Position numbers and translations under genes: made by a program. From positions 55,623-75,622 of IMG/VR virus record IMGVR_UViG_3300021142_000024: a stretch of 20,000 nucleotides of DNA. One strand, given 5' to 3'. This DNA comes from an uncultured virus (IMG/VR IMGVR_UViG_3300021142_000024) (lineage: Duplodnaviria; Heunggongvirae; Uroviricota; Caudoviricetes). Under the pieces are notes generated by a model. It saw nothing but the letters and a program-made list of their open reading frames with translations. It had not been told where the DNA came from and ran no database searches. This document shows positions 1 through 20,000 of the stretch, piece by piece. Positions within the stretch are counted from its first letter, which is position 1. The number at the start of each line of letters is the position of its first letter.

Positions 1-325
1 ATAGTACTCTTTTTATTCCAGATTGTAATATTAATTTTGCACATTCAATACAAGGACTAAGAGTCAAATATAAAATGGCATTATTTATTGAATATCCTGA
101 TTTTGCAGCTTTAAGAATAGCATTCATTTCAGCATGTACAACATACGGGAGTGTAATATTGTCTCTTTCACAGCAATTATCCATTCCAGAAGGAGTACCA
201 TTATACCCAAATGCTATAATATTTCCATCTTTTATTAAAAGTGCACCTACTTTATTTCTCTCACAATGAGAAAGGGTGGCTATCTCTTTTGCAATATTAA
301 GATAAACTTTATCTAATTTTGACAC
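1..325 (-). CDS. dCMP deaminase (3' end runs off the window; GTG start; absent from the ORF track)
   Basis: Manual translation from GTG at 325: MSKLDKVYLNIAKEIATLSHCERNKVGALLIKDGNIIAFGYNGTPSG...VVHAEMNAI...LTLSPCIECAKLILQSGIKRVL. Contains the zinc-deaminase HAE and PCxxC motifs and GYNG. Confidence 0.93.
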   Translation of the reverse strand, partial: MSKLDKVYLNIAKEIATLSHCERNKVGALLIKDGNIIAFGYNGTPSGMDNCCERDNITLPYVVHAEMNAILKAAKSGYSINNAILYLTLSPCIECAKLILQSGIKRVL

Positions 326-343
326 AACCTTTATTTTATTTTT

Positions 344-775
344 TTAGTTAATTCCAGTACTTCCAAATCCACTTTCACCTCTTTGAGTCTCTATAGAATC
401 TAATTGATCTACTACTTCAACTTCTTCATAATTTACTGGTACGAGTATAAACTGAATAATTTTTTTACCTGCTTCAAGTATATCATTTGCTTTACCTGCA
501 TTGAATACGTGAATATGAATTTCTCCGGTATAATCCTCATCTACTATTTCAGCTCCTTTAATGAGCTTATTTTTTGTAGCTATTCCACTTTTATTTGCTG
601 CCATTAACATATATCCAGTAGGAATATTTGCTTTAATACCTGATGGAATTAGAATATCTTCTCCTGGTCTAAGTATTGTACATTCAAAATCATTTGGAAT
701 ATAAAAGTCTATACCTGCACTTTTATTAGTGCCTCTGGTTGGAGTTTTTACTGGTCTTGTTTTAATTATCTTCAT
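344..775 (-). CDS. dut: trimeric dUTPase
   Basis: Motifs SAGIDF, NKSGIA, IVDEDYTGEI, IIQFIL and C-terminal RGESGFGSTG. Confidence 0.96.
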   Translation of the reverse strand: MKIIKTRPVKTPTRGTNKSAGIDFYIPNDFECTILRPGEDILIPSGIKANIPTGYMLMAANKSGIATKNKLIKGAEIVDEDYTGEIHIHVFNAGKANDILEAGKKIIQFILVPVNYEEVEVVDQLDSIETQRGESGFGSTGIN

Positions 776-778
776 ATC

Positions 779-1060
779 TTATTTTGTTTTATTATAATCT
801 TCTTTATAATGATCTACCATTGCTGCCATATAAGATATAGCATCTAGTATATTATCATACTTTTTACTATAAGATTCTCTAGACATTTTTAATGCTACCA
901 TACAAAGATACATGTCTTTTGCTGTAATTTCTTTATTGCACATAGTAGAAGCTAATAGAGCGGCTTTTTCCATACTCTCTTTCATAGGACCATATTGTCT
1001 AGATCCCTCTTCACCTCTTTTAAAAACTATATTATTTGCTTGTTCTAATATATTACTCAT
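779..1060 (-). CDS. small all-alpha phage protein, DUF6378-like
   Basis: Pattern ILEQA...QYG...EITAKD...MVALKMSR...DNILDAISY resembles DUF6378 phage proteins (recalled, not searched). Lies next to nucleotide-metabolism genes. Confidence 0.65.
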   Translation of the reverse strand: MSNILEQANNIVFKRGEEGSRQYGPMKESMEKAALLASTMCNKEITAKDMYLCMVALKMSRESYSKKYDNILDAISYMAAMVDHYKEDYNKTK

Positions 1061-1086
1061 AATAGAATTTAATCATATTATTATTA

Positions 1087-2010
1087 TTAAGACAATATAT
1101 CCTGTAAGTATGGATAATATTTAGGTTTGAGATGTACACTTTGCCTAGATTCTAAAATATCTAACATCGCAGTACCATCATCATCAATCCAGCTATCTGG
1201 CCATGATATAAATTTAAGTCCAGAATTAGCGATAATATCATTTGCTATTTGTCTTAATTCCATTCTTTGCTGTCTAGATCCAAAAAATGGTTGCTTTTTA
1301 TATAATCCAGTTCCTGGTATTTTACGAGATTCATGTTCTATTGGAAGTAATTGAACTAGTATAGGATTATTTAATTCTTTTGCAAAATTTACATATTTTG
1401 TAAATAATTCTTTTGTGGCAGTAATTGGATCTACTTGACGAGCTAGATGGAATCTGGTATCAATATTTCCAAAGTAAAGTACTACATTACCTGATCTAGT
1501 TGCATTTATAGCTTGTGCATTTGCATGTTTAAGCCAACCATATAGCGTTTTACCTGGATTAAAACTAAGAGCGTACCCTGGTCTCCAGACTGAGAGAGAA
1601 TGTGAATCTCCTATTACAATATTAGGATTTGGTTTAGAAAAATAATCTACAGCACTGCTTATAGGCCAATTATGACTATCGACTTTTATCCTCTGGTTAA
1701 ATTTTCTAAAATCAAAAGTTTTATTAACAAATTCAAATTCGCCTTCAAATTCAGATATTGCCTGCATCTTCTCAGTATGAATTGACTGAGGTCCTCCTGG
1801 GATATTAAAACTACCATCAGTAAAATTTACACCTTCACATATATAAAGTTTTTCATATTGACTCCAAGTACTAGGATCTGGATTGACATCTATTACATCT
1901 TGTGGATTTTGATCTTTGACCATTTTTGCGCATATGAGACCATATCCAGATCCTTGAGAATTCATCCCAGTTCCTACATTACTCATTATTGATATTAATG
2001 CAGCTTTCAT
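1087..2010 (-). CDS. conserved phage protein with SGNH/GDSL-like C-terminal domain
   Basis: IVIGDSHS (block I-like), LYFGNID (block III-like) and C-terminal SVHL (block V-like). 307 aa. Confidence 0.55.
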   Translation of the reverse strand: MKAALISIMSNVGTGMNSQGSGYGLICAKMVKDQNPQDVIDVNPDPSTWSQYEKLYICEGVNFTDGSFNIPGGPQSIHTEKMQAISEFEGEFEFVNKTFDFRKFNQRIKVDSHNWPISSAVDYFSKPNPNIVIGDSHSLSVWRPGYALSFNPGKTLYGWLKHANAQAINATRSGNVVLYFGNIDTRFHLARQVDPITATKELFTKYVNFAKELNNPILVQLLPIEHESRKIPGTGLYKKQPFFGSRQQRMELRQIANDIIANSGLKFISWPDSWIDDDGTAMLDILESRQSVHLKPKYYPYLQDILS

Positions 2011-2041
2011 AAATCTTTATTTTTTATTTGCAGAAATAATA

Positions 2042-2085
2042 ATAAAAGCTTTTATAATCCATATCTAGAAATAAAAGCTTTTATT
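2042..2085. promoter_or_regulatory. pair of identical palindromes ATAAAAGCTTTTAT in the intergenic region after groEL (possible operator pair or hairpin/terminator)
   Basis: Perfect 14-bp palindrome at 2042-2055 and 2071-2084 (the second extends to 16 bp, 2070-2085), 29-bp period. Confidence 0.45.
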
Positions 2086-2147
2086 ACATATATTATGGTT
2101 TAAAATTGAATTATAATCAAATAATTATATAATATCCTTAGTAGAGA

Positions 2148-3797
2148 TTACATACCCATGCCCATCATAGGATCTGGAGTGTCTTGCTCTTTATCTGATT
2201 TTTTTTCAAGTACCACTGCATCTACTGTGAGTATTGTACCAGCTACACTCGCTGCATTTTTTATAGAAGATATTACTACTTTTGTAGGATCAAGTAGACC
2301 AGCTTCAATACCATTTACTACTGCTCTATTTTTAGCATCAAATGTTGTAAATACATCGTCTTTAGAATTTACATTATATAAAATTTCATACCAATTCTCA
2401 ATACCTGAATTTGATAGAATTGTTTTAAATGGCGCATAGCAGGCAGTTTCTACTATAGAAAGAGCAATCTTTTCATTTGAATTCCAATTTATAGTATTAT
2501 TCTTTATAGACATAAATGCTTTGATAAGTGCAATACCACCGCCTGGAAGTATACCTTCTGCAAGTGCGGCTTTAGTCGCCAGAAGTGCATCTTCTACTCT
2601 GTCTTTCTTTTCTTTGATCTCAATTTCAGAATTTCCACCTACATTTATAATAGCAACTCCACCTACAAGTTTACCAAGACGCTCTTGAAGTTTCTCTTTT
2701 TCAAAAAATGATGTTGCACTTTCTATCTGCTCTTTAATCTCATTTGCTCTATTAGAAATTGCTGTCTCATCCCCTTTACCATCTACTATTGTAGTAGTCT
2801 CTTTAGCTACTGTGGCAAGACGTGATTTACCTAGATATTTATCTAATTCTGAAGATGAGAGTTTATCAAGTTTATGTCCTTTGCTTTTTGACATTACTGT
2901 ACCTCCAGTAAGAATTGCCATATCTTCAAGAATCAAAGTTCTTCTATCTCCAAAGTCTGGTGCTTTTACTGCACATACTTTTACTACATTTCGCATTTTA
3001 TTTACGATCATTAGTGCGAGTGCCTCATCTCCAAAGTCTTCTGCAATTACTAGAAGTGATCTATTTTCAGTATTTGCTTTCTGTAGAAATGGAATCATCT
3101 CAGCTGCAGTTTGAATACGACCATCATAGAGCATAATATAGCAATCATCTAGTACTGCATTCATTGTGGTATTATTAGTCACAAAATATGGACTCTTATA
3201 TCCACGATCAAATTGCATACCTTCAACTACTTCAAGAGTAGTTTCACCGGTCTTAGATTCTTCAATAGTCACAATACCTTCACGACCAACTTTATCTATA
3301 GCAGCAGAAATCAGCTCTCCTACTTCAATATCATTATTACCTGAGATAGTTGCCACTTGTTTAATTTGATCTTCTGTGCTGACATCTACTGATAGTGATT
3401 TAAGTTGATCTATAATCATAGAGACTGTCTTATCAATACCGTGCTTAACTTCTACTGCATTAACTCCTTGACGTATAGTCTTCATTCCCCCTTGAATCAT
3501 CTTTGTTGCAAGTAATGTAGATGTTGTTGTACCATCACCGGCCTCATTTGCTGATTTAATTGATACTTGTTTTACCATCTGTGCTCCAAGATCTTCTATA
3601 TCATTTTCAAGTCTATTAAAGGCCTTTGAGCAAGTTACTCCGTCTTTTGTGGCTTTTACTTCACCATAAGGTTCACGTATTAATACTGTGCGACCTCCTG
3701 GACCGAGTGTTGATGATACTATATCATTGAGTTTATTAATTCCAGCAAGAAGTTGCTCTTTAAGTTCTGTCCCTATTAAATGTTTTGTTTCGCTCAT
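2148..3797 (-). CDS. groEL: chaperonin GroEL (phage-encoded)
   Basis: 549 aa with [58 protein letters not shown] and an MMGMGM tail. Confidence 0.98.
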
Positions 3798-4408
3798 AAT
3801 CTATTTTGATTGTTTTTTAATTTGCTTTTTCCACCCAAAGACCATCCAATATGGATATAGTCTTCTAAATTTTGTTTTTGAATATACTTATTTTTACCGT
3901 CTTTATTAATACAAATAGAATTTGAATTATGAGAAATTCTGCCTTTATTCTGAATTCCAAATCTAGATAAATCTCCAGAATGTTTTTTGCCCTTCATCCA
4001 AGTAGTTCTACCTTTATTCTGAATTCCAAATCTAGATAAATCTCCAAAATGTTTTTTGCCATAAAAGGAATTTAATTCTCCAAATTTTCCCTTTTGAGAA
4101 GCCATTTTAACTCTAGATTCCTCAGATAAATTTGGAGCGCCATCTCCTCCATCTGTAAGATTTACTAATGGACCTAATCCTAAATCTCTACGACCTATTT
4201 CTTTTATTAATTTCTTTTCTATCTCACAAGCCTCTTCCCAAGAAATATTATTATATAAAATTTTTATAGCGTATTCATGATTTTTTATATAATCTCTCCA
4301 AGTTTTTCCTCTACTTTTTTTATCAAAAGCTCTCTTTTCACTTTTACCTATTCCTATATAAAATATCTGATTTGTATCAATCCTGTGATGTTGGTATACT
4401 ATAGCCAT
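3794..4408 (-). CDS. GIY-YIG-family free-standing (homing) endonuclease with NUMOD3-like repeats; probable start is ATG at 4408
   Basis: MAIVYQH...IFYIGIG..KRA...EACEIEKKLIKEIGR...LVNLTDGGDG, followed by FYGKKH and WMKGKKHS motifs. Stop overlaps the groEL start (ATGA). Confidence 0.8.
   Translation of the reverse strand: MAIVYQHHRIDTNQIFYIGIGKSEKRAFDKKSRGKTWRDYIKNHEYAIKILYNNISWEEACEIEKKLIKEIGRRDLGLGPLVNLTDGGDGAPNLSEESRVKMASQKGKFGELNSFYGKKHFGDLSRFGIQNKGRTTWMKGKKHSGDLSRFGIQNKGRISHNSNSICINKDGKNKYIQKQNLEDYIHIGWSLGGKSKLKNNQNRL
3942..4060. repeat. internal 50-bp direct repeat (69-bp period) in the endonuclease gene
   Basis: 3942-3991 and 4011-4060 differ at one position. They encode GKKH(F/S)GDLSRFGIQNKG twice. 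Confidence 0.9.
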
Positions 4409-4538
4409 CTTTTTGTAATTTATCTTTAATAAGTTTTTCAACTAATGCTCCAAGAATCAAACAATTAGCCTTACAGTGTTTTTTTAAAATGCTGTGAAGA
4501 GTTTTATCTATCTGTATTGATGCGCGTTGATTTTCCAT
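4377..4538 (-). CDS. 53-aa putative ribbon-helix-helix DNA-binding protein (below the ORF-track cutoff)
   Basis: MENQRASIQIDKTLHSILKKHCKANCLILGALVEKLIKDKLQKDGYSIPTSQD: an alternating beta-strand followed by two amphipathic helices. Preceded by the TATTTAT motif and overlaps the endonuclease start. Confidence 0.65.
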   Translation of the reverse strand: MENQRASIQIDKTLHSILKKHCKANCLILGALVEKLIKDKLQKDGYSIPTSQD

Positions 4539-4576
4539 TTATAATAAATATACGAAAAATTGTATAAAATTGTATA

Positions 4577-4786
4577 CTATTCTGTGATGTGTGATTTTAA
4601 AAAGTTATCTATATCTTGACCAGTTACTGATGATCCAAGATGACTAAAATTCTCAATATACAAATCTTTAAGATGCTCTGGAATGTATTTATGTTTAAGT
4701 TGCATACTTACTACGTCTACACCATTCTCATCTTTAGAAGATTTTGTTTCTGTATAAAATGCCATGTAATGTGTTGGATTGTTCAT
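4577..4786 (-). CDS. hypothetical protein (69 aa)
   Basis: Tightly packed after groES on the coding strand. Confidence 0.7.
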   Translation of the reverse strand: MNNPTHYMAFYTETKSSKDENGVDVVSMQLKHKYIPEHLKDLYIENFSHLGSSVTGQDIDNFLKSHITE

Positions 4787-4787
4787 A

Positions 4788-5078
4788 TTAATTTATTATT
4801 GCTAAAATTTCTGTTTCTCTTGTTATATAATAATCTTGTCCTTCTAGTTTTACTGACATTGATCCAAGTTTTGGAATAAGTACAATGTCTCCTACATTTA
4901 GATTTGAAGGGACTTCTTTATCAGTGTGATAGTTCCAAGCATTTGAGATTGCTACTACTTCACCTGATTCTGGACGCTCTTTGCCCATGTCTGGAAGGAT
5001 AATATTTCCTACCATCTCTTCCGATGTTTCTACTGGTCGCAGTACTACATGACCATTTAGTGGTTTTAATTTTGACAT
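4788..5078 (-). CDS. groES: co-chaperonin GroES
   Basis: LKPLNGHVVL, mobile loop GNIILPD, GEVVAIS, VGDIVL and RETEILAII. 96 aa. Confidence 0.96.
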   Translation of the reverse strand: MSKLKPLNGHVVLRPVETSEEMVGNIILPDMGKERPESGEVVAISNAWNYHTDKEVPSNLNVGDIVLIPKLGSMSVKLEGQDYYITRETEILAIIN

Positions 5079-5092
5079 AACGATTTATTTAA

Positions 5093-5371
5093 TTAAAGTT
5101 TGTTTGCTATTTTTAAAATTACGTGTTCATCTTCTACACTCAGTCTCCATTTATTTTCAACTAGTTTTGAACAGGCATTTATAAATGTACTAGGTTCTGA
5201 TAAATGCCCTATATGAGGCATTACTATCACATCACTTGATTGAGTGATATTATATCCTCTAATTTCTTCATCAATTAGGCCTCTAAATTCTAATAATTCT
5301 GGACCTGTCATTGATTCAATTATATCATAAACATCTACTTCAACTTCTGTGTCTATTTGAATGTATCTCAT
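5093..5371 (-). CDS. hypothetical protein (92 aa)
   Basis: Co-oriented ORF filling the gap between polA and groES. Confidence 0.75.
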   Translation of the reverse strand: MRYIQIDTEVEVDVYDIIESMTGPELLEFRGLIDEEIRGYNITQSSDVIVMPHIGHLSEPSTFINACSKLVENKWRLSVEDEHVILKIANKL

Positions 5372-5456
5372 AACTGTATATTATTAAATTGATTTGATAT
5401 TAAAAAACTTATTTTTAAAGTGTGAAATTCTATAATAAATACTCTAAATTTATATT

Positions 5457-7766
5457 TTAGTGGCCATCTTTCCAATTGTAGGCAATAGCTGGAGGTGCTT
5501 TAAGATCTATGCTTATTTTAGTAGTATTTTCCATACAATCTTGTACTATCTTAGCACAGATTTCTGCATCTTTTGCTGGCACTTCTGTAATAATCTGATC
5601 ATGAATTTGTGCACATACCCAGCCATTTATACCTAAATCTTTGAGTCGTCTATTAATTGCAATGGCAGCACGGTTTACTATAGATGCAGATAACCCCTGA
5701 ATCTGTACATTTCTGGCATTATTAATACCATTAATATAGTCTCTATACAGCTTAGTAACTTTATCTTTACCGTATTGTTTAATTAATAATTGTCTAACTT
5801 GCCAATCAGTAATAGCCTCTCCTAGAGTATCATGTATCTTTTTAACCTTGTCTAAGTGACGTATACGACCTACTTGAGTTTTTACATACCCTAGATTTTG
5901 TGCATCATATTTAGATCTGTCCATCCACTCTTTTAGTGCAGGAAATCCATTAAGATAACCATCTACTAAAACTTGTGCCTGTTTTGCTGGTATACCTAGA
6001 TTCATACCAAGTGCATAAGCTCCCATACCATAAGGAATACCTAGAGCATAGGCTTTGGCTTTATTTCTAAGTTTTGGCGCCTGCTTTCTTAAGAAATTTT
6101 CTGCTTTTTTATCAGGGGAGTATTGATCTAATTTTTCTGTTTTTATTGCGATAGTAGAGTAGAAGTCCCAGTTATTCCTAAAGATGTCCTTGAGTCCATC
6201 ATCTCCAGATACATGTGCGAATACATGTGGCTCAAGAGACTCATAGTCACAATCTATAAATTTATTATCTGTATCTGGAATAAAGAATGCTCTTACTAGA
6301 TTTGTATATTCTACTACTATAGGATCATCATCGCCTTCTTCTTTAGGTCTAGGTAATTGCTGAGAGTCTGAACCATATCTTCCAGAGACTGTGCCATGCT
6401 GTTTATAATAAAAGAAATATCGACCATCTTCATGTGCTTCTAAGAATCTATCCATATAAGTAGATCTTATTTTTAGTAACTTACCATATATCCTTAGATT
6501 TTTAGCCCATTCATATTTATCTGAAATACTTTGAATAAGTTCATCATCAAATTGTGGTTTGCCTCCTGGTGTACTTGATAGTGATTTTATACCTAGTGCA
6601 TTGAATGCAATATCTCCCATTTGATCTTTAGACTGTATATTAAAAAATAGTCCATCATTATCGTCTTTCCATAGTTTAAGACTAATTGCTTGAATATCAG
6701 AATCTTCTAATAAAAAATCATGACCTTCAATTAAAAATCTCTGTGCTGGTGAAGCGGGCAATAAAGTTAGATTTGATCTTGTAATATTATATTTTCCAGT
6801 TTTTTCAGATTTTGGAAGTGGTAATTTATAATAATCTGCAATAGCTTGAGCAAATTTGCCTTTATTACTTACTGGCCACTCTTGTTGAGCCTTATTTAAT
6901 ATCCAAGTTTTAACTTGTTGTTTTGATAGTAGATCTTTAGTAATTATATCTATATACTTGCTCATCTCCACATTTATCTTTTCTCTTGAAGATTTAATGA
7001 GTTCAATATCTAATTTTACCCCCTTATCTTCCATAGGTATAGTTACTTCTTTATAAAGAGGCATAACCTCATCATTAAAAAAGAAATTAGTCAAACCCTG
7101 TTCTTCAATCTTAGTAAGATAGTAATCATATATCCTAAGAGTTAAGTCAACGTCAGCACAGGCGTATTTTGAGAGTATATCAAGATCAGCTTTCCAAATC
7201 TCATAATTGTCTTTTGTAATACTGCCCCCATTTCTTTTTATAGACTCTTTAAGTTCTATCTGCTCTTGATTAGCCTCACTAGATACATCAATGCCAATTT
7301 CAGATTGTATGCTTTTAGCCACCTCTTTAAGTGCAAAAGACCCACCTCCATTTTCTGAATTTACACCCTCTTCTTGAATAGTATGCACCATAAGTATAGT
7401 ATCTGCATGAATACTATTAATAAGATCTACTCCATAAAAATTCTTAACGAATCTGGCATCGAAAGATAAGTTATGCCCTATAATTTTTTTATCAATTAAT
7501 AGTGCAATAATTCTCTTAGCTATATCATGGCATAGCACACCCTCTATCTTAGAGTCTATAAGCAGACCATCTTGAAGGATCATAGTAGGCATATAGTAAC
7601 CATGATCCCTTTCTCCAGTAATAGAGAATCCTATAATTTTACCTTTTCTGGGATTTAGAGAGTTTGTTTCAGTATCAAATGCAATTATATCATGCTTTTG
7701 AATGTGAGCTATCATCTCCTTGACGCTCGCTAAAGTATTTACTGTTAAATATTGTCTCTGAGTCAT
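5457..7766 (-). CDS. polA: family A DNA polymerase with 3'-5' exonuclease domain and no fused 5'-3' exonuclease
   Basis: ExoI FDTET, ExoII GHNLSFD, ExoIII YACAD. Polymerase motifs: TVSGRY, motif A DYESLE, motif B RNKAKAYALGIPYG, motif C QIHDQ. Confidence 0.96.
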   Translation of the reverse strand: MTQRQYLTVNTLASVKEMIAHIQKHDIIAFDTETNSLNPRKGKIIGFSITGERDHGYYMPTMILQDGLLIDSKIEGVLCHDIAKRIIALLIDKKIIGHNLSFDARFVKNFYGVDLINSIHADTILMVHTIQEEGVNSENGGGSFALKEVAKSIQSEIGIDVSSEANQEQIELKESIKRNGGSITKDNYEIWKADLDILSKYACADVDLTLRIYDYYLTKIEEQGLTNFFFNDEVMPLYKEVTIPMEDKGVKLDIELIKSSREKINVEMSKYIDIITKDLLSKQQVKTWILNKAQQEWPVSNKGKFAQAIADYYKLPLPKSEKTGKYNITRSNLTLLPASPAQRFLIEGHDFLLEDSDIQAISLKLWKDDNDGLFFNIQSKDQMGDIAFNALGIKSLSSTPGGKPQFDDELIQSISDKYEWAKNLRIYGKLLKIRSTYMDRFLEAHEDGRYFFYYKQHGTVSGRYGSDSQQLPRPKEEGDDDPIVVEYTNLVRAFFIPDTDNKFIDCDYESLEPHVFAHVSGDDGLKDIFRNNWDFYSTIAIKTEKLDQYSPDKKAENFLRKQAPKLRNKAKAYALGIPYGMGAYALGMNLGIPAKQAQVLVDGYLNGFPALKEWMDRSKYDAQNLGYVKTQVGRIRHLDKVKKIHDTLGEAITDWQVRQLLIKQYGKDKVTKLYRDYINGINNARNVQIQGLSASIVNRAAIAINRRLKDLGINGWVCAQIHDQIITEVPAKDAEICAKIVQDCMENTTKISIDLKAPPAIAYNWKDGH

Positions 7767-7944
7767 GACTTTTATTTTTATAGGGAAGTAATCTATTTAG
7801 TGCACCTTGTCGTCTTTGGCATCCACAGTCCTGTAAACCTAGTATTTTTTTAGCAAACCATGAAGAAAATTTATCAAGTCCAAAGAAATGCGTAAATTTA
7901 GCTACAGTGTCTCCAAAACCTCTACTGCTTATCTTGTTTTTCAT
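7690..7944 (-). CDS. small phage protein with GFGDT...DCGC..R...LN motif
   Basis: Motif pattern recalled from small conserved phage proteins. Overlaps the polA start. Confidence 0.65.
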   Translation of the reverse strand: MKNKISSRGFGDTVAKFTHFFGLDKFSSWFAKKILGLQDCGCQRRQGALNRLLPYKNKSHDSETIFNSKYFSERQGDDSSHSKA

Positions 7945-8119
7945 CTATCTTTTTTTCTAATACAGTCAATGCACTTGCTACACCTATTACTATATTGTGT
8001 ATTTGTAATTCTAATTGAACTTTAAGTGATTTTATTTTAGACCACTGATACACTTGCAATATTATCAGCAATAAGATAATTGATAAATAAATATTCTCTG
8101 TTGTTATAGTAAATGTCAT
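7922..8119 (-). CDS. small membrane-anchored protein
   Basis: Hydrophobic stretch IYLSIILLLIILQVY followed by a helical region. Confidence 0.65.
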   Translation of the reverse strand: MTFTITTENIYLSIILLLIILQVYQWSKIKSLKVQLELQIHNIVIGVASALTVLEKKIDEKQDKQ

Positions 8120-8169
8120 ATTTAAATCTATGATTTTTTTATAACATTATTAAATATTTCTTATGAGTA

Positions 8170-8985
8170 TTATAATTCTATACTCAATCTTTTAAGAAAT
8201 CTCTTATATAATTGCTCATCAGTTGACCAAGCCTTAATCTTGACCAGCTCAGAATAAAAATTATCTCTTGCTGTCTCAATTCTGTCTTTTATCCACGGTC
8301 CTCTTAGGAATAAAAAAGGAACTGCTGTATTTTTATACTTATTATATACCTCATCGTAGCTCTTAGTCTTTATGTCAGAAAGAGCCTTAAATAGTTGGCT
8401 TTTAACTGCCGACATTGCCGCCTTATCCTTGTCTTTCTTTGCAAGCCCTGAGGCTATTGTATTTATCAGAGTTGAAGTATGTGCATCAAATTCTGCAGGT
8501 GAATTTAAGTGCGCTATAAGATCCTTTTCATATTGCTCTATTTTATCTGGGTTTGCATTCTTACTCGGGGCTTTAGGCGCTCTCACTCCAAGTTTTGCAT
8601 CTAATTCTGCATCATAGGCTTTTGGGTCTATAGCATGTACTAGTTCATGTTCTATGCTTGTTACAAAATTATACTCGTCTGTTAATTTTGAGAGATTTAC
8701 TATAACTGCCCTGTTCTGCTGGTCCATTCTAGCATAAGCATTATCTTTAGGATCATTATACAGTCCTAGACTTATCGATATTAAATTACCTCTAAGATCT
8801 TCTATATTAAATATATTCTTAAAGCTCTTAGGAATATACGGGTCTTGTATATAGCTTTTAGGTGATTTCTTTTTAAGAGAGTCTGCATTCTTTTTTATGT
8901 AAGAAAACGCAGAATCAGCCTTTAATAACTGACTCTGCGGTATCTTTATTATCTTCTCAGTAAGTAGATCTACTAATTTTATCAT
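8170..8985 (-). CDS. HExxH (zincin-like) motif protein with MIKLxxLLxE N-terminus
   Basis: IEHELVHAID plus a downstream possible third ligand in SPAEFDAH. Confidence 0.6.
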   Translation of the reverse strand: MIKLVDLLTEKIIKIPQSQLLKADSAFSYIKKNADSLKKKSPKSYIQDPYIPKSFKNIFNIEDLRGNLISISLGLYNDPKDNAYARMDQQNRAVIVNLSKLTDEYNFVTSIEHELVHAIDPKAYDAELDAKLGVRAPKAPSKNANPDKIEQYEKDLIAHLNSPAEFDAHTSTLINTIASGLAKKDKDKAAMSAVKSQLFKALSDIKTKSYDEVYNKYKNTAVPFLFLRGPWIKDRIETARDNFYSELVKIKAWSTDEQLYKRFLKRLSIEL

Positions 8986-8999
8986 ATATTATAAATATG

Positions 9000-10058
9000 C
9001 TATACTGCTATCTCACATGCATTTCCAGCACATGCCACTTGATCCTTAAGATCTGTATTATCATCTGACTCTATTACTTTTGATAAGTCTATATTTGTCA
9101 ATGATGTCATCATCTCTTCATATTTCTCCTTAGTGCAATCTTCAAAAGGTGCTTGGATATATGTATGATCTGAAAATGGAAGTACTGAAAGTCCATTATA
9201 ACAATTCTTATTCTCCCACATCCAATTACCAACTTCCTCCCACTCATTATCTTTAATTGATACTGTTGCAGAAATATTATGCGTATTTTGTCCAGTGATA
9301 TGACCAGGCTTAATCCAATATTCGTAAAAATGTTTTACTCTATTTAAAAGATCTAATGCTGATTCTGTTCTTAATATTGACCCTTGTGGAGCTCTTTGAG
9401 GTACTGATATTACTGCTGTATCATGTGGTCTAAAGTATTCATCTTGTACCAGCTCTGGATGATATATGCTTAGATATGTATAGATTGCTTCATTCTTACC
9501 TACTCTTATATTCCTGATATAATATTCATTATGCCATGCATGTATGCCAGAAGATGTGCCCAGGACTAAAGAAGATGTGCCTGAGGGTTTTATTGTAGTA
9601 CAACGAGCAGCAGAATTAATTCCTATGATTTTAGCCACCTCTAAATTAGTGCTTTTTACTATATTTGAGGCCATTTCAAGATCTAAATTTTGAACAACTC
9701 CAGATCCAATACCAGTCATACCAACTCCTATAAGTGCCTCTTTTTCTGTAGTTCTCTGCCAAACTGATCTAAGATAGTGGAAATTTGTATAACCAGCTTG
9801 TAATGTTCCAATTAGTGCAGCTGCTTTAACTCTTTTATTAAGATCTGCTTGATCTACTACATCTGATACATTTACTTCACATAAATTACAGAATTGGAAA
9901 GGACGTAGTGCAATTTCACAACAATTATGTACTAGTAATCCATTAGCAAAGAAGTTGTGATTTTTCTTCATACTAATATCATATACATCCTCATTTGATA
10001 CTATACTCTTTTTTATTATTTTTATTTTGGTAATTCCAGTAATCGAATTTCTTTCCAT
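9000..10058 (-). CDS. nrdJ: class II ribonucleotide reductase, C-terminal half, fused to the C-part of a split intein
   Basis: Residues 1-45 are IntC (VYDISM..NHNFFANGLLVHN). The extein then reads CCEIALRPFQFCNL, IGVGMTG, TTIKPSGTSS and C-terminal CAGNAC. Confidence 0.95.
   Translation of the reverse strand: MERNSITGITKIKIIKKSIVSNEDVYDISMKKNHNFFANGLLVHNCCEIALRPFQFCNLCEVNVSDVVDQADLNKRVKAAALIGTLQAGYTNFHYLRSVWQRTTEKEALIGVGMTGIGSGVVQNLDLEMASNIVKSTNLEVAKIIGINSAARCTTIKPSGTSSLVLGTSSGIHAWHNEYYIRNIRVGKNEAIYTYLSIYHPELVQDEYFRPHDTAVISVPQRAPQGSILRTESALDLLNRVKHFYEYWIKPGHITGQNTHNISATVSIKDNEWEEVGNWMWENKNCYNGLSVLPFSDHTYIQAPFEDCTKEKYEEMMTSLTNIDLSKVIESDDNTDLKDQVACAGNACEIAV
9924..10058 (-). mobile_element. split intein C-fragment (45 aa)
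   Basis: Block F VYDI, block G HNFFANGLLVHN, followed by +1 Cys. Lysine-rich. Confidence 0.93.
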
Positions 10059-10885
10059 TTTTTTAAATAGTTTATATTTTTTATTTTATATAAATTAATA
10101 TTCTGTATTAATGATACTTGTGTATTTATAACTTTTTTAAGTTTTTCAACTTTATAAGAATTAACAGTTAAATATCCCTTTATTTCTACGATAGCATTCA
10201 AATTATCATACTCATCATAAATAAAAAAATCTGGAGTATATTTAGTTCCATCATCTAATTTATAACTTTTAATTTCTGTGTCCCACTTCAGTTTATTTTC
10301 AGTTAGGTATTCAGCAAATATATACTCATAGGAACTTCTTAGCCAAACCCATTTATTTAAAATTCTATTATAATAATACCCCTGAACGCCTTTCCCATTA
10401 GAATTTTTTATTTTTAAATTTCTTCTAATTTCTTCATTGAACCACCCAGAATTCGACGCATATTCTTTTTTTGACTTATTTTTTCTAAAATTATTTAAAG
10501 ATTTATTTTCTATATTAGATTTATTAAGTTCTAATCCTAAAAAAATTAAAAATGATCTTGTTAGAGTATATCCAAGATTTAAAATAGAATTAATCCTTTT
10601 AATACCAAATCCTTTAGAATATTCTCTATAGATAATATCATAAGCTTTTTTAATAATATCTTTATTTTCAAATTTCCAAATATCTCTTAAAAATAAACGC
10701 CTGTTTGAAGCTCTACTAGAATTCCCTAATTCGATAATTCTTTTAGTCGAATATAATTTATAAAGTTGCTTATACTCATCAGATATTTTTATATTACAAC
10801 CTTTCTGAAATCTACCATACGATTCATTGTATACATCTAATATAAATTGAACTTCTTCTTTTGTAAAATTGGGGTACAAATCCAT
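10022..10885 (-). CDS. putative homing endonuclease of PD-(D/E)XK type between the split-intein halves
   Basis: C-terminal RSSYE...YTPDF...IVEIKG (TnsA-N/T7 endonuclease I-like active-site pattern) after a basic N-terminal region. Lower GC than the flanking nrdJ halves by eye. Confidence 0.8.
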   Translation of the reverse strand: MDLYPNFTKEEVQFILDVYNESYGRFQKGCNIKISDEYKQLYKLYSTKRIIELGNSSRASNRRLFLRDIWKFENKDIIKKAYDIIYREYSKGFGIKRINSILNLGYTLTRSFLIFLGLELNKSNIENKSLNNFRKNKSKKEYASNSGWFNEEIRRNLKIKNSNGKGVQGYYYNRILNKWVWLRSSYEYIFAEYLTENKLKWDTEIKSYKLDDGTKYTPDFFIYDEYDNLNAIVEIKGYLTVNSYKVEKLKKVINTQVSLIQNINLYKIKNINYLKKWKEIRLLELPK

Positions 10886-10910
10886 GTTATTATTTTACAA
10901 TAAATATCAA

Positions 10911-11261
10911 TTAAATTGAGATTAATACATCATCTTCAATTAATTTTGCTGCTTCTATCCAACCTCTATTTTCTGTATAGACTCTATGATCTGGAGTAAG
11001 TTTTATAGTTTGTCCATTATCTAAACTTAATTCTATTAATTCTGCATTTTCTTTTGTCTTTTTAGCCCAATTCATATAATCATATTCTAATTCCTTCGTA
11101 TCTTCATTAAATGTTAATACCATAGGAGGATAATCACTAGTTTCATATAAATCTACTAATATCTTCATTGGAATTTGATATACTACTCCTTCAGATAAAG
11201 ATTCATTTCCAGATACTCCATTGTGATCTTTTACAGTAATTAAAGAATCTCCTGAAATACA
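10911..11261 (-). mobile_element. split intein N-fragment (116 aa)
   Basis: Begins CISGDSLI (block A) after GTNP. Block B is LTPDHRVYT..GWIEAAKL...D. Acidic, ends at a stop. Confidence 0.93.
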
Positions 11262-12197
11262 CGGGTTTGTACCCCAATCTTTATCATTATTTAAGTAGAT
11301 ACCAGGCTCTCCACTGCCTGAATTTTTAATCTTATCCCAAAGACTCATAAAGAATTCTTTGGTTATTTTATTTCTAAGAAGTACTGCTGAGTTATTTGCT
11401 CTGCCACGTTGAGGATTAAGTTCCCACCAATTTCCAGATTTACAAGAAATCATTTCATCGTCATCAGCAGAAAATAGAGAAATCAGCGCAGCTCTACGAA
11501 TGCCTCCGGCTAATACTGCATCTGCAATATGACACACCATATCATGCACTTCTATTGAAGATAATTTATCTCCATTCTCCTTTTGACTTAATATGCTCTC
11601 TAATTTAAATAGACACTCTTTTAGTGGTTGAGGTCCTGGTGCTTTACCTCCTGAAGTAACAAGTGCTGCACCTTTAGGTCTAATATCAGAGAAATCAAAT
11701 TCTAGAGATGAGCTGCCTTCAAAATAAGATTTTACTAGAGCTTTTACTGCATCTGCCCAGCCTTCAATAGAATCATTGATTAAGAATCTCTTTTTTCTCT
11801 TTTTATTTGGAAGTTTTATCTCTGGTAACTTTTCTACGTGATGTTTTTGTACTGAAAATCCCACTCCAGTTCCACCTAGTAAAAGAAACATAATCTCTGA
11901 AAATGATCTATAATCATCTATAGGCAGATATGCACAGTTATAAATTCTATTTGGATTGATTTCGATAGACTTTCCTCCAAATTGAAGGCTTCTCATAGAA
12001 GGAAGTACTTTCTTGTCATAAACTAATTCATATGCATCTTCAATCTCTTTAGTTAATTGAGGGTACTTTTTAAGATGCATTTCCATGTTTCTCGTAACTA
12101 GATCTTCCCAAGTCTCTCTTCTTTGTAATTGCGGCAGATATTTTGAGTATTTCATATATACTGTAATATCTGATAATATTTTCTGTTCTATATTCAT
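10911..12197 (-). CDS. nrdJ: class II (B12-dependent) ribonucleotide reductase, N-terminal half, fused to the N-part of a split intein
   Basis: RRETWE, PSMRSLQFGG, YNCAY, GTGVGFS, IRPKG, GGIRRAALI, GEPG and GTNP, followed by IntN. Confidence 0.95.
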   Translation of the reverse strand: MNIEQKILSDITVYMKYSKYLPQLQRRETWEDLVTRNMEMHLKKYPQLTKEIEDAYELVYDKKVLPSMRSLQFGGKSIEINPNRIYNCAYLPIDDYRSFSEIMFLLLGGTGVGFSVQKHHVEKLPEIKLPNKKRKKRFLINDSIEGWADAVKALVKSYFEGSSSLEFDFSDIRPKGAALVTSGGKAPGPQPLKECLFKLESILSQKENGDKLSSIEVHDMVCHIADAVLAGGIRRAALISLFSADDDEMISCKSGNWWELNPQRGRANNSAVLLRNKITKEFFMSLWDKIKNSGSGEPGIYLNNDKDWGTNPCISGDSLITVKDHNGVSGNESLSEGVVYQIPMKILVDLYETSDYPPMVLTFNEDTKELEYDYMNWAKKTKENAELIELSLDNGQTIKLTPDHRVYTENRGWIEAAKLIEDDVLISI

Positions 12198-12272
12198 TAT
12201 TAAAATTTTGACAATATTTTATACTTTGGGCTCTGAGATGAGTCCATTAATTAGATCAATATTTTTAAAATA

Positions 12273-12473
12273 TTATTGACCTGGAGTCTTTGGATTTGAT
12301 ATTTTAGAAGGTCCTATTGTAGACAGTCTATTCAATTTGCTAGTGCTAAGTGAATTTTGATTAGTTGCATTTAATGCAGCAACACTGTCATTATATTTAC
12401 TAGGCGCATCAGTTGTTCTGTAATTATTGTTCTTAGTTGCCTTTTTAAATAGATCTATTATAAAATTTGCCAT
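12273..12473 (-). CDS. hypothetical protein (66 aa)
   Basis: Co-oriented ORF with the TATTTAT motif upstream. Confidence 0.65.
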   Translation of the reverse strand: MANFIIDLFKKATKNNNYRTTDAPSKYNDSVAALNATNQNSLSTSKLNRLSTIGPSKISNPKTPGQ

Positions 12474-12510
12474 ATGTTAGTTTTTTTTCTTCGTAATAAT
12501 AAATATACAA

Positions 12511-13887
12511 TTATTTTGATAATTCAAAGAATTTTTTACTTAATATTGCTTTTTCTTCAGAAGATAATCCTGTTTTATCTTGAGTTTGAGCTGATGCTGC
12601 TGCCATGGTTCTGATTTCTTCTTCAGTTAGTTCTTTATCATCTATTTGTATAAACCCATTATCTGTGTCTATTATAGCATTATATGTCATACCATCACTA
12701 CCATATCTGTTTTTCATAATATGTACTCTACCAGTTTTATTGATCTTATCAGCTCGTTTTCTTGATAACGACATAATAAAATCTGCAATCATGATCTTAT
12801 TATATGAACCAGCAGCCTTGTCTCCTTCTACAATATCATCTTTAGCACCTTGACGATTAACTTGACTTACTGACCATATTGGAGTATTAAGCTCTCTTGC
12901 CATGCCTTTTATTGCAGTATACACATCATCTATTTCATCTTTTATTTCACCGCCAACTCTCTTCGACTTTAATAGATCTATATAGTCGATAATGATTAGA
13001 TCTGGCTTGTGTCCCATGTCTGTGCATTTTCTAATATGAGATTCTACTGCATTTACAGTAGTTTTACCCATCGGGTATTCTGCAATAGTTAATCGACCTG
13101 GGAGATTGCTTACTACCTCTTCTACCTTCTCTCTATGTAAGTGTATTTCTTTAAATCCTATTCCTGTAAATACTGAGTCATATCTTTTACCTGTGTAGAT
13201 GTCTGATAGTTCTAATGTATAATGATTTACTGTTAAACCATTCTTTACAGCCTCTGCTCCCAAATTTATTAAAAACCATGATTTACCTGAGCCTGGTCCA
13301 CCAAATATAATACCAAGATCTCCTCTTCCTAGTCCACCCATAAGATGATCACTTATATTCTTCCATGGAGTTGGTACTGCCCGTCTATCATCTTCTCTAT
13401 ATCTTTGTTCAATGTCTTGAAGATACTCGTGTCCTATATTCTTATCAGCTCCAGCTTTAAGTGCAGAGTCTATTATTATTCTTATATCTTCAAATTGACC
13501 TTTAGACAGCAGATCTACTGAATTAAGTAGTGCTTTTTTGAGTTGTTGATTTTTACAAAAATTAGAAAATTCCTGCTCAATATAAAGATGATCCTCATTT
13601 GATGCTTTAAGTGCCTCCTTAACCTGTTCTGCTACTGAGACTTTAAGCACTTCATTTTGTATCTTCTTTACTTCTACTTGTAAAAATTCTATAGATGGAT
13701 TTGTATGATATTTGAAATAGTACCTTAAAGTCTCTTTAACAATCCATTGTGATGCTGGACTATCAAACATCTCTGGCTCTACAACATCACTGATATTCTG
13801 TAAAAATTCTCTATGTTTTAAAAGAGAATTAAGAACTTTTGTTTGAAAACCAGACCCATAAGAATTTAAGGAGTTTAATTGACTCAT
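12511..13887 (-). CDS. dnaB: replicative SF4 DNA helicase (DnaB/gp41-like)
   Basis: Walker A GGPGSGKS, YTLE, IIIDYIDL, SVSQVNR and KNRYG. Confidence 0.95.
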   Translation of the reverse strand: MSQLNSLNSYGSGFQTKVLNSLLKHREFLQNISDVVEPEMFDSPASQWIVKETLRYYFKYHTNPSIEFLQVEVKKIQNEVLKVSVAEQVKEALKASNEDHLYIEQEFSNFCKNQQLKKALLNSVDLLSKGQFEDIRIIIDSALKAGADKNIGHEYLQDIEQRYREDDRRAVPTPWKNISDHLMGGLGRGDLGIIFGGPGSGKSWFLINLGAEAVKNGLTVNHYTLELSDIYTGKRYDSVFTGIGFKEIHLHREKVEEVVSNLPGRLTIAEYPMGKTTVNAVESHIRKCTDMGHKPDLIIIDYIDLLKSKRVGGEIKDEIDDVYTAIKGMARELNTPIWSVSQVNRQGAKDDIVEGDKAAGSYNKIMIADFIMSLSRKRADKINKTGRVHIMKNRYGSDGMTYNAIIDTDNGFIQIDDKELTEEEIRTMAAASAQTQDKTGLSSEEKAILSKKFFELSK

Positions 13888-13894
13888 AACTTTT

Positions 13895-14923
13895 TTATTT
13901 GTATTTTGCTATTTCGTTAAAATTTGTATATAACCAAGATTGTAAATTTGTAATGCTTGCTCCTAGTTGATCTTCATTATATAGAGAAGTAAATATTGCA
14001 GGTTCATATCCTTTATTAGGATTTTGTATCATTGAGTCTATTTCAATCTTTGAATCTTCTGGAATATTAGGTTCATCTAAATCCATTAATTGTCTATTGA
14101 TCTCTAATTGATTTTTAAAAGCGTATATCTTTTGCAATATTGGTACTTCACTATCTTTGCATTTGTTTATAATATGCTCTAGATTAATAGTACGTAATTC
14201 TCCTAATTCTGGAAAATGCTTTAACAAAGTCTTAGGACCTAATCCTTTAACTCCAGGAACATTATCGCCCTTGTCTCCAAGTAGTATCTTCTGAGTTAAG
14301 AAATTATTAGATGTGACTTCGTACTCACTTAAGACGTCTTTTGGAGAATAGAATTTTTTCTTTGTTGGAGAGTAAATACTTATTCTATCTGATGCTAGCT
14401 GTAGATAATCTCTGTCTGAAGACATAATAGTTACCTCTTTTCCTATATGTTTTGCTATATATCCTATGACATCATCTGCCTCTATCTTGTCTATTGATAG
14501 TAGATCTACTGGAAGACATTTGAGATAGTCTATGAGCCTCAGAAGCTGGTTTTTAATAGCATCAGATTCTTCATCTTGTGAATCAAATATATCCCAATTT
14601 GTAATGCGTTTTACTCCTCGATTGGCTTTGTATTCAGGGTAGAGGTAGCGCTTATTTGTAGAACTACCTCTACCATCGAATACTATTATGACACGTGTTG
14701 GTCTTACTAGTCTCATCCCATATGCCATAGACTTAAGAAACCCCGTTAGTGCTCCTATATGCTGCCCTGCTGGATTTACATGCTGGATCATTGCAAAGGA
14801 TCTTAGAAAGTTGTTGAGTTAAAGACCGTCGACTATGAAAACCTTTGAATTCAGGCTTAAGTCGACGGTCTGTGTATTATTTTGTGAAAGATCATTTATC
14901 ATTTCTGCATATCTACTATTCAT
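13895..14923 (-). CDS. 5'-3' exonuclease/flap endonuclease (PolI N-terminal/T4 RNase H-like); probable start at 14923 with an in-frame TAA at 14819-14821
   Basis: The ORF-track part has VFDG, YPEYKANR, EADDVI, SSDRD and GDKGDNVPGVKGLGPKT. The in-frame upstream segment from ATG 14923 (1 nt after the previous stop) supplies the missing first motif: KVFIVDGL*LNNFLRSFAM. Confidence 0.88.
14823..14871 (-). promoter_or_regulatory. GC-rich mRNA hairpin immediately 5' of the internal stop codon (candidate recoding signal)
   Basis: Perfect 12-bp inverted repeat AGACCGTCGACT (14823-14834) / AGTCGACGGTCT (14860-14871). The 25-nt loop can form a further AAGCCU/AGGUUU stem. Confidence 0.75.
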
Positions 14924-14924
14924 A

Positions 14925-15503
14925 TTATATTTTTATTTTTTCAGCTTCATTAGGAACTGAATAATATTCAAAGTGACCTCTTACTATAATACATCTATGA
15001 TTGGGTACTTTTTCATAACTTTCCATATTATCTATTATATCATCTAATGTATCATGGATCGATTTCCTATAGTTAATATTTCCAAATGCTATATCATCTT
15101 GATGACCCACCATATCATATACTAGCACTATTTTCTTTTCTGGTATAAATGATTCAGGGTTATAGATAACTGGAGTTACATATGATCCAGGCATTGTATT
15201 AATAAAATCTTTTTCGTACAATTCTGGAGTTAAACTTATCTTATACAGATAACATTTTTTTCCAAATTTAGTCCCTTCATGAAGTATTATTGTTTTTGCC
15301 GAAATAGTATCTATTTTATCTCCTAAAGTAATATGTGCTACTGGAAGATTCATAATCTCTATTTCAGTGTCCTTAAACTCTTCACATTGTTTAAGTTCAT
15401 CTACCATAGTCATTAACTGTTCTGGTGTAAGTTCTAGATCTTCTTTCTTAGTCCAGAATTTCGCATCTTCTTTTTTCTTTAATATAAAATCTTTTAGTGT
15501 CAT
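14925..15503 (-). CDS. hypothetical protein (192 aa)
   Basis: Tightly packed, co-oriented ORF with no recognised motif. Confidence 0.8.
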   Translation of the reverse strand: MTLKDFILKKKEDAKFWTKKEDLELTPEQLMTMVDELKQCEEFKDTEIEIMNLPVAHITLGDKIDTISAKTIILHEGTKFGKKCYLYKISLTPELYEKDFINTMPGSYVTPVIYNPESFIPEKKIVLVYDMVGHQDDIAFGNINYRKSIHDTLDDIIDNMESYEKVPNHRCIIVRGHFEYYSVPNEAEKIKI

Positions 15504-15512
15504 GTCTGTATT

Positions 15513-16610
15513 TTATTCTTCTGAATTATCTATTATGCTAGCATTATCATCTTCCTCTTCTGTAATATCAAAATCACCACTTCCAAGTATTTTAAGCCAC
15601 TCATGAGCATGCTCTTTTTTATATTTCTCAATATCGGCTTTATTAGTTTTATCATCATCTATAAATCCGTGTACAGTTACAAGTAATTTTCCAGCAGCAG
15701 TAATCCCAGTAATGTGATTTTTATCACAACTCAATCTAGTTCTTTTAGCAAATTCAACAGTTTTACCGTTTTTAGTAGCGCTAATTTTATTAGTACCCGC
15801 TTTACTTATACCTCCAAATGTAATTACTAATGAAGAATCAAACCACATTGTATTACCACCTTTATTTTGTAAAGTGGGCTGTCCCATTCTCACTTCTGGT
15901 TTTGCAACCCATACTTTATTTATAGCTACAAGGGTATTAGTATATGGTTGACTTTCTTTTCTAGACATGATAATTCTTTGATTAATAAAATTACCAAATT
16001 GAGTCGACATAGCACCAGCATTCCATTCATTATTATTGGAATTAGACTCTATACTTAGTCTACATGGTATTGATCCTACAGAATCCCAAAAGAAGCAAAT
16101 ATTATATGGTAGATTGCCTTTCTTTTGTTCATCTAGAACATCAGATATAAATGCAGCAACATCTTCTACACAATTCATTTTTTCACGATCTACATAGATA
16201 AAAAATCCGCTATAATCTACTACTTCCCCAGTCTCTTGATTAACTACTTCATCAAATTGCAAACCCATTGTCTTAGCATGATCCCAAGACCACTTCATCT
16301 CAGTAATTATAAACACTGGTAATATTCCAAGTCTTTGAGCACTAACGGCCGCTTCAAGTAGAGCTGTTGTCTTTCCTGTATCACTATGACCTCTAAGCAG
16401 AGTAATATGACCCATAGGAATACCTGGAATTTGTAATGTGTCTTTAAAAGCACTCGAGAGTGGAATCCACCTAGTCTCTTTAAACTTTACTGATGTTGAT
16501 GCGAGGTTTTTTGACTTTTTAAATTTGTCAAGAGGTGATATATTACTATCTGATTTGATAGCATCTGAGAGCGCTCCAGTAAGCCCCTCTTTTTTCTTTG
16601 TTGTTGCCAT
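15513..16610 (-). CDS. recA: RecA/UvsX-like recombinase
   Basis: GIPMGHITLLRGHSDTGKT (Walker A), FIITE, FFWDSVG (Walker B), AIN and KGG. Confidence 0.9.
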   Translation of the reverse strand: MATTKKKEGLTGALSDAIKSDSNISPLDKFKKSKNLASTSVKFKETRWIPLSSAFKDTLQIPGIPMGHITLLRGHSDTGKTTALLEAAVSAQRLGILPVFIITEMKWSWDHAKTMGLQFDEVVNQETGEVVDYSGFFIYVDREKMNCVEDVAAFISDVLDEQKKGNLPYNICFFWDSVGSIPCRLSIESNSNNNEWNAGAMSTQFGNFINQRIIMSRKESQPYTNTLVAINKVWVAKPEVRMGQPTLQNKGGNTMWFDSSLVITFGGISKAGTNKISATKNGKTVEFAKRTRLSCDKNHITGITAAGKLLVTVHGFIDDDKTNKADIEKYKKEHAHEWLKILGSGDFDITEEEDDNASIIDNSEE

Positions 16611-16627
16611 TAAAACCTTTTATATTA

Positions 16628-17452
16628 TTATATTTTAAATAAATCATCTATCTCTTTATCTACATCTGTCTTCTTTGTACTTAAAGAGTAGCTCTTTTTT
16701 GGCTTCTGCTCTTCTGTTTTTTCCCAAGGTAGATCTCCTACTGTAGAATCTTCATCTGATTCTTTTACGGTTGGTGTTTCAGTCTCTTCTTCTGGAGTAA
16801 GATGAGATTGTAGAGCTGACTTCATTTCCTCATAAGTGTATTTCTTAAATTGATCAAGTGGATTTGGTTGATTTGAAAGCCAATCTTTAACTTGAGCTGC
16901 ATTATCAGAAAGTGGGGTTGATTTACCGCGAACACGTACTTTAGATTGATTGTAATTTGTACCATTTGTTTCTGGTGCAGTTGTTTCTATAGTAATATCA
17001 CGACCAGACATTACATCTGTGTAATCACCTACATCCTCATCTTCTGCAATAGCGAGTAATTCCATAAATACCTGCTTACCAAATTCCCAAAGACGTACGC
17101 CTTTATCTTCCTCACCACGTACAATTACAGGCACAAATACTCGCATTTTTGATTCAAGTTTTTTTGCAAGCTGCCAATCTTCTTTGTTTCCACTCTTACG
17201 TAGCTTTTGAGTAAATTCAACAATCGGATCTTTTTCTCCAAAATTCACTGGAGAGATCATTGTCTTGTTATTAATCCCGTAATAGATTAATACCTCTTTA
17301 AATGGATTTGATTTGTCATACGCGCTAGGTAGGATCCTAATTGAATGTTTACCTACGGTAGGTCTCCAAAGAGTCTTATTTTGCTCTTTATTACCACCAC
17401 CTTTTGGATTTTGTAGAGCCTGAAGACGACTCTTTAATGCATCAATGTTCAT
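16628..17452 (-). CDS. ssb: single-stranded DNA-binding protein (gp32-like)
   Basis: WRP...IRILP, DPI.E, VRLWEFGKQV and GRDITI, with an acidic C-terminal tail DVDKEIDDLFKI. Adjacent to recA. Confidence 0.85.
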   Translation of the reverse strand: MNIDALKSRLQALQNPKGGGNKEQNKTLWRPTVGKHSIRILPSAYDKSNPFKEVLIYYGINNKTMISPVNFGEKDPIVEFTQKLRKSGNKEDWQLAKKLESKMRVFVPVIVRGEEDKGVRLWEFGKQVFMELLAIAEDEDVGDYTDVMSGRDITIETTAPETNGTNYNQSKVRVRGKSTPLSDNAAQVKDWLSNQPNPLDQFKKYTYEEMKSALQSHLTPEEETETPTVKESDEDSTVGDLPWEKTEEQKPKKSYSLSTKKTDVDKEIDDLFKI

Positions 17453-17511
17453 AAATATAACAGTTTATTTTAAAAGAAAATAATATTAATCCTCTAGATA
17501 GGAAAATAAAT

Positions 17512-17946
17512 TTATAAAGTCGTATTAATTATCTTATGTACGACAGTATTTAATTTCTTAAAATCTTGCCCTTGAGTAAGCAGAACGCTATTTTTATATT
17601 CTGTCCAGTTTATAGGATATTTGGTATCTAAAACTCCAGAATTAAGACTTGAAATTAATATATTGAGAGCGTTGATTGTATATAGAGTGTTTGTTTCTTT
17701 TTTTCTGTGGAGTAGAATTGTATTTGATAATACTGTAGCTTTACCTCCTTCAATCTCTATATTATAAGTACACATATACTCATCTATCTCTGGGGAAGCT
17801 AGTATAAATATTTTGCCATACATGATTTTATATTGAGAATTTATTTCTCTTAATCTCTCATCAAGTAGGTCTTTTGATGTAAAGCTACAAAATAATCTAT
17901 TTGCCAAACTTTGTGGTGTTATTGTTACTATTTTATAATTCTGCAT
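17512..17946 (-). CDS. conserved hypothetical phage protein (144 aa)
   Basis: LFCSF...CTYNIE...HRKKETNTLYTINALN. Directly upstream of ssb. Confidence 0.8.
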   Translation of the reverse strand: MQNYKIVTITPQSLANRLFCSFTSKDLLDERLREINSQYKIMYGKIFILASPEIDEYMCTYNIEIEGGKATVLSNTILLHRKKETNTLYTINALNILISSLNSGVLDTKYPINWTEYKNSVLLTQGQDFKKLNTVVHKIINTTL

Positions 17947-17973
17947 AACCTTTTATGTTTATAAATATACTAA

Positions 17974-18459
17974 TTATTTTATATAAATATCCCCTTTAAT
18001 ATCTCCACCTTGTTGAATTATTATATTTTTAATTTCTTCATTAGTGTATTTTTTTGAGATAGGTGTATCTCTTAAATCTAAATACCCTCCTACTTCTAAA
18101 TTATCTGGTAGTGAAGTTATTTTAGTACCACTTAAATCTAAATACCCTCCTACTTCTAAATTATCTGGTAGTGAAGTTATTTTAGTACCACTTAAATCTA
18201 AATTCCCTCCTACTTTTAAATTATCTGGTAGTGAAGTTATAGGGGTACCACTTAAATCTAAATACCCTCCTACTTTTAAATTATCTGGTAGTGAAGTTAT
18301 AGGAGTATCACTTAAATCTAAATCACCTTTAGACCCATCTTTTATATACTGTTGTATTTTCTTTTGAATTGAAATTTTATAATTCTTTTCACGTTCCTCA
18401 GAAGAACGTCTTGGAATTAGTATATTTTCCTCTTTTAAGAAAGAAATTAATTTTATCAT
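17974..18459 (-). CDS. LRR-like repeat protein, copy 1 (4 full 20-aa repeats)
   Basis: Repeat unit LSGT(P/K)ITSLPDNL(K/E)VGGxLD between N- and C-caps. Confidence 0.9.
   Translation of the reverse strand: MIKLISFLKEENILIPRRSSEEREKNYKISIQKKIQQYIKDGSKGDLDLSDTPITSLPDNLKVGGYLDLSGTPITSLPDNLKVGGNLDLSGTKITSLPDNLEVGGYLDLSGTKITSLPDNLEVGGYLDLRDTPISKKYTNEEIKNIIIQQGGDIKGDIYIK
18061..18327. repeat. 60-bp tandem repeat (coding)
   Basis: Unit contains the invariant TAAATTATCTGGTAGTGAAGTTAT. About 4.4 copies. Confidence 0.95.
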
Positions 18460-18463
18460 TATT

Positions 18464-19129
18464 TTATTTTATATAAATAGTCCCTTTAATATCTCCACCT
18501 TGTTGAATTATTATATTTTTAATTTCTTCTTTAGTGTATTTTTTTGAGATAGGTGTATTTCTTAAATTTAAACCCCCTCCTACTTCTAAATTATCTGGTA
18601 GTGAAGTTATTTTAGTGCCACTTAAATCTAAATACCCTCCTACTTCTAAATTATCTGGTAGTGAAGTTATAGGGGTACCACTTAAATCTAAACCCCCTCC
18701 TACTTCTAAATTATCTGGTAGTGAAGTTATTTTAGTACCACTTAAATCTAAATACCCTCCTACTTTTAAATTATCTGGTAGTGAAGTTATAGGCGTATTA
18801 CTTAAATATAAATTCCCTCCTACTTTTAAATTATCTGGTAGTGAAGTTATAGGGGTACCACTTAAACTTAAACCCCCTCCTACTTTTAAATTATCTGGTA
18901 GTGAAGTTATTTTAGTACCACCTAAATATAAATCACCTCCTACTTCTAAATTATCTGGTAGTGAAGTTATAGGTGTATTAGTTAAATATAAATCACCTTT
19001 AGACCCATCTTTTATATACTGTTGTATTTTCTTTTGAATTGAAATTTTATAATTCTTTTCACGTTCTTCTGTGGAACGTCTTGGAATTAGTATGTTTTCC
19101 TCTTTTAAGAAAGAAATTAATTTTATCAT
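18464..19129 (-). CDS. LRR-like repeat protein, copy 2 (7 full 20-aa repeats)
   Basis: Near-identical caps to copy 1 and exactly 60 aa (3 repeats) longer. Confidence 0.9.
   Translation of the reverse strand: MIKLISFLKEENILIPRRSTEEREKNYKISIQKKIQQYIKDGSKGDLYLTNTPITSLPDNLEVGGDLYLGGTKITSLPDNLKVGGGLSLSGTPITSLPDNLKVGGNLYLSNTPITSLPDNLKVGGYLDLSGTKITSLPDNLEVGGGLDLSGTPITSLPDNLEVGGYLDLSGTKITSLPDNLEVGGGLNLRNTPISKKYTKEEIKNIIIQQGGDIKGTIYIK
18551..18997. repeat. 60-bp tandem repeat (coding)
   Basis: Same unit as in copy 1. About 7.4 copies. Confidence 0.95.
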
Positions 19130-19875
19130 TATGATATTCCTATTATATTTGTAAATTTATTTATATCACTACTGCTTATTTGTTTATCTAATCCATCATA
19201 TCCATCAATTTTTCCATTATTTAATATGGCTAAAGCTACTACCTCAAGTTGTTTGTATTTATTAGGAAATGATTTTTTTAATTCAGATATTAATTCTGGT
19301 GATTTTACTCTTATATAATAAAATGTAACATTGTTTTTATAATAATAGTCATTAAAATGATCTGGTGCTTTGTAAGTTGTACACCAAGCAGAATCTTTTC
19401 CTCCTTCACAATCTCTAAATGAAAATTTACTAAGTCCTAATTTTCTAGATGCTTCATGTGTATGTGGTACACATATTAAAAGATTAGAATTATCTACAAT
19501 TGTCTCATAATCATTTTCTAAATCTTTTACAGATGTGCTCTCTCCAGATTGATTTATTTGATCTACTTCTGATTCTAAATCTTTAAAATTTTTAAATTGA
19601 AATATATCTTTAGTTTTAGTTTTTCCTTTATTTAATAGTGTATTAAATTCTTCAACTTTATTTCTAAGATCATCTATATCTGGTTTATCTTTAATAAAGA
19701 CTTTTGCCATCCACCCCACATATTTTTTTTGTGATGTAGGATCTGCTTGAGCTAAAATATCCATATCTTCTTTTGATAATTTACCCTGATCTACTAATTG
19801 CTTTGCTAATTTTAGATTTTCAAATACTAAGTTTTTGTATTTTAGTTTTACTGTATTTTCTCTTAATAATCTCAT
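19129..19875 (-). CDS. conserved large-phage protein of unknown function (DPT..KKY..W / EAS...WCT family)
   Basis: Motifs ADPTSQKKYVGW, DIFQFK, PHTHEASRKLG and AWCTT. Stop overlaps the next start (TAATG). Confidence 0.75.
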   Translation of the reverse strand: MRLLRENTVKLKYKNLVFENLKLAKQLVDQGKLSKEDMDILAQADPTSQKKYVGWMAKVFIKDKPDIDDLRNKVEEFNTLLNKGKTKTKDIFQFKNFKDLESEVDQINQSGESTSVKDLENDYETIVDNSNLLICVPHTHEASRKLGLSKFSFRDCEGGKDSAWCTTYKAPDHFNDYYYKNNVTFYYIRVKSPELISELKKSFPNKYKQLEVVALAILNNGKIDGYDGLDKQISSSDINKFTNIIGIS

Positions 19876-19887
19876 TTTATCATTATT

Positions 19888-20000
19888 TTATTTTATATAA
19901 ATAGTCCCTTTAATATCTCCACCTTGTTGAATTATTATATTTTTAATTTCTTCTTTAGTGTATTTTTTTGAGATAGGTGTATTTCTTAAATTTAAACCCC
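19888..20000 (-). CDS. LRR-like repeat protein, copy 3 (3' end only; starts beyond the window)
   Basis: Encodes ...GLNLRNTPISKKYTKEEIKNIIIQQGGDIKGTIYIK*, with DNA identical to the 3' end of copy 2. Confidence 0.9.
   Translation of the reverse strand, partial: GLNLRNTPISKKYTKEEIKNIIIQQGGDIKGTIYIK

Follow-up and report, generated by a model that had tools for sequence, protein, structure and literature searches.

A fractured phage nrdJ gene with a probable trans-splicing split intein and a putative free-standing homing endonuclease

Results

Organisation of the nrdJ locus

The window, a 20,000-nt stretch of an uncultured virus record (IMGVR_UViG_3300021142_000024), contains an nrdJ gene that is fractured into three ORFs of 428, 287 and 352 aa on the minus strand (Table 1), none of which carries a frameshift or an internal stop. 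The order is that of a fractured gene, with the host protein's N-terminal portion fused to an N-terminal intein half (IntN), a 25-nt non-coding gap, a free-standing endonuclease gene, and a C-terminal intein half (IntC) fused to the rest of the host protein, all on one strand. Such a layout was already described in 2009, with non-coding gaps of 27-51 nt (Dassa et al. 2009, PMC2677866), and it was correctly recognised by the first-pass annotation. The 287-aa ORF between the halves was within the region annotated at that stage, but was not mentioned in the reasoning.

Table 1. Features of the fractured nrdJ locus (positions in the window)
Feature	Position	Strand	Description	Basis
N-gene (nrdJ N-extein + IntN)	10911-12197	-	428 aa	ORF list
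nrdJ N-extein	11262-12197	-	Residues 1-312, ends ...DKDWGTNP	TIGR02505, PF21995, phrog_367, phage nrdJ alignment
IntN	10914-11261	-	116 aa, residues 313-428 of N-gene	intein_Nterm, 8ubs match
Clade-specific insert	11178-11231	-	Intein residues ~11-28, KDHNGVSGNESLSEGVVY	15-column gap in relatives
Spacer	10886-10910	-	25 nt, AT-rich, IntN stop to endonuclease start	Sequence
Putative endonuclease ORF	10022-10885	-	287 aa	ORF list
Overlap of endonuclease 3' end with C-gene start	10022-10058	-	37 nt	ORF coordinates
C-gene (IntC + nrdJ C-extein)	9000-10058	-	352 aa	ORF list
IntC	9924-10058	-	45 aa, residues 1-45, ends ...NHNFFANGLLVHN (His44, Asn45)	intein_Cterm, 8ubs
nrdJ C-extein	9000-9923	-	Starts CCEIAL, ends ...ACAGNACEIAV + stop	1l1l alignment, TIGR02505, phrog_367

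The three ORFs are probably co-transcribed, because they share a strand and no terminator-like site was found between them on that strand. Promoter-like sites occurred at chance level (23 against 23.7 expected), leaving an internal promoter unsupported, and a Shine-Dalgarno-like sequence was not evident by eye upstream of the endonuclease or the C-gene start. The overlap between the endonuclease and the C-gene is of a kind that recurs in the related loci L006, L008 and L018. A regulatory hairpin at the endonuclease start has been described for fractured genes (Dassa et al. 2009, PMC2677866); here, a 9-bp stem can be drawn around the AUG, but 62 of 200 shuffled sequences fold as well (z -0.43) and the hairpin was rejected. 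The fold at the C-gene start (z -1.43 against shuffles) was not accepted as regulatory either, and no hairpin is claimed there.

The host enzyme and the insertion site

The exteins probably belong to a B12-dependent class II ribonucleotide reductase (RNR) of the RTPR type. Against TIGR02505 (RTPR), the N-half scored 148.4 bits and the C-half 130.3 bits, with a cut-off of 340 that applies to the whole protein, and together they span positions 29-388 and 381-697 of the 701 in the phrog_367 ribonucleotide reductase profile. The N-extein also matched the RNR-II insertion domain PF21995 and is colinear with uninterrupted phage nrdJ. End to end, the exteins are 58-63% identical to the intact NrdJ of Microcystis phage Mel-JY01 (PP395634.1) and Vibrio phage VPs20 (OP056089.1), in which nrdJ is a single gene (617 aa and 631 aa, respectively) without intein or endonuclease. 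In Mel-JY01, nrdJ likewise comes after a helicase gene.

These uninterrupted genes read GTNPCCEIAL/GTNPCCEIGL across the junction, which bears out the sequence GTNPCCEIAL that the first-pass annotation had expected splicing to regenerate. The +1 Cys of the intein aligns over the thiyl-radical Cys408 of the L. leichmannii RTPR (1l1l; NPC408GEI over HNCCEI), again as had been proposed, so that the intein is integrated immediately before the thiyl-radical Cys in the NPCxE motif. This is the commonest insertion point of RNR inteins, and NrdA split inteins have been described there (Dassa et al. 2009, PMC2677866); the insertion site is therefore already known and not new.

The intein halves

The N-gene ends ...DWGTNPCISGDS...TPDH...DDVLISI and a stop codon (10911-10913), with the codon of the intein Cys1 at 11259-11261. 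IntN matched NCBIfam intein_Nterm with 32.7 bits (cut-off 24.5; N-gene residues 313-408) and the NrdJ-1 intein structure 8ubs at E 5.2e-14, which puts its identity far beyond chance. The C-gene begins MERNS...NHNFFANGLLVHNCCEIAL, and IntC matched intein_Cterm (TIGR01443) with 34.6 bits (cut-off 15.6; C-gene residues 24-46) and 8ubs at E 1.9e-4. On these matches, the natural split intein in nrdJ that had been read from the letters alone is upheld. The sizes and charges of the two halves also agree with that reading, IntN being acidic (net charge -12, pI 4.36) and IntC basic (net charge +3, pI 9.60).

All residues of class 1 splicing (Cys1, TPDH, HN and Cys+1) are present, and they are kept in relatives at 36-53% identity. 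CISGDS follows GTNP directly, block B (TPDH) lies at IntN residues 89-92, and IntC ends in LLVHN followed by C. In the 8-row IntN alignment the first Cys, the T, P and H of TP.H, and NRG are invariant, as are H44, N45 and C46 in the IntC alignment. A dN/dS of 0.09 for IntC, measured against the related contig L086, indicates purifying selection.

The unusual insert reported after block A is real, being a net addition of about 15 residues where six relatives that lack it show a 15-column gap. It is less unusual than was thought, since 31 of the 61 related N-halves from metagenomes in the protein database have it, and these insert-bearing sequences form one branch with a support of 100/100. The same insert is carried by L007, a natural contiguous mini-intein of 158 aa that is 51% identical to the IntN of the window; in the L007 model, DSSP assigns short strand segments to the equivalent stretch, at a block pLDDT of 84-89.

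Structure prediction suggested a HINT fold for both the contiguous and the split form. L007 was modelled as a HINT domain (pLDDT 93.2), with 8ubs as its best match (E 2.5e-12, TM 0.79/0.83, 36% identical). The IntN-IntC complex model had a score of 0.69, a mark attained by 116 of the 157 solved complexes and by 2 of the 215 mismatched pairs, a calibration that is rough for a model built with its own alignments; the best of three controls scored 0.01. Contacts agreed to at least 95% between the three runs, with a partner pLDDT of at least 67. This result shows likeness and may reflect memorisation by the predictor, as similar split-intein complexes have already been solved.

Among 50,697 deposited phage records, no match to IntN above ~31% identity was found. 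A tblastn match across IntN in Mel-JY01 (98% coverage) was an alignment artefact, the gene being the uninterrupted nrdJ described above.

The 287-aa putative endonuclease ORF

The 287-aa ORF, modelled by AF2 at a pLDDT of 86.8, has a helical N-terminal part (residues ~1-160), followed by a C-terminal domain of restriction-endonuclease-like type (residues ~165-287). In a 20-row alignment, E187, P218-D219 and E234-x-K236 were invariant; with the fold matches below, these residues agree with the E...PD...ExK pattern on an alpha-beta core that characterises PD-(D/E)xK nucleases. The best fold match of residues 165-287 by VIA-align was TnsA (1t0f, Z 8.2, rmsd 3.7, 120 aligned), followed by Bax1 (Z 5.9), VRR-NUC (Z 5.6) and Vsr (1cw0, Z 5.1); the domain-level match came from this program only. 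Foldseek returned nothing at E <= 1e-3 (best 1wdj, E 5e-3). No Pfam or NCBIfam family was matched, and PDB sequences gave nothing usable by phmmer and profile, with no profile match at E up to 10. The PHROG matches were weak (best 3.5e-5) and fell in endonuclease, resolvase and functionally unassigned families, while the best match in cultured phages was 24% identical (E 8e-4). Residues 182-287 gave a dN/dS of 0.05 against L086, pointing to purifying selection. The ESM Atlas offered leads only, in Endonuclease I-like, DUF1064, TnsA-like N, HTH and NUMOD3 clusters (scores 0.87-0.94).

Relatives in metagenomes

In each of the 80 metagenome loci analysed, relatives of the endonuclease adjoined halves of the same intein family within RNR genes, and on this genomic association the 287-aa ORF is considered a putative free-standing homing endonuclease. 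The three-gene layout was seen in 69 of the 80 loci; the other 11 end at a contig edge on the missing side. The intein halves occupy one of two adjacent RNR sites. A junction of the NrdJ-1 type (NPC/C...HN/S) was present in 9 of the 80 loci by C-side reading, with both sides read in 8, and these loci carry the same endonuclease family.

Contigs L003-L005, L084-L086 and L089 have the same arrangement as the window, at 100%, 99%, 92% and 70% identity, although some of them may share source samples with it. Several stages of the cassette were found side by side. L007 is a contiguous mini-intein, other loci are split and keep an intact endonuclease, in L004 (a relative at 99% identity) the endonuclease is truncated to 99 aa, and L020 is split but has no endonuclease.

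Discussion

The sequence and model evidence makes it highly likely that a class II RTPR-type phage nrdJ has been fractured by a mobile IntN-endonuclease-IntC cassette, and that its halves are joined by protein trans-splicing. The intein itself is real and very probably trans-splicing. The acidic IntN and the basic IntC would associate into a HINT fold. Splicing would then follow the class 1 route suggested by the conserved residues, beginning with an N-S acyl shift at Cys1, followed by trans-thioesterification by the +1 Cys, cyclisation of Asn45 aided by His44, and an S-N shift. The product would be a single NrdJ of 619 aa reading GTNP-CCEIAL. Splicing would make the +1 Cys the thiyl-radical Cys in the active-site loop, so no activity is expected from the enzyme before that step. 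The endonuclease would serve only the spread of the cassette, most likely by cutting RNR alleles that have no endonuclease or intein.

Another explanation is that nrdJ is dead, broken by a selfish element and giving no functional protein. The cassette does degrade, as the shortened endonuclease of L004 indicates, and the 75.6-kb virus record, which holds one RNR and one intein only, is ~48% complete (CheckV), so a second, intact RNR could exist elsewhere in the phage. A dead gene is nevertheless very unlikely given three intact ORFs and exteins that resemble the intact NrdJ of phages from end to end. The C-extein also differs from that of L086 by a dN of only 0.096, at saturated synonymous sites, and the split layout is kept across many contigs (the 69 loci mentioned above).

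The NrdJ fragments could also assemble non-covalently through the intein halves and be active without splicing, in the manner of the endonuclease-fractured NrdA of phage Aeh1, for which assembly of a fragmented RNR has been published (PMC3045599). The complex model, with its predicted tight association of IntN and IntC, is compatible with this. However, the break falls in the active-site loop with the NPCxE motif, immediately before the thiyl-radical Cys, so that ~160 intein residues would occupy the active site if unspliced. Together with the retention of every splicing residue in distant relatives and the purifying selection on IntC, this makes assembly without splicing most unlikely.

An assembly or sequencing artefact, or joining at the RNA level by an intron, which the first-pass annotation had set against its own reading, is extremely unlikely: supporting evidence was looked for and none was found, the arrangement is identical in other contigs (down to 70% identity), both intein halves in the interruption are complete and in frame with their exteins, and no Rfam family was matched in 8900-12400 at E up to 1, so no recognisable intron was seen.

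Within the trans-splicing interpretation, the closest solved relative of the window intein is NrdJ-1 (8ubs). NrdJ-1 and NrdJ-2 (PMC2677866, 8ubs) share with it the enzyme class NrdJ, the fractured three-gene layout, a homologous intein, and the combination of an acidic IntN with a basic IntC. The native NrdJ-1 junction is NPC/SEI, with an obligate +1 Ser (bioRxiv 10.64898/2026.03.03.709324), and its IntC ends ...VHN followed by S (Dassa et al. 2009, Figure S1, PMC2677866); the junction given in the first-pass annotation agrees with both sources. The window intein sits one residue N-terminal to this (NP/C, +1 Cys), and its IntN, with the 15-residue insert after block A, has 116 aa compared with 105 aa in NrdJ-1, as counted from Figure S1 (PMC2677866). 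We therefore rejected the possibility that it is an allele of NrdJ-1, as the insertion point, the +1 residue and the IntN insert all differ.

The NrdA-1 to -7 split inteins and contiguous RNR inteins occupy the same point as the window intein, N-terminal to the thiyl-radical Cys and with a +1 Cys (PMC2677866). By eye, the NrdA inteins in Figure S1 of that paper share the motifs TPDH.VYT.NRG and NFFAN..LVHN with the window intein, and NrdA-1 has its own insert after block A. The host enzyme differs, being class I NrdA in those cases and class II RTPR-type NrdJ in the window.

The suggestion that this may be a new split intein thus stands in part. Literature searches on related subjects turned up no paper on this intein, and it appears to be itself uncharacterised, consistent with the low identity to deposited phage records; its novelty was overrated, as both site and layout were already known.

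I-Bth0305I, of the Vsr-like EDxHD type (PMC3239194), is also found free-standing between split-intein halves, and likewise consists of two parts, the C-terminal one being a restriction-endonuclease-like nuclease domain. Its structure 3r3p showed a weak fold similarity to the window ORF (Z 4.7, rmsd 3.2, 74 aligned). Membership of the EDxHD family was rejected, as there was no invariant or nearly invariant His in the 20 rows and no sequence match to 3r3p at E up to 10.

Three more novel proposals can be made. The 287-aa ORF may stand for an as yet unnamed lineage of PD-ExK homing endonucleases that has a TnsA-like fold and is dedicated to inteins, apart from the GIY-YIG and EDxHD types reported for fractured genes. 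A register shift of one codon across the Cys-Cys of NPCCE may have happened more than once to the endonuclease together with its split intein, which would lead to homologous cassettes at NP/C and NPC/C in NrdJ genes with identical junctions (DKDWGTNPCCEIALRP). The insert-bearing clade may be a Cys+1 relative of NrdJ-1 that is both orthogonal and fast. Taken jointly, the three are a tentative proposal, and we think it somewhat doubtful that all of them hold.

NrdJ-1 is a much-used ultrafast ligation tool. A relative of it with a +1 Cys and a conserved 15-residue insert exists; its clade comprises at least 31 sequence clusters, and members of this clade are candidate orthogonal split inteins. 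With the nrdJ locus, the fractured-gene class also gains an intact and well-documented example. With several cassette stages and two adjacent registers sharing one endonuclease family, the co-evolution of intein and endonuclease becomes directly testable. In terms of phage biology, the cassette would be an ordinary selfish element in the replication module.

The split intein and its insertion site

The split intein in nrdJ is real and very probably functional, and it is of the fractured-gene kind that is already known. The first-pass annotation had described an nrdJ gene broken at the catalytic cysteine, with an intein half on each piece, and this was correct to the residue, as the ORFs, both NCBIfam intein models, the extein matches and the charges of the halves agree with it. 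All relevant ORFs are on the minus strand, and the start of the C-gene overlaps the last 37 nt of the 287-aa ORF. The IntN stretch scored 32.7 bits with the NCBIfam intein N-terminal model (curated cut-off 24.5) and the IntC stretch 34.6 bits with the C-terminal model (curated cut-off 15.6), with a net charge of -12 and pI of 4.36 for IntN, and +3 and 9.60 for IntC. Both exteins matched TIGR02505, the model for the class II reductase RTPR (148 bits for the N-extein, 130 bits for the C-extein), and they tiled positions 29-388 and 381-697 of phrog_367, a phage ribonucleotide reductase (RNR) profile of 701 positions.

Features of the nrdJ locus and its surroundings, in window positions
Feature	Position	Strand	Description
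N-gene	10911..12197	minus	428 aa (ORF list)
N-extein	N-gene residues 1-312	minus	class II RNR, N-terminal part; last residues DKDWGTNP
IntN	N-gene residues 313-428	minus	CISGDS first, TPDH within, DDVLISI and stop last
Spacer, N-gene to putative endonuclease ORF			25 nt
Intervening ORF (putative endonuclease)	10022..10885	minus	287 aa
C-gene	9000..10058	minus	352 aa; first 45 residues (IntC) end NHNFFANGLLVHN, then CCEIAL...
ORF directly downstream of C-gene	8170-8985	minus	271 aa
Terminator-like hairpin, 5' part of 271-aa ORF	8939-8908	minus
Phage GroES, adjoining replication module	4788-5078	minus	96 aa
Phage GroEL, adjoining replication module	2148-3797	minus	549 aa; phrog_5725, E 2.3e-134

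Two deposited phages, Microcystis phage Mel-JY01 and Vibrio phage VPs20, carry an uninterrupted nrdJ with 58-63% identity to both exteins, and their junction regions read GTNPCCEIAL and GTNPCCEIGL, compared to GTNP / intein / CCEIAL in the window. In an alignment to the solved L. leichmannii enzyme (1l1l), NPC408GEI was placed over HNCCEI of the window, therefore the Cys that directly follows the intein corresponds to Cys408 of the NPCxE motif, the established thiyl-radical residue. The wording "thiyl radical active site" in Dassa et al. 2009 (PMC2677866) is consistent with this role.

Among solved structures, the NrdJ-1 intein (8ubs) was the closest relative for each half (E 5.2e-14 for IntN, 1.9e-4 for IntC). 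The first-pass annotation placed the junction of NrdJ-1 one residue downstream, and Dassa et al. 2009 bear this out: they describe the window's insertion point as the most frequent one for RNR inteins, with NrdA split inteins at it, and put the NrdJ insertion point one residue C-terminal. Their Figure S1 has the NrdJ-1 IntC ending in VHN then S, and the NrdA IntC in HN then C (PMC2677866). A 2026 preprint likewise gives NPC and SEI as the native NrdJ-1 exteins, with an obligate +1 Ser (bioRxiv 10.64898/2026.03.03.709324). The window junction is NP|C with Cys at +1, as in the HN then C of the NrdA split inteins, whereas that of NrdJ-1 is NPC|SEI with Ser at +1.

Relatives of the intein

When 5.8 billion proteins were searched using the junction and IntN as the query, 62 matched, and 61 of these were parsed. 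A single-Cys junction together with the insert after block A was present in 31 of the 61, including P0051 with a shorter insert and P0052 with TGDH instead of TPDH; another 19 had a single-Cys junction and no insert, while 11 were classed as NPCC, a count in which P0064, reading NPCF, may be misclassed. In a maximum-likelihood tree of these 61 IntN sequences, the 31 insert-bearing ones formed one side of a branch with support of 100/100, and the NPCC sequences needed four changes, at least three of them forced by well-supported branches. P0064 is nested among NPC|C inteins yet reads NPCFLTGDT; either Phe stands in place of Cys1, or there was a shift back in register.

In IMG/VR the same phage is represented by L003-L005, three complete loci that are nearly identical, and by L022, a fragment of 38 residues. 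L006 is a split relative carrying the insert, and L024 is a relative at NP|C that is contiguous and lacks the insert. A natural contiguous mini-intein of 158 aa with the same insert (L007:21-494) sits at FNP|C...VVHN|CVEIGM; with 51% identity to the window IntN (alignment A6), it is the unsplit, endonuclease-free state of the insert-bearing clade. Among 50,697 deposited phage records there was no close relative, the best having about 31% identity. The intein belongs to a clade that carries the insert, is related to NrdJ-1 and is uncharacterised, and it is not allelic with NrdJ-1; the insertion site, however, is the classical RNR site and not a new one.

Evidence for splicing

No variation was seen across eight diverged IntN/IntC pairs at Cys1, at TP.H, at the final HN or at the +1 Cys. 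Non-covalent assembly of the NrdJ fragments without splicing, as known for phage Aeh1 NrdA (PMC3045599), is unlikely because the active-site loop itself is interrupted and all the residues that splicing needs are conserved. The gene is also unlikely to be dead, as the reading frames are intact and under purifying selection. In a comparison with a single relative, the 92% identical L086, dN/dS was 0.09 for IntC (8 synonymous and 4 non-synonymous differences) and 0.05 for endonuclease residues 182-287; for the C-extein, synonymous sites were saturated and dN was 0.096. To the extent that sequence can tell, an artefact is excluded, and so is joining at the RNA level through an intron.

The model of the contiguous L007 mini-intein (pLDDT 93.2) had the NrdJ-1 structure as its best match (E 2.5e-12, TM 0.79/0.83, 36% identity), and DSSP marked short strands in its insert region (block pLDDT 84-89). 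When IntN and IntC of the window, each with six extein residues, were modelled as a complex, the score was 0.69 compared to 0.01 for the best control. Of the solved complexes 116 of 157 attain this mark, and of the mismatched pairs 2 of 215, though both counts apply only roughly to a model built from alignments made for this analysis. At least 95% of contacts were common to the three runs, with a partner pLDDT of at least 67; the insert residues were absent from the interface listing, which is no evidence against contact. This result shows likeness, and may reflect solved structures that the modelling program had learnt, as split-intein complexes of the same family have been solved.

The putative endonuclease and its cassette

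Neither the Pfam and NCBIfam families nor the PDB sequences gave a match to the 287-aa protein, and its 21 database relatives are all named only "hypothetical protein" and lack Pfam domains. E187, P218, D219, E234 and K236 were among the residues that did not vary in an alignment of 20 rows, and there was no conserved His. In the AF2 model (pLDDT 86.8) the N-terminal half is helical, and for the C-terminal domain the best structural match was TnsA (1t0f; Z 8.2, rmsd 3.7, 120 aligned), ahead of many other restriction-endonuclease-like folds, among them Vsr (Z 5.1) and I-Bth0305I (Z 4.7); Foldseek alone gave nothing at E <= 1e-3 for the model. The protein is predicted to work like a PD-(D/E)xK nuclease because of these invariant residues and fold matches. 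It lacks the His that defines the EDxHD family, to which I-Bth0305I belongs (PMC3239194). Dassa et al. 2009 term some of their endonuclease ORFs "Vsr-like".

A profile scan of metagenome contigs with the 287-aa family gave 149 relatives, and the analysis continued with the best 80. The ORF lay between IntN and IntC of the window's intein family in 69 of these best 80 loci, and in the remaining 11 the contig ended 0-114 nt away on the missing side. Every junction read in the best 80 was an RNR junction: by the C-side reading, 5 were of the window type NP|C...HN|CC, 45 were NP|C...HN|C then another residue, 19 were NPC|C...HN|CE and 9 were NPC|C...HN|S, the NrdJ-1 type, with the C side missing in 2. 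In loci with a reading for both sides, the number of Cys on the N side was consistent, except in L155 (NP|C by eye). Thus, the endonuclease family appears tied to the window's intein family, and one cassette family occupies two adjacent registers. The endonuclease family is unnamed and of PD-ExK type, and seems dedicated to this intein.

The cassette is lower in G+C (endonuclease 22.8%, IntC 24.4%, IntN 27.6%) than the exteins (34%), and its dS against L086 was 0.42-0.72, below the saturated C-extein. For this one pair with small counts, the lower synonymous divergence and G+C hint at a mobile element moving horizontally more recently than the divergence of the host genes.

Among split relatives, IntN and IntC are separated by only 55 nt in L020:4333-4389, by a short 124-aa ORF in L021:4378-4752, and by 803 nt with no plus-strand ORF of at least 50 aa in L019:4378-5182.

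Genome surroundings and further fractures

The window is the final 20 kb of a 75.6-kb IMG/VR record that is about 48% complete (CheckV), and within this incomplete record no second RNR barrel domain or second intein was found. The minus-strand neighbours of the locus are an SSB, a UvsX-like recombinase, an exonuclease, a DnaB-like helicase, DNA polymerase A, GroES, GroEL and a dUTPase; the 271-aa ORF had no PHROG match at E <= 1e-5.

In L004:4416-7371, a locus of the same phage lineage that is 99% identical in IntN, nrdJ is in three pieces. The first endonuclease is reduced to 99 aa after an internal deletion, and a second split intein, with Cys1 and a +1 Thr, interrupts the C-extein at KPSG|TSSLVLG and encloses a 381-aa ORF with a match to REase_MTES_1575 (E 2.6e-8, below cut-off). 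The metagenome loci L105, L115, L116, L122, L123, L134 and L140 also have a further IntN-like match in the C-extein, several hundred bases downstream, with E of 1e-4 to 2e-8, therefore multiply fractured RNR genes may be frequent.

Follow-up and report, generated by a model that had tools for sequence, protein, structure and literature searches.

Why would a phage carry a 5'-3' exonuclease gene with a stop codon inside its first catalytic motif, and could ribosomes still make the full-length enzyme from it? The question arises in the window, by which we mean the whole stretch of 20,000 nucleotides of uncultured Caudoviricetes DNA that was analyzed, where the exonuclease gene reads GAC GGT CTT TAA CTC AAC on the minus strand. 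A preliminary description of this DNA had proposed that ribosomes hop over the stop. Judging from comparisons with other phages, ribosomes probably skip 6 nt at this site by programmed bypassing, in what is termed a "stop-hop".

An exonuclease gene interrupted in its first motif

The gene, its parts, and its surroundings in the window are the following:
15513..16610, minus strand: UvsX/RecA-like recombinase gene, conserved upstream neighbor
14925..15503, minus strand: variable slot in the recombinase-exonuclease gap, here with a 192-aa ORF of no known family
14822..14923, minus strand: N-part of the 5'-3' exonuclease gene, ATG and 33 codons, the last being the candidate take-off Leu
14822..14824, minus strand: candidate take-off codon CTT (Leu)
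14819..14821, minus strand: in-frame stop TAA, the slow A-site codon
14816..14818, minus strand: candidate landing codon CTC (Leu)
13895..14815, minus strand: exonuclease gene beyond the landing codon, 306 codons and TAA, with the 5_3_exonuc_N and 5_3_exonuc C-terminal domains
12511..13887, minus strand: DnaB-like helicase gene, conserved downstream neighbor

The ATG at 14923-14921 lies 1 nt past the TAA of the upstream 192-aa ORF and opens an N-part of 34 codons (MNSRYAEM...KVFIVDGL) that runs up to the interrupting stop and encodes the conserved motifs Y-x-x-[IM]-[IL]-x-x-L and KVFIVDG, the latter being beta-1 with the metal-ligand Asp. Past the TAA at 14821-14819 the frame is open for 307 codons, ending in the TAA at 13897-13895, and the 298-aa annotated-style ORF that starts at ATG 14791 lies in the same frame as the N-part, as the preliminary description had it. 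Deleting 6 nt (the stop and one Leu codon) produces the canonical VDGLNNF, the family motif being DGLN, in agreement with the earlier claim that such a deletion restores the first nuclease motif; the Taq 5' nuclease can be aligned through the site, and the alignment has a gap of 2 residues precisely at L-X. For the gene read past its stop, the match to Pfam 5_3_exonuc_N (PF02739) begins at profile position 1 (E = 7.5e-30, positions 1-163 of 164), and that of the 298-aa ORF, said to lack the first motif, begins only at position 23. The match to PF01367 reaches 38.0 bits, slightly below the 40-bit cut-off, and the product matches the Taq, T5, and T4 RNase H structures. The interrupted gene is a FEN/PolI-type 5'-3' exonuclease, with a resolvase-like domain carrying hhhDGxNhhxR and an H3TH/SAM-fold domain.

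The insert is real

An artefact of sequencing or assembly, or a private mutation of one sample, is a reading with practically no probability left. The same insert was found, identical, in 9 viral contigs and 6 metagenome contigs (records partly shared between the sets); in contigs from 4 further public DNA runs there is no indel at the site, which X4 record 4 and X8 record 6 bridge; and the stretch is present in 20 DNA runs from 18 named studies, with 2 rows naming no study. The phage occurs at freshwater sites. With the 40 divergent interrupted alleles described below added to these, the assembly error against which the preliminary description had cautioned is already refuted. None of the 23 runs listed as holding the stretch was an RNA run, and the list has no bearing on expression.

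The interruption recurs in divergent phages

The window alone would not decide the case for a stop-hop; degenerate scans of viral contigs changed that. Among relatives fetched by protein similarity, 200 of 226 are without the element, which is therefore dispensable for the enzyme. A degenerate pattern in which the middle codon was left free recovered D-G-Leu-stop-Leu-N at the exonuclease site in 58 viral contigs, comprising 40 distinct alleles down to ~45% protein identity, and the free codon was a stop in all 58 loci (TAG 28, TGA 17, TAA 13) and a sense codon in none. With TRR as the middle codon, 43 loci were obtained, 41 of them exonuclease homologues with [IV]DGL-stop-LNxF and 2 of them chance matches. 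One contig of the window type has TGA where the window has TAA. These alleles are phylogenetically related, and allele counts throughout are not independent. The gap to be bypassed is always 6 nt and always in frame in interrupted alleles, and a search for longer gaps (GACGG-CTT-stop with 1-30 extra nt, GAC alleles only) gave 0 matches. The pattern had 0 matches in prokaryote genomes, and tblastn of three exonuclease C-parts against a phage collection found no cultured carrier; the relatives in that collection (Flavobacterium phage immuto, Microcystis phage Mel-JY01, and one uncultured 484-kb phage) are all uninterrupted.

The interrupted genes are under constraint on both sides of the stop. 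N-parts of 22-41 codons are homologous in 41 of 41 interrupted loci, with pN/pS of 0.32-0.55, and keep their ATG, frame, and motifs. All of the 36 complete genes among these loci have both ORF parts open, with a C-part of 306-327 codons, a single internal stop, and no second lesion. A clade of six alleles, all interrupted, has diverged to 63-91% protein identity with a raw pN/pS of 0.15-0.36 and pS near saturation.

These observations bear upon the reading in which a knocked-out or truncated gene is simply tolerated, the insert being a selfish endonuclease-immunity mark or scar and the host Pol I 5' nuclease a substitute. Several facts would suit a lost gene: T4 mutants in rnh are viable, 70 of the 79 nearest relatives have an uninterrupted gene, the cassette is one that spreads by horizontal transfer and adjoins homing endonuclease genes, and in one contig (L004/L088) a 2-nt deletion frameshifts the N-part. 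The open frames, the purifying selection within the all-interrupted clade, the absence of any sense codon at the stop (58 of 58), and the compensatory changes that keep the hairpin (see below) speak against it, as do the matched CTN codons, for which a scar would have no need, and we regard it as improbable. The preliminary description had set against its own proposal the combination of uninterrupted, hairpin-free relatives and a decaying copy in the window; just half of this was borne out, as the nearest relatives are uninterrupted and the window copy, like the 36 complete genes, keeps both parts open.

A further reading is that translation terminates and reinitiates, giving the 34-aa peptide (beta-1 with the Asp) and a C-fragment from ATG 14791 that associate non-covalently as a split enzyme. 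Coupling at short ORFs is common in phages, and the window does have an in-frame ATG 10 codons past the stop. The same Met is also present in uninterrupted close relatives, however, and elsewhere the next in-frame ATG lies anywhere from 3 to 109 codons past the stop (e.g., 59, 76, 84, 90, 109), such that the restart codon is not conserved. Moreover, the stretch of 9-19 codons that separates stop from ATG (LNxF[IL]RxF...) shows strong conservation (pN/pS 0.10-0.48) and hence is expected to be translated, which leaves reinitiation very improbable. An alternative genetic code was rejected, as each of the 36 genes has only one internal stop, all three stops occur at the site, and the gene itself and its neighbors end in the same stops, the terminal stop being of the same type as the internal one in some genes.

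A covarying hairpin abuts the site

The stop-hop proposal assigns a role to a hairpin just 5' of the site, which consists of the following parts in the window:
14860..14871, minus strand: hairpin 5' arm (AGACCGUCGACU), codons Q-T-V-D
14835..14859, minus strand: hairpin loop, 25 nt, including an inner helix of 6 bp (14858-14853 with 14844-14839)
14823..14834, minus strand: hairpin 3' arm (AGUCGACGGUCU), codons V-D-G and the first two take-off bases

The stem is, as previously described, a perfect one of 12 bp (14871-14860 with 14834-14823) that ends inside the CTT codon, at its second base; it has 7 G-C pairs. The predicted fold has an MFE of -32.1 kcal/mol over 151 nt (z = -3.16), with 1 of 200 shuffles as stable. 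Ten candidate stops between matched codons with a hairpin were found in the 75.6-kb record to which the window belongs, and the hairpin was strong at the exonuclease site only.

All 40 unique interrupted alleles fold a 5' hairpin (MFE -18.5 to -36.4 kcal/mol), with stems of 7-17 bp and a 3' arm formed by the [IV]-D-G codons in every allele; inner helices are predicted in most of the others as well. In alignment A1 (25 rows), 90.1% of cells are paired vs. 15-57% with slid partners, and changes on both sides of a pair occur in 28 cells vs. 9.1 ± 2.7 in shuffled alignments (0 of 500 reach 28). The pair at the Gly wobble position varies among AU, GC, GU, CG, UA, and UG. As G·U pairs are kept, a structure of the sense-strand RNA is implied, and the alignment indicates that the hairpin is maintained via compensatory changes together with G·U pairs. 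The orthologue comparison proposed in the preliminary description, namely whether DG-codon-stop-matched codon and a covarying hairpin are conserved, thus came out positive far beyond the lineage of the window. Bypassing calls for a conserved stimulator on the mRNA, and a covarying 5' hairpin abutting the take-off codon is present.

The median MFE of the 75 nt upstream is -26.4 in interrupted alleles (n = 32) vs. -11.8 in uninterrupted ones (n = 140); the 60 nt downstream of the site show no extra folding (-10.0 vs. -8.2), and no 3' signal was detected in this downstream comparison. By a lenient measure (at least 9 anchored pairs), 32 of 35 interrupted and 25 of 126 uninterrupted alleles have a hairpin, and L150-L154 have one of 10 bp without a stop; it is not strictly exclusive to interrupted alleles. 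An intrinsic terminator was considered and rejected, as just UUU follows the stem and a scan gave 0 terminator-like sites. A search of Rfam gave no match for the element.

Codon choice at the site

The codons that flank the stop are strongly biased. In the 40 unique interrupted alleles the take-off codon is CTT in 36, CTC in 3, and CTG in 1, the sole CTG being followed by a CTG landing codon; the landing codon is CTN in all 40 (CTT 16, CTC 11, CTG 8, CTA 5), CTY in 27, and never TTR. The single Leu codon of 140 uninterrupted alleles provides the background (CTT 8, CTC 10, TTR 57), which means that TTR occupies 0 of 80 flanking codons in interrupted alleles vs. 57 of 140 positions in uninterrupted ones. 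Take-off and landing codons are identical in 18 of 40 alleles (among the combinations, CTT/CTT 14, CTC/CTC 1, and CTG/CTG 1), and in all 40 both are CUN with the first two bases matching, as a bypass with one shared peptidyl-tRNA would require. A slow A-site codon, likewise expected at a take-off site, is present as the stop in 58 of 58 loci, and the base after this stop is always C. The tRNA-Leu(UAG) of Ty1 is described as decoding all CUN (in part of the review PMC5009743), and a tRNA-Leu(UAG) is among the 15 tRNAs encoded by the phage's own record (75.6 kb, ~48% complete).

The likeliest of the competing explanations is programmed stop-codon readthrough, of which Qbeta A1 is an example, with a near-cognate tRNA reading the stop and Leu-X accommodated as an extra in the loop after the catalytic Asp. 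An in-frame leaky stop within a functional ORF is common to both, the reading frame does not change across the site, the gap consists of exactly one stop and one codon throughout, and a C after the stop, which is the leakiest stop context, is invariant here. With a gap that is in every case 6 nt long and in frame, the comparative data are compatible with the readthrough product DGL-X-LN too. Readthrough nevertheless leaves unexplained that every insert brings back a second Leu codon, that both Leu codons are CTN and never TTR, and that CTT is in the P site in 36 of 40 alleles. Programmed readthrough has no need of a duplicated codon and yields an extension, not a restored core catalytic motif. 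The three stops are interchangeable, even within one cassette type (TAA or TGA), such that no single suppressor tRNA fits, and no suppressor tRNA was found among the 15 tRNAs of the partial record. Finally, known readthrough stimulators lie 3' of the stop, whereas the conserved structure here lies 5' and the downstream 60 nt lack extra folding. Readthrough is in our judgment unlikely, although the products of a stop-hop and of readthrough differ by two residues only (as given in part of PMC5009743). The bypass proposed in the preliminary description gains support from these comparisons, and the choice of hop over readthrough is one that we infer from them.

The element moves as a cassette

A mosaic "cassette" block was delimited in the window:
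14805..14926, minus strand: mosaic block of ~120 nt, 100% identical DNA in two exonuclease lineages

The two lineages that share this block are ~84% identical downstream, at least 4 different upstream contexts share it as well, and Logan contigs branch at 14804/14805 and at 14926. Similarly, the interrupted L149 and the uninterrupted L150 share 95-100% identity from ~50 nt past the site onward and are unrelated before it. On the 3' side of the insert, the mosaic boundaries are 14 to ~50 nt away from it, and the interrupted state requires at least 7-10 changes on the tree. The N-terminal piece, hairpin, and stop behave as a horizontally moving cassette, and the 34-codon N-terminus of the window gene is imported along with it.

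A homing endonuclease homologue lies upstream in 16 of 29 interrupted contexts vs. 4 of 109 uninterrupted ones (Fisher p = 6e-10, the contexts not being independent), and six endonuclease ORFs overlap the exonuclease start (L136, L137, L138, L142, L147, and L148, with the status of the L138 ORF tentative). Two families are represented, HNH (phrog_655) and NUMOD3 with a nuclease domain (phrog_3339/559/22677). Among the endonucleases are a 193-aa HNH protein at L082 and a 335-aa NUMOD3-type one at L106. The window's own slot is without an endonuclease gene; sister contigs have either nothing in this slot, a gene for an HNH homing endonuclease, or a chimeric remnant of 71 aa. The horizontal cassette, its link to homing endonucleases, and the imported N-terminus are additions to what the preliminary description contained.

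A proposed mechanism for the stop-hop

On balance, if by a small measure, we favor the view that this is the first natural programmed stop-hop, a minimal 6-nt bypass whose only drivers would be a shifty CUU-stop-C and a hairpin re-forming behind the ribosome, residing on a mobile cassette family that homing endonucleases may have spread among phage replication genes. This view draws on the conservation, covariation, codon bias, intact frames, mosaicism, and endonuclease association observed above; from these we infer the hop itself, the mode of action of the hairpin, and the immunity function.

In the proposed sequence of events, a ribosome that finishes the 34-codon N-part would have CUU in its P site and a stop followed by C, a poor terminator, in its A site. 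Peptidyl-tRNA-Leu would release CUU, a shifty codon known from prfB and Ty1, the mRNA would slip by 6 nt, and the same tRNA would re-pair on the next CUN, with decoding restarting at AAC to give the ...VDGLNNFLR... enzyme of 340 aa; ribosomes that terminate would give a 34-aa peptide. The 3' arm of the hairpin would be inside the ribosome at take-off, and its re-zipping at the exit channel could pull the mRNA forward, as the 5' stem-loop of T4 gene 60 has been suggested to do in the role of a "driver"; pairing of the exiting mRNA has been put forward as a forward driver (10.1101/2024.12.09.627546, in the part dealing with it). Such a pull is plausible; the whole 3' arm would be within the ribosome at take-off, and a 6-nt move would free little of it. 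The cassette (6-nt insert, hairpin, and N-terminal codons) would spread among phage exonuclease genes via gene conversion, often carried beside a homing endonuclease gene. What the insert probably splits is the target of the endonuclease, namely the invariant stretch that encodes DGLN; the resulting cost would be paid by the hop.

Comparison with known recoding systems

T4 gene 60 resembles the element in having a stop directly past the take-off codon, a stem-loop 5' of it, and an insert that interrupts an essential gene for replication in large myovirus-like phages. As with gene 60 and MobA, whose insert is described as a mobile, protective cassette (10.1101/2022.08.31.505936, in part), a horizontally moving cassette lies beside the gene of a homing endonuclease, and its insert would protect the target; the adjacency and the horizontal transfer reported above are those of a MobA-type cassette. 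The gap, on the other hand, is 50 nt in gene 60 and 6 nt in frame here, the codons are Gly GGA there and Leu CUU/CUN here, the gene is a topoisomerase there and an unsplit FEN-type exonuclease gene (PF02739) here, the endonucleases here belong to two families, HNH and NUMOD3-type, and there is no evident take-off or A-site stem-loop, internal SD, or 3' barrier. The element was rejected as a homologue of the gene 60 cassette on account of the exonuclease gene, the 6-nt gap, and the lack of sequence homology and of an Rfam match.

The classic stop-hop construct of Weiss et al. is reportedly CUU-UAG-CUA, which occurs naturally in allele L110; a literature search for the string "CUU UAG CUA" found no paper. 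In synthetic E. coli stop-hops (Weiss et al., 1987, cited in PMC5009743 and 10.1101/2024.12.09.627546), a stop lies between codons that match and nine nt yield one amino acid, as would be the case here. In the relevant part of a 2016 review, synthetic stop-hops are said to work and "no occurences are known" in nature (PMC5009743), and our literature search on stop-hopping found no later report of a natural one. The synthetic sites are artificial, unstimulated, and, in the parts of two reports that treat them, "low-level" and of low efficiency (10.1101/2022.08.31.505936, 10.1101/2024.12.09.627546), whereas the sites described here are natural, deeply conserved, and always accompanied by a covarying 5' hairpin.

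The frameshift sites of prfB (RF2; CUU_UGA_C) and Ty1 (CUU_AGG_C) share with the element a CUU in the P site with U as the next base, a slowly decoded A-site codon, and C, as well as a stimulator on the mRNA just 5' of the shift site, and among RF2 shift sites CUU_U is the best by a wide margin according to part of the 2016 review (PMC5009743). They differ in that the shift is +1, whereas an in-frame +6 is required here and the +1 frame ends after 6 codons, and in that the stimulator here is a hairpin rather than an SD:anti-SD duplex and has no link to release-factor autoregulation. The mitochondrial "byp" elements of Magnusiomyces capitatus are likewise short mobile inserts in essential genes made harmless via bypassing; in contrast to the phage element they are 27-55 nt long and mitochondrial, place an unused sense codon in the A site, and are context-independent with many sites per genome.

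Implications

Natural programmed bypassing is known from very few systems, T4 gene 60 with its homologues and the yeast mitochondrial byps. If true, the stop-hop would be a second, independent, and much simpler family of phage bypass elements, would separate exiting-mRNA pairing, as a proposed driver, from the signals that gene 60 has in its nascent peptide and its A-site stem-loop, and would be another case of a homing endonuclease and a recoding element co-evolving as one mobile unit. It would also be a warning for annotation, since genes of this kind are at present annotated as truncated ORFs of 298 aa. The 40 natural variants, with stems of 7-17 bp, three stops, and four landing codons, constitute a ready mutational series with which the mechanism is directly testable.

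The interrupted exonuclease gene

The gene lies in a 75.6-kb virus fragment (G+C 30%, ~48% complete) in the order ssDNA-binding protein, RecA/UvsX, exonuclease, DnaB, an order shared with the nearest relative in culture, Flavobacterium phage immuto (43% identity). On the minus strand an ATG and 33 codons lead into GAC GGT CTT TAA CTC AAC AAC TTT, after which the frame is open for 307 codons.

14923, minus strand: ATG of the exonuclease gene
14871-14860 with 14834-14823, minus strand: paired arms of the 5' hairpin
14824-14822, minus strand: take-off codon CTT
14821-14819, minus strand: internal stop TAA
14818-14816, minus strand: landing codon CTC
13897-13895, minus strand: terminal stop TAA

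The preliminary description held that the 298-aa ORF starting at ATG 14791 lacks the first nuclease motif, and this ORF indeed matched Pfam 5_3_exonuc_N from profile position 23 only; the protein read through the stop matched from profile position 1 (residue 27). In the alignment with the Taq polymerase 5' nuclease, a two-residue gap opens exactly at L-X, and the VDG Asp, presumably a metal ligand, aligns with the Asp of LLVDG in Taq.

Conservation, codon usage and selection

A scan of viral contigs with the degenerate pattern [IV]-D-x-Leu-TRR-Leu-N-x-F-x-R-x-F returned 43 contigs, 41 of them exonuclease homologues with DGL-stop-LN and 2 chance matches. With the middle codon left free and any CTN allowed, 58 contigs were recovered, and the middle codon was a stop in all 58 (TAG 28, TGA 17, TAA 13), giving 40 distinct alleles. 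Element forms of other kinds would be missed, since the patterns demanded the DG, LN-x-F and R-x-F motifs. The element is widespread and conserved; a tblastn search of three exonuclease C-parts (the codons after the stop) against the phage collection found no cultured phage with an interrupted exonuclease. Both flanking codons are CUN, the bias to CUU is extreme on the 5' side, and C follows the stop.

Table. Leucine codons at the site, as counts of alleles that are not phylogenetically independent
Take-off codon, interrupted alleles (n=40): CTT 36, CTC 3, CTG 1
Landing codon, interrupted alleles (n=40): CTT 16, CTC 11, CTG 8, CTA 5
Single Leu at the corresponding site, uninterrupted alleles (n=140): CTG 40, TTA 30, TTG 27, CTA 25, CTC 10, CTT 8

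The first scan's 41 loci include 36 complete genes, each with an ATG, an N-part (the codons before the stop) of 22-41 codons, one stop, and a C-part of 306-327 codons without a further stop. Stop reassignment is ruled out by the single internal stop per gene and by the several complete genes whose internal and terminal stops are of the same type, and a conserved restart codon by the scatter of the next in-frame ATG, whose distance downstream varies from 3 to 109 codons. In a clade of six alleles, all interrupted, protein identity was 63-91%, raw pS 0.35-0.80 and pN/pS 0.15-0.36, with N-part divergence paralleling that of the C-part; pN/pS was 0.32-0.55 for the N-part and 0.10-0.48 for the first 19 codons past the stop. 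Selection acts on the ORF parts on both sides of the stop. That the stop is read through rather than hopped is possible, since the gap is in frame in every allele; readthrough, however, accounts for none of the codon constraints.

A covarying hairpin abuts the take-off codon

The hairpin of the preliminary description was confirmed; its 12 perfect pairs reach as far as the second base of CTT (MFE -32.1 kcal/mol over 151 nt, z = -3.16). Each distinct allele folds into such a stem-loop; the [IV/F/L]-D-G codons make up its 3' arm, which often extends into the take-off codon by C or CU. The proposed covariation in orthologues was borne out by a MAFFT alignment of 25 distinct sequences with 11 named pairs, in which 90.1% of cells were paired (only 15-57% when partners were slid by 1-3 columns) and 28 cells were altered on both sides vs. 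9.1 ± 2.7 in shuffles (0/500); the covariation score was 0.305 vs. 0.152. The Gly wobble base pairs with the first base of a 5'-arm Thr, Ala, Ser or Pro codon (AU 10, GC 7, GU 3, CG 1, UA 1, UG 1, unpaired 2), and RNAalifold independently recovers the core 7 pairs. G·U pairing, present at six positions, speaks for a hairpin in RNA of the sense strand. No extra structure was seen 3' of the landing codon (-10.0 vs. -8.2).

The hairpin separates interrupted from uninterrupted alleles, though not absolutely. Median MFE of the 75 nt upstream was -26.4 in interrupted (n=32) vs. -11.8 in uninterrupted alleles (n=140; Mann-Whitney p = 1.5e-17, alleles not independent), and 22 of the 140 were as low as the weakest interrupted MFE; by a lenient anchored-helix count, at least 9 pairs were present in 32/35 interrupted vs. 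25/126 uninterrupted alleles. Uninterrupted alleles L150-L154 carry a hairpin of 10 bp that ends at the Gly codon (around locus position 1440-1500), with Leu as TTA and no stop; their C-parts are 94-98% identical to that of interrupted locus L106 and the N-part differs. They may represent the cassette minus its insert, or a precursor.

A mobile cassette

The exact 24-mer spanning the site is present in 9 viral contigs, and an N-part 26-mer in 9 viral and 6 metagenome contigs. Twenty freshwater DNA runs contain the stretch, and contigs from 4 of these have no indel at the site. A protein-similarity search supplied the 80 closest relatives; the N-terminus was visible in 79, of which 70 were uninterrupted (...KVFIVDGLNNFLRSF...) and 9 were L-stop-L. 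These 9 fall into two exonuclease lineages with a downstream identity of only ~84%, which nonetheless share a 100% identical block, window 14926-14805, beginning ~3 nt 5' of the ATG and ending 14 nt beyond the landing codon. The block is found behind four upstream contexts: the window's own 192-aa ORF, nothing, a 71-aa chimeric ORF, and an HNH homing endonuclease gene (phrog_655, E = 2.6e-34 and 4.3e-37). The interruption is genuine DNA and, in the window's lineage, a recent import.

In variants of the cassette, TAA CTC AAC is replaced by TGA CTT AAT (L098/L140), or TAT GCA by TAC GTA with the frame kept (L104). The sole sign of decay seen is in L004/L088/L135 (IMGVR_UViG_3300000439_000276), where a window-type cassette is immediately preceded by an HNH homing endonuclease gene that is intact. 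Besides the TAC GTA change, CACAG has become CAC next to the hairpin on its 5' side, and this 2-nt deletion frameshifts the N-part; it is either true decay or a mistake in an older assembly.

On a tree of 130 distinct C-parts, whose uninterrupted alleles were sampled from relatives of three queries, the interrupted state has to change 10 times, and well-supported branches force 7 or more of these changes; it occurs in 6/68 relatives of L106 and 11/79 of L107. L149 (on the same contig as L106) is interrupted and has an endonuclease gene upstream, and L150 is uninterrupted and immediately follows a recombinase gene; the two are 95-100% identical from ~50 nt past the site and unrelated 5' of that, a boundary mirroring that of the window cassette at 14 nt.

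The endonuclease genes directly upstream are of two families, the HNH type and a NUMOD3 type of 312-346 aa, in which NUMOD3 motifs are accompanied by a nuclease-like region at the C-terminus (phrog_3339, phrog_559, phrog_22677; weak REase_MTES_1575). Endonuclease homologues occur within 1.3 kb upstream in 16/29 distinct interrupted vs. 4/109 uninterrupted contexts (Fisher p = 6.4e-10, contexts not independent); 13 of the 16 are full-length and adjacent (one, L138, a putative ORF), the other 3 being displaced or reduced to remnants. No endonuclease gene occupies the slot in the window itself, and in the 71-aa ORF of L085/L098/L105 approximately the first 29 residues of the 192-aa ORF found in the window are joined to a C-terminal NUMOD3-type remnant, a chimera suggesting that the slot between recombinase and exonuclease has been rearranged repeatedly. 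The lack of an endonuclease gene in the window and the sister contig's remnant fit the pattern named in a section heading, 'hit and run', of a preprint on gene 60 homologues.

In L136, L138, L142 and L148, the NUMOD3-type ORF continues in another frame past the start of the exonuclease gene and through the hairpin's 5' part, stopping at the [IV]DG codons, and three functions would share the same 70 nt. In group B contigs the exonuclease gene has endonuclease genes on either side, the second lying between the exonuclease and helicase genes (L082 4049-4768; phrog_314, NUMOD3) with an N-terminus, YVYRHIRLDKNEVFYIGIG, that appears GIY-YIG-like by eye.

Other features of the record

Window 9000-10058 and 10911-12197, minus strand: ribonucleotide reductase gene in two ORFs
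Window 10022-10885, minus strand: 287-aa ORF without known family, between these two
Window 2148-3797, minus strand: phage-encoded GroEL-like chaperonin (phrog_5725, E = 2.3e-134)
Window 3794-4441, minus strand: 215-aa ORF adjoining the chaperonin gene (phrog_15526)
75.6-kb record G000:C1, 10057-10457, outside the window: predicted tmRNA-like gene (ARAGORN) with unusually long tag ANVELSTWTFEDAMAFADGEFAMAA
G000:C1 13850-16814, outside the window: 15 clustered tRNA genes, among them Leu(UAG) and Leu(UAA) (ARAGORN)

The end of ORF 10911-12197 turns into an intein-like CISGDSLITV... segment, and 9000-12197 looks like the 'fractured gene' arrangement described with a split intein and free-standing endonuclease (PMC2677866). 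The 215-aa ORF may be a further homing endonuclease gene, since phrog_15526 is also matched by the N-terminus of the GIY-YIG-like endonuclease.

Proposed mechanism and relation to known systems

From the sequences we infer a hairpin-driven hop of peptidyl-tRNA-Leu from CUU over the stop to CUN. The stop would be read slowly while the tRNA lets go of CUU, re-zipping of the hairpin would bias the mRNA forward, and the tRNA would re-pair with the first CUN, 6 nt further; speculatively, the tRNA that hops could be the tRNA-Leu(UAG) encoded by the phage itself. Low-level stop-hops occur in E. coli when matched codons flank a stop (PMC5009743; 10.1101/2024.12.09.627546), among RF2 sites CUU_U shifts far more readily than any other, and all CUN codons are read by the Ty1 tRNA-Leu(UAG), which dissociates easily (PMC5009743). 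For gene 60, pairing by mRNA as it emerges from the ribosome has been proposed to drive forward bypassing (10.1101/2022.08.31.505936; 10.1101/2024.12.09.627546).

According to a 2016 review, no in-frame stop-hop was known from nature (PMC5009743), and we found no later report of one in the open-access literature. The exonuclease element has the same architecture as synthetic stop-hops and contains the prfB shift site. With T4 gene 60 and MobA it shares matched codons, an adjacent stop and a 5' stem-loop, but it lies in another gene, has a 6-nt gap, and lacks both a take-off stem-loop and homology; it is not a member of the gene 60 family. The likeness nevertheless extends to its being an endonuclease-linked mobile insert, probably one that protects the target.
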